Positions 1 to 64,000 of a stretch of DNA of 64,000 nt are shown in pieces. The DNA is from a virus. The position numbers were made by a program, and so were the translations under genes. How positions within the stretch are numbered: position 1 is the first letter of the stretch; each line of letters begins with the position of its first letter. The notes beneath the pieces are model-generated. The model saw only the letters and a list, made by a program, of their open reading frames with translations. It ran no database searches and was not told the DNA's origin. Location of the stretch: IMG/VR virus record IMGVR_UViG_3300021961_000044, positions 28,987-92,986 of that record. One strand, 5' to 3'.

Positions 1-364
1 TATTGATTTTTTACTCAATACTGAAAAACAAGTAAGATTTAATAAGAGACAAGATAGATTATATTTAGATATTGATTGGGCATCAGCTACGACAAATGAT
101 TATATCGTCATTGATTCCTATAGCACATTAAACCCAAATGATTATTCTAGAGTTTGGAATGATTCATTCCTCAAACTTTATTTGACGGCTTTGATTAAAA
201 AACAGTGGGGACAAAATTTAATCAAATTCCAAGGAGTTAAACTTCCTGGAGGAGTCGAATTAAATGGTAGACAAATATATGATGACGCACAAAAAGAATT
301 GGATGTCATTATGGAAAAAATGTCCAATACCTATGAACTTCCTCCAATGGATATGATCGGATAG
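1..364 (+). CDS. gp13: Neck protein gp13, 3' part (5'-truncated by window edge)
   Basis: Frame open from nt 2 (IDFLLNTEKQVRFNKRQDRLYLDIDW...QWGQNLIKFQGVKLPGGVELNG...PPMDMIG); directly upstream of gp14. Confidence 0.93.
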   Translation, partial: IDFLLNTEKQVRFNKRQDRLYLDIDWASATTNDYIVIDSYSTLNPNDYSRVWNDSFLKLYLTALIKKQWGQNLIKFQGVKLPGGVELNGRQIYDDAQKELDVIMEKMSNTYELPPMDMIG

Positions 365-368
365 TCAT

Positions 369-1790
369 ATGTTAAATCCCTTTTTCCAGCAAGGTTCAAA
401 AACAGAACAAAGTTTAGTACAAGATCTCATCAATGAACAGTTGAGAATGTATGGTGTTGAGGTTCATTATATGCCTCGACAATTTATTACTACAAAAACG
501 GTAATTGAAGAGGTAATTGAATCTTCTTTTAAAGAAGCATATCCTTTAGAGGCATATGTAGAAAATTTTGAGGGATACAATGACAATACTGTCATTCTTT
601 CCAAATTTGGAATACAGTCGCAACAGGAAATAACTTTAACTATTTCAAAAGAAAGATACGAAACTTATATTAGACCATTAGCACAACAAAACTCTTTAAA
701 TTTAGTCCCAGAAAGACCAAAAGAAGGAGATTTGGTTTATTTTCCACTTGGTGGAAGAATATTTGAAATAAAATATGTAGAGCACGAAAAACCATTTCAT
801 CAATTAAATTCTACATACGTTTATACTTTGAAATGTGAACTCTTCAGAATAGAAGATGAAGTTATTGATACTGGTATCGATGATGTAGATGATGAGCTTG
901 TTGGAGGCACTAGTGTTGATGGATCAACTCCTCTTGGAGTTGGTGGTGCTATGTTGACTCTCAATATGGTTGGAGTTGCTTCTACTGCTACTGCTTCTAC
1001 TGGTATCGTTAATGGATCAATTAATGCAATTTATATCAGTAATAGAGGTGGAGGTTATTCTTATGCTCCGCAAGTTGGATTTTCTTCTTCTCCAGAATAC
1101 GGAGGAACTGGAATTGGAACTGCAATTATGATTGGTGGAATAGTTGTATGTAATAAGAATGTAGATCCTGCTGATAAATCCGTCCAAGAAATCAGACTTA
1201 TTAATCCTGGATATGGATATACAGTTGCTCCTTTAGTTGCGGTTAGAGGAGATGGAACTGGATTTGCAGCTACAACGGGAATAACTACAGTTGGAGCAGT
1301 TGGATTTGTAACTATCACATATGGTGGATCTGGATATACCACAGCACCAACGGTTACATTCTCTTCACCTGGAACTGGAACGACTGCTATCGGTGTTGCT
1401 GCAATTAATTCAACTGGAAGTGTAACTGCTATCTATCTCACCAACTCTGGATCCGGTTATACTTCATCTCCAACAATTACTATTTCTGGAGCAGGATCAA
1501 CTTCAATCGGAACATTCCAACTTAATGAAATTGTTACCGGACAAACATCTGGAACAATAGCAAGAGTTAAGAATTGGGATAAACCTACATCAGTTCTCGA
1601 TGTTTATAATGTCAACGGAGATTTTATATATGGAGAAACCATAGTAGGTTCTGCATCTTCAGCAAGTTACAGATTGAAGAGTATTCAGGAATTCCCTAAA
1701 GATGATGGATTTACTTCAAATTCCGAAATTGAGGCGGAGGCTGATTTAATTTTAGATTTTACTGAACAAAATCCATTTGGAGTCCCCTAA
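369..1790 (+). CDS. gp14: Neck protein gp14 with Gly/Thr-rich internal insertion
   Basis: N-term LNPFF...EQLRMYG..YMPR, RPKEGDLVYFPL, C-term DFTEQNPFG; synteny gp13-gp14-gp15. Confidence 0.92.
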   Translation: MLNPFFQQGSKTEQSLVQDLINEQLRMYGVEVHYMPRQFITTKTVIEEVIESSFKEAYPLEAYVENFEGYNDNTVILSKFGIQSQQEITLTISKERYETYIRPLAQQNSLNLVPERPKEGDLVYFPLGGRIFEIKYVEHEKPFHQLNSTYVYTLKCELFRIEDEVIDTGIDDVDDELVGGTSVDGSTPLGVGGAMLTLNMVGVASTATASTGIVNGSINAIYISNRGGGYSYAPQVGFSSSPEYGGTGIGTAIMIGGIVVCNKNVDPADKSVQEIRLINPGYGYTVAPLVAVRGDGTGFAATTGITTVGAVGFVTITYGGSGYTTAPTVTFSSPGTGTTAIGVAAINSTGSVTAIYLTNSGSGYTSSPTITISGAGSTSIGTFQLNEIVTGQTSGTIARVKNWDKPTSVLDVYNVNGDFIYGETIVGSASSASYRLKSIQEFPKDDGFTSNSEIEAEADLILDFTEQNPFGVP

Positions 1791-1823
1791 ACTGTTAAAT
1801 AGTAATTATTAATCCTTGGCAAA

Positions 1824-2819
1824 ATGTTTGAATATTTTTATAACGAAATTTTTCGAAAGACTATTATTGCTTTCGGTACCCTTTTTAATAACATCGAAAT
1901 TCAGAAAACTGATTCTAACGGAGATGTAAGTAGCATCATTAAAGTTCCTCTTGCTTATGGACCTACACAAAAGTTTTTAGCAAGAATCAATCAACAAGCT
2001 GATTTAAATAATCCAACTGCAATGACATTGCCAAGGATGTCATTTGAATTTACTGGAGTTACTTATGATCCATCAAGAAAAGTAACTACAACACAAAGGT
2101 TTTTACAAAAAGATTCTTCTGACGGAACTAAAACTAGAAAGGCATATATGCCAGTTCCCTACACGATGCAATTTGAGTTATCAATTATGTCAAAATTAAA
2201 TGATGATGCATTGCAAATAGTAGAACAGATTTTGCCATATTTTCAACCTCAGTTCAATCTCACTGTTGAATTGGCATCAGATATAAATGAGAAAAAAGAT
2301 ATTCCAATTATCTTAGAAAATATTACTATGATTGATGATTACGAAGGTGATTATACAACGAGAAGAGTTTTGACCTATACATTGAGATTTAGCGCCAAAA
2401 CTTATTTGTTTGGACCAATTCCAGATGTTTCTGCAGATATTATCAAGAGAGCTACTGTTGCTATTGGTGCTGGTGATCCTTCAAATCAAAGAGAACTTAC
2501 ATATACACAAACAGCAAGAGCAATTAAAAATTATACTGGAAACGTTTTAACTTCTCTATCGGATGATGTTAAAACAACCGATACCTTAATTAAAGTCGAT
2601 GATGCTTCTGGAATTGTCAAAGATACATATTTGGATATAAACCAAGAAGAAGTATATGTAAGACTTGTTAGTGGAAATAATATTACAATAGATAGAGGAG
2701 TTGATGGCACAACAATTAAGTCTCATTTGAAAGGAGATAGTGTCAAATCTATAACCTCCGAAGATAATAACCTGATTCAATTTGGGGATGATTTTGGATT
2801 TGACGGAACTGCATCATGA
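1824..2819 (+). CDS. gp15: Tail sheath stabilizer / tail completion protein gp15
   Basis: YFYNEIFRKTIIAFGTLFN, VPLAYGP, LPRMSFE, EQILPYFQP motifs. Confidence 0.93.
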   Translation: MFEYFYNEIFRKTIIAFGTLFNNIEIQKTDSNGDVSSIIKVPLAYGPTQKFLARINQQADLNNPTAMTLPRMSFEFTGVTYDPSRKVTTTQRFLQKDSSDGTKTRKAYMPVPYTMQFELSIMSKLNDDALQIVEQILPYFQPQFNLTVELASDINEKKDIPIILENITMIDDYEGDYTTRRVLTYTLRFSAKTYLFGPIPDVSADIIKRATVAIGAGDPSNQRELTYTQTARAIKNYTGNVLTSLSDDVKTTDTLIKVDDASGIVKDTYLDINQEEVYVRLVSGNNITIDRGVDGTTIKSHLKGDSVKSITSEDNNLIQFGDDFGFDGTAS

Positions 2820-3268
2820 AAATGACTAAAAAATTCAACAAACTAAACGACTCCTTTGGAATTGAAGAAAATTCTATAGTTCCAGAAGTAGAGTCTGCTC
2901 CTATTGAGATTATTAACGATGATTCTGATGAAGAATTTGAAAAAACACCAGAGGTAAGAAAAGATTATAAGTATACAAGAAATCAATTATATTCATTAAT
3001 AGAAAAAGGACAAGATGCTATTAACGGTATCTTGGAATTGGCAGCAGAAACAGAACAACCAAGAGCATATGAAGTTGCAGCGCAATTGATTAAAAACGTT
3101 GCAGATACTACTGACAAGTTGATGGATTTGCAGAAAAAATTAAAAGAGGTAGAAGAAGATACCAAACCAAAAGGTCCAACAAACGTAACTAATGCTTTGT
3201 TTGTTGGGTCAACTGCAGATTTGGCAAAACTTTTAAAGAACAAGCAACAAGAAGAGGATACTAAATAA
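2816..3268 (+). CDS. gp16: Terminase small subunit gp16
   Basis: DY.YTR..LY, PRAYEV, NALFVGSTADL motifs; position after gp15. Confidence 0.93.
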   Translation: MKMTKKFNKLNDSFGIEENSIVPEVESAPIEIINDDSDEEFEKTPEVRKDYKYTRNQLYSLIEKGQDAINGILELAAETEQPRAYEVAAQLIKNVADTTDKLMDLQKKLKEVEEDTKPKGPTNVTNALFVGSTADLAKLLKNKQQEEDTK

Positions 3269-3291
3269 TAGTAAGAATATAAAAAGTTAAA

Positions 3292-3627
3292 ATGTCCGTT
3301 GCCGCAGTAAACATAAGAATTGAAAAAGGCACTGATTTTGAATCAACTTTTACAGTCAATTCTACAGATGGATCTGCTTTCAATCTATCAAATTATAGTG
3401 CTACTGCAAAAATTAGGAAACATCCTAATGCTGGAACCGCAAAAACTTTTTCAACAACAATTACTTCATCTACGGGTGAAATAAAAATAACAATGAGTGA
3501 TACAGATACCTCTGATTTATCATCTGGAAGAAATTACTATGATGTAGTTATTCAACATTCATCTACAGAGAAGAAAACAAAAGTATTTGAAGGAATGGCA
3601 ATAGTATCGGATACCGTTTCCGTATAG
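3292..3627 (+). CDS. Small virion structural protein (BppU/adaptor-like beta fold)
   Basis: IEKGTDF...GRNYYDVV...VFEG pattern; late promoter TAAATA at 3262. Confidence 0.6.
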   Translation: MSVAAVNIRIEKGTDFESTFTVNSTDGSAFNLSNYSATAKIRKHPNAGTAKTFSTTITSSTGEIKITMSDTDTSDLSSGRNYYDVVIQHSSTEKKTKVFEGMAIVSDTVSV

Positions 3628-3631
3628 TAAA

Positions 3632-3949
3632 ATGGAATTTAAAGTAACTCTGGTAACAGGACAAAATTACAGTGTTCGTCTTAAAGAAGACAATAAATTC
3701 AAAGTAATTTCAAATCTTACGCAGGCAGCAGAAGTGGCTAATTTTTCAGATTTAGGAGATTTTGACAATACTGGTGTTCAGGACGGATGGGTTCTGATGT
3801 ACGACTCTGCAACTGGAAAAATTAAAACAGTTAATCCAGATCTCGTGTTCAGTAAAGCTGTTGCGGATAACAGTCTTCCTAGTGAGTTTATTGATCAATT
3901 GGATGGAGATCTTGATGATAAGATCGATCTTGATGCGGGCTCTTTTTAG
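3632..3949 (+). CDS. Small virion/fibre-associated protein
   Basis: DLGDFD...DGWVLMYD fibre-type motif; ends DLDAGSF. Confidence 0.55.
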   Translation: MEFKVTLVTGQNYSVRLKEDNKFKVISNLTQAAEVANFSDLGDFDNTGVQDGWVLMYDSATGKIKTVNPDLVFSKAVADNSLPSEFIDQLDGDLDDKIDLDAGSF

Positions 3950-3996
3950 AAAAATTATAAATAATTACACTAAAAATATAATAAGGTATAATTAAG

Positions 3997-6087
3997 ATGC
4001 CTGCACCTGTAATTCAATTTAAAAGGGGCAATTTAAGCAATCTTCCTGGTTTACAGGCTGGTGAACCCGCATTTACAACTGATACGTTCGACCTGTTTGT
4101 TGGATTATCTTCAACCACTGATGCCAATAAGTTTTTTGGTTCTCATAGATATTGGAATAAAGAATCTACAACTTCTGGAAGTTCAGTAAATTTAGTCGAA
4201 GGAACTTCCAACGGTTCCAGTTATATCAGTTTAAAATCTCCAGATTCTCTTGCTGGCGTCACTACATATACTCTTCCAGCAGTTCCAGTTAATGGATATT
4301 TTCTGAAAACAAACGCAGATGGAGAATTGTCTTGGGGACAAGCTGCGTCTTTTGCTGGAATCGTAACCTTTACCGATACTACAGAAAATACCTTAGGAAA
4401 TGCGGACACTGGTGCTGTTCAAATTGATGGTGGACTGGGAGTTAATAAAAACGTTACTGTTGGTGGAAATTTAAACGTACAAGGATATTCTGAGTTTGTT
4501 GGTGTTGTAACATTCCAAGGTGGAACCATTAATCTTGGAGATTCTGATGCAGATGATATCAATGTTGCTGGTGAATTTGTATCCAACTTAATTCCAAATG
4601 CCACAGCTGAATATGATTTGGGAAATGGTGATAAGAAATGGAGAAGTTTAAATGTCTCTGGATTCTGCACAAGTGGTGGGTTAAGAGTTGCTGGTCCTGC
4701 ACAAGTTGGATCTTTAACAGTCGATTCTGATTTAAATGTAATTGGCAATGTAACTATTGGCGGTACATCTTTAAGTGTTTCCGCACAGTCTCTTGTAATT
4801 CGTGATCCTGACATTGTTCTTGGATATAGAACAGATGGTAGCAATAACGATATTTCTACTGACACTACTGCCAATCATGGTGGTATCGCAATTGCATCTA
4901 CAGAAGGATATCCTTTAGTAGATTTAGTAATTGCTGGAGTTGAAACATCTCCAGTAACTTATAAGAAATTGATGTGGTTTAAATCAGAGTCTTTCTCTGG
5001 TTTAGGCACAGATGCATGGTTATCAAACTATGCTATTGGTATTGGAAGCACACAGTTCCCAACAGGAACAAGATTAGCTGCTGGAAATGTTCAGTTTACT
5101 CAAGAAGATTTATCAGTTGTAAGAAATATCAATGCTTCTGGTGTTGGTACATTTGCTGGCGCACTTTACGTTGCAGGACTCGAAATTAGTGGTGGCGCTT
5201 CTATTGGAGAAGATATTAGAACAAGAAACTTAGATGTATCTGGAATTACAACGTTAGGTAATACAAGTACAGATATAGTTCAAATTTATGGTGATGCTAA
5301 TTTTATTGCTTCTGTTCAAGCAGTAAACATCAATTCAAGTGGAATTGTAACTGCTACTACTTTTGATGGTAATTTAGCGCTTTCAAATGTTACTGGTCTT
5401 GGTGCTAATGTTTCTACATTCTTAGCAACTCCTTCCTCCGCAAACTTAGCAGCTGCAGTAACAGATGAAACTGGCACTGGTGCTCTCGTATTTGCAAACA
5501 GTCCAACATTAATAACTCCTGCTCTTGGAGATGCATCTGCTACTACATTAACTACAAGTGGCGATGTAATAGTTGGAACCGCCATGAGCGCTCCAACTGT
5601 AAGAACAGCAACGATTACTCATTCTAACGGTACTAATGCTGCTACAATTGATTCTAGTGGAAATTTAACTGCATCTCAAAATTTAACAGTTACAGGAAAC
5701 CTGTATGTTAATGGATCAACCACTCAAGTAAATACTTCTTCGATGACCGTCGAAGACAGAACAATTGAGTTAGGTTTGGTAGATGGTTCTGCTCCTTCAT
5801 CAGCAACTACTTGGGACCTTGGTGTTCTCTTCAATTATAATTCTTCAGGTGCTAAGAAGTCTGCTGTTCTTTGGGAACATGCTGATGGAAGATTTAAGTT
5901 TGGATCACAAGTAAGCGATGGTGGAGGAACTGATAACGATAGTCCACAAATTACCGTTTCTAACTATGCTGCGATTGAAGTAAGTTCAATTTGGATTAAT
6001 GATTGTGCTGGACAATCACAATTAATTGATTGTTCTGGAGGAGTGAGAACACTTCAAAACATAACTATCGATGGCGGTTCGTTCTGA
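3997..6087 (+). CDS. Tail fibre-like structural protein
   Basis: N-term IQFKRG...GEP motif; Gly/Thr/Ser-rich beta repeats; TATAAATA promoter at 3956. Confidence 0.75.
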   Translation: MPAPVIQFKRGNLSNLPGLQAGEPAFTTDTFDLFVGLSSTTDANKFFGSHRYWNKESTTSGSSVNLVEGTSNGSSYISLKSPDSLAGVTTYTLPAVPVNGYFLKTNADGELSWGQAASFAGIVTFTDTTENTLGNADTGAVQIDGGLGVNKNVTVGGNLNVQGYSEFVGVVTFQGGTINLGDSDADDINVAGEFVSNLIPNATAEYDLGNGDKKWRSLNVSGFCTSGGLRVAGPAQVGSLTVDSDLNVIGNVTIGGTSLSVSAQSLVIRDPDIVLGYRTDGSNNDISTDTTANHGGIAIASTEGYPLVDLVIAGVETSPVTYKKLMWFKSESFSGLGTDAWLSNYAIGIGSTQFPTGTRLAAGNVQFTQEDLSVVRNINASGVGTFAGALYVAGLEISGGASIGEDIRTRNLDVSGITTLGNTSTDIVQIYGDANFIASVQAVNINSSGIVTATTFDGNLALSNVTGLGANVSTFLATPSSANLAAAVTDETGTGALVFANSPTLITPALGDASATTLTTSGDVIVGTAMSAPTVRTATITHSNGTNAATIDSSGNLTASQNLTVTGNLYVNGSTTQVNTSSMTVEDRTIELGLVDGSAPSSATTWDLGVLFNYNSSGAKKSAVLWEHADGRFKFGSQVSDGGGTDNDSPQITVSNYAAIEVSSIWINDCAGQSQLIDCSGGVRTLQNITIDGGSF

Positions 6088-6108
6088 TAGATAAAATATA
6101 ATTTCTAA

Positions 6109-6138
6109 ATAGGGGAAGTAATCTTCCCCTATTTTTTT
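6109..6138 (+). terminator. Rho-independent terminator
   Basis: ATAGGGGAAG-taat-CTTCCCCTAT followed by T run. Confidence 0.8.
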
Positions 6139-6369
6139 ATGTCTGAAGAAGAATATAAGTCTGTTATTGCAACATATCAGCAAAAAGCATTTGAACTTTT
6201 TAATTCAAATATAGTTTTAGAATCACAAATACAAGCACAAAGATCCACTATTGAATCCTTAAGAACAGAAATAGAGCAAATGTCTTTTGAACTACAAACT
6301 CTTAGAGATCTTAGAGAAAAAGGAGAACAACAATCAAAAATAACTAAAAAAACTAGTATATCTCAATAA
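6139..6369 (+). CDS. Hypothetical coiled-coil protein
   Basis: 76-aa ORF with heptad character. Confidence 0.6.
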   Translation: MSEEEYKSVIATYQQKAFELFNSNIVLESQIQAQRSTIESLRTEIEQMSFELQTLRDLREKGEQQSKITKKTSISQ

Positions 6370-6429
6370 CATAAATAAATTATACCGATAAATATCGGTT
6401 TTTTTACGGTAAATACCACACCAAATTGA

Positions 6430-7098
6430 ATGGCCGATCCGAATATTAGGATAAAACGGTCTGCCATACCTGGCAAACAGCCTACGGCAGATCAGCTCCC
6501 GTTGGGAGAACTAGCTTTAAATACTAATGATGGAAAACTCTTTGCCTCTAAAAATGCAGGCATAGGCACAACAGTTTTCGCTGTAAACCCGTGGTCGGTT
6601 GGAACAGGAACCGATTCTTATAATGCATATTTTACTGCTGGAAATGTTGGTGTTGGTAGCACAATCCCCACATCTAAATTAGATGTAGAGGGTGACATCA
6701 ATGTTTCTGGTGTAATAACTGCTAGTCAATTTATTGGTGGTGGTGTTGGTGTTGGAATTCAATCTGGGGGCACTGTCCTTGGATATGGAATTACAACACT
6801 GAATTTTATTGGTACTGGAAATACTTTCTCTGTTAGCGGAACTACTGTCGATATCAGCATAGCTGCTGGTAGTGGAGGTGGTGGAACTGGAATCAGTTCC
6901 GTGATCATACAGAAAGATGGAACAAATATAGGTACTGGTTCCAGTACTATAAATTTCACTGGAACAGGTATTCAAACTGTTACATCATCTCCTAGCGGGA
7001 TTACGACTGTTAGGGTTGAACTACAAGGCAATCTTGATGGTGGATTGCCAGATTCAAATTACGGCGGCATCGAAGCTATTGAAGGGGGAGGAATCTAA
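6430..7098 (+). CDS. Tail fibre-associated protein
   Basis: N-term IRIKRS...LGELALN; GNVGVGSTIPTSKLDV fibre repeat; two TLNF/TINF repeats. Confidence 0.7.
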   Translation: MADPNIRIKRSAIPGKQPTADQLPLGELALNTNDGKLFASKNAGIGTTVFAVNPWSVGTGTDSYNAYFTAGNVGVGSTIPTSKLDVEGDINVSGVITASQFIGGGVGVGIQSGGTVLGYGITTLNFIGTGNTFSVSGTTVDISIAAGSGGGGTGISSVIIQKDGTNIGTGSSTINFTGTGIQTVTSSPSGITTVRVELQGNLDGGLPDSNYGGIEAIEGGGI

Positions 7099-10000
7099 AT
7101 GGCAACAAGAATTCAAATAAGAAGAGGCACTGCCGCTGCATGGACCTCAGCTAACCCTATTCTTGCCGAGGGTGAACTTGGCGTAGAGTTAGATACACAG
7201 AAATTTAAAATTGGTATTGGAACAACCAGTTGGAGTGGTCTAAGTTATGCAACTGGTATTCAAGGAACCACTGGTGCCCAGGGAATCCAAGGAACAACAG
7301 GTATCCAAGGGGATACTGGTATTCAAGGCATTACTGGTAGAGGTCTGAATATTGTAGGAAACGTTGCTACAGTTGGAGATCTCCCAGATCCCTATAGTGG
7401 ATCTATTGGAGATGCTTATGTTGTAACAGGAACAGGCGATCTTCACGTTTATAATGGAACGAGTTTCGATAACGTTGGACAAATTGTTGGTCCTCAAGGA
7501 ACCACTGGCGCTCAAGGAACCCAGGGTATCCAAGGCGAATCAATTCAAGGTACAACTGGATATAATGGTACCCAAGGAACTCAGGGTATTCAGGGTGATG
7601 ATGGTGCTCAAGGAATTGCTGGTGCCTTCGCTGCACAAGGTATTCAAGGAACCCAAGGTATTCAAGGTAGAGAACCTGATGTAGCACAAACAGAAAAAAA
7701 TACAATTACCTTTTCTGCTACTGAAGGTCAAGTATCTTTTGGAGCAACATACGTTCCAAATGCGATTGATGTTTATCTGAATGGTGTCAGATTATCAGAA
7801 TCGGAATATGTAGGAACAAGTGGAACTCACATTCTTCTTAATGATGGTGCTAATATAGGGGATGTTTTAGATCTCGTTAAATTTGACTTTGGTAATGCTT
7901 TTAGAGGTCTTCAAGGCGTACAAGGTCTTCAAGGATTACAAGGAGTTCAGGGTCTTCAAGGACCACAGGGAACAACTGGTATTCAAGGTGATGTTGGTAT
8001 TCAAGGAAGTACTGGTGCTCAGGGAACTCAGGGAGTCCAAGGAACAACTGGTATCCAAGGTGATGTTGGTACCCAAGGAACTCAAGGGGTTCAAGGTGTT
8101 CAAGGCGAAATTGGATCTCAGGGTCTTGATGGTGCATATGCAGCACAAGGTATCCAAGGCATCCAAGGTATTCAAGGTTTAACACCTGACGTTGCTCAAA
8201 CAAGCAAGACAACAATTAGTTTTTCTGCCAATGAAGGTCAAACTTCTTTTGCAGGAACATATGTAGCAGGAGCAATAGACGTATTCTTAAATGGCGTAAG
8301 ATTATCAGAATCGGAATACGTAGGAACAAGTGCAACTAATATCGTCTTAAACGACCCTGCTAACGCTGGAGACGTACTTGATCTTGTTAAGTTTGATTTT
8401 GGTAATGCTCTGAGAGGTTTGCAAGGTGTTCAAGGAACACAAGGTATTCAGGGCGATCTTGGTATTCAGGGTATTCAAGGTCTTGACGGTGCTTATGCCG
8501 CTCAAGGTATCCAAGGTCCACAAGGTACTGATGGTGTTCAAGGAACAAGTGGTCGTGGTGTTACCATTCTTGGTAGTGTTTCTACATCTACAAATCTTCC
8601 AGGATATCCAACTTCTTATGGTGGATCTGTTGGTGATGGATATATCACTTTAGACACAGGTCACTTATGGACTTGGAACGGTAGTTCTTGGGACGATGTT
8701 GGTAACATCACAGGTCCACAAGGAACTACTGGAACACAGGGAACTCGTGGTATTCAGGGAACTACTGGTTCTCAGGGTCAAACAGGTATTCAGGGCGACT
8801 TAGGTATCCAAGGTATTCAAGGAGAGGCATTACAGGGCGTTCAGGGGACGACTGGTATTCAAGGTGATCTTGGCATTCAGGGCGCTACTGGTGCTGGTAT
8901 ACAAGGTGCTACTGGCACTCAAGGTGAAACAGGTACTCAAGGTACAACAGGTACTCAAGGTCTTGATGGTGCCTTTGCTGCACAAGGTATCCAAGGTATT
9001 CAAGGTATCCAGGGTTTAACACCTGACGTTGCTCAAACAAGTAAGTCAACCATCACATTCTCCGCTAATGAAGGACAAACTTCTTTTGCTGGAACATATG
9101 TAGCGGGAGCTATTGATGTTTATTTGAATGGTGTTAGATTATCCGATTCTGAATATGTTGGAACAAGTGCAACCAATATTGTTCTCAACGATCCCGCCAA
9201 CGCTGGAGACGTACTTGATCTTGTCAAGTTTGATTTTGGTAATGCATTAAGAGGTCTTCAGGGAATTCAAGGAACAACTGGTATTCAAGGTTTTACTGGT
9301 ATCCAGGGAAGTGATGGTGCCCAGGGTCTTGCTGGTGAATATGCAGCACAAGGTATTCAAGGTACTGATGGTTCACAAGGTACCGATGGTACTCAAGGAA
9401 CTACAGGACCTCAAGGAACCACTGGAACTCAAGGAACCACTGGAACTCAGGGAACACAAGGTATTCAAGGTGACAGTGGTCGTGGTGTTACTATTCTCGG
9501 TAGTGTTTCGACATATACAAGTCTTCCAGGATATCCAACTTCTTATAGTGGAAATATTGGAGATGGATACATTACTACCAATACTGGTCACTTATGGACT
9601 TGGAACGGTAGTTCTTGGGACGATGTTGGTAACATCACAGGTCCACAAGGAACTACGGGAACGCAAGGAACTCAGGGTGTACAGGGACCTTCAATTCAAG
9701 GTGCTCAAGGAACAACTGGAATTCAGGGAACAACTGGAACTCAGGGAACTACAGGTCCACAAGGAACTACAGGTTTACAGGGAACTACAGGTCTCCAAGG
9801 TTTAACTGGTATTCAAGGAGACACAGGTCTTCAAGGTTTAACTGGTGTTCAGGGAACGGACGGTCTTGGAGCACTTACAGGAGTTACATCTGTAACTAGT
9901 GGAACATTCTTCCCACTTTTCGTTTCTGGAACTGGAGATGTTTCTCCAAATATCAGAACAGAAGCAACCGCATTTGGTTATGACGCAGGAACCAACACTG

Positions 10001-10296
10001 TTACTGCCACAAACTTCAATACAACATCGGACATTACACTGAAGAAAAATGTCAATATTATTGAAAATGCTATTGATTCGGTAAAACTTATCAACGGTGT
10101 CAAATTTGACTGGAAAGATAACGGAAGACCTTCTATTGGTGTTATCGCTCAAGATGTTGAGCAAGTTTATCCAGAATTGGTTTATGAAGTAGACGGACAG
10201 AAGACATTAAACTATAGCGGTTTAATAGGTGTTCTTGTTGAAGCAGTTAAAGACCTTCAGCAACAAATTAACAATCTAAATAGTACTACAGGTTAA
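7099..10296 (+). CDS. Collagen-like tail fibre with Mtd_N-like N-terminus and C-terminal S74-type intramolecular chaperone
   Basis: MATRIQIRRGTAAAWTSANPILAEGE N-term; long G-X-Q tracts; C-term SD..LKKN...GVIAQDVE..YPELV...LNYSGLI. Confidence 0.88.
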   Translation: MATRIQIRRGTAAAWTSANPILAEGELGVELDTQKFKIGIGTTSWSGLSYATGIQGTTGAQGIQGTTGIQGDTGIQGITGRGLNIVGNVATVGDLPDPYSGSIGDAYVVTGTGDLHVYNGTSFDNVGQIVGPQGTTGAQGTQGIQGESIQGTTGYNGTQGTQGIQGDDGAQGIAGAFAAQGIQGTQGIQGREPDVAQTEKNTITFSATEGQVSFGATYVPNAIDVYLNGVRLSESEYVGTSGTHILLNDGANIGDVLDLVKFDFGNAFRGLQGVQGLQGLQGVQGLQGPQGTTGIQGDVGIQGSTGAQGTQGVQGTTGIQGDVGTQGTQGVQGVQGEIGSQGLDGAYAAQGIQGIQGIQGLTPDVAQTSKTTISFSANEGQTSFAGTYVAGAIDVFLNGVRLSESEYVGTSATNIVLNDPANAGDVLDLVKFDFGNALRGLQGVQGTQGIQGDLGIQGIQGLDGAYAAQGIQGPQGTDGVQGTSGRGVTILGSVSTSTNLPGYPTSYGGSVGDGYITLDTGHLWTWNGSSWDDVGNITGPQGTTGTQGTRGIQGTTGSQGQTGIQGDLGIQGIQGEALQGVQGTTGIQGDLGIQGATGAGIQGATGTQGETGTQGTTGTQGLDGAFAAQGIQGIQGIQGLTPDVAQTSKSTITFSANEGQTSFAGTYVAGAIDVYLNGVRLSDSEYVGTSATNIVLNDPANAGDVLDLVKFDFGNALRGLQGIQGTTGIQGFTGIQGSDGAQGLAGEYAAQGIQGTDGSQGTDGTQGTTGPQGTTGTQGTTGTQGTQGIQGDSGRGVTILGSVSTYTSLPGYPTSYSGNIGDGYITTNTGHLWTWNGSSWDDVGNITGPQGTTGTQGTQGVQGPSIQGAQGTTGIQGTTGTQGTTGPQGTTGLQGTTGLQGLTGIQGDTGLQGLTGVQGTDGLGALTGVTSVTSGTFFPLFVSGTGDVSPNIRTEATAFGYDAGTNTVTATNFNTTSDITLKKNVNIIENAIDSVKLINGVKFDWKDNGRPSIGVIAQDVEQVYPELVYEVDGQKTLNYSGLIGVLVEAVKDLQQQINNLNSTTG
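8659..8729 (+). repeat. 71-nt perfect direct repeat (second copy 9586-9656) within the collagen fibre gene
   Basis: GGTCACTTATGGACTTGGAACGGTAG...CCACAAGGAACTAC identical at both positions. Confidence 0.9.
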
Positions 10297-10305
10297 TCTA
10301 GATAA

Positions 10306-10758
10306 ATGAACAAAACTAGAGAAGTTGCAAACTTAGTTACTGAGAATAATATCTTTGTTAGCACCTCTAATAATAGAGTTGGCGTCGGATCCACTGTACC
10401 AGTAAGTAAACTCGATGTTACTGGAGATGTGACTGCTGACAACTTCAATTCGGCTTCTGATGAGTCGATGAAGAAAAATATTGTCAGTATCGCAGATGCT
10501 ATCGCAAAACTCGATAGAATCAATGGCGTTTCTTTCGTATGGAAAGAAACAAATACCAAATCATATGGAGTTACTGCTCAAAATGTTCAGAGCGTATTTC
10601 CAGAACTGGTAAATGATAATGGATCACACTTAACAGTCAATTATAATGGGTTAATTGGCGTTTTGATTGCTGCCGTAAAAGAACAACAAAAACTAATTGG
10701 TACTTTGTCGGACAGATTAGATGCTTTAGAAGGAAATAACCAAAGTGAAAACGTTTAA
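10306..10758 (+). CDS. Short protein consisting mostly of an S74-type intramolecular chaperone domain
   Basis: SD..MKKNI...GVTAQNVQSVFPELV...VNYNGLIGVLIAAVKE. Confidence 0.8.
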   Translation: MNKTREVANLVTENNIFVSTSNNRVGVGSTVPVSKLDVTGDVTADNFNSASDESMKKNIVSIADAIAKLDRINGVSFVWKETNTKSYGVTAQNVQSVFPELVNDNGSHLTVNYNGLIGVLIAAVKEQQKLIGTLSDRLDALEGNNQSENV

Positions 10759-10900
10759 ACAATTTCAAGAGGATTGGAGTAATAAATATAAAAAGAGTAT
10801 CGATTGCTCTAACCCAAAAGGATTTTCCCAAAAAGCACATTGTGCGGGAAGAGCAAAAAGAGCAAGAGGTGAGAAAACAGCATCTAAATCAGTTTCATGA
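10745..10900 (+). CDS. Small basic protein, putative internal head protein (51 aa, not in ORF track)
   Basis: GTG start; MKTFKQFQEDWSNKYKKSIDCSNPKGFSQKAHCAGRAKRARGEKTASKSVS; stop overlaps next ATG. Confidence 0.7.
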   Translation: MKTFKQFQEDWSNKYKKSIDCSNPKGFSQKAHCAGRAKRARGEKTASKSVS

Positions 10901-12339
10901 AAAAGTATTGTCGTCTTTGTAAGAAAAAAGAACATCGTGAGGAATGCGGATTTGGTCCCAAAATGTGGGACAAGTATTCTGTAGATGATGCTACCGATAA
11001 AGAGCAAGAAACTGCTGCGAAAGAATCTGGAATTATTGATGTTGAAGAAGAAAACAAGAGTGGTGATAGTTCTTTGCGTGACTGGTTTACTAAGAGTCGC
11101 GCTTCTGATGGCACCCCTGGTTGGGTTCAATTGGGCGGCAAATATGCAGGAAAACCCTGCGCCAAACAACCAGGACAAACAACTAAACCCAAGTGCGGTT
11201 CCAGCAAAATGAAGCGCAATCTTGACAAAGGTGAAGAAGAAGCGGCATTCCGTCGTAAAAATCGTAAAGATCCAAATCCAGATAGAGAGGGTAAGGCAAT
11301 CAACGTGGCTACTGAAGAAATGAATTTGGATGAAAAGTGCTGGCAAGGATACACACAGAAAGGTATGAAAAAGAAAGGCAATAAAGTTGTTCCTAACTGT
11401 GTTTCTGTTGGCGAGGAAAAAGAAAAAGATCACGAATACTCTATGGCTCGTTCTGAGATAAAAACTCTCAAAAATGCTGCTAAGAGATTAGAAAAGAAAA
11501 TGGGCAAAAAGGGTGAGGGAAATCTTGAAGCCTGGGTTCAATCCAAAATCACAAAAGCGGCGGATTATATTGACACAGCTGCGGACTATGTTACCAATGA
11601 AGAAAAAGATGCATGTTACCATAAGGTAAAGTCTCGTTATAAAGTTTGGCCAAGTGCATATGCTTCTGGTGCATTAGTTAAGTGTCGCAAAAAAGGTGCT
11701 AAAAACTGGGGCAAGAGTACCAATAAAGAAGGATATGAATATTCAAACTGGAGAGAAGACTTCAAAGCAATGGAATATGAATTCATTGATGTGATTACTC
11801 CAGATCCACTGGAACCAACAAAGGGAATTGGCAGTGAAATGATCGGAATTGAAGAGGCAGTAAGAGTTCCTCAAAAAACAGGAACAATTGTTTTTGTATA
11901 CCTTACTTTTAGAGGAAAAGCATATACCATTCAAATGTTCTTCCCATCAGTAAAACTTCCAAGTAGATCTGAAATTCAAGATCAGATTGATAAGGTATAT
12001 CCTGGAGGAAAGGTGAGAAGTTATCACACATCTGATTACAAACCAGGAGAACCAGTTTTTCATACAGAAGATTGGCAAAAAGTTAATAGACAAGATAAAA
12101 CCGATGGATTAAGTCCTGCTGCTGTAAAAGCATACCGCAGAGAAAATCCAGGTTCTAAACTGAAGACCGCTGTGACCAAGAAACCATCAGAACTTAAAGC
12201 AGGTTCTAAGGATGCAAAGCGTCGTAAGTCGTTCTGTTCAAGAATGAGTGGCATGAAGAGGCGTCTCACTTCTGCTAAAACTGCCAGAGATCCTGATAGC
12301 AGAATCAACAAAGCACTCCGTCGTTGGAACTGTAACTAA
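10897..12339 (+). CDS. Modular Lys-rich protein, putative internal head protein
   Basis: Series of short basic Cys-containing modules separated by acidic linkers. Confidence 0.6.
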   Translation: MKKYCRLCKKKEHREECGFGPKMWDKYSVDDATDKEQETAAKESGIIDVEEENKSGDSSLRDWFTKSRASDGTPGWVQLGGKYAGKPCAKQPGQTTKPKCGSSKMKRNLDKGEEEAAFRRKNRKDPNPDREGKAINVATEEMNLDEKCWQGYTQKGMKKKGNKVVPNCVSVGEEKEKDHEYSMARSEIKTLKNAAKRLEKKMGKKGEGNLEAWVQSKITKAADYIDTAADYVTNEEKDACYHKVKSRYKVWPSAYASGALVKCRKKGAKNWGKSTNKEGYEYSNWREDFKAMEYEFIDVITPDPLEPTKGIGSEMIGIEEAVRVPQKTGTIVFVYLTFRGKAYTIQMFFPSVKLPSRSEIQDQIDKVYPGGKVRSYHTSDYKPGEPVFHTEDWQKVNRQDKTDGLSPAAVKAYRRENPGSKLKTAVTKKPSELKAGSKDAKRRKSFCSRMSGMKRRLTSAKTARDPDSRINKALRRWNCN

Positions 12340-12668
12340 TGAAAAACTTCAAACAATTTCTATCAGAAAGCGTCACTATTCACGGTGATTTTAATGGAAC
12401 TCTTAATGTAGGTTCTGATCCAGTTCAACAAAAAGTTAATGAGCAGAATCAATATATTGCTGATGTTGTTTGGATGGGAAGTATTTACAGAATGAAAATC
12501 GAAAGAAAAGAATCGTTAAGACTTCCATCGACTCAAGAACTAGCAGAACAACTCCAGGGAGAATATCCTGGAGCAATCGTTCAAAGGATTTATCCATTAG
12601 AACCAAAACCAACAGTAAAAATCGCAGACGTAAAAAGGTATCATCCAGGAAAATTAGAGTGGGTATAA
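12339..12668 (+). CDS. Hypothetical protein with capsid-targeting-like N-terminus
   Basis: MKNFKQFLSE N-term; translationally coupled to upstream gene. Confidence 0.6.
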   Translation: MKNFKQFLSESVTIHGDFNGTLNVGSDPVQQKVNEQNQYIADVVWMGSIYRMKIERKESLRLPSTQELAEQLQGEYPGAIVQRIYPLEPKPTVKIADVKRYHPGKLEWV

Positions 12669-12671
12669 ATT

Positions 12672-14036
12672 ATGGCTCAGTGGAATAAAGAAACTCAAGA
12701 TTATTTAAATCAAGAAAGAACTCTTCATGAAGTTTTCATGTGTGCCGACAGGTATGGCAACATTGGAAATTGTGGCGTTTCCACTGGTGCTGGTGGCGGT
12801 AGTTATGATGCTTTTGGTCGTTCCAGAGTATCAGAACCATTCACGCTTGCTGATTATTCTCATCAATATGGACTCAATGAAGAGATTTTATCAAAGACAG
12901 TTGGCACTGCTTCTACAGTAGTACATGAACGGAATAAAGCATCAGCATCTCTAGTTGTTGGAACTGGTGCTACAGATAAAACCATTCACCAGACTCGTAT
13001 GTATCACCATTACATGCCTGGTAAGTCTCAGTTTGCTCTGTCCAGTTTCAATTTTCAAGATGTCAGAGAGAACACCGTAAAGAGAACTGGATACTTTGAC
13101 GACTACAATGGTGTTTTTGTTCAACAAGAAGGTGATGGAACAGTTTCTATCGTAAGAAGAGATTATGTTTCTGGCATTACATCTGACACGGTTATCAATC
13201 AGTCCAGTTGGAATCTTGATAAACTAGATGGAACAACTGTATCCGGTATTGAACTAGATTTTACTAAAACTCAATTATTCGCAACAGACTTTCAGTGGTT
13301 AGGTGTTGGTAGACTTCGTTGTGGATTTGTCATTGGTGGACAACTTATCTACTGCCATGAGTTCAATCATTCCAATATAGAAGAGAATGTCTATTGGTCT
13401 CAACCATCACTACCTATTCGTTGCGAGGTAGCAAATACGGGTGCTGCTGTTGGCATTACATCTATGCAGCAGATTTGTTCTACCGTCATGAGTGAAGGTG
13501 GATATGAGGAAAGTGGATTTGAATTCTCTACTGGCGATACAACTGCAATTTCTCTTCCTGGTTCTAATAATGCTCCTAATCATATCAAGTGTGTAATAGC
13601 AATTCGTCTTAAGAATACTATTAATGGGTATCAAAATAGAACGACTGTAAGGATTACAAACCTGGAACTTCTGTCTACTGCGGCACCTTGTAAGTTTGAC
13701 CTTTACAGAATGCCTAGTAATTCTAATATTACTGGAGGAACATGGGTAGATTTTGATGGTGATTATTCTGGTGTCCAGTATAATGTTGGTGTTGGAACAA
13801 ACTTTAATCTCACTGGAGCATATTCCAAACTCACTGGATTCTTAGCAGCAAACAATCCTTCGGGCAACCAAAATTCTGGCGATGCTCGTCTCAGTCCATC
13901 TGCAGCAAAAAAATCTTATCTATCACAGAACATAGATAGTAATGATAGTAATATTTTTGCTGTAGTAGTTCAAAATATGACAACAAATACGGCAAATGAA
14001 ATTTATGCTGCAGTTCAATGGAGAGAAACTAGATAG
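12672..14036 (+). CDS. Virion structural protein (beta-rich)
   Basis: DAFGR.RVSEP.TL, YMPGKSQ, DFQWLGVG motifs typical of cyanophage structural proteins. Confidence 0.65.
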   Translation: MAQWNKETQDYLNQERTLHEVFMCADRYGNIGNCGVSTGAGGGSYDAFGRSRVSEPFTLADYSHQYGLNEEILSKTVGTASTVVHERNKASASLVVGTGATDKTIHQTRMYHHYMPGKSQFALSSFNFQDVRENTVKRTGYFDDYNGVFVQQEGDGTVSIVRRDYVSGITSDTVINQSSWNLDKLDGTTVSGIELDFTKTQLFATDFQWLGVGRLRCGFVIGGQLIYCHEFNHSNIEENVYWSQPSLPIRCEVANTGAAVGITSMQQICSTVMSEGGYEESGFEFSTGDTTAISLPGSNNAPNHIKCVIAIRLKNTINGYQNRTTVRITNLELLSTAAPCKFDLYRMPSNSNITGGTWVDFDGDYSGVQYNVGVGTNFNLTGAYSKLTGFLAANNPSGNQNSGDARLSPSAAKKSYLSQNIDSNDSNIFAVVVQNMTTNTANEIYAAVQWRETR

Positions 14037-14046
14037 GTAATTTTTT

Positions 14047-15693
14047 ATGAGTGAAGTATATCTTGGTAATCCCAATCTAAAAAAAGCAAATACTCAAATT
14101 GAATTTACGGAAGAACAGGTCCGTGAATTTATTAAATGTAAAGATGACCCTGTTTATTTTACAAGAAATTATATTAAAATTGTCTCTCTCGATGAAGGTC
14201 TTACGCAATTCAATCCATATCACTTTCAAGAAAAATTAATTCACAATTTTCATGAAAACAGATTTAACATTTGTAAGATGCCTCGCCAGACGGGCAAATC
14301 TACAACTGTCGTATCTTACCTGCTCCACTATGCAGTTTTTAATGATAGTGTTAATATTGGCATCCTCGCTAACAAAGCAGCAACCGCAAGAGAATTGTTA
14401 GGTAGATTACAAACCGCATATGAGAACTTGCCCAAATGGATGCAGCAGGGTATTATTTCATGGAATAAAGGTTCGCTGGAGTTGGAGAATGGCAGTAAGA
14501 TATTGGCAGCTTCTACGTCTGCAAGTGCTGTCCGAGGTATGTCGTTTAACATCCTCTTTCTCGACGAGTTCGCGTTCGTCCCGAATCATGTTGCTGACTC
14601 GTTCTTTGCATCTGTTTATCCTACTATTACTTCTGGTAAAAACACCAAAGTAATCATTGTATCTACTCCACATGGTATGAATCATTTCTACCGTTTGTGG
14701 CATGATGCAGAAAAAAGAAAGAATGATTATATACCAACAGACGTTCATTGGTCTGAAGTTCCTGGTAGAGATTTGGAATGGAAAGAACAAACGATTAAAA
14801 ATACTTCCGAACAACAATTCAAAATTGAGTTTGAATGCGAATTTCTTGGATCTGTCGATACCTTAATTAATCCATCAAAATTAAAAAGTTTTGTTTATGA
14901 TGATCCCATACAAAAAAATGCTGGATTAGATGTATATGAAGCAGTAAAAGAAAATCATGATTATGTTTGCACTGTTGACGTTGCTAGAGGAGTTGGAGAA
15001 GATTATTCCGCATTTGTAGTTGTTGATATAACAGAATTTCCACATAAAGTAGTAGCAAAATATAGAAACAATGAAATTAAACCAATGTTGTTTCCGAATA
15101 TAATATATGAAGTATGCAAGAGTTATAATAATGCATATATTCTTTGCGAAGTAAATGATATTGGAGATCAAGTAGCAAGTATTCTCCAATATGATTTGGA
15201 ATACCAAAATCTTCTTATGTGTTCTATGAGAGGTAGAGCAGGACAAATTGTTGGACAAGGATTTTCTGGAAAGAAAACACAATTGGGCGTCAAGATGTCC
15301 AAAACTGTTAAAAAAGTTGGATCATTGAATCTTAAGACTTTAATCGAAGAAAATAAACTCATATTCAATGATTATGAAATAATCTCAGAACTTACTACTT
15401 TTATATCAAAACACAATTCATTTGAAGCTGAAGAAGGTTGCAATGATGACCTTGCAATGTGTCTTGTCATTTATGCATGGTTGGTCCAGATGGACTACTT
15501 CAAGGAACTTACTGATCAAGATGTTCGTAAAAGATTATATGAAGAACAAAAAAATCAAATTGAACAGGACATGTCTCCTTTCGGATTTATTGTTGATGGA
15601 GTAAATGATTTGGATAGTTTTGTCGATGCTGAAGGAGATAGATGGCATGTTGATGAATATGGAGACAGAGCATATATGTGGGAGTATATGTGA
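14047..15693 (+). CDS. gp17: Terminase large subunit gp17
   Basis: YLGNPNLK, Walker A RQTGKS, Walker B LDEFAF, nuclease DVARG, DDLAM. Confidence 0.97.
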   Translation: MSEVYLGNPNLKKANTQIEFTEEQVREFIKCKDDPVYFTRNYIKIVSLDEGLTQFNPYHFQEKLIHNFHENRFNICKMPRQTGKSTTVVSYLLHYAVFNDSVNIGILANKAATARELLGRLQTAYENLPKWMQQGIISWNKGSLELENGSKILAASTSASAVRGMSFNILFLDEFAFVPNHVADSFFASVYPTITSGKNTKVIIVSTPHGMNHFYRLWHDAEKRKNDYIPTDVHWSEVPGRDLEWKEQTIKNTSEQQFKIEFECEFLGSVDTLINPSKLKSFVYDDPIQKNAGLDVYEAVKENHDYVCTVDVARGVGEDYSAFVVVDITEFPHKVVAKYRNNEIKPMLFPNIIYEVCKSYNNAYILCEVNDIGDQVASILQYDLEYQNLLMCSMRGRAGQIVGQGFSGKKTQLGVKMSKTVKKVGSLNLKTLIEENKLIFNDYEIISELTTFISKHNSFEAEEGCNDDLAMCLVIYAWLVQMDYFKELTDQDVRKRLYEEQKNQIEQDMSPFGFIVDGVNDLDSFVDAEGDRWHVDEYGDRAYMWEYM

Positions 15694-15923
15694 TGGATCT
15701 AGATGGGCAAATAAAGTTAGGTCATTTGTTATTGTCTGATAGAAAATGTAGAACTTGCAAAGAAATTAAAAATTTAGTTGATAGTTTCTATAGAACTAGA
15801 AAAGATAGAGGAGCAGTTGCTTCTTCATATTCATATGAATGTAAAGAGTGTACTAAAAAAAGAATCGTTATTGGGAGAATGGTTTCTAATGTATTGAATA
15901 AATGGGAATATCCTGATTGGTAG
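15693..15923 (+). CDS. Small zinc-finger protein
   Basis: CRTC...CKEC; ATG overlaps gp17 stop. Confidence 0.65.
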   Translation: MDLDGQIKLGHLLLSDRKCRTCKEIKNLVDSFYRTRKDRGAVASSYSYECKECTKKRIVIGRMVSNVLNKWEYPDW

Positions 15924-16004
15924 TTCACGTCACATTTCCCCACTGAAAACATATTTTTTAATAAATATTTCCAGACAAACTGAGATTTTAACACGGAGAA
16001 AAAC

Positions 16005-18218
16005 ATGGCAACTCCACAATTATCTCCTGGTGTATTAACTAGAGAGGTTGACTTAACAGTAGGAAGAGCTGATAATGTCCTCGATAATATTGGGGCTATT
16101 GCCGGACCTTTTCCCATTGGACCAGTTAATCAACCTATTTTGATCACCAATGAGACAGAACTCATCGATACCTTTGGAAAACCATTAAGTACAGATGGTC
16201 AGTACGAGTATTGGATGAGCGCAGCTTCATATCTTTCTTATGGTGGAATCATTAAGGTCGTTAGAGCAGGATCCACCGATTCTACTCTTTTAACTAATGC
16301 TAACGCTGGAGTAGGTGCTGCTTACACAACTACCCTCAAGATTGACAATTATGACGACTACACTGCTAATCACCAGGATGTTGATACTGACTACGCTTAT
16401 GCTGCAAAAACTCCAGGCTCTAGACTTAACAATCTGAAAGTCTGTGTCATCGACGATCTTGCAGATCAAAGAATCGGCATCAACACAACCAACCTTGCTA
16501 ATGCAGGTGCTTTGATTGGATATGGTGTTACCACAGTTATCAACGCACAAACTCTTCCAGGTGCAGGAACAACACAATCCTTCAGTGGTTATCTGAAAGG
16601 TATTATTACAGGTGTTAGTACAGACAGCACAAACGGAAATAGCACAATCGACGTTAAGATTGTTTCTAGAGTATCTGCTGCTGGTACAGAAACAAATATT
16701 ACTTATGCTGAGAGAAACAGAACAGCTTCATTCAGCACTTCAGATGCACTTTACTTTGTAAATAACTCTGGTATTAATACCGGTCTTTCTGGCACTGTTA
16801 GCGCATATACACCTACAACTGCGGTTGATTGGTATAATGAGCAAACACTTGGTCTTACAAATGCAACAATCTATTGGAAGTCGATTGCTCCAAGACCAAC
16901 AACTTCCAATTATGCATCTCAGAGAAACTGCAAAAACGACGCACTTAACGTTGCTGTTGTAGATGATTTGGGAACAATTACGGGAGTACAAGGAACTATC
17001 CTTGAAAAGCATGTTGGACTTTCCAAGGCAGCAGACGCTATTTCTGCAGTAAATTCTCCACAAAAGATTTACTACAGTCAGTATCTTGCAGACTTCTCAC
17101 CAAATATCTACGCTGGATATAATCCATCTCAATCAGAAGATACTTATAATGGAACTGCTCCTAGAGCAACTGGTTACTCGGCAGCCTTCACAGCAGTAAC
17201 AACTGCAAGTGGTCTTTGGGGACAAAATGCACAAGACGTAACCTTCAGTGCAATTGGTAACGTAACATATACCCTTGGTGGTGGTGTTGATTATTCTGCT
17301 ACTGGCGGAATGAAGGCAACACTCGCAGATCAAATTACTGCATATGGTTACTTTGCTAATGAAGATGATGAAGCAGTTGACTTCTTGATCATGGGTCCTG
17401 GTTGCGATTCGATTGGCGAATCTCAAGCAAAAGCAAACTATCTGATTTCACTTGCAAATCAAAGAAAAGACTGTGTTGCTTGTGTTGGACCACATAGAGG
17501 AGGAATCGTTGGACAAACCAATGCAACCACTCAAACAAATAACCTGATTGAGTACTTCAGCCCACTTCAATCTTCTTCTTATGCTGTATTTGATAGTGGA
17601 TATAAGTACACTTACGATAGATTTAATAACAGATTCCGCTATGTTCCAACTAACGCTGACGTAGCAGGTTTGATGTGCAGAACAGGAATCTTGGCATTCC
17701 CATGGTTCTCCCCTGCAGGTCAACAAAGAGGAATCATCAACAATGCAATTAAACTTGCATACAATCCAAACAAAGCTCAAAGAGATCAACTTTATCCTTT
17801 GAGAATCAACCCTGTTGTTAACAAGCCTGGTGTTGGTGTTCTCTTGTTTGGTGATAAAACCGCTCTTGGTTATGAAAGTGCTTTCGATAGAATTAATGTT
17901 CGTCGTCTGTTCCTTACAATCGAACAAGCACTTCAAACTAGTGCAGAAGCACAATTGTTTGAATTGAATGACGAATTAACAAGAGCTAATTTTGTTAACA
18001 TTGTCGAACCATATCTCCGCGATATTCAAGCGAAGAGAGGAATGTATGATTTCAGAGTCATTTGCGATGGAACAAACAACACTCCTGATGTTATTGATAA
18101 TAATGAATTCAGAGCAGACATCTTTATCAAACCAGCGAAATCGATTAACTACGTCACTCTGACCTTCGTTGCAACCAGAACTGGTGTTGCATTTGAAGAA
18201 GTCATCGGTCGAGTTTGA
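16005..18218 (+). CDS. gp18: Tail sheath protein gp18
   Basis: LSPGVL.REVD, PWFSPAG, RINVRRLF, KPAKSINY. Confidence 0.97.
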   Translation: MATPQLSPGVLTREVDLTVGRADNVLDNIGAIAGPFPIGPVNQPILITNETELIDTFGKPLSTDGQYEYWMSAASYLSYGGIIKVVRAGSTDSTLLTNANAGVGAAYTTTLKIDNYDDYTANHQDVDTDYAYAAKTPGSRLNNLKVCVIDDLADQRIGINTTNLANAGALIGYGVTTVINAQTLPGAGTTQSFSGYLKGIITGVSTDSTNGNSTIDVKIVSRVSAAGTETNITYAERNRTASFSTSDALYFVNNSGINTGLSGTVSAYTPTTAVDWYNEQTLGLTNATIYWKSIAPRPTTSNYASQRNCKNDALNVAVVDDLGTITGVQGTILEKHVGLSKAADAISAVNSPQKIYYSQYLADFSPNIYAGYNPSQSEDTYNGTAPRATGYSAAFTAVTTASGLWGQNAQDVTFSAIGNVTYTLGGGVDYSATGGMKATLADQITAYGYFANEDDEAVDFLIMGPGCDSIGESQAKANYLISLANQRKDCVACVGPHRGGIVGQTNATTQTNNLIEYFSPLQSSSYAVFDSGYKYTYDRFNNRFRYVPTNADVAGLMCRTGILAFPWFSPAGQQRGIINNAIKLAYNPNKAQRDQLYPLRINPVVNKPGVGVLLFGDKTALGYESAFDRINVRRLFLTIEQALQTSAEAQLFELNDELTRANFVNIVEPYLRDIQAKRGMYDFRVICDGTNNTPDVIDNNEFRADIFIKPAKSINYVTLTFVATRTGVAFEEVIGRV

Positions 18219-18253
18219 TTTTATTATCTAATTAACACTAGGAGGACCCAAAA

Positions 18254-18880
18254 ATGGCTTACACAATCGAAAGTTTCAAAAGTGCTATGAAAGGGGGCGG
18301 TGCCCGCCCCAATCTATTTGAAGTTCAACTTACTTCATTCCCAGGTTCTGGAGCAGAATCTTTTAGTGCAACTAATTTCTCTATGCTTTGCAAGGCAGCT
18401 CAACTTCCTGCTTCAAACATCGCATCCATCGATGTTCCTTTTAGAGGAAGAACATTTAAAGTAGCTGGAGACAGAACTTTTGATCCTTGGACAATCACAA
18501 TCATCAATGATGAGGATTTTGTAATTAGAAACGCTATGGAGCGTTGGATGCAAATCATCGGTCAATATGCTGATGGTTCAGGTAAAGTTAATCCTGCAGA
18601 TTATCAAGTCAATGCAACAGTAAAACAACTTACCAGAAATTCTTCAACAGAAGGAAAAGGTGTTGCTACTGGTCAGGGACTGAGAGGAATTGCACAGTAT
18701 AAATTCTACGGAATTTTCCCAACTGCAATCTCCGCTATTGATCTGTCATTCGATTCTTCAGACACAATTGAAGAATTTACAGTTGATTTTGCTGTACAAT
18801 ATTGGACACCAGAAAACGTAACCGCAACCGGTAACAATGGTAGCCAAGCAGCACAAGATCAGGCAAATCTCGGAGCTTGA
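18254..18880 (+). CDS. gp19: Tail tube protein gp19
   Basis: GGARPNLFEV, FRGR..KVAGDRTF..W, IEEFTV. Confidence 0.96.
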   Translation: MAYTIESFKSAMKGGGARPNLFEVQLTSFPGSGAESFSATNFSMLCKAAQLPASNIASIDVPFRGRTFKVAGDRTFDPWTITIINDEDFVIRNAMERWMQIIGQYADGSGKVNPADYQVNATVKQLTRNSSTEGKGVATGQGLRGIAQYKFYGIFPTAISAIDLSFDSSDTIEEFTVDFAVQYWTPENVTATGNNGSQAAQDQANLGA

Positions 18881-18939
18881 TAATCTTATATTTGAAATTG
18901 CCTAAATAGTCTAAGATAATTCAAGTTTAACTTATAATT

Positions 18940-20616
18940 ATGTCTAGGCTTTTTGGCTTTTCTATTGAAGATTCAGACGATAAAAAACCCGAACTCACAC
19001 CGTCACCCGTTCCTCCTTCTAAGGAGGACGGGTCTGACTTTTATCTGAGTAGCGGGTTTTTTGGATCTTATGTTGATATAGAAGGAGTATATAGATCTGA
19101 ATTCGATCTAATTAAAAGGTATAGAGAAATGGCATTGCACCCAGAGGTGGATGGTGCAATTGAAGATATTGTAAATGAAGCGATTGTCTCCGATACAAAT
19201 GACAGTCCTGTACAGATTGAGTTGTCAAATTTAAATGCCAGTGACGGCATTAAGAAAAAAATTCGCAACGAGTTTAAATATATTTTAGAGTTATTAGATT
19301 TTGATAAAAAAGCACACGAAATCTATAGAAACTGGTATATAGATGGTAGAATTTATTATCACAAAATAATTGACGTAAAAAATCCTAGTGAAGGAATTCA
19401 AGAACTTAGATATATTGACGCATCTAAAATGCGTTATATTCGTCAAGAGAAAAAGAGAAAAGGAGATGAATTAAGACTTTCAAGTAATACAGAAAATCCA
19501 TTAGATTATAATTTTCCAGAAATAGAAGAATATTTTATTTACACCCAAAAAGAAACTTATCCTATGGGAACACCTAGACCTGGAGGATATAGTGGAAGTT
19601 CAAATGGAATCAAAATGACAAAAGATTCCATTTCATATTGCACTTCTGGATTAGTGGATAGAAATAAAGGAACTACCCTTTCCTATCTCCATAAAGCAAT
19701 TAAATCTCTCAATCAACTTCGTATGATTGAAGACTCTTTGGTAATTTATAGATTATCAAGAGCACCTGAGCGTAGAATATTTTATATCGATGTTGGCAAT
19801 TTGCCCAAAGTTAAGGCAGAACAATATCTTCGTGACGTTATGATGCGTTATCGCAACAAACTTGTTTATGACGCAAACACAGGAGAAATCAGAGATGACA
19901 AAAAATACATGTCCATGCTTGAGGATTTTTGGCTCCCTAGACGAGAAGGTGGGAGAGGAACTGAAATCTCAACGTTGCCAGGTGGCCAAAACCTTGGAGA
20001 AATCACTGATATTGAATATTTTAAAAAGAAACTCTTCCGTTCGCTTAACGTCCCAACATCGAGAATGGATGGAGAAGGTGGGTTTAACCTTGGAAGATCT
20101 TCTGAGATCCTGAGAGATGAAGTTAAATTCAGTAAGTTTGTTGGACGTTTGAGAAAGAGATTTTCTGGAATGTTTAATGATATGTTGAGAACTCAACTCC
20201 TTCTCAAGAATATCATTACTCCAGAAGATTGGAACATAATGAGTGAGCATATTCAATATGACTTCCTCTATGATAATCATTTTGCAGAAATGAAAGAAGC
20301 GGAGTTGATGAATGAAAGACTTGCTTTAGTTCAAACTGCAGAACCATATATTGGAAAATATTATTCACAAGATTATGTAAGACGTAAAATTCTCCGTCAA
20401 ACAGATCAAGAAATTATTGAAGAAGATATGATGATCAAAAAAGAAATTAAAGACGGAATAATTCCAGATCCAAGTGTACCTGTAGATCCAGAAACAGGAA
20501 TGCCAATAGATTCTGCAGCAGGTATGGATTTAGGAAAACCTGTAATGGAACCCGAACTTAATGCGCCAGAAGTAGATGCATCTGCTATCGAAATGCCAAA
20601 AGGCGGCGAAATTTAA
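18940..20616 (+). CDS. gp20: Portal protein gp20
   Basis: YRLSRAPERRIFYIDVGNLP, EDFWLPRREGGRGTEI. Confidence 0.98.
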   Translation: MSRLFGFSIEDSDDKKPELTPSPVPPSKEDGSDFYLSSGFFGSYVDIEGVYRSEFDLIKRYREMALHPEVDGAIEDIVNEAIVSDTNDSPVQIELSNLNASDGIKKKIRNEFKYILELLDFDKKAHEIYRNWYIDGRIYYHKIIDVKNPSEGIQELRYIDASKMRYIRQEKKRKGDELRLSSNTENPLDYNFPEIEEYFIYTQKETYPMGTPRPGGYSGSSNGIKMTKDSISYCTSGLVDRNKGTTLSYLHKAIKSLNQLRMIEDSLVIYRLSRAPERRIFYIDVGNLPKVKAEQYLRDVMMRYRNKLVYDANTGEIRDDKKYMSMLEDFWLPRREGGRGTEISTLPGGQNLGEITDIEYFKKKLFRSLNVPTSRMDGEGGFNLGRSSEILRDEVKFSKFVGRLRKRFSGMFNDMLRTQLLLKNIITPEDWNIMSEHIQYDFLYDNHFAEMKEAELMNERLALVQTAEPYIGKYYSQDYVRRKILRQTDQEIIEEDMMIKKEIKDGIIPDPSVPVDPETGMPIDSAAGMDLGKPVMEPELNAPEVDASAIEMPKGGEI

Positions 20617-20655
20617 GGCAATAAATAAATTATAGTTGTTTATTACAATATTAAC

Positions 20656-20829
20656 ATGGAAGAACTTTTAGATATGATCCAATCTGATGAATCACCTTCC
20701 CAAATCAGTGATAAGATCAAGGATATGCTTTTTGCAAAATCAGCAGAAAGAATCGAAGCTGCACGTCCAGAAGTAGCAAATTCTATGTTTGATGCTGACG
20801 AACCCTATGAGGAAGAAAGCGAAGAATAA
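20656..20829 (+). CDS. Small acidic prohead core protein (gp67-like position; 57 aa, not in ORF track)
   Basis: MEELLDMIQSDESPSQISDKIKDMLFAKSAERIE...; own ATAAATA at 20621; between gp20 and gp21. Confidence 0.7.
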   Translation: MEELLDMIQSDESPSQISDKIKDMLFAKSAERIEAARPEVANSMFDADEPYEEESEE

Positions 20830-20864
20830 TAAATAACTATTAAAGTGTATTTAATTTTAGAATA

Positions 20865-21413
20865 ATGGCTCATAGACCTGTAGGATTATCAACATCATTG
20901 GCAACTAGTGCCACTTCTGGGATGACAAGTTCTTTTGTTGTCTCTTCAAATGTCATTAGGGTTGTTGCCGTAACGGCTGGTGCCCATGTAAAAATTGATA
21001 GCGCACCTACCGCCACTACTAATGATTATTATATTCCTGCAGGAACTTCCGCTACCCTTGCTTTAACAAAAGCATCTAATAGAGTTGTTGGAATTACTAC
21101 AGGAGCTTCTACCACAATTACTTTCCCAGAAGGAACACAGTGTCCATTTGGAGTTGGAGATTTTATTACAATAACAGGTGGATCAAATTCGGCGCTGAAT
21201 CTCCTCCATGTTGAAGTAACTAGTGTAGATACCACTTCAAATTTCAATGGAAATTTCCAAACCACATGTACAGTTGCTTATGACTCTAGTGCTGCTGGAG
21301 ATTTTGCAGGAGCAGATGTCACAGCAAGCCTCTCAGTGAGATTGGCAGCTAGAACTGATACTGGCACTGGAACTTTACATGCACAACAAGTTCAAATTTC
21401 AGGAGTAGCATAA
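20865..21413 (+). CDS. Hypothetical virion protein
   Basis: 182-aa Thr/Ala-rich ORF with late promoter at 20829. Confidence 0.6.
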   Translation: MAHRPVGLSTSLATSATSGMTSSFVVSSNVIRVVAVTAGAHVKIDSAPTATTNDYYIPAGTSATLALTKASNRVVGITTGASTTITFPEGTQCPFGVGDFITITGGSNSALNLLHVEVTSVDTTSNFNGNFQTTCTVAYDSSAAGDFAGADVTASLSVRLAARTDTGTGTLHAQQVQISGVA

Positions 21414-22063
21414 TGAAATTAATTAGGGAAGAAATTGAAAACGTAGAAATTATCGTAGAATCAAAAGGCGGTAAAAAGTCTCTTTACATCGAAGGAGTTT
21501 TTCTCCAAGGAGACATCAAAAACCGTAATGGTCGTATGTATCCAATGGAGACTCTTCGTCGCGAAGTTTCTCGCTACAATGAAAATCATGTTGTTGCTGG
21601 TAGAGCACTTGGAGAACTCGGTCATCCTGATGGTCCAACCGTCAATTTAGATCGTGTTTCTCATAAGATTGTTTCTCTGAAAGAAAGCGGATCCAACTTT
21701 ATCGGAAAAGCAAAAATTCTCGGAACACCAATGGGAAAAATTGCGGCTTCTCTTTTAGATGAAGGCGTAAAACTCGGTGTTTCTTCTAGAGGTATTGGAT
21801 CTTTAAGAGAAGACCGTAATGGTATCAAAGTTGTTGGTGAAGATTTTATGCTAGCTACTGCTGCTGATATCGTTGCCGATCCTTCCGCTCCTGATGCATT
21901 CGTATCAGGAATTATGGAAGGAAAAGAATGGGTTTGGGAAGGAGGCATTCTTCGTGAAAAGTTTGCTGAGCAAACCAAACGCAGAATTAATACTTTAGTC
22001 GATCAAAGAAAACTTGATGAACATAAGTTAAATTTGTTTGATGACTTCTTAAGAAGTCTCTAA
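21413..22063 (+). CDS. gp21: Prohead protease gp21
   Basis: MKLIRE, GELGHP, GVSSRG, DIVADPS. Confidence 0.97.
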   Translation: MKLIREEIENVEIIVESKGGKKSLYIEGVFLQGDIKNRNGRMYPMETLRREVSRYNENHVVAGRALGELGHPDGPTVNLDRVSHKIVSLKESGSNFIGKAKILGTPMGKIAASLLDEGVKLGVSSRGIGSLREDRNGIKVVGEDFMLATAADIVADPSAPDAFVSGIMEGKEWVWEGGILREKFAEQTKRRINTLVDQRKLDEHKLNLFDDFLRSL

Positions 22064-22127
22064 ACATTAAATATATTAATTTATAAATAAATATAGATTT
22101 AATACACAGGTAAATCGGAGAGTTCAA

Positions 22128-23231
22128 ATGTCTAGTGACAACAATTTACAAGAAATGGAAGCAGGCACTAAGCAATCCAAAACTGCCGTTAATGCTGGTG
22201 CTGCAGCGGCGGATTCAATGGATACTTCAGTTGCCGGAAGCTATGAAGATCTCGGTGGTCCTACCCCCGATAACTACAGATCTGACGACGATTCAGCAAA
22301 GTTAAAGACCCCTGGTGGATCTTTAAAGCAAGTTAAGGATGTAGTTAATAAGGGTGCTGGTGCCGCTGAAGCAGCTAAAGGAGTCAAGGAAGAAGAAGAT
22401 CTTTCTGACGAAGAAGTAGTTGCTGAAGAAGAAACTACTGAAGAAGAAGTAGTTGCTGAAGAAGAAGTCACTGAAGAAACTACTGAAGAAGAAACTGAAG
22501 AAGTCATTTCTGAGTATGACATCGAAGAAGATGTCAATGCTCTTCTTCAAGGTGAGGAACTCTCCGAAGAATTCCAAGAAAAAGCACGCATGATTTTTGA
22601 AGCAGCAATCAACTCTAAGGTTGCTGTTATCGAACAACAAATCAAAGAAGAATATGCTGCAGCTTTCGCTGAAGCTATCGAAGAAGAGAAGACTGCTCTT
22701 GCTGAAAGAGTAGATTCTTATCTCGAATATGTTGCTGACGAGTGGATGACCGAAAATACACTCGCAGTTGAAGCAGGTCTTAAGACCGAAATGACTGATT
22801 CATTCCTTGTTGGAATGAAGCAACTTTTTGAAGAACATTATGTAACCATCCCTGAAGATAAATATGATGTGCTTGAAAGCATGGTAGATAAACTTGATGA
22901 AATGGAAACAAAACTCAACGAGCAAATTGAGAAAAACGTTTCCCTAAACAAGCGTCTCGCAGAGTCGGTTGCTGAAGGAATCTTAGATCAAGTCTCTGAA
23001 GGTCTTGCACAGACACAGAAAGAGAAGCTCGCTTCACTTGCCGAAAGTGTTGAGTTTGAAAGTGAGACTCAATATCGTGAAAAACTGGAGACGCTGAAGG
23101 AGTCATATTTTAGCTCCAAGTCTTCATCTGCTAAGACTGAATCCATTTCTGAAGGAGTAGACGTAACTCCCGAATCTGTTTCGGGTACTATGGCTGCATA
23201 CCTGAGAACCATGGGTTCCATTAGCAAATAA
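22128..23231 (+). CDS. gp22: Prohead scaffold protein gp22
   Basis: Acidic coiled coil with VDSYLEY..EW; between gp21 and gp23; short GAAGAAGTAGTTGCT repeats. Confidence 0.93.
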   Translation: MSSDNNLQEMEAGTKQSKTAVNAGAAAADSMDTSVAGSYEDLGGPTPDNYRSDDDSAKLKTPGGSLKQVKDVVNKGAGAAEAAKGVKEEEDLSDEEVVAEEETTEEEVVAEEEVTEETTEEETEEVISEYDIEEDVNALLQGEELSEEFQEKARMIFEAAINSKVAVIEQQIKEEYAAAFAEAIEEEKTALAERVDSYLEYVADEWMTENTLAVEAGLKTEMTDSFLVGMKQLFEEHYVTIPEDKYDVLESMVDKLDEMETKLNEQIEKNVSLNKRLAESVAEGILDQVSEGLAQTQKEKLASLAESVEFESETQYREKLETLKESYFSSKSSSAKTESISEGVDVTPESVSGTMAAYLRTMGSISK

Positions 23232-23284
23232 CCCCTGAATTTAATATTAATTCAAACGTAAACATCCACAAAAGGTAAACGCAA

Positions 23285-24706
23285 ATGTTCCAATCCGAGC
23301 ATCTGCAGGAAAAGTGGGCACCTCTCCTCAATTATGAGGGTCTTGATCCTATCAAAGATTCGCACAGAAGAGCTGTAACCGCAGTCCTGCTTGAAAACCA
23401 AGAAAAATTCCTCCGTGAACAGTCTGCATTTGAGCAGTCTGGTTCATTCCTTTCCGAAGCTCCAACCAACAGCGCTGGTTCTTCCCCCGCTGGTTTCAGT
23501 GGTGGCGCAACTGCAGCTGGTCCTGTTGCAGGTTTCGACCCAGTTCTGATCTCACTGATCAGACGCTCCATGCCTAACCTGGTCGCTTATGACCTGGCTG
23601 GCGTTCAGCCTATGAGTGGTCCTACTGGACTCATCTTCGCGATGCGTTCACGTTACACCAATCAGTCTGGAACCGAAGCATTCTTCAACGAGCCTGATTC
23701 GGCATTCTCCGGACGTGACAATGCATCCAACGTTGAGACAGGTCATAGCGACGGTCTCGCTGGTATGGGTACTACCGCTCAGAGCGGCAGCAACCCATCT
23801 GTTCTGAACCCTGTTGGTGCTGCTGCTTCCCTGAGCTACAATGTCGGTCAGGGCATGACTACTGCTGAGGCAGAAGGTCTTGACGGCACTGGCGATGATG
23901 CATTCAACCAGATGGCATTCTCGATCGAGAAAGTCACTGTTACCGCCAAGTCACGCGCACTGAAGGCTGAGTACAGCTTAGAACTGGCTCAAGACCTCAA
24001 GGCAATCCACGGTCTGAACGCTGAAGCGGAACTCGCAAACATTCTCTCCACAGAGATTCTTGCTGAGATCAACCGCGAAGTTATCAGAACTATCTACAAG
24101 GTTGCTGAAGTAGGTGCTGTTCAGAACGTTGCTACCGCTGGTACATTCGACCTCGACGTTGACTCCAATGGTCGTTGGTCTGTTGAGAAGTTCAAGGGTC
24201 TCCTGTTCCAAATCGAGCGCGATGCTAACGCAATTGCACAAAGAACTCGTAGAGGAAAGGGCAACATCATCATGTGCTCTGCTGACGTTGCTTCAGCACT
24301 GACCATGGCTGGTGTTCTCGATTACACCCCTGCACTCAACGCTAACCTGAACGTTGATGACACCGGTAACACCTTCGCTGGTGTTCTCCAAGGTAAGTAT
24401 CGCGTCTACATCGATCCTTATTCGGCAAACCTGACCTCCGCTAACGGAGCACCTGGTAACCAGTACTACGTTGTTGGTTACAAGGGTACTTCCCCTTATG
24501 ACGCAGGTCTGTTCTATTGCCCATACGTTCCTCTCCAAATGGTCCGTGCCGTTGGTGAGAACTCCTTCCAGCCTAAGATTGGCTTCAAGACCCGTTACGG
24601 TCTGGTCGCTAACCCATTCGCAGAAGGAACCAACCAGGGTCTCGGTGCTCTGCACGTTAACCAAAACCGTTACTACAGAAGAGTTGCGGTTAAGAACCTC
24701 ATGTGA
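23285..24706 (+). CDS. gp23: Major capsid protein gp23
   Basis: GVQPMSGPTGLIFAMR, KSRALKAEY, YCPYVPL, FKTRYG. Confidence 0.99.
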   Translation: MFQSEHLQEKWAPLLNYEGLDPIKDSHRRAVTAVLLENQEKFLREQSAFEQSGSFLSEAPTNSAGSSPAGFSGGATAAGPVAGFDPVLISLIRRSMPNLVAYDLAGVQPMSGPTGLIFAMRSRYTNQSGTEAFFNEPDSAFSGRDNASNVETGHSDGLAGMGTTAQSGSNPSVLNPVGAAASLSYNVGQGMTTAEAEGLDGTGDDAFNQMAFSIEKVTVTAKSRALKAEYSLELAQDLKAIHGLNAEAELANILSTEILAEINREVIRTIYKVAEVGAVQNVATAGTFDLDVDSNGRWSVEKFKGLLFQIERDANAIAQRTRRGKGNIIMCSADVASALTMAGVLDYTPALNANLNVDDTGNTFAGVLQGKYRVYIDPYSANLTSANGAPGNQYYVVGYKGTSPYDAGLFYCPYVPLQMVRAVGENSFQPKIGFKTRYGLVANPFAEGTNQGLGALHVNQNRYYRRVAVKNLM

Positions 24707-24735
24707 TATAATTCATATCCGTGTGAAGGAAGTGC

Positions 24736-24764
24736 GAGGAGGTCTTCGGACCTCCTCTTTTTTT
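24736..24764 (+). terminator. Rho-independent terminator with cUUCGg tetraloop after gp23
   Basis: GAGGAGGTC-TTCG-GACCTCCTC followed by T run. Confidence 0.93.
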
Positions 24765-24791
24765 ATCTAAATACATAAAAAGCTCAAAAAA

Positions 24792-25343
24792 ATGTTGGAT
24801 TCACAATTAGATAATAGAAATTTTTTATCCCCAACAGGGTTTAAATTTACTATTAAGAAAGCACCTGGAGCAACTTTTTTTTGCAACCAAGCAAATATCC
24901 CATCCTTAGATTTGGGAATTGCTGTGCAATCAACTTATTTAAAAGATATAGACGTTCCTGGTGACAAAATTAGATTTGGAGATCTCAATATCCAATTCTT
25001 AATAGATGAAAATATGACAAATTATATTGAACTTCAAAAATGGATTCGTGGATTAGGATATCCAGAAAAACTTCAACAATTTGAAGAATGGAAACAAGAA
25101 GATATAATGTATCAACATTTCTCCAAACAGGGAGATGAACCATATTCGGACGGAACTCTTCAAGTTCTAAACAGTAACAATATATCCAATATTGAAATAA
25201 GATTTAGAAGAATGTTTCCATACAGTCTTTCTACATTAAATTTCAATGCCACAGAAACAGATGTGAGCTACTTTACTGCTCAGGCATCTTTCAAGTATAC
25301 TATATACGATATACTCGATATCGAAGGAAACAAATTATTATGA
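24792..25343 (+). CDS. gp3: Tail completion / tube terminator gp3
   Basis: NRNFLSPTGFKF, PGDK..FGDL, IDENM.NY. Confidence 0.88.
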   Translation: MLDSQLDNRNFLSPTGFKFTIKKAPGATFFCNQANIPSLDLGIAVQSTYLKDIDVPGDKIRFGDLNIQFLIDENMTNYIELQKWIRGLGYPEKLQQFEEWKQEDIMYQHFSKQGDEPYSDGTLQVLNSNNISNIEIRFRRMFPYSLSTLNFNATETDVSYFTAQASFKYTIYDILDIEGNKLL

Positions 25344-25777
25344 GTTTTGATCTTGATAAAATTCAAGAAATGTGGGAAAAAGATTCTAAAATTGATATGG
25401 ATAACTTGCATACAGAATCTACAAATATTCCTGTTTTACATGCAAAATATTTCCAACTCTACAATACCATCTTTCTTTTAAGAAAAAAAGCGGAACAACA
25501 AAGAAAAAATATTAGACATGAACGTTATGAATACTTTTCTGGAAAGGCAGATCCTGATGTTTATGTAGAGAATCCATTTCCAAAAAAGATTCGTGACAAA
25601 GATACTATGCAAAAATATCTTGATGCCGATGAGAAACTTTCTTCGATTTGTTTAAAAATCGATTACTATGATACTATTCTTGTATATATTGAAAGTATTT
25701 TAAAACAAGTTACTAATCGCACATATCAAATAAAAAATGCAATAGAGTTTATGAGATTTAATTCGGGATTGGGATAA
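25340..25777 (+). CDS. uvsY: Recombination mediator UvsY
   Basis: LHAKY, YFSGKA, R.YQIKNAIE; upstream of uvsW. Confidence 0.9.
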   Translation: MSFDLDKIQEMWEKDSKIDMDNLHTESTNIPVLHAKYFQLYNTIFLLRKKAEQQRKNIRHERYEYFSGKADPDVYVENPFPKKIRDKDTMQKYLDADEKLSSICLKIDYYDTILVYIESILKQVTNRTYQIKNAIEFMRFNSGLG

Positions 25778-25998
25778 TGGACAACGAAGACTGGATTTAT
25801 GCTGATGAAGATTTTGATGCGGATATTCCCTATGTTGAACTTCAATTTGGAATTGAAGATCTAACAATTATTCATGATGCTGTCAAATTTAGTTATGAAA
25901 ATTACTCTGAAGATAATCCTGAAGGAAAACAAAGATTAAATTATCTGAGAGATTTTTTGTATAGGATTATTTTGGAATATAGGTTTAACGTAGACTAA
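25777..25998 (+). CDS. Hypothetical protein
   Basis: 73-aa ORF coupled to uvsY. Confidence 0.6.
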   Translation: MDNEDWIYADEDFDADIPYVELQFGIEDLTIIHDAVKFSYENYSEDNPEGKQRLNYLRDFLYRIILEYRFNVD

Positions 25999-26019
25999 TA
26001 AATATCTACAGATGCATAA

Positions 26020-27501
26020 ATGCATGTGATTGATACTGAGTCAAATCTTATTATTACCAAATCAAACGAAGTATTTTTAAAGGTAAAAACGGAACCGCAC
26101 ATTGAGTATGAACTCAGAGACCATTTTACCTTTGAAGTTCCAAACGCAAAGTTTATGCCTCAATATAGGGGCAGAAATTGGAATGGAGAAATACATTTAT
26201 TTGATATGAGATCTAAGCAAATTTATGTTGGACTCTTAGATAAGATTGTCCAGTTTTGCAAGAATCATGGATATACTTATAAATTTGAAGATAATAAATG
26301 GTATGGCACTCCATATGAAGAAAATGAAAATATCTCATATGAAGGAGTTAAAGACTATATGAATGCTATTTGCTCCCATTCTCCAAGGAAATACCAAATT
26401 GAGGGAGTATACGGTGCTCTAAAGCATAATAGAAAACTATTGATAAGCCCCACTGCGAGCGGCAAATCTTTGATGATTTATTCTCTTGTGAGATATTATG
26501 TAGACAAAGGAGAAAAAATCCTTTTAGTTGTTCCAACGACATCTCTTGTAGAGCAGATGTACAAGGATTTCCTTGATTATGGTTGGGATGTTGATTCATA
26601 CTGCCACAAGATTTATTCTGGTAAAGAAAAAAATATTGATGTTCCAGTAACAATTACTACTTGGCAATCTGTATATAAACTAGAACGTTCTTTTTTTGAA
26701 AAGTATGGTTGTATTATAGGCGATGAAGCACATTTATTCAAGTCTAAATCTTTAATTCAGATTATGACCAAACTTCATCATGCCAAATACCGTTTTGGTT
26801 TTACTGGAACTTTAGATGGAACTCAAACACATAAATGGGTGCTTGAAGGATTATTTGGTCCATCCTATAAAGTGACAAGAACAGAAGAATTGATGAAACA
26901 AGGTCACTTGTCTCAACTGGATATTCAGTGTCTTATTCTTAAACATCCTTCAAAAAAATTTGATACCTATGAAGATGAGATACAATATTTAATTTCACAC
27001 GAGCAAAGAAATAAATTTATTACCAATCTTACTTTAGATTTAAAAGGAAATACTCTTGTGTTATTCAGTAGAGTAGAAGCACACGGAGCAGTCTTATATG
27101 AAAAGATAAATAGTAGTACACGAGTTGATCGTAGAGTATTTTTTGTGCATGGTGGAGTTGATGCTGAAGAAAGAGAATTAGTCAGAGAGATTACTGAAAG
27201 AGAAAACAACGCAATCATCGTTGCTTCTTATGGAACTTTTTCTACTGGTATTAATATTAAAAACCTCCATAACGTTATCTTTGCATCACCCAGTAAATCG
27301 AGAGTTAGAAATCTCCAATCAATTGGACGAGTTCTTAGAAAGGGAAAAGATAAGTCTAAAGCAATGCTCTATGACATCGCTGATGATTGTTCAACTAAAT
27401 CAAGAAGAAACTATACTTTAAACCACCTCATTGAAAGAATTAAAATCTATAATGAAGAGAATTTTAATTATGACATAATAACTATCAATCTAAAACCATG
27501 A
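26020..27501 (+). CDS. uvsW: RNA-DNA/DNA helicase UvsW
   Basis: SF2 motifs PTASGKS, DEAH, TGT, QSIGRVLR. Confidence 0.96.
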   Translation: MHVIDTESNLIITKSNEVFLKVKTEPHIEYELRDHFTFEVPNAKFMPQYRGRNWNGEIHLFDMRSKQIYVGLLDKIVQFCKNHGYTYKFEDNKWYGTPYEENENISYEGVKDYMNAICSHSPRKYQIEGVYGALKHNRKLLISPTASGKSLMIYSLVRYYVDKGEKILLVVPTTSLVEQMYKDFLDYGWDVDSYCHKIYSGKEKNIDVPVTITTWQSVYKLERSFFEKYGCIIGDEAHLFKSKSLIQIMTKLHHAKYRFGFTGTLDGTQTHKWVLEGLFGPSYKVTRTEELMKQGHLSQLDIQCLILKHPSKKFDTYEDEIQYLISHEQRNKFITNLTLDLKGNTLVLFSRVEAHGAVLYEKINSSTRVDRRVFFVHGGVDAEERELVREITERENNAIIVASYGTFSTGINIKNLHNVIFASPSKSRVRNLQSIGRVLRKGKDKSKAMLYDIADDCSTKSRRNYTLNHLIERIKIYNEENFNYDIITINLKP

Positions 27502-27899
27502 TGGAAGATGATTTTTATGCAACAATAAAACTAAAAACAGGCGAAGAAATATTTGCCAAAGTTTCACCATGCCATGAAGATGACAGAACTTTATTATTTC
27601 TTTCTTGTCCAATAATATTAGAAGAAATCAAACATCCTAAAGGGGTTACTGGATACAAAGTAGAAAGATGGTTGAAAAGTTCTGATGGAGAGATGATAGT
27701 ATTGGACATGGACAATGTACTTACAATGTCAGAATCAAAAGATATGCACATAATAAATATGCATCAACATTTCAGCAGATCATCTAATGAAAAATCTCCA
27801 TCAAATTCATCTCATTCAGAGTTAAGTAGAAAAATGGGATTCTTAGGAAACGTTGATGAAGCAAAAGAATTATTAGAAAAGCTTTATAAAGAACATTAA
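27498..27899 (+). CDS. Conserved hypothetical protein (Sm-like N-terminus)
   Basis: IKLKTGEEI motif; between uvsW and gp55. Confidence 0.7.
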   Translation: MMEDDFYATIKLKTGEEIFAKVSPCHEDDRTLLFLSCPIILEEIKHPKGVTGYKVERWLKSSDGEMIVLDMDNVLTMSESKDMHIINMHQHFSRSSNEKSPSNSSHSELSRKMGFLGNVDEAKELLEKLYKEH

Positions 27900-27931
27900 G
27901 CTATATTTGTCTCTTCAACCCTAACAAAGGT

Positions 27932-27960
27932 ATTCTACTGATGTTTTAGAACCTTGTCAA
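27932..27960 (-). promoter_or_regulatory. Antisense sigma70-type promoter
   Basis: Minus strand reads TTGACA-N17-TAGAAT. Confidence 0.7.
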
Positions 27961-27983
27961 CTATTCACTGTAGATGTTATAAT
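27954..27983 (+). promoter_or_regulatory. sigma70-type promoter for gp55
   Basis: TTGTCA-N18-TATAAT with extended -10 TG. Confidence 0.65.
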
Positions 27984-28007
27984 GTCTACATATGATAGTA
28001 AATACTT

Positions 28008-28544
28008 ATGATACATTCAGGAATGACTAAAAGAAAAAGGTCAGAACATTATGTAAATAATAAAGAATTTCTTGCAGCATTGATAACTTATAGAAATGAT
28101 GTAGAAAATACATTTATTAAAAAGTTTGGAAGAGAACCAACCAAAGAAGATAGAGGCACAAAGTGGGATACTAAACCTCCTATCCCTCGCTACATTGGAG
28201 AGTGTTTTCTTAAGATTGCTAATCACTTGTCATTCAAACCAAACTTCGTGAACTATATGTTCAAGGAAGATATGATTTCTGATGGCATTGAAAACTGTGT
28301 TCAATACATTCATAACTTCAATCCAGAGAAGTCACAAAACCCATTTGCATACTTCACTCAAATCATTCACTACGCTTTCCTTCGTCGTATCCAAAGAGAA
28401 AAGCGTCAATTAGACATCAAGAATAAGATTATTGAACGATCTGGATTTACTGAAGTATTTGACGATAACAATACTCTTGACGGATCCAACTACTCCGATT
28501 ACAATAGCATTAAAGACGCTGTACACTCTAAACTTCGGTACTGA
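28008..28544 (+). CDS. gp55: Late-transcription sigma factor gp55
   Basis: HYVNNKEF, YIGECFLKIA, NFNPEKSQNPFAYFTQI. Confidence 0.96.
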   Translation: MIHSGMTKRKRSEHYVNNKEFLAALITYRNDVENTFIKKFGREPTKEDRGTKWDTKPPIPRYIGECFLKIANHLSFKPNFVNYMFKEDMISDGIENCVQYIHNFNPEKSQNPFAYFTQIIHYAFLRRIQREKRQLDIKNKIIERSGFTEVFDDNNTLDGSNYSDYNSIKDAVHSKLRY

Positions 28545-29594
28545 ATGAAAGTCGCTATTATCACGGATCAACATTTTGGATGCCGTAAAAATTCAAAATT
28601 ATTTCATGATTATTTTTTGAAATTCTATAATGATATATTTTTTCCTACCTTGGAAAAAGAAGGAATTTCAGTAGTTATTGATATGGGAGATACGTTTGAT
28701 AATAGACAAGGTATTAATTTTGGTGCTTTAGCGTGGGCAAAAGATAATTACTATGATCGTTTGAGGAACATGGGTGTTCATGTTCATACGATTGTTGGAA
28801 ACCATACTGCATTTTATAAAAATACGAATGAAATTAACGCAGTAGATTTGTTGCTTCGTGAATACAACAATGTTACTGTATATTCAAATGCAAAAGAAGT
28901 TAAGTTAGATAATTTAAATGTTCTTTTTATTCCTTGGATCAATCAAGAGAATGAAAATGAAACAGTCAAATTGGTTAAAAATACAACTTGTAAACTGGCA
29001 ATGGGTCATCTTGAATTAAATGGATTCAGGGCTCATCGTGGACATGTCATGGAAAATGGTATGGATACAGATCTTTTTAACAAATTTGAAAAAGTATACT
29101 CTGGACATTATCATACAAGATCTTCCGATGGTAAAATTTTCTATTTGGGAAATCCATATGAAATGTTTTGGAATGATGTAAATGACACTCGTGGATTCCA
29201 TATATTTGATACAGAAACTCTAGAGCATGTTGCAGTCGATAATCCATATAAGTTGTTTTATAACATTTATTATGAAGATCAACCACATCAACTTCTAGAT
29301 GCAAAAGTGTATGAGGATAAAATTGTAAAAGTTATTGTCCGTAAAAAATCAAGTTCTAAAAGATTTGAAAAATTTATTGATAAACTTTATGATGCTGGAG
29401 TATATGAGTTAAAAGTTGTTGAAACATATAATTTTGATGGATGGTATGAATCCGATGATAAAAAAACATATGAATCGGAAGATACGATGTCAATTCTAAA
29501 CCGTTATATTGATGATGCAGAAATAGAATTGGATAAGTCCCACATTAAGAATATTATGAGAACAGTATATCAAGAAGCATGTGAGATGATATAA
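28545..29594 (+). CDS. gp47: Recombination endonuclease subunit gp47 (Mre11/SbcD-like)
   Basis: D.HFG, GDTFD, GNH, SGHYH metallophosphoesterase motifs. Confidence 0.95.
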   Translation: MKVAIITDQHFGCRKNSKLFHDYFLKFYNDIFFPTLEKEGISVVIDMGDTFDNRQGINFGALAWAKDNYYDRLRNMGVHVHTIVGNHTAFYKNTNEINAVDLLLREYNNVTVYSNAKEVKLDNLNVLFIPWINQENENETVKLVKNTTCKLAMGHLELNGFRAHRGHVMENGMDTDLFNKFEKVYSGHYHTRSSDGKIFYLGNPYEMFWNDVNDTRGFHIFDTETLEHVAVDNPYKLFYNIYYEDQPHQLLDAKVYEDKIVKVIVRKKSSSKRFEKFIDKLYDAGVYELKVVETYNFDGWYESDDKKTYESEDTMSILNRYIDDAEIELDKSHIKNIMRTVYQEACEMI

Positions 29595-29866
29595 TGTATA
29601 TTATTACTGTATTGGGAAAGGAGAGCGAAGGTGCTTATTCAGTTATGAGTGATGATGGAGAACATGTTCTCTATATGTTTGAAGATGAGGACGATGCTGT
29701 GAGATATGCTATGCTTTTGGAAGAAGATAGAGATTTCCCAGAAATGCATGTAATTGAAGTTGACGATGAAATGATGTTTCAGTTATGTGAACTAAACGAT
29801 TATAGATATGCAGTTATATCTAAGAATGACATTGTAATTCCACCAGAACACCATGATTATATTTGA
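29594..29866 (+). CDS. Conserved hypothetical protein
   Basis: EGAYSV...FEDEDDA.RYA.LLE motif; between gp47 and gp46. Confidence 0.7.
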   Translation: MYIITVLGKESEGAYSVMSDDGEHVLYMFEDEDDAVRYAMLLEEDRDFPEMHVIEVDDEMMFQLCELNDYRYAVISKNDIVIPPEHHDYI

Positions 29867-31565
29867 AAAAATTCGTTGGAAAAACTTTTTGTCAACGGGC
29901 AATCAATTTACTGAAATTAATTTATCCAATAAATCTACAACTCTGGTTGTAGGTACTAATGGTGCTGGAAAGAGTACAGTTTTGGATGCACTTACTTTTT
30001 CTTTGTTCGGCAAACCATATAGAAAAATCAATAAACCACAACTTTCTAATTCCGTGAATGAAAAAGATTGTGTTGTTGAAATTGAATTTACTATTGGTCC
30101 TTCCAAATGGAAAATAATTCGTGGAATCAAACCAAATAAATTCGAGATTTATAAAAATGATAATCTATTGAATCAAGACGCAAGTATTATTGATCAACAA
30201 AAATGGTTTGAGCAAAATGTCTTAAAAATGAACTATAAGTCTTTTACTCAAATTGTAATTTTGGGTAGCAGCACTTTTGTTCCATTTATGCAACTTTCCG
30301 CTTCTCATCGAAGAGAAGTGATTGAGGATCTTCTGGATATTAAAATATTCTCTTCAATGAGTAATATTTTGAAAGAAAAAATTCGTGATGTTAGGGAAGA
30401 AATTAAAGTCCTTGAACTTAAAAAAGAATCTCTCAAGGATAAAGTTGAAATGCAAAACAACTTTATAGAAGAATTGGAGAATCGCGGTAAAGAAAATATA
30501 AATCAGAAAAAACATATTATAGAAAGTCTTATTAGTGAAGAAACTCTTTTGATGAATTCAAATGCTTCTATTGAGGAAGATATTTTTAAACTCACAAAGG
30601 ATCTTGAAGATGTTTCTGGAGCAACAGAAAAACTTCGTAGACTTGGTGGACTCAAAGGAAAAATCTCACAAAAAGTATCAAACATTACAACAGAACATAA
30701 ATTTTTTACAGAAAATACGGTATGCCCTACATGTACGCAATCTATTGATGAAGAGTTTCGCCTAAATAGAATTAAGGACGCTCAAGATAAAGCAAAGGAG
30801 TTGCAGTCTGGTTACAAAGAACTAGAGGAGGCAATTAAAGAGGAGGAAGAGCGAGAGCGTCATTTTTCCATTTTATCTAAGGAGATTACTTCTTTAACAC
30901 ATGGCATTTCTAAAAACAATACTAAGATATCTGGATGTCAACGACAGATCAGAGATCTGGAATCGGAAATTCAGAGAATTACCGATCAACTTGAAAACAG
31001 AAATACTGAACATGAGAAGTTAGAAACTTTTAAAAAAAATTTAATAACAACGGATAATTCTCTTTTTGAATACAAAGAGAATTTATCTAACTATAATTTT
31101 TCTTTTTCCCTACTCAAAGATGGAGGGGTTAAAGGAAATATTATTAAAAAATATCTTCCTCTGATAAATCAGCAAGTAAACAGATACTTGCAGATGATGG
31201 ACTTCTATATTAATTTTACTCTTGATGAGGAGTTTAATGAAACTGTAGAATCTCCTATTCATGAGAATTTTTCATATTCATCTTTTAGTGAAGGCGAAAA
31301 GATGAGAATCGATCTCTCTCTTCTGTTTACTTGGAGAGAAGTTGCTAGAATGAAAAATTCTATCAACACAAATCTTCTCATAATGGATGAAGTGTTTGAT
31401 AGTTCTCTGGATGGTTTTGGTACAGATGAATTTTTAAAAATCATTCGGTTTGTCATCAAAGACGCTAACATTTTTGTTATATCCCATAAAACAGGAATGG
31501 AAGACAAGTTTGATGATGTAATTAAATTTGAAAAAGTTAAAGGATTTAGTAGAGTGGCATTATGA
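29853..31565 (+). CDS. gp46: Recombination ATPase subunit gp46 (Rad50/SbcC-like)
   Basis: GTNGAGKS, zinc hook CPTC, FSEGE, MDEVFDSSLD. Confidence 0.96.
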   Translation: MIIFEKIRWKNFLSTGNQFTEINLSNKSTTLVVGTNGAGKSTVLDALTFSLFGKPYRKINKPQLSNSVNEKDCVVEIEFTIGPSKWKIIRGIKPNKFEIYKNDNLLNQDASIIDQQKWFEQNVLKMNYKSFTQIVILGSSTFVPFMQLSASHRREVIEDLLDIKIFSSMSNILKEKIRDVREEIKVLELKKESLKDKVEMQNNFIEELENRGKENINQKKHIIESLISEETLLMNSNASIEEDIFKLTKDLEDVSGATEKLRRLGGLKGKISQKVSNITTEHKFFTENTVCPTCTQSIDEEFRLNRIKDAQDKAKELQSGYKELEEAIKEEEERERHFSILSKEITSLTHGISKNNTKISGCQRQIRDLESEIQRITDQLENRNTEHEKLETFKKNLITTDNSLFEYKENLSNYNFSFSLLKDGGVKGNIIKKYLPLINQQVNRYLQMMDFYINFTLDEEFNETVESPIHENFSYSSFSEGEKMRIDLSLLFTWREVARMKNSINTNLLIMDEVFDSSLDGFGTDEFLKIIRFVIKDANIFVISHKTGMEDKFDDVIKFEKVKGFSRVAL

Positions 31566-32356
31566 TTGAAATTGGTATTGTAGGAAACGGTTTTGTTGGA
31601 AATGCAGTCTATCAAAACTTCAGAGATAAAGTATCAACAAAAGTTTTTGATGTAGACAAGAACAGATCTCTCAATACTTTTGAAGAAATTTTGGAATGTG
31701 ATTACATTTTTCTTTGTTTGCCGACACCAATGAGATTTGGTGGAGAATGTGATGTTTCCATTCTTGACAACTTCTTCGAATCTTTGCCTGATAATGTTCC
31801 AGGCACTTTTATTATCAAATCTACAGTTCCAGTAGGAACTACTAAGAAATATGCTGAAAGGCATAATGTCATTCATAATCCAGAATTTCTTACCGCTAGA
31901 AATGCTGTTCAAGACTTTGCAAATTCGGAAAGAAATGTGATTGGTGGCGATCTTGAATTGTGTCAAGACTTTGCAAGCATGTTCCACACTTGCTTCCCCC
32001 ATATTCCGAATCATATTGTTACTTCTGATGAAAGTGAAACAATTAAATATTTTTCAAATACTTTTCTCGCATATAAAGTTGCATATTTTAATAAGATGTA
32101 TGACTTTTGCGAAAAACATGGAATGAACTACGATGTAGTCTGTGACGGTGTTACTGCTGACAGTAGAATTGGAAAATCACACACAAGAGTCCCTGGAGTG
32201 GATACTGATCGTGGATTTGGAGGAACCTGTTTCCCCAAAGATCTGAATTCCCTCATAGTTCAAATGGAAGAAGTTGGTGTGAACGCTGATATGCTAAAAT
32301 CTGTTTGGGAATACAATCAACAAATACGAAAGGTCATAGACTGGCCAGTTACCTAA
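31562..32356 (+). CDS. UDP-glucose/GDP-mannose dehydrogenase family protein (short form)
   Basis: GNGFVG, LPTP, IKSTVP.GT, NPEFL, GFGGTCFPKD. Confidence 0.88.
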   Translation: MIEIGIVGNGFVGNAVYQNFRDKVSTKVFDVDKNRSLNTFEEILECDYIFLCLPTPMRFGGECDVSILDNFFESLPDNVPGTFIIKSTVPVGTTKKYAERHNVIHNPEFLTARNAVQDFANSERNVIGGDLELCQDFASMFHTCFPHIPNHIVTSDESETIKYFSNTFLAYKVAYFNKMYDFCEKHGMNYDVVCDGVTADSRIGKSHTRVPGVDTDRGFGGTCFPKDLNSLIVQMEEVGVNADMLKSVWEYNQQIRKVIDWPVT

Positions 32357-32560
32357 ATGACTACTCCAAATTGGCAACATCACTCCAAGAAAGAACAAAA
32401 AAGAAAATTAAAACCGCAAGCATTAAGGTCTAGACGCGAAGCGTTAAGACACTTTAAGAAGAAGCACATGGGTCGTCCTAAGGGCGACCTTTCGTCGTAT
32501 TATGGATTCATACGAAACGAGGACCATGATCTCACACGAAATCAAATCTCAACTTGCTAA
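32357..32560 (+). CDS. Small basic hypothetical protein
   Basis: MTTPNWQHHSKKEQKRKLKPQALR... Confidence 0.55.
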   Translation: MTTPNWQHHSKKEQKRKLKPQALRSRREALRHFKKKHMGRPKGDLSSYYGFIRNEDHDLTRNQISTC

Positions 32561-34678
32561 ACTTCTTGCTACGGAAGATCTGATTGTAGAGAATCGTAAG
32601 GTTGAAACGGCACAGTTTAATGTTCATACTCGTGTACTGACTCTTCCTATCTGGAGTAAAGCTAGTAATACTGTATATGATCTTCTTGTTGGACATGAAG
32701 TCGGTCATGCACTTTTTACCCCAGATGAGGATCTTCCAAAAACTATTCCTCACCAATTCATCAATGTAGTTGAAGATGCTCGTATTGAGAAATTGATGAA
32801 ACGAAAGTATCCTGGTCTTGCTAAAACTTTTTTTGGTGGATATAAAGAATTGAACGAAGAAGATTTCTTCAATCTTGAAGATGAAGATATTTCTTCAATG
32901 AATCTTGCTGACCGAGCAAACCTTTTGTTTAAAATCGGCAATCATATTCAGATTCCTATTGAGTCTGGAGAAGAAACTGAAATCATCAATATGATTGAGA
33001 GACTGAAACTTTTACTGATGTTCTCCTCGCAGCAGAAGCACTCTATAAGTTCTGTAAGCAAAAACAGCAGGAAGAAACTAAGATTCCTATAAATTCGCTC
33101 GAATCTCAGCAGAGTGGTGGCAACCAACCTGCCTCTGACTTCTCCGATCAACCTGAGGGTGAGAATGAAAGTGATCAGGAAAAACCTGGTGAAACTGATT
33201 CTTATGGTGGAACAGCTAATAGCGAATCTCCAACAACAACTCCTTCTTCTGCTGGGGATTCTAGTGAACCAGAAGTAAAAACTGCGGAAAGTCTTGAAGA
33301 TAGTTTGAAAAATCTTATCGATTCTGGAGCATGTGACAATGTTTATGTTGAACTTCCAAAATTGAATTTGGATACTGTTATTGCCAGCAACAAAGATGTT
33401 CATAATATCATCAATAGTCATTTTGTTTCTCAACTGAAAAAATGGGAACGATTCGACACAGATGGTAGTCCTTTTGCAGAAAAAGATGCAGAATATCTTT
33501 CATTTAAGAAGTCTGCTCAAAAAGAAGTTAATTATCTTGTAAAAGAATTCGAGTGCCGCAAAGCAGCAGATTCTTATTCTCGTTCTACCACTGCTCGCAC
33601 TGGTATTTTAGATTGCACCAAACTTCACACTTATAAGTATAATGAAGATCTATTCAGGAAAGTTTCCGTTATTCCTGATGGAAAAAATCATGGACTTGTA
33701 TTTGTCCTTGATTGGTCTGGATCTATGGGTCAGGTAATGCTTGACACTATCAAGCAACTCTATAATCTGATTTGGTTTTGTAAGAAAGTTTCTATTCCTT
33801 TTGAAGTATATGCCTTCACATGCGAGTGGAAACGCCCGTTCTATGACGAATTGTTGGACAAGTATACTCCAGCTAATATTCAACCTCACTTTGAAAAGAA
33901 AGAAAATCTTCTGTTAGTTGATGAAACTTTTTGTATGATGAATCTTTTTACTAGCAAAGTAAAGGCAAATCAACTTGAAGACCAAATGCTTAATATTTGG
34001 AGAGTTTCTTGTTATTTTTCAGGTTCTCGTTCTCTTTACACTATTCCAGATCAGTTGTCTCTTTCTGGAACTCCTCTGAATGAGTCTTTGATTGCTCTGC
34101 ATCAAATTCTTCCTAAGTTTCAAAAGGAGAATAAACTTCAAAAAGTCCAATGTGTTATTTTGACTGATGGTGAAGCTAGTCCATTGAATAGAGTTGTATC
34201 TGTTCAACGTGATTGGGAAAAAGAACCTTATCTTGGATCTAGACGTTTGATTCCAGACATTACTTTTGTTCGTGATCGTAAACTTGGAACAACATATAGG
34301 GTGGAATATCAATACCATAAGTTTACAGATCTTCTTCTCAATAATTTGAAAGATAATTTTTCGTATGTTAATTTTATTGGTATTCGTGTTCTTTCTTCCA
34401 GAGATGTGAATTCATTTATTCGTTTGCATTTATCATACGATTCCAAAGAATTTCAAAAAATTCAAACCGATTGGAAAAAGCAAAGAAGTTTTAATATTAA
34501 TAATTCTGGGTATGATGCATACTTCGGAATTTCTGCAACTTCTTTGTCTCAGGATTCTGAATTTGAAGTGAATGATGGTGCAACAAAAGCGCAAATCAAA
34601 TCCGCTTTTGTTAAATCTTTGAAAACAAAAAAACTAAATAAAAAAGTTCTTGGCGAATTTATTTCTTTGGTGGTGTAA
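32526..34678 (+). pseudogene. HExxH metallopeptidase-VWA (MIDAS) protein split by a -1 frameshift near 33000
   Basis: Frame 1 has HEVGH and NVVEDARIE; the -1 frame from ~33000 (ETFTDVLLAAEALYKFCK...) is open into the ORF with DWSGS and LTDGE. Confidence 0.8.
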
Positions 34679-34867
34679 ATGGCAAAGTTTAATTATCCAA
34701 ATTCATCCGAGAAATGTCCGTACTGTGGTGAGAAACAGAAACCTTGTTCGGAAATAACAAGTTTGTCGCGAGCATATGCCCGCGCCGCCTGTAGGAAAAA
34801 ATACAATGGTGTGCCAATCGACAAACTGATTGAAGATGGGCATCCAGACACCAATCCTGACCTATAA
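34679..34867 (+). CDS. Small Cys-rich hypothetical protein
   Basis: CPYC...C...C. Confidence 0.55.
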   Translation: MAKFNYPNSSEKCPYCGEKQKPCSEITSLSRAYARAACRKKYNGVPIDKLIEDGHPDTNPDL

Positions 34868-34890
34868 TAACTTCAGTTCAAAAAAACAAC

Positions 34891-35994
34891 ATGGCAATCT
34901 CTTCTGAGTACATTCGCACTTCTTTAAAAGCAACTTACGGAGAGTCTGTGACTACTGCTGATATTCGTGCATGGTGCGCTTTGAATGATAACAACTATCA
35001 AACCGTTACCAAAAAACTTGAGCAATATAAAACTGGACGTGGTAAGTGGAACCTGACCGTGCAAGAAAAACTTGAGCAAACATATCAATCTCCTGCTGCC
35101 CTTCCTGCTATTGAACAGAATCTCATTCCAGAAAAAGATGAGACTTTCGTCAAGTTTGGCAATTTTGTAGATGTTAAAAAAATTATTCAGTCTCGTCTAT
35201 TTTATCCAACGTTCATTACTGGTCTTTCTGGAAACGGTAAAACCCTCTCTGTTGAACAAGCATGTTCGCAACTCAAGCGAGAACTTATCCGAGTAAATAT
35301 TACAATTGAGACAGATGAAGACGATCTTATTGGCGGTTTCCGTCTTGTTGATGGGGCAACTGTTTGGCATAACGGACCTGTCATTGAAGCACTCCAGCGA
35401 GGAGCAATCTTGCTACTCGATGAAATTGACCTTGCTAGCAATAAAATCCTCTGTCTCCAGTCCATTCTCGAAGGTAAAGGTGTGTTTTTGAAAAAAATTG
35501 GTCGTTGGGTAAAACCTGCTTCTGGTTTTAATGTGATGGCTACTGCAAACACCAAAGGCAAAGGTTCTGATGATGGTCGCTTTATCGGAACTAATGTTCT
35601 CAATGAGGCATTCTTGGAGAGGTTCCCCGTAACGTTTGAACAGTCCTACCCTGCTCCTGCCATTGAACAGAAGATCCTGGAAGGTGTCGCTCTGGACCTT
35701 GGCGTAGAAGACCGTGACTTCTGCAAGCGTCTGGTTGACTGGGCAGACATTATCCGCAAAACCTTTTTTGATGGTGGCATCGAAGAAATCATTTCTACCC
35801 GCCGCTTGGTTCACATTATTCGTGCTTACAGCATCTTCAATGATAAAGCAAAAGCGATTAACGTTTGTGTAAATCGTTTTGATGATGAAACCAAACAAGC
35901 CTTCATGGAACTGTATGATAAAGTTGATATTGACTTTCAGATGCCCTCTGAGGATCAACAAAAAGAATGCCTTGACTCTCACAACTTCTCTTGA
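34891..35994 (+). CDS. cobS: MoxR/CobS-like AAA+ ATPase
   Basis: GLSGNGKT, LLDEID, ATANTKG, NEAFLERF, ISTRRL. Confidence 0.9.
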   Translation: MAISSEYIRTSLKATYGESVTTADIRAWCALNDNNYQTVTKKLEQYKTGRGKWNLTVQEKLEQTYQSPAALPAIEQNLIPEKDETFVKFGNFVDVKKIIQSRLFYPTFITGLSGNGKTLSVEQACSQLKRELIRVNITIETDEDDLIGGFRLVDGATVWHNGPVIEALQRGAILLLDEIDLASNKILCLQSILEGKGVFLKKIGRWVKPASGFNVMATANTKGKGSDDGRFIGTNVLNEAFLERFPVTFEQSYPAPAIEQKILEGVALDLGVEDRDFCKRLVDWADIIRKTFFDGGIEEIISTRRLVHIIRAYSIFNDKAKAINVCVNRFDDETKQAFMELYDKVDIDFQMPSEDQQKECLDSHNFS

Positions 35995-36000
35995 TATAAT
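35972..36000 (+). promoter_or_regulatory. sigma70-type promoter
   Basis: TTGACT-N17-TATAAT. Confidence 0.75.
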
Positions 36001-36597
36001 ATGACTAAACTAGTGGAACTATTGAATGACTCCATGTCTAATCTAAACAATGATACAATCACCATTCTTGGTGGAACTAACCCAATCGTTTCTTGTTCTA
36101 ATGATGATACCTCTCAAGCATGTAAAGAATCGTGGAATGATTTTTGGGAACAAGATGGTATTAGCTTAACTGGAAACCCTTTCTCGTCATATTCATATGA
36201 CTCTTATGGTTTAATCTCTCCTATTAACTCCGCAGACACTATTAGTTTCGTTATGAATGATAATGTTCCAGATCTTCCTTCAGCACCTACAAATGACAAT
36301 GGTTTCTGGAAGTATCATGAGGATGTGATTCTCAAGGAAGTGCGAGATTATCTCAGTGGAACATATCGTTCTCACTATGCTTCTGCTGAATCTAAAACTC
36401 AAACTCTCGACTTGATTGAATCTGTTGGTGATGCAGAACCATTCTGTCGTTCTAATGCAATTAAATATCTCTCTCGTTTTGGTAAAAAGGGTGGAAAGTC
36501 TAAACAGGACATCTTGAAAGCAATTCACTACTGCATTCTTCTCTATCACTTTGCTGGACTTTGTAATGAAAATAAGGAACCCTATGAAACTTTCTGA
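36001..36597 (+). CDS. DUF3310-like protein (true start probably downstream)
   Basis: WKYHED, TY.SHY, FCRSNAIKY.SR.GKK, DILKAIHY. Confidence 0.75.
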   Translation: MTKLVELLNDSMSNLNNDTITILGGTNPIVSCSNDDTSQACKESWNDFWEQDGISLTGNPFSSYSYDSYGLISPINSADTISFVMNDNVPDLPSAPTNDNGFWKYHEDVILKEVRDYLSGTYRSHYASAESKTQTLDLIESVGDAEPFCRSNAIKYLSRFGKKGGKSKQDILKAIHYCILLYHFAGLCNENKEPYETF

Positions 36598-37249
36598 TAA
36601 AACTCTAAATCTTCTCAAAAACTTTTGCACCATTAATCAATCTATTCTTTTTAGGAAGGGAAATAAACTTCGCACTATTTCCGTGATGAAGAATATCCTT
36701 GCAGAGGCAGAAATTTCTGAAGATCTTCCAAAAGACTTTGGTGTTTATGAACTTAATAAATTTTTGACTCTGATGTCACTTTGTCAGACTCCAGAAATCG
36801 ACTTTGCTAACAGTGGTCACCTTCTAATTAAAGATGGCAACAGAACTTCTAAGTTTTTCTTTGCAGATCCAAATGTAATTGTGACTCCCCCCGAAAAAGA
36901 AATTGAGTTTCCTGCTGCAGATGTAATTTTTGATCTATCTACATCTGACCTTGAGACGTTACTTAAAGCAGCAAGCGTAATCGATGCTCCAGATCTTTCT
37001 GCCATTGGGGATGGTTCTTCCATTAAACTGGTTGTTAGGGACAAGAAGAATCCAACTTCCAATGACTTCTCTATTGTTGCTGGAGAAACTGACAAAACTT
37101 TTACTTGTAATTTCAAGGTGGAAAATATTAAGATTCTTCCAGGAAATTATACCGTAACAATCTCAAGTAAACTACTGTCTCTCTTTTCCTCAACTAAACA
37201 AAATCTCAAATATTACATTGCTCTTGAACCAGATTCTACCTTTGAATGA
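36584..37249 (+). CDS. gp45: Sliding clamp gp45
   Basis: MKLS..TL.LLKNF..INQSI, FGVYEL..FL, YYIALE. Confidence 0.95.
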   Translation: MKLSDKTLNLLKNFCTINQSILFRKGNKLRTISVMKNILAEAEISEDLPKDFGVYELNKFLTLMSLCQTPEIDFANSGHLLIKDGNRTSKFFFADPNVIVTPPEKEIEFPAADVIFDLSTSDLETLLKAASVIDAPDLSAIGDGSSIKLVVRDKKNPTSNDFSIVAGETDKTFTCNFKVENIKILPGNYTVTISSKLLSLFSSTKQNLKYYIALEPDSTFE

Positions 37250-37704
37250 TGAAAGACTGGAACACTATTTTCAATAACTTGTCTGATTCTGAAAAGGACA
37301 AAGTTGCCGTCCTTCGTGTGATGGAATGTGCTAATGGTGTTATGCAACATGCTTATAGAGGGAAGCAAATCTTTGCCTATTCTACCTATGAGACTCGCAA
37401 GGCAATGAAGTTCAGTATGTCTTGCATGAAGAGGATGGAAATTCCCCTGAAGGAAGAAACCATTTCATTTGAACCAGAAACAGAAAAACTATTGAGGGAA
37501 GTTAGAGAACTTTATATCAGTGGTTTTAAAAACGGAAACGATGATGATTTCAATGAGTTTATGATTGTTTCTGGTGCATGTATTCGTGCTCTTGGACAAG
37601 ACAGAATTGTTAAGGCAAAAGACATTCTGGCACAAAACATCACCGATATTCCACTTCAGGCATTAGACTGGGGTGTAAGATATATCAACCAGTTCTTCCA
37701 ATGA
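37246..37704 (+). CDS. Hypothetical protein
   Basis: 152-aa ORF coupled to gp45. Confidence 0.65.
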   Translation: MMKDWNTIFNNLSDSEKDKVAVLRVMECANGVMQHAYRGKQIFAYSTYETRKAMKFSMSCMKRMEIPLKEETISFEPETEKLLREVRELYISGFKNGNDDDFNEFMIVSGACIRALGQDRIVKAKDILAQNITDIPLQALDWGVRYINQFFQ

Positions 37705-38228
37705 ATATCTTTGTGACTTCTCCTAACCCCTGGGAATCTGCCAGGGTTCTTCCTGATAAACATATTGTCAAGATGCCTCTAGAGACTTGTCAGATGCTTG
37801 CTATTGTTGCTTCTGATAAATGGGGTTATGGATTTGGCACCCTTCCCAAAGCAGATGGTACTCCCTATGCTACTGAGAAGGGTGCTTTTCGTAATCATCC
37901 ATGTACTATTTGGGCAAAAGAGTTTGTAAATAACTGGCAGTGGTTAATTCAGCATGGCATTGCATTATGCGATGAATATAAACTTCGCTATGGAAAACAC
38001 CATACATGCTTTAAAACTCTTATAGAGGCAAAGAATATTTTTCCTACTGCAGATCCTCAAGGACGTAGTGGAAAAGAAACTACGCCATTTGTAAGGGCTA
38101 TGCCAGACGAATATAAACTTGATACAAGCATCGATACATTTACCGCTTACAAAATGTATATTGCTTCTAAACCATGGGTGTGCAATAATTATATTCGTAT
38201 GCCCCAGCGTAAACCTGATTGGATTTGA
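37701..38228 (+). CDS. Pyrimidine-dimer DNA glycosylase / DenV-like family protein
   Basis: MNIF...DKHIVKMPLE..QML, NHPCT.W, EY..RYGK.H, AMPDEYK. Confidence 0.75.
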   Translation: MNIFVTSPNPWESARVLPDKHIVKMPLETCQMLAIVASDKWGYGFGTLPKADGTPYATEKGAFRNHPCTIWAKEFVNNWQWLIQHGIALCDEYKLRYGKHHTCFKTLIEAKNIFPTADPQGRSGKETTPFVRAMPDEYKLDTSIDTFTAYKMYIASKPWVCNNYIRMPQRKPDWI

Positions 38229-38230
38229 TT

Positions 38231-39178
38231 ATGAGTCGTGATGAATTTCTTTGGGTGGAGAAATACCGTCCCAAAACTATTGAAGATTGTATTCTCCCCG
38301 AGAATATAAAAAAGACATTTAAAGAGTTCCTACATAAAGGAGAAGTGCCAAATCTTCTTCTTTCTGGACCTGCTGGTTGTGGAAAGACTACTGTAGCAAA
38401 AGCGCTGTGTAATGAACTAGGAGTAGATGTTTATGTCATCAATGGATCCGACGAAGGTAGATTCCTTGATACTGTCCGAAACAATGCGAAGAACTTCGCT
38501 TCGACCGTCTCACTTGCTTCGACTGCAAAACACAAAGTCATCATCATTGATGAGGCAGATAACACAACAAACGACGTACAACTCCTCCTACGGGCGTCTA
38601 TTGAGGAGTTTAGTGGCAACTGCCGCTTCATCTTCACTTGCAACTACAAGAACAAGATCATCGAACCACTTCACTCCCGTTGTGCAGTCATCGACTTTGG
38701 AATTGGTGGAAAACAAAAACCTGCTATCGCAGCTTCTTTCTATAAAAGAATCCAAGATATCTTGGATAAAGAAAGTATTGAATATGATTCAAAAGTTCTC
38801 GTCGAACTCATTAACAAGCATTTCCCCGATTGGAGACGAGTCCTTAATGAGTGCCAACGTTATTCGTCGGGAGGAAAAATCGATGCTGGCATTCTTGCAC
38901 ATTTCTCTGATGTAGCTATCAATGATCTTCTTAAAAACCTTAAAGAAAAGAACTTCCCTGAAGTTCGGAAGTGGGTGGTATCTAATTTGGACAATGATAC
39001 TACTGTACTTATGCGGCGTGTTTACGATGCTCTTTATAGCGCCCTTGAAAACAATAGCATTCCTGCTGCTGTGCTTGTTCTTGCTAAGTATCAGTACCAG
39101 TCTGCGTTTGTGGCGGATCAGGAAATAAATATTCTGGCTTGCTTGACTGAAATTATGGTAGAGTGTAACTTCAAATGA
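38231..39178 (+). CDS. gp44: Clamp loader large subunit gp44
   Basis: LWVEKYRP, GPAGCGKT, IIDEAD, PLHSRC. Confidence 0.96.
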   Translation: MSRDEFLWVEKYRPKTIEDCILPENIKKTFKEFLHKGEVPNLLLSGPAGCGKTTVAKALCNELGVDVYVINGSDEGRFLDTVRNNAKNFASTVSLASTAKHKVIIIDEADNTTNDVQLLLRASIEEFSGNCRFIFTCNYKNKIIEPLHSRCAVIDFGIGGKQKPAIAASFYKRIQDILDKESIEYDSKVLVELINKHFPDWRRVLNECQRYSSGGKIDAGILAHFSDVAINDLLKNLKEKNFPEVRKWVVSNLDNDTTVLMRRVYDALYSALENNSIPAAVLVLAKYQYQSAFVADQEINILACLTEIMVECNFK

Positions 39179-39438
39179 AAAACAAAAAACTCAAAGCATT
39201 GATACAAAAACCCTTGAGGTTTCATCATCAGGATATTCATGAAGAGATTGATGAACTTAAAAAACATCAAGTCAAATCTAAGTGGTATTATATTTTCTGG
39301 GGAATTGCAACACTATCTGTTGTTTTTGGGCAAATTTATGTTGGAACTGGATATCGTTTAATGGCAGATAGTTTCAACAGAATGATTAATCTTACAATTC
39401 AGGGAATTGATCAATCAAACAATATGAATGGAATTTAA
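39175..39438 (+). CDS. Hypothetical membrane protein
   Basis: One hydrophobic segment WYYIFWGIATLSVVFGQIYVG. Confidence 0.6.
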   Translation: MKNKKLKALIQKPLRFHHQDIHEEIDELKKHQVKSKWYYIFWGIATLSVVFGQIYVGTGYRLMADSFNRMINLTIQGIDQSNNMNGI

Positions 39439-39439
39439 A

Positions 39440-39736
39440 ATGGAAATTAATGTAAAACTTATTCGTATAGTTACTGGAGAAGAAGTAGTTGCAGAACTAG
39501 TCTCAGAAACAGAAAGCACTATTACACTGAAAAACGGTCTTGTAGTCCTCCCAACAAATACTGGCGTAGGATTTGCCCCTTGGGCAACTGTAATTGATCA
39601 GGACAATCCAGAAATTACAGTGTCTAAAAATCACGTTGTATATATTGTTTCGGTTCAAGAAGACGTTGCCAATAAGTACAACGAAATGTTTGGAAGTAAA
39701 ATCGTTACCCCAAGTAAAAAGAAACTCATTGTATAA
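39440..39736 (+). CDS. Conserved hypothetical protein (Sm-like)
   Basis: VKLIRIVTGEEVVAE, GFAPW. Confidence 0.7.
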   Translation: MEINVKLIRIVTGEEVVAELVSETESTITLKNGLVVLPTNTGVGFAPWATVIDQDNPEITVSKNHVVYIVSVQEDVANKYNEMFGSKIVTPSKKKLIV

Positions 39737-39799
39737 ATAGATCTAAGGGATTGTAACACACACGCACACTCCCACAAGTACAATTACCAGTATAGAATA

Positions 39800-40129
39800 A
39801 TGTCAAACGCATATGAGTTGCGGTTGGAACTTTTTCGCGAAGCCCGCGATTATTTGACCAGCCTCTATGATAGAAATGTTTTAGAATGGGATCGACTTAA
39901 TCAAGAAAAACTTGATATTGAAAATAAGTATCAGCAAGATTGGAGTCGATGGTCTGAATTAAAAGAAGAAGGAAAAGCAACAGCAGAAGATTGTCCAATT
40001 TGTCCAGATCCAATTAAACTTCCAGAGTATCCCGAGTATCCATCTAAGTATGAAATTCTTAAGATGGCAGCTTTTATTAAAAGTTTTACTGACGGAGATC
40101 TTAAAAAAGAAGAGGAAGAATTGAGATGA
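39800..40129 (+). CDS. Hypothetical protein
   Basis: AYELRLELF...YPS..EIL; TATAAATA at 39732. Confidence 0.65.
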   Translation: MSNAYELRLELFREARDYLTSLYDRNVLEWDRLNQEKLDIENKYQQDWSRWSELKEEGKATAEDCPICPDPIKLPEYPEYPSKYEILKMAAFIKSFTDGDLKKEEEELR

Positions 40130-40797
40130 AGAACGAATATAAAACACTAATATTTGTAGATAAACCACATCCTTGGTATTCTATTGATAATTCTGGCAAT
40201 CTTGTTTGTCACCTTATAAATTCAAAAAGAATTGGTGCTAGGGATAGTCTTGGGAGAATCTTGGGTGGATCTTCCCGTCCTCCTCAATACGATCCTAGTC
40301 ATCGTTCTGTTGTTAAATGGAGTAAAAGATATAATCCAGATGGATCATTGAAATGTTTGTATAAAAAGTTAGTTTTTCCTGAAAAGTTTTTCGAAGGAAC
40401 TATTTACGATGGTCATGATTATCAAAAAAGTGGAGATCATACCATTACAAAACAAATTATGATGCATCAAGCTGTAATGTGGACATTTCGAAATATTGAC
40501 GAAAATCCTCCAGTTGATTTTAATGAAGAACAAAAAGAAGAATGGAAACACACTCCTACATCAATAAAGATGTATATGCTAACCCTTTTGCATATAAATC
40601 ATAAAGAACATGATCCATCTATAAATTTTATTGATTTGGATAATCCTAATAATGACTCTCTAGAATATTGTTCTCCCAAATGGAACACTAGACAAGCTGT
40701 AAAACAGTATGGAGGTCATGTTTCCAATAAAGGTAAAATGATGGACCTTATAGATAATAAGGTTAAAATAACTCCAATTGAATTATTATTTTCATGA
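40126..40797 (+). CDS. Putative HNH homing endonuclease (divergent)
   Basis: Y.IDNSG N-term; HQAVMWTF; INHKEHD...NN..LEY....N. Confidence 0.55.
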   Translation: MKNEYKTLIFVDKPHPWYSIDNSGNLVCHLINSKRIGARDSLGRILGGSSRPPQYDPSHRSVVKWSKRYNPDGSLKCLYKKLVFPEKFFEGTIYDGHDYQKSGDHTITKQIMMHQAVMWTFRNIDENPPVDFNEEQKEEWKHTPTSIKMYMLTLLHINHKEHDPSINFIDLDNPNNDSLEYCSPKWNTRQAVKQYGGHVSNKGKMMDLIDNKVKITPIELLFS

Positions 40798-41648
40798 TGA
40801 AACAACTTAAGACTCCTTTGAGATATCCTGGTGGAAAATCTCGCGCCTGCTCCAAATTAGATCTATATCTTCCAGATTTGAGAGATTTTAAAGAATTTCG
40901 TGAACCATTTTTGGGAGGAGGAAGTGTATCTATTCACATAACCAAAAAATATCCAGATCTAAACATATGGGTCAACGATTTGTATGAACCACTAATAAAT
41001 TTTTGGAAGACGTTGCAGGATCAGGGAGAAGAACTTCAAGAACAACTTTTAAAACTGAAATCTGGTCACGATAATCCGACCAAAGCAAAATATCTTTTTC
41101 TTCAGTCAAAGGAATATCTTTCAGAAGATCTAAAAAAATGTGATAATTTGAATCGTGCTGTTAGTTTTTATGTTGTGAACAAATGTTCCTTTTCTGGTCT
41201 TACTGAAGCTTCGTCTTTTAGTCCTCAAGCATCTATGAATAATTTCACAGTAAGGGGAATTGAAAAACTGACAGGGTATCAAGAACTAATTAAAAACTGG
41301 CGTATAACTAACTTACCATACCAGCATCTCCTTACTGATGATAAGGCAGTATTTACTTATCTTGATCCTCCTTACGATATTAAGGACAACCTCTATGGGC
41401 GTAAAGGATCAATGCACAAAGGATTTGATCACGATACTTTTGCTGTCGATTGTGACTGCTTTGTTGGTCCTCAACTGATTTCATATAATTCTTCTCAATT
41501 AGTCAAAGAGAGGTTTAAAGATTATGAGGTAAGTGAATTTGATCTCACATATACTATGCGTTCTGTCGGTGAATATATGAGGGAACAGCAGGATCGTAAA
41601 GAACTTGTTCTTACTAACTATGCAATGGTACTAGCAAATGAAATGTGA
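40794..41648 (+). CDS. dam: DNA adenine methyltransferase (Dam/D12 class)
   Basis: LRYPGGKS, EPFLGGGS, YLDPPY. Confidence 0.92.
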   Translation: MMKQLKTPLRYPGGKSRACSKLDLYLPDLRDFKEFREPFLGGGSVSIHITKKYPDLNIWVNDLYEPLINFWKTLQDQGEELQEQLLKLKSGHDNPTKAKYLFLQSKEYLSEDLKKCDNLNRAVSFYVVNKCSFSGLTEASSFSPQASMNNFTVRGIEKLTGYQELIKNWRITNLPYQHLLTDDKAVFTYLDPPYDIKDNLYGRKGSMHKGFDHDTFAVDCDCFVGPQLISYNSSQLVKERFKDYEVSEFDLTYTMRSVGEYMREQQDRKELVLTNYAMVLANEM

Positions 41649-41778
41649 AGTTACGCTTTATGTTGCGGGCAAAGTCTTCAAAGAAGAAGTATATGCCCGC
41701 GATTATCAAGAAGCAAGACAAGTTGCTCTTGCTAGAAATCCAAACGCAAAGGTAGTTGGAGTCACTGCTAAGTTATGA
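41638..41778 (+). CDS. Small hypothetical protein (46 aa, not in ORF track)
   Basis: MKCEVTLYVAGKVFKEEVYARDYQEARQVALARNPNAKVVGVTAKL; overlaps both neighbours. Confidence 0.7.
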   Translation: MKCEVTLYVAGKVFKEEVYARDYQEARQVALARNPNAKVVGVTAKL

Positions 41779-41975
41779 TTTGGAGACTATGGTGCTATGC
41801 CCTTGGGAGAAAAGAGGGTAGGAGTGATCGAGAGGCAAATATTATTGCCATAATGAGAACTTTTATATTATTATTGTATATGATTACAAACTTTTTTATT
41901 ATTGCTGGAGTGGTGAGGCATTGGAATGATGGAATACGAACTGAAGGATTGGTTGAATTCAATAAACTTCAATAA
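41775..41975 (+). CDS. Small membrane protein
   Basis: WRLWCYALG.K.G..D.EA; one TM segment. Confidence 0.6.
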   Translation: MIWRLWCYALGRKEGRSDREANIIAIMRTFILLLYMITNFFIIAGVVRHWNDGIRTEGLVEFNKLQ

Positions 41976-42318
41976 GAACAACCTTATTGAAGAAACACCC
42001 GACAGCATTAAGAATTATCCGCCATACATTATTAATCGCTGTCTTTCTGGACATTTAGATTGCGTCATGTTTGCAAACGAAATGAATAAGTATCACAACT
42101 TAGATAAGGATCTACAATATTCGTTTTATCTAAATAGTCTTAGGAAAAGAAAGAGATTTTCTCCCTGGCTCCGTAAGGATAAAGTCACAGACTTAGAATG
42201 TGTTAAGCAATACTATGGTTATAGTAATGAAAAAGCATCTGAAGCTCTTAAGATCCTGACAAAAGAACAAATTAACTTTATTAAAAAACGACTTGATGTT
42301 GGAGGAACAACAAAATGA
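41926..42318 (+). CDS. gp62: Clamp loader small subunit gp62
   Basis: LKDWLNSIN, YPPYIINR, RKRKRFSPW, YYGYS..KA. Confidence 0.92.
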   Translation: MMEYELKDWLNSINFNKNNLIEETPDSIKNYPPYIINRCLSGHLDCVMFANEMNKYHNLDKDLQYSFYLNSLRKRKRFSPWLRKDKVTDLECVKQYYGYSNEKASEALKILTKEQINFIKKRLDVGGTTK

Positions 42319-42761
42319 CAGCTAACAGTATGACAACGGAACCTGTTGTTAATTGGTCCGCTAGTGATATGATAGAAGTTCTATTGAACGAACCAGATGA
42401 TTTTTTAAAAGTACGTGAGACTTTAACTCGTATTGGAGTTGCATCTCGCAAGGAGAAAAAACTTTATCAATCCTGCCATATTCTTCATAAACAAGGAAGA
42501 TATTATATTGTTCATTTTAAGGAATTATTTGCTCTAGATGGAAAGAGAGCAAATCTTACTGTAAATGATCTTCAACGCAGAAATAGAATTGTTAGGCTTC
42601 TTGTAGACTGGGGTCTTATCTCTGTTATTGATCAAGATTCTGTCTTAGATATCGCTCCATTGAATCAAATCAAAGTCCTTGCTTATAAGGATAAGGGGGA
42701 TTGGATTTTGGAAACGAAGTATAATATTGGCAAAAAAGGAAAGGCAGTAGAAACCGAATAA
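42315..42761 (+). CDS. regA: Translational repressor RegA
   Basis: DDFLKVRETLTRIG, LYQSCHILHKQGRYYIVHFKELF. Confidence 0.97.
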   Translation: MTANSMTTEPVVNWSASDMIEVLLNEPDDFLKVRETLTRIGVASRKEKKLYQSCHILHKQGRYYIVHFKELFALDGKRANLTVNDLQRRNRIVRLLVDWGLISVIDQDSVLDIAPLNQIKVLAYKDKGDWILETKYNIGKKGKAVETE

Positions 42762-42769
42762 AAAATTAC

Positions 42770-42791
42770 GGGGGTCCACACCCCCTTTTTT
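42770..42791 (+). terminator. Rho-independent terminator after regA
   Basis: GGGGGT-ccac-ACCCCC followed by T run. Confidence 0.75.
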
Positions 42792-42868
42792 ATGCTTTCT
42801 TGTATAATTAGTAATGGATGCCGTAAGGGTCCACACAACACAAACTCGCTTTTAAAGGAGCTACCATA

Positions 42869-43303
42869 ATGACTAACCTCGCACGATACACTGCGGCAGA
42901 TCTTCCTGCGCTTATTGACCGTATAAATAAGTATAGTATTGGAATGGATGAGACGTTCGATAGACTCTTCAGAACTCACCAGACCGAATCGAATTATCCT
43001 CCATACAATCTAGTTCAGGTCAGTAGCAGCGAATCCAGACTTGAACTTGCACTAGCAGGATTTAAAAAGGAAGAAGTCAATGTCTACACACAAGACGGAA
43101 AACTTTTTGTCGAAGGACAAAAAGGCAATGATGACTCAAGCACAAATTATATCCATAGAGGAGTGGCTCAACGAAGTTTTACGCGAGCATGGACCCTTAG
43201 TGACGAAACAGAAGTTAGATCAGTTACTTTCGAGGATGGGCTTCTAGCAGTATCTTTGGGAAAGGTCGTGCCAGACCACCACCAAAGGAAAGATTGGTTT
43301 TGA
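42869..43303 (+). CDS. hsp20: Small heat shock protein Hsp20
   Basis: NYPPYN, ELALAGF, HRGVAQRSF.R, DGLL; TATAAT at 42803. Confidence 0.95.
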   Translation: MTNLARYTAADLPALIDRINKYSIGMDETFDRLFRTHQTESNYPPYNLVQVSSSESRLELALAGFKKEEVNVYTQDGKLFVEGQKGNDDSSTNYIHRGVAQRSFTRAWTLSDETEVRSVTFEDGLLAVSLGKVVPDHHQRKDWF

Positions 43304-43329
43304 TTTGATAACATTTTCTTTATAATTCA

Positions 43330-43371
43330 GTATCATAAAATACAAAAATGTTTGTTGTGATACATTATGAT
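43330..43371 (+). promoter_or_regulatory. NtcA-type promoter (GTA-N8-TAC-N22-TAN3T)
   Basis: GTAtcataaaaTAC 43330-43343, 22 nt, TATGAT 43366-43371; second imperfect box GTT-N8-TAC 43350-43363. Confidence 0.65.
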
Positions 43372-43406
43372 ATAGATAATTATGTACTCAATGGAGGCTT
43401 ACTATT

Positions 43407-43490
43407 ATGAACTTCACAGTACCAACAGTAATTATTGGATCGACTCTTTCTCTTTTTAGTTGGTTGGTCCTTCCCTCCGTCATTCCCTAA
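43407..43490 (+). CDS. Hydrophobic microprotein, 27 aa (MNFTVPTVIIGSTLSLFSWLVLPSVIP)
   Basis: GGAGG at 43393-43397, ATG 43407; single-TM character. Confidence 0.6.
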   Translation: MNFTVPTVIIGSTLSLFSWLVLPSVIP

Positions 43491-43500
43491 CCCACCACCT

Positions 43501-43578
43501 ATGGAAATCATCGCAACATTCGCACTACTCGGTTCTGCTATCTTCGGAGCATATAAATTAACTCCTAAAATCAAATAA
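43501..43578 (+). CDS. Hydrophobic microprotein, 25 aa (MEIIATFALLGSAIFGAYKLTPKIK)
   Basis: 10 nt after previous stop; TM segment followed by basic tail. Confidence 0.55.
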   Translation: MEIIATFALLGSAIFGAYKLTPKIK

Positions 43579-43609
43579 ATAAAACTGAATATCGTCGGCG
43601 CAATGCCAC

Positions 43610-43650
43610 GAGGGGTAACTGGCAAAATCCAGTTGACACCCCTCTTTTTT
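43610..43650 (+). terminator. Long bulged hairpin terminator
   Basis: GAGGGGT/ACCCCTC and AACTGG/CCAGTT stems, GAC bulge, T run. Confidence 0.8.
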
Positions 43651-43661
43651 ATTGTTAGAAT
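43633..43661 (+). promoter_or_regulatory. sigma70-type promoter for the gp43 operon
   Basis: TTGACA-N17-TAGAAT with extended -10 TG. Confidence 0.8.
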
Positions 43662-43680
43662 AAGTGAAAACGGAGAAACA

Positions 43681-43851
43681 ATGACAACAAAAACCCATAT
43701 CATTGAAAAGAAGGACTCCAAACATTCCCAAACATGGGAGTGGGAAGAAACTCCAGAACTGATTGAAGCACTCAAAAAAGTTCATCAATTAAGTTCTACT
43801 ACTGAACTTAAAGCGCCAAACAAACCAAATACAATTAACGATAAAAAATGA
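43681..43851 (+). CDS. Hypothetical protein
   Basis: GGAG RBS at 43672; WEWEETPEL motif. Confidence 0.6.
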   Translation: MTTKTHIIEKKDSKHSQTWEWEETPELIEALKKVHQLSSTTELKAPNKPNTINDKK

Positions 43852-44210
43852 CAGTAAAATTAATCTTACTTAAGTCTGGAGAAGATGTTATCTGCGATAT
43901 TTCCGAAATGGTCGTAGGTGAAGGAGAAAATGAAAGAGTGGTTGGATATTATCTTGATAAACCTTGCCTAGTAAAAATGCGAGATCCTGCTCCAGTTGAT
44001 TCTCCTACTCCTATGGTGAAGCTTTCCGAGAATGCAAAGCAAACTGGATTCCAGGTATCACTTTTTCCATGGATGCCACTCTCTAAAAATAGAGTTATTC
44101 CTATTGTAGCAGAATGGCTTGTAACTATGACTGATCCAATAGATAGACTTGTAGAACTGTACAATGAGGCTCAATTAAAAGATGACGAAGATCCTAGTCC
44201 TGACAAATAA
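43848..44210 (+). CDS. Conserved hypothetical protein (Sm-like)
   Basis: VKLILLKSGEDVI, PWMPLS. Confidence 0.7.
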   Translation: MTVKLILLKSGEDVICDISEMVVGEGENERVVGYYLDKPCLVKMRDPAPVDSPTPMVKLSENAKQTGFQVSLFPWMPLSKNRVIPIVAEWLVTMTDPIDRLVELYNEAQLKDDEDPSPDK

Positions 44211-44430
44211 TCAAATTCTAATCTGCAGAATCGAAGAAGTTGGTGCTGACATTGGAGAACCAGACTGCAAATTAGTAGAACCATTTTTGATCAATTCTGA
44301 TAGAACATTGTCTCCATGGTTGATCGATGTGAGTGTTCAAAATACATTCATGATTAGTTCGGAAAAGATTTTGACAATTGCAGATCCAACTTCAGAACTA
44401 TTAGAAAAATACAATTCTCTTATTAAATAA
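44182..44430 (+). CDS. Conserved hypothetical protein
   Basis: IGEPDCKL..P, ISSEKILTIADP. Confidence 0.7.
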   Translation: MTKILVLTNNQILICRIEEVGADIGEPDCKLVEPFLINSDRTLSPWLIDVSVQNTFMISSEKILTIADPTSELLEKYNSLIK

Positions 44431-44663
44431 TGGCACTCTCAAAAACTACATTAGATCATCTTCTAGAAGCAAAGTCTCACATTCGTGCTGCAATTAAATG
44501 TGCAGCTGTTAACGAAAAACCATTAGTCATCAAGCAATTATCCGAAATGCTTATGGGTATGGAGCAATTGGAAAAGTTTGACGAAATTATGGATATGTTG
44601 GATAATAGAGCATCAGGGTCTAGAGGTAAGTTCGGTCCCTTTTTTACTGATGGTGAGGAATGA
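44430..44663 (+). CDS. Hypothetical protein
   Basis: 77-aa ORF coupled to neighbours. Confidence 0.65.
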   Translation: MALSKTTLDHLLEAKSHIRAAIKCAAVNEKPLVIKQLSEMLMGMEQLEKFDEIMDMLDNRASGSRGKFGPFFTDGEE

Positions 44664-47155
44664 AGTTTTACACTAATGTTCAATTGATTGGAAATCAATT
44701 CCTAGTTCGTGGAGTTGAGAATGGAAAAAGATTTGAAACAAGAGAACAGTTTCAACCTGTTTTGTTTGTTAAATCCAAAAAAGATTCTAAGTATAAAACT
44801 TTGTCAGGAGAACCAGTAGAACCAATTCGCCCTGGTTCTGTAAAAGATTGCAGAGAGTTCATCAAAAAATATGATGAGATCGATGGATTTGAAATCTACG
44901 GAAATGAAAGATATATCTATCAATATATTTCTGAAAATTATCCACAAGAAAACCTTGAGTTTGATGCAAAGCAAATCAAGTTAGTTACTCTTGATATTGA
45001 AGTTTCTTCCGAAGAAGGATTCCCAGACGTAGAATCCTGTTCGGAAGAAATTCTTGCCATTACAATACAAGATAATTCCACAAAGAAAATTGTTACTTGG
45101 GGGCAAAAACCTTTTAGAAATGATCGTGATGATGTGGTCTACCATCATTGTCCAACAGAAAAAGAATTACTCTCAAGTTTTATTAATTATTGGATGGTTG
45201 ATGTTCCAGATGTTGTAACTGGTTGGAACATTGAATTTTATGATATTCCTTATATTTGCAAGAGACTTGATCGAGTTCTCGGTGAAAAACTAATGAAGCG
45301 TTTTTCACCTTGGGGTCTTGTTACTGAGGGAGAAGTGTATATTAATGGAAGAAAAAACACTACTTTCGATGTTGGAGGAATCACCCAACTAGATTATCTT
45401 GCTCTGTATAAAAAGTTTACATACAAAGCACAAGAATCATATCGTCTTGACTACATAGCTGAGGTAGAACTTGGTCAGAAGAAACTTGACCACTCAGAGT
45501 TCGATACATTTAAAGAATTTTACACTCATGGGTGGCAAAAATTTATTGAATATAACATCGTTGACGTAGAACTTGTTGATCGTCTAGAAGATAAGATGAA
45601 ACTCATTGAGTTGGCACTCACTATGGCATATGATGCTAAGGTAAATTATGGAGATGTTTTCTATCAAGTAAGGATGTGGGATAACATCATTTATAACTAC
45701 TTGAAGAACAGAGACATTGTTATCCCCCCCAAAAATAAGTCTCAAAAAAACGAAAAGTATGCGGGGGCATATGTCAAGGAACCGATTCCTGGAAAGTATG
45801 ACTGGGTTGTGTCTTTTGACCTTAATTCTCTTTATCCTCATCTTATTATGCAGTACAACATCTCGCCAGAGACACTACTGGAGGAACGACACCCAACGGC
45901 TACAGTTGATAAGGTACTTAATGAAGAGATAAACTTTGAGTTGTATAAAGATTATTCTGTTTGTGCTAACGGAGCAATGTATCGTAAGGACAAACGTGGG
46001 TTTCTTCCAGAACTCATGGATAAGATGTACAATGACCGAGTTAAGTTTAAAAAGATGATGCTTCAGGCGAAGCAGGAAAACGAGAAGAATCCTTCAATCA
46101 AATTGAAGAAAGAAATATCTCGATGCAACAATATCCAAATGGCAAAGAAAATTCAACTTAACTCTGCTTATGGTGCTATTGGCAATCAGTATTTTAGATA
46201 CTATAAACTTGCAAACGCAGAAGCGATTACACTTTCTGGGCAAGTTTCTATCCGATGGATAGAAATGAAAATGAATAAGTATCTAAATACTCTTTTAAAA
46301 ACAGATGAAGTCGATTATGTTATCGCATCTGACACTGATTCAATCTATCTTAATATGGGACCTCTTGTTACTAAATTTTTTAGTAATAAGTCTGACGATA
46401 AAGCAGCGATTGTGGGGATACTTGATAAGATCTGTCAAGACAAGTTGGAACCATTCATCGAATCCAGTTATCAGGAACTTGCGAATTACGTTTCGGCATA
46501 TGAACAGAAAATGAGCATGAAGCGTGAGAACATTGCTGATAGTGGAATTTGGACTGCAAAGAAAAGATATATTCTTAATGTTTGGAATAGTGAAGGAGTT
46601 GCATATTCGGAACCAAAATTAAAGATGATGGGAATTGAAGCAGTAAAATCATCTACTCCTGCTCCATGTAGGAAAATGATTAAGGATGCTTTGAAAATTA
46701 TGATGGAAGGCACTGAAGATGATGTAATTAAATTCATTGATAATGCAAGAAGTAAGTTTAATGAACTTCCTCCAGAACAAATTTCTTTTCCTAGATCTGT
46801 ATCTGATGTAGTTAAATATCATTCTAGTTCTGATATTTACAAGAAAGGAACACCTATTCATGTAAGAGGAGCACTTTTGTTTAATCATCATATCAAACAA
46901 AACAAGTTGACGAACAAATATTCTCTTATTCAGAATGGAGAAAAAATTAAATTTTGTTATTTAAAAAGTCCCAATCCTATGCATGAAAATGTTATTTCAT
47001 TTATTCAAGAATTTCCCACAGAACTTAATCTTGACAAATATGTAGATTATGATTTACAATTTGAAAAGTCCTTTTTAGAACCTCTCAAATCGATTCTTGA
47101 TGCAATAGGTTGGAGAGTGGAAAAAACTATTAATTTGGAGATGTTTTTCTCATGA
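44660..47155 (+). CDS. gp43: Family B DNA polymerase gp43
   Basis: DIE exonuclease, SFDLNSLYP, K..LNSAYG, SDTDS. Confidence 0.98.
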   Translation: MKFYTNVQLIGNQFLVRGVENGKRFETREQFQPVLFVKSKKDSKYKTLSGEPVEPIRPGSVKDCREFIKKYDEIDGFEIYGNERYIYQYISENYPQENLEFDAKQIKLVTLDIEVSSEEGFPDVESCSEEILAITIQDNSTKKIVTWGQKPFRNDRDDVVYHHCPTEKELLSSFINYWMVDVPDVVTGWNIEFYDIPYICKRLDRVLGEKLMKRFSPWGLVTEGEVYINGRKNTTFDVGGITQLDYLALYKKFTYKAQESYRLDYIAEVELGQKKLDHSEFDTFKEFYTHGWQKFIEYNIVDVELVDRLEDKMKLIELALTMAYDAKVNYGDVFYQVRMWDNIIYNYLKNRDIVIPPKNKSQKNEKYAGAYVKEPIPGKYDWVVSFDLNSLYPHLIMQYNISPETLLEERHPTATVDKVLNEEINFELYKDYSVCANGAMYRKDKRGFLPELMDKMYNDRVKFKKMMLQAKQENEKNPSIKLKKEISRCNNIQMAKKIQLNSAYGAIGNQYFRYYKLANAEAITLSGQVSIRWIEMKMNKYLNTLLKTDEVDYVIASDTDSIYLNMGPLVTKFFSNKSDDKAAIVGILDKICQDKLEPFIESSYQELANYVSAYEQKMSMKRENIADSGIWTAKKRYILNVWNSEGVAYSEPKLKMMGIEAVKSSTPAPCRKMIKDALKIMMEGTEDDVIKFIDNARSKFNELPPEQISFPRSVSDVVKYHSSSDIYKKGTPIHVRGALLFNHHIKQNKLTNKYSLIQNGEKIKFCYLKSPNPMHENVISFIQEFPTELNLDKYVDYDLQFEKSFLEPLKSILDAIGWRVEKTINLEMFFS

Positions 47156-47346
47156 CAGAATATCTAGTAGATGATGGCGAATCAAAACAAGACAAATGGA
47201 ACCGAGGGTTGGATTTGTTTATAGAATCTGTACTAAAACCTGATTCAGAATTACGTCAGTGTGCTCATGAACAAAGATGTTATCATGAATTAATGGATAT
47301 TCGTAAAAATATTCTTGATCATTTGGATTCTATTAGGTGGCATTGA
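47152..47346 (+). CDS. Hypothetical protein
   Basis: 64-aa ORF coupled to gp43. Confidence 0.65.
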   Translation: MTEYLVDDGESKQDKWNRGLDLFIESVLKPDSELRQCAHEQRCYHELMDIRKNILDHLDSIRWH

Positions 47347-47516
47347 TGGATCTTCCTATTAATGATAAAGAACTTGGCATAATTGTAAATGCTTTACTTC
47401 TTGGTGGAGACTCTTCTTTATACCAAAAACTAAAAATCATCAAAGAGATTCGTGAAGAAAATCCTGATGGTCCTTATAAAAAAATTGCAAGAGAAAAATT
47501 TGGGTTTGTTATCTAA
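47346..47516 (+). CDS. Small hypothetical protein (56 aa, not in ORF track)
   Basis: MDLPINDKEL...LGGDSSLYQKL...; TGATG/TAATG coupling at both ends. Confidence 0.65.
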   Translation: MDLPINDKELGIIVNALLLGGDSSLYQKLKIIKEIREENPDGPYKKIAREKFGFVI

Positions 47517-47977
47517 TGTTTTTTAAAAAAATTAGTTTAGTTACTGGTGGATTTGATCCAATTCATAGTGGACATATATCTTATTTCACAAGAGCTAAAG
47601 ATTTTTCCGATTATCTTGTAGTCGGACTTAATACAAACGAATGGTTAACTAATAAAAAAGGTCAATATTTTCAGTCCTGGGTTGAGAGGGCAGATATAAT
47701 TCGTCATCTCAATATGGTTGATGCTGTAATCACTGTTCCTGATGATGAAGTTGGATCTGCTTGTGGTGCAATTGCTAAATGCTTAGAGATTGCAGATACC
47801 GTTGTTTTTTGTAACGGTGGAGATAGAGGATCCTCCAATACTCCTGAATTGGATATGTATGGCAATAACCCAAGAGTTCAATTTGAATTTGGAATTGGTG
47901 GAGATGAAAAAATGAACAGTAGTTCATGGATCCTTAGGGGTTATTTTGAAAGACAAAGAAAATTATTGGGAATTTGA
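47516..47977 (+). CDS. Cytidylyltransferase-family protein (HIGH motif)
   Basis: TGGFDPIHSGH, NGGDR, NSSSWIL. Confidence 0.85.
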   Translation: MFFKKISLVTGGFDPIHSGHISYFTRAKDFSDYLVVGLNTNEWLTNKKGQYFQSWVERADIIRHLNMVDAVITVPDDEVGSACGAIAKCLEIADTVVFCNGGDRGSSNTPELDMYGNNPRVQFEFGIGGDEKMNSSSWILRGYFERQRKLLGI

Positions 47978-47978
47978 C

Positions 47979-48983
47979 ATGGATTTTTTAAAAGAAATTG
48001 TAAAGGAAGTTGGGGACGAATTTGCTCAACTTGCATCTGACATTGACGAGACCGAAACTTATGTGGACACAGGTTCGTACATTTTTAACGCACTGGTTTC
48101 AGGTAGCATATTTGGTGGTGTATCTGGGAATAAGATTACTGCTATTGCTGGAGAGTCTTCTACTGGAAAGACTTTCTTCAGTCTCGCCGTTGTTAAGAAT
48201 TTTCTTGATTCCAATCCCGATGGTTATTGTCTCTATTTTGATACTGAGGCAGCTGTTAATAAGTCCTTACTTGACTCTAGGGGTATTGACTTAAATCGAC
48301 TGGTCGTTGTAAATGTTGTTACTATTGAAGAGTTTCGTAGTAAAGCTCTTAGGGCAGTAGATATATACTTAAAAAAACCTTTAGACGAGCGTAAACCATG
48401 TATGTTTGTGCTAGACTCTTTAGGTATGCTCTCCACTGAAAAGGAGATCACTGATGCACTCAACGACAAACAAGTCCGCGACATGACCAAATCTCAACTG
48501 GTCAAAGGTGCATTCCGTATGCTCACCCTCAAATTAGGACAAGCAAATGTTCCGCTCATTGTCACGAATCACACGTATGATGTCATCGGAGCTTACGTAC
48601 CAACGAAAGAAATGGGCGGAGGTTCTGGACTCAAATACGCAGCAAGCACGATCATTCATCTCAGCAAAAAGAAAGAAAAAGATGGAACAGAAGTGGTCGG
48701 CAATCTTATCAAAGCTAAGACTGCTAAGTCGCGTCTGAGTAAGGAGAATAAGGATGTTACGGTACGTCTGTATTACGATGAGCGTGGTCTTGATCGTTAT
48801 TACGGTCTTCTTGAACTCGGTGAGATTGGTGGACTTTGGAAGAATGTCGCAGGTCGCTATGAGATAGATGGTAAGAAAATCTATGCCAAGCAAATTCTTA
48901 AAGAACCAGAAACATACTTCACTCCAGAAGTTATGGAACAACTAGATAAAATAGCACGTCAGGAGTTCAGTTATGGATCTTAA
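47979..48983 (+). CDS. uvsX: RecA-like recombinase UvsX
   Basis: GESSTGKT, FDTE, DSLG, MGGGSG..YAAS. Confidence 0.95.
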   Translation: MDFLKEIVKEVGDEFAQLASDIDETETYVDTGSYIFNALVSGSIFGGVSGNKITAIAGESSTGKTFFSLAVVKNFLDSNPDGYCLYFDTEAAVNKSLLDSRGIDLNRLVVVNVVTIEEFRSKALRAVDIYLKKPLDERKPCMFVLDSLGMLSTEKEITDALNDKQVRDMTKSQLVKGAFRMLTLKLGQANVPLIVTNHTYDVIGAYVPTKEMGGGSGLKYAASTIIHLSKKKEKDGTEVVGNLIKAKTAKSRLSKENKDVTVRLYYDERGLDRYYGLLELGEIGGLWKNVAGRYEIDGKKIYAKQILKEPETYFTPEVMEQLDKIARQEFSYGS

Positions 48984-49107
48984 TCCCAAAAAGAAAGAAG
49001 TAGACAAAAGCAAAGACTTTAAAGAAAGTGGAATGACTTTAATTACGGAACCTGAAAGTGACAAATACCTCAAACCAACAACAAAACATAATCCTCCTAA
49101 AAACTGA
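48973..49107 (+). CDS. Small hypothetical protein (44 aa, not in ORF track)
   Basis: MDLNPKKKEVDKSKDFKESGMTLITEPESDKYL... Confidence 0.45.
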   Translation: MDLNPKKKEVDKSKDFKESGMTLITEPESDKYLKPTTKHNPPKN

Positions 49108-49651
49108 TATAGATGTATCTAAAATAAAAAAACAGTTAGATGAATACAAATCAGATTGGGGATCACAAAAAACTCTTGACAACACAGACGTTCAGGATCC
49201 CCACAAATACCTTACAACTGTAGATGTTCTGCAGTTGATTATGGGAGGACTAGAAAAACCAGGACAATATGTTGGTGATAGTGAGATCTGCATCAAAACT
49301 CCTGCATATAATAACCACACTGCAGTCATAGAATACTTAAACCAGTATTTCTCTGATATTCGTAGATGTGGTTTTCTTTCTCTGCCCCCAAATGGAATCG
49401 TAGGTGCTCACATCGACGAAGGAACATACTATCTCAATAAAGATAGATATCATTTGTCCATTCAAGGAACATATCGTTACTTTGTTGGAAATCAGGCTTT
49501 AAATGTTGTACCAGGTATGCTATTCTGGTTCAATAACAAACTACCTCATGGTACAGTTAACACTGGTGATGAAACACGAATCACCTTTGTATTTGATGTG
49601 CCACATTCTCCAGATAATTTGCAAAACCAATGGACAAAGTTGAAATCCTAA
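49058..49651 (+). CDS. 2OG-Fe(II) oxygenase, aspartyl/asparaginyl beta-hydroxylase-like
   Basis: HID...RYHL...WFNNK.PH...N.G...R...VFD. Confidence 0.8.
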   Translation: MTNTSNQQQNIILLKTDIDVSKIKKQLDEYKSDWGSQKTLDNTDVQDPHKYLTTVDVLQLIMGGLEKPGQYVGDSEICIKTPAYNNHTAVIEYLNQYFSDIRRCGFLSLPPNGIVGAHIDEGTYYLNKDRYHLSIQGTYRYFVGNQALNVVPGMLFWFNNKLPHGTVNTGDETRITFVFDVPHSPDNLQNQWTKLKS

Positions 49652-51006
49652 TTCTAAGAAATCTTCTTTATAATGAGGAGTATTTACGTAAGGTAGTTCC
49701 TTTTATTAAACCAGATTATTTTGAAGATTCTCAGCAAAGAATTGTATTTGAGGAAATTCTTAACTTTGTTCAGCAATACAATCAACCTGCCAGTAAAGAA
49801 ATTCTTTGTATCGAAGTAGAAAAACGTCAAGATATTAATGACACAATTTTTACTGAGATTACAAAGTTTATCAGTTACCTTGAGGATGTTCCTACTGATT
49901 TTGATTGGTTAATTGATACTACTGAGAAGTGGTGTCGGGATCGTGCTATTTACCTAGCACTGATGGAATCCATTGCTCTTGCTGATGGAAAGGATGAGAA
50001 AAAAGGTAGAGACTCTATCCCAAGCATTCTTTCCGATGCTCTCGCGGTTTCTTTTGATACTCACATTGGTCACGATTATCTGCAAGACTATGAACAACGT
50101 TACGAAACATATCATAGAAAAGAGGAGAAAATCCCATTTGATCTTGAATTCTTTAACAAGATTACAAAAGGTGGTTTGCCTAACAAGACTCTCAACATCG
50201 CTCTTGCTGGTACGGGCGTCGGAAAGTCTCTATTCATGTGCCACGTTGCTAGTTCCGTTTTATTGCAGGGAAAAAACGTTCTCTACATCACACTTGAGAT
50301 GGCAGAGGAACGAATTGCTGAACGAATTGATGCCAATCTTCTCAATGTTCCAATCCAAGAAATCTCAGAACTTCCGAAAGTGATGTTCGAGAACAAAGTA
50401 ACTAATCTTGCAAAGAAGACTCAAGGAACTCTTATAATTAAAGAGTATCCTACCGCTAGTGCCCATAGTGGACATTTTAAATCACTTCTTAATGAACTTG
50501 CACTTAAGAAGTCATTTAGACCTGATATTATTTTCATCGATTACCTTAATATATGTGCTTCCTCTAGGTATCGCGGAAACAGCACTGTCAATTCATATTC
50601 GTATATCAAAGCTATTGCTGAAGAGCTTAGAGGGTTGGCTGTTGAAGCAAACGTCCCTATCGTTTCTGCCACGCAGACCACTCGTTCTGGTTATGGTAGC
50701 AGTGATGTTGAACTTACTGATACTAGCGAGTCCTTTGGTCTCCCTGCTACTGCTGATCTTATGTTTGCCCTTATTTCTACTGATGACCTTGAAGGGCTTG
50801 GACAGATTATGGTAAAACAACTTAAGAATCGTTATAATGATCCAACTATTTTTAAACGTTTCGTAGTTGGTATTGATCGCGCTAAAATGCGTTTATATGA
50901 TTGCGAGCAATCAGCTCAGAACGACATTATTGACAATGGAGTTGAAGAAGAGTATGATTATGAGGAATCAAAAGCAAAGAAAACCTTTGAGGGATTTAAA
51001 TTCTAA
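49630..51006 (+). CDS. gp41: Replicative helicase gp41
   Basis: AGTGVGKS, TLEM, IDYL, SATQ, KQLKNRY. Confidence 0.96.
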   Translation: MDKVEILILRNLLYNEEYLRKVVPFIKPDYFEDSQQRIVFEEILNFVQQYNQPASKEILCIEVEKRQDINDTIFTEITKFISYLEDVPTDFDWLIDTTEKWCRDRAIYLALMESIALADGKDEKKGRDSIPSILSDALAVSFDTHIGHDYLQDYEQRYETYHRKEEKIPFDLEFFNKITKGGLPNKTLNIALAGTGVGKSLFMCHVASSVLLQGKNVLYITLEMAEERIAERIDANLLNVPIQEISELPKVMFENKVTNLAKKTQGTLIIKEYPTASAHSGHFKSLLNELALKKSFRPDIIFIDYLNICASSRYRGNSTVNSYSYIKAIAEELRGLAVEANVPIVSATQTTRSGYGSSDVELTDTSESFGLPATADLMFALISTDDLEGLGQIMVKQLKNRYNDPTIFKRFVVGIDRAKMRLYDCEQSAQNDIIDNGVEEEYDYEESKAKKTFEGFKF

Positions 51007-51431
51007 TGACTAAAACTGTTGAAAAAACAATCGACACTGTAAAGTATCTTGAGTTTGTAAAAGGAACTACAAGTATGCCTAGTTCTGACTTGGCTGCTCT
51101 GATGACTTCCATTACTAACCTTGAACTGGAAGACGGCGCAGATGTTCCTCGTCTCCTCACTGCTGCTCTTGGTTTGACTGCAGAAGCAGGAGAGTTTACC
51201 GAGGTTGTGAAAAAGATTATCCTTCAAGGTAAACCTTATAATGAAGAAAATGCATTTCACATGAAGCGTGAATTGGGCGATATCTGCTGGTATCTTGCTC
51301 AGGCATGTATGGCACTTGATACCACCTTTGATGAAGTGATTGAGATGAACGTGGACAAACTCAAAGCACGTTATCCTGGTGGTGAGTTTGATGTCCATTA
51401 CTCTGAAAATCGTCAAGAGGGAGATCTGTGA
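51006..51431 (+). CDS. mazG: MazG-like NTP pyrophosphohydrolase
   Basis: GL.AEAGEF.E.VKK, ELGDI.WY, N..KL..RYP. Confidence 0.92.
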   Translation: MTKTVEKTIDTVKYLEFVKGTTSMPSSDLAALMTSITNLELEDGADVPRLLTAALGLTAEAGEFTEVVKKIILQGKPYNEENAFHMKRELGDICWYLAQACMALDTTFDEVIEMNVDKLKARYPGGEFDVHYSENRQEGDL

Positions 51432-51679
51432 CAGAAGAAACTGGAAAAGAACATCCTGAAATCTCTGAAATCAATTGGATTGATGATTGCTTTCGTGTTT
51501 ACGAAACTAAGTATGGTTTGTGGCACAGTGCAGCAAAAGACGGCGAGGAATTGGTAACTGCTCTGACTGAGGATCAGTGTATTTCTGGAACTCGATTTTA
51601 TCTAAAAGGTAGACAAGAAGGATGGCCAGAAGAAATGAGTAGAGTAATGAATGATGGAATTGTTGGAGGTAAATTATGA
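51428..51679 (+). CDS. Hypothetical protein
   Basis: 83-aa ORF ending VGGKL. Confidence 0.65.
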   Translation: MTEETGKEHPEISEINWIDDCFRVYETKYGLWHSAAKDGEELVTALTEDQCISGTRFYLKGRQEGWPEEMSRVMNDGIVGGKL

Positions 51680-51849
51680 ACAAAGTAACTATTGAAATGC
51701 CCGTTCGTGCTGCAGCGGCAGTCCGTCAAGTTTTGTTTGATGCCCAGAAAGGATATGGAACTGAATATGTTCCTGAGCGTGTTTTTGAAATCCGCGAAGT
51801 CATTACAGACCTTGACAATGCTATCACTTCTGTGGTAGAATCCAATTGA
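51676..51849 (+). CDS. Small hypothetical protein (57 aa, not in ORF track)
   Basis: GGAGG RBS; MNKVTIEMPVRAAAAVRQVLFDAQKGY... Confidence 0.65.
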   Translation: MNKVTIEMPVRAAAAVRQVLFDAQKGYGTEYVPERVFEIREVITDLDNAITSVVESN

Positions 51850-51865
51850 CCCTTCGGGGTTTTCT

Positions 51866-51939
51866 GGGGAATTAGCTCAGTCTGGTAGAGCGCCTGCTTT
51901 GCAAGCAGGATGTCAGCGGTTCGAGTCCGCTATTCTCCA
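51866..51939 (+). tRNA. tRNA-Ala (TGC)
   Basis: Cloverleaf with GGGGAAT/ATTCTCC acceptor stem, G3:U70 pair, anticodon TGC, TTCGA T-loop; CCA not encoded. Confidence 0.95.
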
Positions 51940-51968
51940 TTCTAAATACTTGAAAAGAAAGTATTGAA

Positions 51969-52919
51969 ATGGCATCAAATACACCAGGAGCGGATTTAAA
52001 CGAGATACACCTTGGTTTTATATTGAATAATGGTGAATGGACGGGTGGCATGGAAGCAGCAAAACCCACTTATGATCTTAGAAAATCGAGTGTAAACAAA
52101 GATGAGCAAACTTGGAGAATTGGTCAAACATATTCAATGAAAGATGCCTTTTTACAAAAAGCATCAGAATTGGGATATGGTGGTGGAGTAAAAAATGTTC
52201 ACTGGACTGCTAGAGCAGATTTTTCTTTTACTGATATTAATCCTAGATTTGAAGCAATAAGCAAAAATAATCCATCAGATTTGCTTGTAGAATTTAATAG
52301 ATCTACTAATGTTGACAATTTTTTGGGATTGTCTGCTAAATCCGTTAGAAGTCCAACAGGAAGAGCACCCTTTAAAAATAAGGGAATGAATGAGATACAA
52401 AAAGAACTTTTGGGTGGAACTCAATTAACAACCTTTATATCCGAGCAAACAACTCATTTTCTTAATATGCATCCAAAGTATTCTTCTGTTGCATCAGCAA
52501 GAAAAACTCAAATAAAAGCAGAAAGTGAAACAATACAAAAAGATATTGCTGGTTATGCTAATGATTATATGTATGCCGGACTTCAAGATGTTTTGATTAA
52601 AGGACTGCAATCGGCAGGAGATATTGATGTAAAATACTACTGTCTTAATAATCTTTATGACGTAATAAGACTTCCTAGATTTGTTAAAGTTACTGGGAGG
52701 GGAACAACTCAAAATGCGTATAATGCAGTTGTTACTGATCCATTGAATAGTTCTGCATTTAGATCACTTGTTTCTAATGGCAGAGTGACATATGAAAAAT
52801 TAGGTCAAACTAGTGTTGGCATTAAGGTATCAAACAAAAGAATTTTAAAAATGAGATTTAAATTTGAATCTACACCAATGGCAACTCCAATGAAGTTCAG
52901 TGTTGAATATTGGGATTAG
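51969..52919 (+). CDS. Hypothetical protein, possible PD-(D/E)xK-type endonuclease
   Basis: ADLNE...NPSDLLVEF...GLSAKS pattern; own TAAATA at 51943. Confidence 0.5.
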   Translation: MASNTPGADLNEIHLGFILNNGEWTGGMEAAKPTYDLRKSSVNKDEQTWRIGQTYSMKDAFLQKASELGYGGGVKNVHWTARADFSFTDINPRFEAISKNNPSDLLVEFNRSTNVDNFLGLSAKSVRSPTGRAPFKNKGMNEIQKELLGGTQLTTFISEQTTHFLNMHPKYSSVASARKTQIKAESETIQKDIAGYANDYMYAGLQDVLIKGLQSAGDIDVKYYCLNNLYDVIRLPRFVKVTGRGTTQNAYNAVVTDPLNSSAFRSLVSNGRVTYEKLGQTSVGIKVSNKRILKMRFKFESTPMATPMKFSVEYWD

Positions 52920-52956
52920 GTAAACACTAAATATAATATAAGGACCAATTATATAC

Positions 52957-54183
52957 ATGAAAAGTTTTTTCCAGTTTCTAACTGAGGCAGAATCACAGGC
53001 GTCTGCACAGGCAAGAAAATTAAATCTTAAGAGTGATGGACACGGTGGATGGTTAGACACTCGTGGAAACTTTGTGGCGACCACTGAAAAGGGAAAGTTG
53101 GTTTTTGTAGATAAAAAGAAACCAAAGGTGAAAGATGAACCAACAAGAAAACCAAGAACAGCACAAGCAGAACCTAAAACAGAACCTAAGAAACCTGCAC
53201 CTGAGACTGCAGAAAAGGCGAGATCAAAAGAAGTTGAAGGAGATCAGGATTCTAGACAAACTTCAGAAACTTTGACCGTTGCATTTGGTCGTTTCAATCC
53301 TCCTACTGTAGGTCATGAAAAACTTCTTTCTGCTGCGAAGAAAGCATCTGCAGGTGGAGACTTGAAGATTTATCCATCAAGAACTCAAGATCCAAAGAAA
53401 AATCCATTGGATCCCGATATGAAAATTTCATACATGAAGAAGATGTTCCCCGACTATGCGGAGAATATTATTAATGATGATGAAATGAGATCTATATTTA
53501 ATGTATTAGTTGCTGCATCTGAAAAAGGATATGCTGCAGTAAACATTGTTGTGGGATCTGATCGTCAATCCGAATTTGAAAATCTTGCAACTAAGTACAA
53601 TGGTGAACTTTATAACTTTGAATTGATTCGTGTAATTTCTGCTGGCGTTAGAGATGCTGATGCTGAAGGTGTAGAAGGAATGTCCGCATCCAAGATGCGT
53701 AAAGCAGTAATGGATGATGACTTTGAATCATTCCGTAAAGGAACTCCTAAGTCTCTTGATGATGGCGATACTCAAGCACTTTTCGATGCAGTTCGCACTG
53801 GAATGAAACTGAAGGCAAAGAAGAAAGAAGTTTCTGAAATGTGGGAAATCGCTCCTAAGTTTGATCCAAAAGGACTAAGAGATAATTACGTTTCTGGTGA
53901 TATCTTTAAACTCGGAGATATTGTTGAAAATTTAAATACTGGATTAGTTGGTAAAATTATTCGTAGAGGAACAAATCATTTGATTTGTGTGACAAAAGAA
54001 GAATACATGTTTAAATCATGGATTCGTGATGTAATGGAAGCAGTTGTAAATTATCCTGGACCATCAGGAGTTCCTGCTGACCAGAGAGAGATTGGCACAG
54101 ACTCTCATAGAAAATATGCAATGAGAATGACGGGAACATTCGATATTCGTAATTTCATAAATAAGTATAAGGCTAAAAAGTAA
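52957..54183 (+). CDS. HxGH-family nucleotidyltransferase (cytidyltransferase-like) with capsid-targeting-like N-terminus
   Basis: FGRFNPPTVGH, VVGSDR, SASKMR; MKSFFQFLTE N-term. Confidence 0.8.
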   Translation: MKSFFQFLTEAESQASAQARKLNLKSDGHGGWLDTRGNFVATTEKGKLVFVDKKKPKVKDEPTRKPRTAQAEPKTEPKKPAPETAEKARSKEVEGDQDSRQTSETLTVAFGRFNPPTVGHEKLLSAAKKASAGGDLKIYPSRTQDPKKNPLDPDMKISYMKKMFPDYAENIINDDEMRSIFNVLVAASEKGYAAVNIVVGSDRQSEFENLATKYNGELYNFELIRVISAGVRDADAEGVEGMSASKMRKAVMDDDFESFRKGTPKSLDDGDTQALFDAVRTGMKLKAKKKEVSEMWEIAPKFDPKGLRDNYVSGDIFKLGDIVENLNTGLVGKIIRRGTNHLICVTKEEYMFKSWIRDVMEAVVNYPGPSGVPADQREIGTDSHRKYAMRMTGTFDIRNFINKYKAKK

Positions 54184-54197
54184 ACAGACTTATACTC

Positions 54198-56897
54198 ATG
54201 AATCATCTTAACGATATCTCTAAGGTTTACTTGCAGAACATTGCTTCGCAAGAAACTCAGGAAGAGGGGTACAAACCCATTGATAAAAAGAAGGAAAGTG
54301 CAATGTATCGTCGTGCTGGAAATTTAGCACGTACTTCTTTGTCTTCTAGAGGCAAGAAGAAAGAGGAAGCACAAGATAAGTCTTCTAAAATTGTTTCTGC
54401 GATCACTCGTCAGAAAGAAAAAGAGCGTTTCGATAAGATGGCAGATATTAAAGCTAGAGATAACTATAATGAAGAAGTTGAGCAGGTTGATGAGAACGTA
54501 GCAACTGGTAAGGCAAGAAGAGCAAAGTTCGGTGGAATTGCTCAAAGAGTTGGTTCTGGTGAAGCGGTAAGTAATCAAGAAAAATCTGATAGATTTGCCA
54601 AGTCTGTTGCGGCAAAGAAAGCAGCATTGAAAGCAGCTGGAGACGCAGCACACAAAGCAGCATCCGATAAAGGTATGAGTCCTGCGGAGGCAGAAATGCG
54701 TAGAAAGGCAGCAGAGAGAAAAGCTGCCCGTGCGAAGAAGAGACAAATGGGAGAAGCGCTTGATCCTGTCGGTCAGGAAGATGCAGATGTGGATAATGAT
54801 GGTAAGAAGAACACTAAGACTGATAAGTATCTTCTGAAGCGTCGTAAGGCAATCGGCAAAGCAATTGCTACAAGAAAGGAAGAAACAGAAATAACAGAAA
54901 TTCATACTCAAGCACATACTCCTCACGAAGTTCCTACTAAAGATCTTAAGGGTCTTGTAAAGAAAGCAGTCAAGAGAATTGATGCTGACAATGATGGTGA
55001 TGTAGATACTAGCGACCCAAAAGAAACTGAAATGGGTGAGTTTATTCCTTCACCTGACGGAAAGAAAAAAATTAAACCAATTGTTCAGAAAGAAGGTTTC
55101 TCTAATTGGAGACATGAACTCTCTGAAGTTATTTCTGATGATTCTGATGAACAAAAAAAAATTAAAGAAAAAAAAGTAAATAATAAAATTGTAATCAATC
55201 CACAATTAAAAGAATCTGTAGAACAACTTGGTGGAGAATTAATTTCCATTGAGGAAGTGGAACTTGACGAAGAAGCACTTGTAGAATTTGCTGTCGATTC
55301 TTTATATGAGGAATTTCTTGAGGAAGGATATGATGAAGATACTATTGAAGAAGTAATTGAATCGGCAATTCAGGAAGCAACTGTTACATACGGTCACGAT
55401 ACTCGCAAACCAAAAACAGCTGCTCAACGCGCTGATGATAGAGTTAGTGCAGTTGCTAGATTTGCAAGAGCAAAAATTAAAAAGTATGCTAAAAAAGCAG
55501 TCGTAGGTGGAGCAAGAGCAGTTGCTAAGGGCGCAACTAAACTTGCTAATAAAGTTGAGCGTGATAACCCAAATACTTTTAGCGGTAAAAAAAAACCTAG
55601 AAGTGCATCCCCCTATCGTGGACAGGGTGTAGGAAGAAAAGAAAAAGTTGGTGCTACTTCAACAGCAGCACCAGCAGCAACAAAAACTCCAAAAAGCAGC
55701 AGGTCTACAGCACAAAAATCTCAAAGTGCAAAAACAAAAGCAAAGAAAAATAAATTAGACGATTTGCTTTCTTCCATTAGAAATGAAGCAGTAGATACAT
55801 TGGTAGATGAAGGAATTGGAATGACCATGGCTAATGCTATTGGCAATCCTCCTGCATTGAGCAAGAGAATGAAACTGAAGCAAGCACTTTTGAATAGAGA
55901 AATTAATAAGGAAACTGCAAAGAATAAAAAAAGAAAGTTCAGTGGCAAAGCTGCGGTTTCTGAAGAGGAGACTCCTGCGGAAAGACTTGATCGTATCTCT
56001 AGAGAAAAGGTAGCTGCTCAAAAAGCAGTTGCCGATGCTAAAAAGAAAGAGAGAGAAGATTCCGCTGCTGCATTCCAAGCACATAAAAAAGAAGTTCTTG
56101 CTAAGGGTGGTCGTCCAGTAGACGCACTTGATTCATGGCAAAAGAAAAAAATGAGTGAAGAGACTGTTGATGAAGCAGTCAAGGGTCAAGATACCGAAAG
56201 CAGAAGAGAAGCAGCAGTAGAAAGAAGATCTGGTGAGAAGCGTCTTCCTCCTTCAAAAGGAAAGGGATATGCTGATCAGCAGCAACAACAAATTTCTTAC
56301 ATGGATAAAGTGACTAAGAAAAATAAGAATGTTGTTGGACTGGTTACTAAAGAAGAGGCTGAGCAGGTTGATGAAAAACTCAACATGAAGAAAGAAAAGA
56401 TGGGTGATGTCATCAAAGACTTCTATAAGTCCGATGCTCCCCAGTTTAAGGGTAAGTCAAAAGAAAAGCGTCGTCAGATGGCTATCGCTGCTAAGTTAAC
56501 TGCTGAACGTGGTGGTAAGAGACTTGGTGAAGGTGCAACAGAAACAGCGATGTCTCCTCAAGAACTTCAACTTCAGAAGAGAAAAACACAGATCGATATG
56601 ATGATTTCTAGAAAGAGAAGACAAGCTCTTGATAAAGAAGGTCAGTCTGCTGGAGGTGTTAATGAGTCTTCTGAAGATCGTTTAAGAGACATGCGTCAAG
56701 AGCGTGGTGGTGTTGACGGAAACACTAGATATGATCGTCCTCCCGCTAAGAAACTCTCTAATGCTGAGTTTGGCATCAAACCAGGTAAAACCGCAGTTCA
56801 AAAGGAACTTGAGAAAAAGTATGGCAAAGGCAAGTCTGCACTTGATATTGTAAAAGCAGAGATTCGTGCCAAGCATGGCAAGGGATCTTTAAAATGA
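54198..56897 (+). CDS. Large charged modular protein, putative internal head protein
   Basis: Alternating Lys/Arg-rich and Glu-rich segments; D.D.DGD motifs; ATAAATA at 54157. Confidence 0.6.
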   Translation: MNHLNDISKVYLQNIASQETQEEGYKPIDKKKESAMYRRAGNLARTSLSSRGKKKEEAQDKSSKIVSAITRQKEKERFDKMADIKARDNYNEEVEQVDENVATGKARRAKFGGIAQRVGSGEAVSNQEKSDRFAKSVAAKKAALKAAGDAAHKAASDKGMSPAEAEMRRKAAERKAARAKKRQMGEALDPVGQEDADVDNDGKKNTKTDKYLLKRRKAIGKAIATRKEETEITEIHTQAHTPHEVPTKDLKGLVKKAVKRIDADNDGDVDTSDPKETEMGEFIPSPDGKKKIKPIVQKEGFSNWRHELSEVISDDSDEQKKIKEKKVNNKIVINPQLKESVEQLGGELISIEEVELDEEALVEFAVDSLYEEFLEEGYDEDTIEEVIESAIQEATVTYGHDTRKPKTAAQRADDRVSAVARFARAKIKKYAKKAVVGGARAVAKGATKLANKVERDNPNTFSGKKKPRSASPYRGQGVGRKEKVGATSTAAPAATKTPKSSRSTAQKSQSAKTKAKKNKLDDLLSSIRNEAVDTLVDEGIGMTMANAIGNPPALSKRMKLKQALLNREINKETAKNKKRKFSGKAAVSEEETPAERLDRISREKVAAQKAVADAKKKEREDSAAAFQAHKKEVLAKGGRPVDALDSWQKKKMSEETVDEAVKGQDTESRREAAVERRSGEKRLPPSKGKGYADQQQQQISYMDKVTKKNKNVVGLVTKEEAEQVDEKLNMKKEKMGDVIKDFYKSDAPQFKGKSKEKRRQMAIAAKLTAERGGKRLGEGATETAMSPQELQLQKRKTQIDMMISRKRRQALDKEGQSAGGVNESSEDRLRDMRQERGGVDGNTRYDRPPAKKLSNAEFGIKPGKTAVQKELEKKYGKGKSALDIVKAEIRAKHGKGSLK

Positions 56898-56928
56898 TAT
56901 ATAGTTAGTAGTAGGTTAGAGGTTTATC

Positions 56929-57132
56929 ATGCTCTCATTTCTTCTCCCACTAGCATCCAAAATTGTTATGGATGCCGTTGCTAAGATTCCTGAAAATGAG
57001 GAACTTGGCGAAAAACTCATCGATATTTGTATTGTTATTCTTAACAAAGCAGTTAAGTTGACAAAAACAGAAATGGATGACCAACTTCTTGAGGTTGTTT
57101 CAAAGGCTATTAGAGCAAGAGAAGCAGCTTGA
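56929..57132 (+). CDS. Conserved hypothetical protein
   Basis: LLPLASKI...KLTKT.MDDQL. Confidence 0.65.
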   Translation: MLSFLLPLASKIVMDAVAKIPENEELGEKLIDICIVILNKAVKLTKTEMDDQLLEVVSKAIRAREAA

Positions 57133-57148
57133 TCTGTTATTAAAGTTC

Positions 57149-57182
57149 ATAGGAGGCTCGAATTTTAGGGTCTCCTATTTTT
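57149..57182 (+). terminator. Probable Rho-independent terminator
   Basis: ATAGGAGGCTC/GGGTCTCCTAT stem with G-U pairs, T run. Confidence 0.6.
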
Positions 57183-57221
57183 ATAAATATTAATTAGGAA
57201 ATTATTTTACAGGAAAAGAAC

Positions 57222-57758
57222 ATGGCACTCTGGGGAAATAATGATGCCGTAGGTAGTAATGGTACGGTTACTTTAGATTATTCTACTGGCGTTGTAACTG
57301 GATCTGGTACAACTTTTGGACAAGTTGGCGCTGCAAAAACAGGCGACGTTATTAAATTTGGTATTAAGGGAACTGCTGCTTCTGCAGTTTATTTTGGTGA
57401 TGCTGTTATTGTTGCTATTGCAGGAACACAGTCACTTACTATTGGATCTACTGCTGGTTTAAGTGGTGCTGCTATTGCTGCAACAACTTTCCAAGTAAGT
57501 GAGTCTCCCATTTTTGCTACTCTTGACGCACACTATAGTCAGCGTAAAGAGGGTTCTGAGTTTGTGTATGGCGTTGCAGGAGCAGGAGTTACTGCTTCAC
57601 AAAATACTTCACATCAACTGACCCATGCTGGATGGGTTGGAGTTACCACATACAACGATAGTGACGGAAATCTCAGAGTTAAGTCTGAAGTTCTTGTTGC
57701 TATGTCTGGAATCACAACTGGTAATACTCCTACATTCCCACCTGCATCTGAGGTTTGA
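57222..57758 (+). CDS. Virion structural protein
   Basis: MALWG N-term, HAGWVG, RVKSEVLVAM; TATAAATA at 57182. Confidence 0.7.
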   Translation: MALWGNNDAVGSNGTVTLDYSTGVVTGSGTTFGQVGAAKTGDVIKFGIKGTAASAVYFGDAVIVAIAGTQSLTIGSTAGLSGAAIAATTFQVSESPIFATLDAHYSQRKEGSEFVYGVAGAGVTASQNTSHQLTHAGWVGVTTYNDSDGNLRVKSEVLVAMSGITTGNTPTFPPASEV

Positions 57759-57771
57759 TTTTTAGTGTAAT

Positions 57772-58167
57772 ATGCAATTTAATGAACTGAATGAAGAAAA
57801 CTTTCTTTTATTCGCTATCAAACACTATGAAAATCCTCAAGCTGTAACCAAAGAAGATTTTGATAGAGACTTAAACCATTTTAAGTATATAAAAAGATTA
57901 TTGAAAAGGTATACAAATACCGGGCAGTTAAAAACCCATCTTCTCCTTAATCATTTTATTATTCTTTATAACATTTTTGGAGAAGCAGCAACACCAATGC
58001 TATTTTTCAAAATTGATAGATCTCTTTGGGCAAGTGTTAAAAGTTTCATAGTCTTTTTGGGGAAATTTCCTCAGTATCCAAGAACAGTTCTTCATGATGT
58101 TCAGGTTGATATGTATTGTATGAAAGAACTATTGCAAATTTATAACAATGACCAGGAAGACGAATAA
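57772..58167 (+). CDS. Conserved hypothetical protein
   Basis: FAIKHYENP, FKYIKRLL, LLLNH.I.LYN.FG. Confidence 0.75.
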   Translation: MQFNELNEENFLLFAIKHYENPQAVTKEDFDRDLNHFKYIKRLLKRYTNTGQLKTHLLLNHFIILYNIFGEAATPMLFFKIDRSLWASVKSFIVFLGKFPQYPRTVLHDVQVDMYCMKELLQIYNNDQEDE

Positions 58168-58351
58168 AATTATTGATAGAATTATATCATTTATTAGAGA
58201 AGAGTCTCCCACTAATAATGTTGGTGGGGGACAAATTGCTGGAACAAAAGAAGCTGGTGATGATCCTCCTGTAAGAAAGAAAAAGAAGTATATAAAATTG
58301 CCCGTAGGGTCTAGAAAATTTTGGTTGGATGATTTAAGAAAACAGAGATAG
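58148..58351 (+). CDS. Small hypothetical protein
   Basis: EE.PTNNVGGG.IAG...PPV. Confidence 0.6.
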   Translation: MTRKTNKIIDRIISFIREESPTNNVGGGQIAGTKEAGDDPPVRKKKKYIKLPVGSRKFWLDDLRKQR

Positions 58352-58355
58352 GACA

Positions 58356-58745
58356 ATGTTCTCATCAAAAATAGATGTTCTCGAATCTAAACTTAACATA
58401 TATGAGGATCTCTCAAAAGAGATGCTTGAAAAGTTAGAAACAGCCGTCCAAAAAATATCAGAAGGAAATTCTCGCATTGCTCAAATTCTTGCGAAACATG
58501 ATGAAAGAATTGAGCAGAGTATGAAAACGGATGCTCTGATTATTAAAATGATAGATGAACTTAAAGAAGAAAGTGAAAGAGACCATAATATTATTCATGA
58601 GAGAATAAATGTCATTCAAAGGAAAGTTGATGAACTTTCTAGATTTAGATGGATGGCTGCAGGAATAGTTGCTGCTGTTATATGTGTAGCGCCAATAGCA
58701 GTTACTACATTTTTCCCTACTAACATTCAAAATTCATCTAAATAG
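58356..58745 (+). CDS. Coiled-coil protein with C-terminal TM helix
   Basis: Heptads then FRWMAAGIVAAVICVAPIAV. Confidence 0.65.
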   Translation: MFSSKIDVLESKLNIYEDLSKEMLEKLETAVQKISEGNSRIAQILAKHDERIEQSMKTDALIIKMIDELKEESERDHNIIHERINVIQRKVDELSRFRWMAAGIVAAVICVAPIAVTTFFPTNIQNSSK

Positions 58746-58852
58746 CAATAGAGTTGGCACTGGTGTGCCTATGCAGACAAAAGTCTTCTATCAGTTCTGG
58801 GCACTTAATAATGATGTTATTAAGTGGACATCGATAATAACGTCAATTTGCA

Positions 58853-58880
58853 TTGACAAGATTTAGTCGTCTGTTATAAT
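58853..58880 (+). promoter_or_regulatory. sigma70-type promoter for primase-nrd operon
   Basis: TTGACA-N16-TATAAT with extended -10 TG. Confidence 0.75.
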
Positions 58881-58904
58881 AGTACCAAGTCTTTACCTTA
58901 TGCT

Positions 58905-59873
58905 ATGGATTTTGTTGATGTGAAGTACATCAATTTGATATCTGTTCGACTTCAGAAGTTCAAAAATGTAAAAAATAATCTCTACAACTTTCGTTGTCCA
59001 ATATGTGGAGATTCTCAAAAAAATAAAAACAAAGCTAGAGGATATTTTTATCAAGTAAAGAACAACACAAATTATAAGTGTCATAATTGTGGGTTAAATA
59101 TATCTTTTAGTAATTTTTTAAAACAATTAGATTCTCTATTGTTTAAACAATACTGTCTTGAAAAATTCAAGCAAGGCAATACTGGCAAAAACTTTGTTGC
59201 CGAGGAACCTACTTTTGAATTTAAGAAACCTATTTTTAGAAGCAAAGTAAATCTGCCTCTTTGTTCCGAGATTCCAATTGCTTCCAAATATCTACAAAAC
59301 CGTCGTATTGATCCAACTAAATTTTACTTTGCTGAAGACTTTAGTAAGTTTGTAGAAACTTTTAGTGAAGTAGATCACCAAAATTTATATAAGGAACCTA
59401 GAATTATTATTCCCATCTACTATGAAAAAAGTTTAGTGGGATTTCAAGGAAGATCTTTAGGTCCTAGCAAGGTTAAATACATTACTGTGATGCTTAATGA
59501 TGACTCACCAAAAATCTACGGACTGGATAACATCAGAACAGATGCTCCAGTCTATATTACAGAAGGACCATTTGACAGCACGTTCATTTGCAACTCGATT
59601 GCTATGTGCGGAGCTGATGCTGATATTAGTCGCTGGGGGATTAGCAATCCTGTGTGGATCTATGATAACGAACCGCGCAATAGAGAAATCACAAATCGAA
59701 TATCAAAAACAATCGATAAAGGAGATAAAGTTGTTATCTGGCCATCTAACATAGTTGAGAAGGATATTAACGATATGATTCTATCTGGACATGACGTTCA
59801 GACTATAGTAGAATCTAATATATACTCTGGTTTAAAAGCAAAACTTCAATTTAACACTTGGAAAAAAATATGA
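58905..59873 (+). CDS. gp61: DNA primase gp61
   Basis: CPICGDS...CHNC zinc finger, EGPFDS, DNEPRN, KDIND. Confidence 0.96.
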   Translation: MDFVDVKYINLISVRLQKFKNVKNNLYNFRCPICGDSQKNKNKARGYFYQVKNNTNYKCHNCGLNISFSNFLKQLDSLLFKQYCLEKFKQGNTGKNFVAEEPTFEFKKPIFRSKVNLPLCSEIPIASKYLQNRRIDPTKFYFAEDFSKFVETFSEVDHQNLYKEPRIIIPIYYEKSLVGFQGRSLGPSKVKYITVMLNDDSPKIYGLDNIRTDAPVYITEGPFDSTFICNSIAMCGADADISRWGISNPVWIYDNEPRNREITNRISKTIDKGDKVVIWPSNIVEKDINDMILSGHDVQTIVESNIYSGLKAKLQFNTWKKI

Positions 59874-62167
59874 CTAACGGCACTAAGGTAAAAAAACGTG
59901 ATGGGAGAATTGAGCCACTTGATCTAGATAAGATGCATTTGATGGTTGAAGAGGCAACCAAGGGTCTTGCAGGGGTCTCTGCAAGTCAAGTTGAAATGAA
60001 GTCTGGAATTCAATTTTATGATGGAATTACCACAGCAGAGATTCAGGAAATTCTGATCCGTTCTGCTTCAGATTTGATTGATCTAGACCACCCAAACTAC
60101 CAATATGTTGCCGCAAGGCTACTTCTGTTTTCTGTTCGTAAACAACTTTACGGAAAGATGAGAGAACTTCCTACACTTGAGCAGCACATTATGGATTGTG
60201 TTTCGGCGGAAGTATACGATTCTGATATATACAACAAGTATTCTCAAGAAGAAATTGAGAAAGTTGATAGTTACATCGATCATCATCGTGACTTCTTGTT
60301 CACTTATGCAGGTCTACGTCAGGTCGTTGATAAGTACCTCGTGCAGGATCGAAGCAATGGTGGAGTATATGAAACTCCACAGTTTATGTACATGATGATT
60401 GCTTTGACCATTTTTGCAGAATACCCAAAAGAAACACGTCTCTCTTATGTGAAGAGGTACTACGATGCAATCTCAAAGCACAAAATCAACATCCCAACCC
60501 CAATCATGGCGGGAGTGCGGACTCCACTTAGACAATTTGCTAGCTGTGTCCTTGTTGACGTTGATGACACCCTCGATAGTATCTTTAGTAGCGATATGGC
60601 TATTGGCAGATATGTTGCACAAAGGGCGGGCATCGGTATCAACGCAGGCAGAATCCGTGGGATCAACAGTAAGATCCGAGGTGGAGAAGTTCAGCACACG
60701 GGTGTTGTACCGTTCCTCAAAAAGTTTGAGTCAACTGTCCGATGCTGTACACAGAATGGCATCAGAGGTGGATCAGCGACAGTACACTTCCCAATTTGGC
60801 ACCAAGAAATAGAAGACATTATTGTCTTAAAAAATAACAAAGGAACCGAAGATAATCGTGTTCGTAAGTTAGACTATAGTATTCAAATCAGCAAACTCTT
60901 CTATGAACGATTTATCCAAGATGGAGAAATCACACTTTTCTCCCCGCATGACGTTCCTGGTCTGTATGATGCTTTTGGTACTCCTGGATTTGACGACTTG
61001 TATGTGGGTTATGAACGAAATAACTCAATTCCAAGAAAGACTATCGGGGCTCAAGAACTCATTCTTAATCTTCTGAAAGAACGTGCTGAGACTGGTCGTA
61101 TTTACATCATGAATATTGATCACTGCAACTCTCATTCTTCTTTTAAAGATAAGGTGGAGATGAGTAATCTTTGCCAAGAAATCACCTTGCCAACTTATCC
61201 AATTCAACACATTGATGATGATCATGGAGAAATTGCATTGTGCATTCTTTCTGCGATTAATGTTGGCAAAGTTAAGTCTGATACTGAATTAGAGGAACTT
61301 TGTGATCTTTCTGTGCGTGGATTGGAAGAATTGATTGACTATCAAAAGTATCCTGTAGCCGCTGCAGAACGCGCTACAAAGGCACGTAGATCCCTTGGAG
61401 TCGGTTTTATTGGTCTTGCCCACTATCTTGCTAAATTGGGATATAGTTATGACTCTCAAGAAGCATGGGACGCTGTTCATGGACTTTCTGAATCCTTCCA
61501 GTATTATCTTCTGAAAGCATCAAATCAACTCGCTAAAGAGAAGGGATACTGCGAATACTTTGGACGTACCAAGTATGCGGATGGAATTCTTCCTATCGAT
61601 ACATATAAAAAGGATGTAGACGAAATTACTTCTATTAATCTGGATCATGATTGGGAAAGTCTTAGAGCATCTATCTTGGAATACGGTTTACGACACAGCA
61701 CGTTGTCCGCACAAATGCCATCGGAAAGTAGTTCCGTTGTGTCAAATGCCACAAACGGAATCGAACCTCCTAGAGACTACCTGTCCATTAAGAAATCAAA
61801 GAAGGGACCTCTTAAGCAAATTGTTCCGCAGTATACTACGCTGAAGAATAACTATACTTTGCTATGGGATATGGAAGATAATTCTGGATATATTAAGATC
61901 GTAGCAGTAATGCAAAAATTCTTTGACCAAGCAATTTCAGGAAACTGGTCATATAACCCAGAACATTTCCCCGATAATGAAATTCCTATTTCTGTTTGGG
62001 CAAATGATCTTTTGACTACATATAAGTACGGGTGGAAGACATCCTATTATCAGAACACACATGATCTAAAAAATGATGATGCAGGTGAAGACAAATCTGA
62101 ATTGGAAAATCTAATTCAAGAATTAAGTAAGTTAGAGGAGGGAGAGTGTGAATCCTGTGCAGTTTAA
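59870..62167 (+). CDS. nrdA: Class I ribonucleotide reductase alpha subunit
   Basis: ATP cone VKKRDG, PTP, SCVL, SNLCQE, MPSE, C-term CESC. Confidence 0.97.
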   Translation: MTNGTKVKKRDGRIEPLDLDKMHLMVEEATKGLAGVSASQVEMKSGIQFYDGITTAEIQEILIRSASDLIDLDHPNYQYVAARLLLFSVRKQLYGKMRELPTLEQHIMDCVSAEVYDSDIYNKYSQEEIEKVDSYIDHHRDFLFTYAGLRQVVDKYLVQDRSNGGVYETPQFMYMMIALTIFAEYPKETRLSYVKRYYDAISKHKINIPTPIMAGVRTPLRQFASCVLVDVDDTLDSIFSSDMAIGRYVAQRAGIGINAGRIRGINSKIRGGEVQHTGVVPFLKKFESTVRCCTQNGIRGGSATVHFPIWHQEIEDIIVLKNNKGTEDNRVRKLDYSIQISKLFYERFIQDGEITLFSPHDVPGLYDAFGTPGFDDLYVGYERNNSIPRKTIGAQELILNLLKERAETGRIYIMNIDHCNSHSSFKDKVEMSNLCQEITLPTYPIQHIDDDHGEIALCILSAINVGKVKSDTELEELCDLSVRGLEELIDYQKYPVAAAERATKARRSLGVGFIGLAHYLAKLGYSYDSQEAWDAVHGLSESFQYYLLKASNQLAKEKGYCEYFGRTKYADGILPIDTYKKDVDEITSINLDHDWESLRASILEYGLRHSTLSAQMPSESSSVVSNATNGIEPPRDYLSIKKSKKGPLKQIVPQYTTLKNNYTLLWDMEDNSGYIKIVAVMQKFFDQAISGNWSYNPEHFPDNEIPISVWANDLLTTYKYGWKTSYYQNTHDLKNDDAGEDKSELENLIQELSKLEEGECESCAV

Positions 62168-63338
62168 AATTTCTTCCATGGAAGATCCTTCAACACCTAT
62201 TAAAGGCATGACAGTCTTTAATACTGAACAAGTTAATACTAGAAAGCAACCGATGTTTTTCGGTAAACCTCTGGGAGTCCAGAGATATGATTCATACAAA
62301 TATCCAATCTTCGATAAACTCACCACACAACAGTTGGGATACTTCTGGAGACCCGAAGAAGTCTCTCTGCAGAAGGATCGTGGAGACTATCAAACACTCC
62401 GTCCAGAACAAAAGCATATCTATACTTCTAATCTGAAGTATCAGATTATGCTTGACTCCGTTCAGGGACGTGCTCCTGGAATGGCATTTATTCCATATTG
62501 CTCTCTTCCTGAACTTGAGGCATGTATGGAAGTGTGGGGATTCATGGAGATGATCCACAGTCGTTCTTACACCTACATTATCAAAAATGTCTATTCCGAC
62601 CCTTCCGAGGTGTTTGATAAGATTGTCACCGACGAGCGCATTCTAGAGCGTTCTAGAAGCGTTACAGAGACTTATGATGACTTCATTAACAGCGCTCAAC
62701 TTTGGGGCACAGGAAATATGTGGAAAGAAGATTTCAGATCTTCACCTAGCTCTCAATGGGAGATGAAAGATGTTAAGAGAAAACTCTACAGAGCGGTTGC
62801 AAATGTCAACATTCTTGAAGGAATTAGATTTTACGTCTCGTTTGCATGTTCTTTCGCCTTTGGCGAACTTAAGCTCATGGAAGGATCGGCTAAAATTATC
62901 AGCCTCATCGCAAGAGACGAAAACCAACACTTAGCGATCACTCAAAATATTCTTAATAAATGGGCTGCTGGAGATGATCCAGAAATGAAACAGATCATGA
63001 AAGAAGAAGAAGAGTGGACCTATAAGATGTTTGATAATGCTGTAAATGAAGAAAAGCGTTGGGCAGATTACTTGTTTAGAGATGGATCTATGGTAGGTCT
63101 AAACGATAAACTTTTACAGCAATATGTTGAGTGGGTTGCAAATAGGAGACTTAAATCTATCGGTCTGAAACCACAGTACGATATTGCAGCCAATAATAAT
63201 CCACTACCTTGGACAGAACACTGGATTTCTTCAAAAGGTCTTCAGGTTGCTCCTCAAGAAACTGAGGTAGAATCTTATGTAGTAGGGGGTATCAAACAAG
63301 ATGTTACCAAAAATACTTTCTCAGGATTCAAACTATGA
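62148..63338 (+). CDS. nrdB: Class I ribonucleotide reductase beta subunit
   Basis: FWRPEE, EMIHSRSY, EGIRFY, RDENQH, APQETE.ESY. Confidence 0.97.
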   Translation: MNPVQFKISSMEDPSTPIKGMTVFNTEQVNTRKQPMFFGKPLGVQRYDSYKYPIFDKLTTQQLGYFWRPEEVSLQKDRGDYQTLRPEQKHIYTSNLKYQIMLDSVQGRAPGMAFIPYCSLPELEACMEVWGFMEMIHSRSYTYIIKNVYSDPSEVFDKIVTDERILERSRSVTETYDDFINSAQLWGTGNMWKEDFRSSPSSQWEMKDVKRKLYRAVANVNILEGIRFYVSFACSFAFGELKLMEGSAKIISLIARDENQHLAITQNILNKWAAGDDPEMKQIMKEEEEWTYKMFDNAVNEEKRWADYLFRDGSMVGLNDKLLQQYVEWVANRRLKSIGLKPQYDIAANNNPLPWTEHWISSKGLQVAPQETEVESYVVGGIKQDVTKNTFSGFKL

Positions 63339-63453
63339 TGAATGGTGCGAACAAGAAATCATAAATGCCTATATTGAAGCAGCAGAGTGTGATGAGTATT
63401 TGTTTGGAGATTATGACTATTGTAAAGAATGGGGAGTAGGCATAACTACTTAA
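63301..63453 (+). CDS. Small acidic hypothetical protein overlapping nrdB end (50 aa)
   Basis: MLPKILSQDSNYDEWCEQEIINAYIEAAECDEYLFGDYDY... Confidence 0.5.
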   Translation: MLPKILSQDSNYDEWCEQEIINAYIEAAECDEYLFGDYDYCKEWGVGITT

Positions 63454-63464
63454 GTATTATAGAT

Positions 63465-63489
63465 AGAGGAGGCAATACTCCTCTTTTTT
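63465..63489 (+). terminator. Rho-independent terminator
   Basis: AGAGGAG-gcaata-CTCCTCT followed by T run. Confidence 0.8.
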
Positions 63490-63492
63490 ATT

Positions 63493-63648
63493 GTGTCAAA
63501 AAATCAACTGAAGAAAGACGAATTTAGAGTTCGTGTGTTAAACTTAAAAAACGAATTACATCAAGAAGGATGGTCTCAGGGCATCTCTCATCTTGCTGAT
63601 AAATATCTGAACAAGGTTCTTGATATGATTGATGAGTATAGATATTGA
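63493..63648 (+). CDS. Small hypothetical protein (51 aa, GTG start)
   Basis: MSKNQLKKDEFRVRVLNLKNEL...KYLNKVLDMIDEYRY. Confidence 0.6.
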   Translation: MSKNQLKKDEFRVRVLNLKNELHQEGWSQGISHLADKYLNKVLDMIDEYRY

Positions 63649-64000
63649 TTATGAAAACCCCTGGATGTATAATGAGAGTGCTTTTACCAGTGATGATATT
63701 GGGGATAACTACGGTTTTGTTTATCTCATTACCAATCTCACCAACGGACGAGCGTACATTGGTAGAAAGTATTTTTGGTCTCACCGAAAACCGCCAGGAA
63801 AAAAACGCAGAGTAAAAAAAGAATCCGATTGGAAAAAGTATTATGGGTCTTGTCCAGAACTTAAAGAAGAAATTGAACAACTTGGGAGACAAAATTTTAG
63901 TCGAACTATCTTGTCTCTACATAAAACAGCTGGCAAAACAAACTACGAAGAAACAAGACAACTCTTCACCAATAATGTCCTCACCGAGTCCCTTGACGAC
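63632..64000 (+). CDS. GIY-YIG family endonuclease-like protein (3'-truncated by window edge)
   Basis: YGFVYLITN...YIGRK...ESDWKKYYGS. Confidence 0.8.
   Translation, partial: MSIDIDYENPWMYNESAFTSDDIGDNYGFVYLITNLTNGRAYIGRKYFWSHRKPPGKKRRVKKESDWKKYYGSCPELKEEIEQLGRQNFSRTILSLHKTAGKTNYEETRQLFTNNVLTESLDD

Follow-up and report, generated by a model that had tools for sequence, protein, structure and literature searches.

Canonical NtcA-activated (class II) promoters of cyanobacteria carry a GTA-N8-TAC box near position -41.5 and a TAN3T hexamer, and they have no -35 element. In Synechocystis, the most informative positions of the NtcA motif are G1, T2, and C14, and 71% of the activating sites lie at -41 to -44 (PMC5714215). 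That phages use NtcA promoters is not a new idea: it was proposed by Sullivan et al. 2010, who predicted NtcA sites in all 16 cyanomyoviruses analyzed (PMC3037559). In the literature, we found no report of binding tests on predicted cyanophage NtcA sites and no test of whether cyanophages sense the nitrogen status of their hosts, as proposed in 2010.

Other described systems also resemble parts of the locus reported here. Several cyanomyoviruses have pstS near hsp20 with predicted Pho boxes, and a previous sequence-only reading of this DNA had drawn attention to such a phosphate gene; indeed, pstS follows hsp20 in P-RSM4 and P-SSM7. Small bacterial regulatory membrane proteins (KdpF, AcrZ, MgrB) and small photosynthetic subunits (PsbT, PetN, PsaM) are built on a single hydrophobic helix. 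Finally, the PeSL elements of T4-type phages (2010, PMC2839356; Comeau et al. 2014, PMC4122927) fuse a terminator stem-loop to a near-consensus sigma-70 promoter and occur in many copies per genome in hyperplastic regions.

The locus lies in a 64,000-nucleotide stretch of viral DNA (hereafter the window) that belongs to a 93-kb record. All positions given by the sequence-only reading, namely those of the NtcA-type box, the 22-nt spacing, TATGAT, the imperfect second box, the strong GGAGG ribosome-binding site, and both ORFs, were correct on re-reading. The features are as follows.

42315-42761: gene for RegA, a translational repressor, just upstream of hsp20
42869..43303, + strand: hsp20, the upstream neighbor (Pfam HSP20 PF00011, E 1e-14)
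43330..43343, + strand: box 1, a perfect match to the GTA-N8-TAC motif
43349..43364, + strand: degraded palindrome of 16 nt, GTT-N8-TAC (TGTT-N8-TACA), with the right arm alone intact
43366..43371, + strand: TATGAT, a -10-like hexamer (register 1) exactly 22 nt past box 1
43371..43380, + strand: second -10 register, TATAGATA overlapping GATAAT; TATAGATA matches the late promoter TATAAATA at 7/8 positions
43393..43397, + strand: Shine-Dalgarno (SD) sequence GGAGG, 9 nt 5′ of the ORF1 ATG and kept in nearly all relatives
43407..43490 including the stop, + strand: ORF1, an uncharged hydrophobic microprotein of 27 aa (fixed length, dN/dS)
43501..43578 including the stop, + strand: ORF2, a predicted single-helix microprotein of 25 aa (alignment, dN/dS)
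43574..43662, + strand: closing element in four pieces (fold, motifs, one copy per genome), which are the next four entries
43574-43581: late-promoter-like AATAAATA
43585-43601: conserved 17-nt leader
43610-43644: bulged terminator hairpin with a U-run (fold -24 kcal/mol, z = -3.8)
43633-43638 and 43656-43661: TTGACA-N17-TAGAAT, an early promoter for genes leading to DNA polymerase

No terminator-like site was found between 43303 and 43407, and read-through from hsp20 into the downstream genes is therefore likely. A search of 42600-44000 against Rfam gave only sub-threshold, chance-level matches.

Alignments of the relatives show that ORF1 and ORF2 are protein-coding genes under purifying selection, and the two families to which they belong are named in none of the databases searched (Pfam, PHROGs, and NCBIfam); neither peptide has a Pfam or NCBIfam match up to E 10. 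The two hydrophobic, unannotated microproteins claimed by the sequence-only reading are thus real and conserved, with dN/dS values of ~0.35 (0.34-0.36) for ORF1 and ~0.27 for the ORF2 core. ORF1 was recovered in ~100 distinct cassettes in IMG/VR and in seven GenBank phages, and it is 27 codons long in every one of these ~100 diverged copies, with its ATG, SD, and stop conserved. A first set contained 51 nucleotide sequences and 40 peptide sequences, all distinct; in the sense frame, the entropy of its codon positions ranks third > first > second, such that second positions vary least. Five residues (M1, T4, G11, L16, and F17) are invariant across at least 40 peptide variants. ORF2 is present in a subset of cassettes and ranges from 23 to 43 codons; its C-terminal anchor, G-A-Y-K-L-T-P-K, is conserved in the alignment, and its long forms carry an extra acidic and aromatic tail.

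It might still be argued that neither ORF is a gene and that the region is a non-coding leader or spacer that is open by accident. Both ORFs are very short, no SD precedes the ORF2 start in the window, and an antisense frame over ORF1 is also open in 49 of the 51 sequences. However, the fixed length, the conserved signals, the dN/dS values well below 1, the constraint on second codon positions, and the invariant residues make this explanation extremely improbable, and any antisense ORF would have to be read through both a promoter and a terminator. We judged the 131-aa antisense ORF at 43380-43775 to be an artefact. We also rejected the idea that ORF1 is a threonine-rich leader peptide, given that purifying selection spans the whole peptide rather than the Thr codons alone. 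The usual gene-calling cut-off is 90 nt, and the two ORFs are unannotated because 23-27 codons fall under this limit.

Judged from composition alone, each peptide would be a short membrane-embedded helix. ORF1 has a GRAVY value of 1.41, lacks charged residues in 23 of 26 variants, and conserves a face of small residues (T7, G11, T/S15); the conserved core of its helix (residues 3-17) is on the short side for spanning a bilayer. In ORF2, the predicted hydrophobic helix leads into the basic anchor Y-K-L-T-P-K. With lengths of 23-43 aa, a small-residue packing face in ORF1, and a basic anchor past the helix in ORF2, the peptides resemble the small regulatory and photosynthetic membrane proteins noted above, although ORF1 is without their typical flanking charges. 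Profiles of small photosystem, cytochrome b6f, and NDH-1 subunits in Pfam and NCBIfam gave no match to either ORF at E values up to 10. A PsbT-like identity for ORF2, considered for its N-terminal M-E, helix, and basic-P-K tail, was likewise set aside when Pfam and NCBIfam profiles lent it no support. Protein homology search with the 43-aa form of ORF2 found only two database proteins, and the best score of the 39-aa form against the ESM Atlas (0.76) is uninformative. For ORF1, scanning 185,579 prokaryote genomes with a strict N-terminal peptide pattern, which diverged homologues could escape, revealed no host homologue; the sole match was a fragment of cyanophage sequence within a MAG that bears the label Thermoplasmata. 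Given the small-residue face and few charges of ORF1 and the helix and anchor of ORF2, the peptides would most likely pack against a membrane helix within a complex, of host or phage origin, and modulate that complex; the sequence-only reading had suggested transporters or photosynthetic complexes as possible targets. Their recurrence beside hli and psbA loosely hints at thylakoid complexes.

The distribution of these genes reveals a unit that travels. Among the 80 closest hsp20 loci in IMG/VR, 47 carry ORF1; ORF2 accompanies ORF1 in nine of the 80 hsp20-anchored loci and occurs alone in three. Two loci (L069 and L175) have ORF2 alone downstream of the cassette's promoter. The cassette is also present, unannotated, in the GenBank Synechococcus phages RN05-S, RB11-B, S-B43, S-B05, S-SCSM2R, S-H35, and S-B64, and five of these seven cultured phages with ORF1 also have an ORF2-type gene. 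When units were anchored on the palindrome described below, 37 of 52 followed hsp20 and two of 52 were near psbA. The exceptions to the usual place after hsp20 include S-H35, S-B64, and two contigs, in which the cassette is in the hli/psbA region; in the two phages, the order between the hli genes and psbA is ORF2-like gene, palindrome, ORF1. Wherever it occurs, the cassette is directly 5′ of one single-copy conserved closing element. Mosaicism is evident when the window is compared with locus L243: the ORF1 copies are near-identical (~96% by count from the alignment), whereas the hsp20 genes are only roughly three quarters identical and the left halves of the promoters are unrelated. On the basis of these comparisons, the cassette is a movable, horizontally shuffled unit of T4-like marine cyanomyoviruses that occupies a variable interval bounded by hsp20 and the DNA-polymerase operon. 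It shares this slot with pstS, which is likewise a small stress-linked cargo with its own promoter, but the cargo and promoter elements of the cassette differ, and no host homologue of its cargo is known.

The suggestion that the two ORFs have a regulatory region of their own is upheld by alignment, which reveals conservation upstream of ORF1 across relatives. Promoters were compared in a set of 61-62 distinct sequences and then in a set of 98 distinct palindrome-plus-small-ORF units, a few of which are probably chance occurrences. The most constrained element is the 17-nt palindrome TGTATCA-N3-TGATACA, which is intact in 60 of 61 and then in ~97 of 98 distinct promoters; the window holds the only promoter in which it is degraded. 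The loop triplet varies freely, and in the arms the sequence itself is conserved, not merely the pairing. [quoted passage not shown] However, they are separated so as to give N9 in ~97/98 promoters rather than the N8 of an NtcA box, in which the G and C are 7 bp from the dyad. A perfect N8 version is absent from five phage genomes, and we found no NtcA site with N9 spacing in the literature. At least one perfect copy of the palindrome is present in each of five phage genomes; in S-H35, a second copy is located just 5′ of a plastocyanin/ferredoxin operon, the first gene of which encodes a small membrane protein.

A palindrome of this kind could act as RNA rather than DNA. In a read-through transcript from hsp20 it would form a 7-bp hairpin with a 3-nt loop, which might act as a signal for processing, stability, or protein binding and so allow the microproteins to be expressed independently of hsp20. 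The gap between hsp20 and ORF1 is without a terminator, so the palindrome would be inside any such transcript, and the leader has no consensus structure other than this hairpin. Moreover, all five one-sided stem changes preserve pairing, as G-U, on the + strand, the loop is free to vary, and RegA is encoded just upstream of hsp20. Nevertheless, we regard an RNA function as very unlikely. The stem is weak (-5.3 kcal/mol) and exhibits no compensatory change, and strict conservation of both arms also fits base-specific recognition of double-stranded DNA. The hairpin is destroyed in the window, where the leader is not significantly structured (z = -1.1), and yet the ORFs are intact and ORF1 is near-identical to those of relatives. 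Furthermore, the binding sites of T4 RegA are unstructured and AU-rich. A different hairpin, in which the left arm of the palindrome would pair with the first half-site, was also discarded; the first arm varies without compensation.

Downstream of the palindrome, a hexamer with A2 and T6 occurs at N22-23 from box 1 in 48 of 62 relatives, namely CATAAT at N22 or, at N23, TATAAT or the closely similar TATACT or TATAGT, and the columns TA.ATA are invariant in the promoter alignment. The same region resembles the T4-type late-promoter consensus NATAAATA (PMC2984593): locus L008 has a perfect TATAAATA, several clades have CTAAATA, and the window matches at seven of eight positions with TATAGATA. 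Of the 98 promoters, 94 match ATAAATA or CTAAATA at 6-7 of 7 positions, and 79 have a full match (6 of 6) to TATAAT. Most promoters that match the late motif also read as TATAAT, and by sequence either the late or the sigma-70-like class would fit. For TATGAT in the window, the promoter scan gave no + strand site, and there is no TTGACA-like hexamer 16-18 nt upstream.

The central proposal of the sequence-only reading, that the cassette of the window is driven by a canonical NtcA class II promoter and its peptides are made in a nitrogen-starved host, stands only in part. According to this proposal, 2-oxoglutarate-loaded NtcA bound to GTA-N8-TAC near -41.5 would recruit RNA polymerase to TATGAT. 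The window reproduces the full consensus, including a perfect box, TAN3T exactly 22 nt farther on, and no -35 element. In the window, the bare GTA-N8-TAC pattern was observed 17 times (7.5 expected) and the strict GTA-N8-TAC-N22-TAN3T pattern twice (0.34 expected), whereas the loose motif (N20-24) occurs at chance frequency in the 93-kb record, with 11 matches versus nine in a reversed control. From these counts, the NtcA-type motif alone is only mildly unusual, and its weight comes from its intergenic place right before an SD-led ORF. The family as a whole provides further support for NtcA. In box 1, G1 and the ACA at the 3′ end never vary (G1, A13, and C14 at 100% among 62 distinct promoters), and most promoters keep the -10-like hexamer noted above. 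All three half-sites of the region are of the ideal NtcA type, and box 1 and the palindrome, at 20-22.5 bp from center to center by arithmetic from the spacings, are on the same face of the helix. The positional preferences of Synechocystis NtcA and the sites predicted in cyanomyoviruses in 2010 also favor this explanation.

Other features of the family argue against it. Box 1 has the family form G-(T/C)-N...(T/G)-A-C-A, with frequencies of 56% for T2, 40% for A3, and 82% for T12, and position 2, where NtcA needs T, is C in 39% of promoters. A perfect GTA-N8-TAC is found at this position in only 13 promoters of the first set of 61-62 distinct sequences and 18 of the second set of 98 (18-21%), and GT-N10-AC in 48-57%. 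In the clade that has TATAAT without mismatch at N23, most boxes have GCT or GCC instead of GTA, and none is canonical. The six contigs with near-identical ORF1 sequences have GTG-N8-TAC in a layout other than that of the window. Exact-match scanning found no other copy of the window's promoter arrangement in IMG/VR, and conservation of this particular variant therefore cannot be judged. A box or spacing that is not kept in homologous loci is the outcome that the sequence-only reading had named as refuting its proposal, and this is largely what the relatives show. In addition, the most constrained element has the N9 spacing. Its overlap with the core promoter puts it at a site from which NtcA acts as a repressor and not as an activator. 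On balance, we consider a canonical NtcA promoter unlikely. The NtcA-like sites just after hsp20 in P-HM1, P-RSM4, and P-SSM7 (Sullivan et al. 2010) were considered as possible homologues and are unrelated: one is inside a coding sequence, and the other two belong to pstS or DUF680 promoters that lack both the palindrome and ORF1.

As a whole, the data are probably best explained, though by a modest measure of confidence, by a self-contained, shuffled cassette that comprises two membrane-helix genes and a palindrome-gated promoter. Its layout would be a regulatory region of ~65 bp, the SD-led ORF1, an optional ORF2, and the terminator of the single-copy closing element. Transcription would arise partly by read-through from hsp20 and partly from the cassette's own promoter, which has no -35 element and combines sigma-70-like with T4-late-like hexamers at -10. 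A sequence-specific dimeric DNA-binding protein at TGTATCA-N3-TGATACA is proposed to gate this promoter, and the overlap of the palindrome with the -35/spacer zone would be a repressor-like position. Host NtcA is the leading candidate among named binders because the half-sites are ideal for it, even though the spacing is 1 bp too long.

In the window, the left half of the regulatory region was probably replaced or diverged, which destroyed the palindrome and created the textbook NtcA class II layout. This layout thus appears to be a lineage-specific state and not the design of the family. Because the intact palindrome is missing, the control logic of the family may not apply to the window's phage. 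A bolder version of these ideas is that the cassette is wired to NtcA through a weak class II box plus the N9 palindrome, thereby tuning thylakoid effectors to 2-oxoglutarate, and that the window's phage has switched to plain NtcA activation. This we deem quite unlikely. The textbook NtcA promoter is peculiar to the window's phage, and its relatives share the palindrome in its place.

Cyanomyoviruses kill a large share of the main primary producers of the ocean, and small accessory genes shape photosynthesis and nutrient use in infected cells. Both peptide families occur commonly in viromes from coastal and marine waters and yet are absent from annotation. Their compact and unusually well-conserved control region is accessible in culturable phage-host pairs, namely S-B43 or RN05-S on MW02, S-SCSM2R on WH7803, and S-H35 on WH8102. 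If NtcA binds this region, it would offer an experimental handle on the proposal of 2010; if another protein does so, there is a new regulator of phage accessory genes to find.

The terminator that was said to close the unit is also present, in the form of the stable hairpin and U-run at 43610-43644, and it is part of a larger element. Like PeSLs, this closing element joins a terminator stem-loop to a sigma-70-type promoter, borders a variable region, and is highly conserved between phages with differing flanking genes. Unlike PeSLs, it adds a conserved leader and a late-promoter motif, and because of these additions it may be a small-RNA gene or a 3′-UTR element. We found no description in the literature of PeSLs of this kind in cyanophages. 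There is one copy in the 93-kb record of the window and one in each of five complete genomes, at either the hsp20/gp43 junction or the hli/psbA junction, and the TTGACA of its early promoter is in the 3′ arm of the terminator hairpin.

The durable result of this analysis is a cassette of two microproteins, widespread and unannotated, whose control element is unusually conserved and made of NtcA-like half-sites. In the window, the cassette (a regulatory region and ORF1, with or without ORF2) is part of a T4-like cyanomyovirus replication module. Its IMG/VR record is 93 kb long with an estimated completeness of 48%, and its closest relatives in GenBank are Synechococcus phages, whose hsp20 genes share only 70-75% nucleotide identity with that of the window. 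The sequence-only reading had described a spaced box and -10 hexamer, a second imperfect box, a ribosome-binding site, tandem ORFs and a unit-closing terminator, all of which were found as described:

Features of the locus (window coordinates)
42315-42761, RegA (Pfam Translat_reg, E 4e-43)
42869-43303, hsp20 (Pfam HSP20)
43330-43343, box 1, GTA-N8-TAC, then exactly 22 nt, then TATGAT (43366-43371)
43349-43364, second, imperfect box, TGTT-N8-TACA
43393-43397, GGAGG ribosome-binding site
43407-43490, ORF1 (84 nt, 27 aa)
43501-43578, ORF2 (78 nt, 25 aa)
43574-43662, closing element: late-promoter-like AATAAATA, 17-nt conserved leader, bulged terminator, embedded TTGACA-N17-TAGAAT promoter
43610-43644, strong bulged terminator hairpin followed by a U-run (-24 kcal/mol, z = -3.8)
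44660 (start), DNA-polymerase ORF (831 aa; the relatives' homologue is annotated as DNA polymerase)

Small conserved genes, one with a weak DUF6561 match, lie between hsp20 and the DNA-polymerase ORF. The hsp20 5′ leader (42812-42874), where the thermometer of a small heat-shock gene would be expected, gives a weak, sub-threshold match to the ROSE_3 RNA thermometer (21 bits versus a gathering score of 43; E 0.15).

The proposal that the two unannotated hydrophobic ORFs are genes is borne out by comparison with relatives. Among the 80 closest IMG/VR loci, sampled by using hsp20 as an anchor and inspecting the sequence downstream, 47 carry an ORF1 homologue (nine of these together with ORF2) and three carry ORF2 without ORF1. 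ORF1 is invariably 27 codons long, and its ATG, GGAGG and stop are conserved. Its 51 distinct nucleotide versions, encoding 40 peptides, have a pairwise dN/dS of about 0.35 and vary most at third, then first, then second codon positions; the ORF2 core has a dN/dS of about 0.27. Residues M1, T4, G11, L16 and F17 of ORF1 are invariant and N2, T7 and L8 nearly so, with T7, G11 and T/S15 forming a small-residue face on one side of the helix. GRAVY values range from 0.8 to 1.5, and 23 of 26 variants have no charged residues. ORF2 is predicted to form a hydrophobic helix and then a basic anchor, with an invariant G-A-Y-x-L-T-P motif C-terminal to the helix; long forms have an extra acidic tail ending in an aromatic residue. 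Any function suggested for the peptides would derive from composition and neighborhood.

An antisense frame over ORF1 was rejected because third positions are shared with the sense frame, the most conserved positions would be first rather than second, and the frame would cross a terminator and a promoter. A 131-aa antisense ORF (43380-43775, minus strand) extends over the cassette, its terminator and the promoter beyond, and has a 255-aa counterpart in CP070751.1; it is judged to be an artefact arising from an open antisense frame.

Searches of Pfam, PHROGs and NCBIfam gave no match to either peptide, and a literature search found no description of either one or of the palindrome discussed below. 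ORF1 is present in seven GenBank phages (RN05-S, RB11-B, S-B43, S-B05, S-SCSM2R, S-H35 and S-B64) and annotated in none. An ORF2-type gene accompanies it in five of these; in S-SCSM2R the corresponding place is taken only by a dissimilar hydrophobic ORF of 25 aa. The usual gene-calling limit is 90 nt, and both ORFs of the window are shorter. A scan of 185,579 prokaryotic genomes with a strict N-terminal peptide pattern returned only a cyanophage fragment in an archaeal MAG. This fragment, with hsp20, the ORF1 cassette and DNA polymerase (CP070751.1, 1623344-1626424, a 'Thermoplasmata archaeon' chromosome), is probably the product of mis-binning or chimeric assembly.

The sequence-only reading took box 1 to be part of an NtcA-type promoter driving both ORFs, which may respond to host nitrogen status. 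Bare GTA-N8-TAC occurs 17 times in the window versus 7.5 in shuffles (about twofold), the strict box-N22-TAN3T pattern twice versus 0.34 expected per window, and a relaxed box/-10 pattern 11 times in the whole 93-kb record versus 9 in the control, which is control frequency. On these counts the motif alone is only mildly surprising, and the weight of box 1 comes from its intergenic position ahead of a Shine-Dalgarno-led ORF.

Upstream regions of the family were compared in steps (45 aligned, then 61-62, then 98 distinct). They are dominated by a 17-nt palindrome, TGTATCA-N3-TGATACA, which is imperfect only in the window and in a couple of single-base variants. At the box-1 position upstream of it, G1, A13, C14 and the next A are invariant; at position 2, 56% have T and 39% have C, and only 40% have A at position 3. 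The NtcA box is largely not conserved across homologous loci, being perfect in just 13 of 61-62 and 18 of 98 promoters. In 48 of 62 promoters, one -10 register has its hexamer 22-23 nt beyond the box, as TATAAT or a near variant in one clade and CATAAT in another. A second, 9-10 nt beyond the first, has invariant TA.ATA columns; most promoters read TATAAT here, and others show the cyanophage late-promoter motif (perfect TATAAATA in one contig, L008, and CTAAATA in several clades). Neither register has a usable -35.

Five phage genomes each have one perfect palindrome at the cassette. S-H35 has a second (KY945241.1, 135910-135924), for which we estimate a chance expectation of about 0.01-0.03 in 174 kb. 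A TATAAT ends 4 nt ahead of this copy, and 4 nt beyond it comes the ATG of a gene for a 71-aa membrane protein, the first gene of an operon with plastocyanin and ferredoxin; another contig (L173) has a similar site. RNAalifold finds the palindrome hairpin to be the sole structure of the leader (-5.3 kcal/mol). Its stem has no compensatory changes, and one-sided changes are all G-U-compatible; constraint acts on the sequence and not on pairing alone. Tandem arrays of the palindrome, perhaps operator- or iteron-like, occur in contigs L202 (5022-5149; GC 45%) and L178 (about 3000-3054; GC 32%), so DNA-binding proteins of that specificity may exist in phages.

The idealised box used for an NtcA-DNA crystal structure, TGTATCA-GC-TGATACA, derived from S. 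elongatus glnA and set in A/T-rich flanks (PMC11850224), has 7-nt half-sites identical to those of the phage palindrome and similar flanks. This resemblance is too specific to ignore. In most promoters TGATACA also forms the end of box 1, and thus the region comprises three NtcA-type half-sites. From the spacings, the box-1 and palindrome centers are 20-22.5 bp apart, which puts both sites on one helical face. However, the idealised box has two central bases whereas the palindrome has three, and the resulting GTA-N9-TAC lacks a defining NtcA-box feature. No NtcA site with N9 spacing was found in a literature search, and a perfect N8 version of the palindrome is absent from the five phage genomes. 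Measured from either -10 register, the palindrome falls across the -35/spacer zone. In Synechocystis, NtcA sites that activate are concentrated between -41 and -44, and those that repress are scattered with a small peak near -30 (PMC5714215). We read the palindrome as a putative operator where a dimeric DNA-binding protein would sit in a repressor-like position, and consider it rather improbable that this protein is NtcA.

The concept of cyanophages using host NtcA is not new. For each of 16 cyanomyovirus genomes, Sullivan et al. (2010) reported 1-16 predicted NtcA-like sites, and they proposed exploitation of the host 2-oxoglutarate/NtcA system (PMC3037559). Their supplementary table places such sites shortly after hsp20 in P-HM1, P-RSM4 and P-SSM7. 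These are unrelated to the cassette, one being inside a coding sequence and two being pstS or DUF680 promoters. The sites do confirm the slot after hsp20 as a hyperplastic site for stress-linked cargo.

Six IMG/VR contigs have a near-identical ORF1 (about 96% nucleotide identity, counted from the alignment), and all six share the standard family promoter: the box reads GTG-N8-TAC, the palindrome is intact and the second register is TATAAT. In the window, sequence left of the palindrome's right arm has diverged almost beyond recognition; the palindrome is one base short, its left arm is gone, and box 1 has kept its outer triplets and improved to GTA...TAC. Exact-match scans of IMG/VR did not find this variant elsewhere. 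Therefore, the canonical NtcA layout, although present as claimed, is derived and peculiar to this phage's lineage. Either an adaptive change to plain NtcA activation or a combination of decay and chance may account for it. The observation is confirmed and its interpretation partly supported, with NtcA activation a rather unlikely mechanism for this phage.

The cassette is also mobile. A palindrome-only scan, made with no hsp20 anchor, gave 52 distinct units in the sample, 37 behind hsp20 and two adjoining psbA. In S-H35 and S-B64, the cassette has the order ORF2-like gene, palindrome, ORF1, and occupies a different position, flanked on one side by hli genes plus a gp212-like gene and on the opposite side by a gp214-like gene. 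The counterpart of that gp214-like gene in S-RIM2 is followed by psbA. ORF2 stands alone behind the cassette promoter in two loci (L069 and L175). Many phages have 27-43 nt between hsp20 and the conserved terminator element; where an insert is present, this gap widens to about 225-380 nt or more. In two contigs (L012, 1812-2411, and L014), the slot holds a 199-aa 2OG-Fe(II) oxygenase (Pfam PF13640, E 5e-12) in place of the microproteins.

The cassette is always directly upstream of a single conserved closing element, which is 85-88% identical in 84 Synechococcus phage records and is placed after hsp20 or in the hli/psbA region. Its TTGACA -35 lies inside the terminator hairpin, and the element may be a small-RNA gene or a 3′-UTR-derived RNA rather than a plain terminator. 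It resembles the promoter-terminator stem-loops (PeSLs) of T4-type coliphages (PMC2839356, PMC4122927). Unlike PeSLs, however, it is single-copy in every genome checked and is therefore not classed as one. In S-SCSM2R, a 244-kb phage (PQ898602.1, 2203 onward), the cassette and its terminator element are followed by one small hypothetical gene and then, a few hundred bases on from them, by an annotated NdhD gene.
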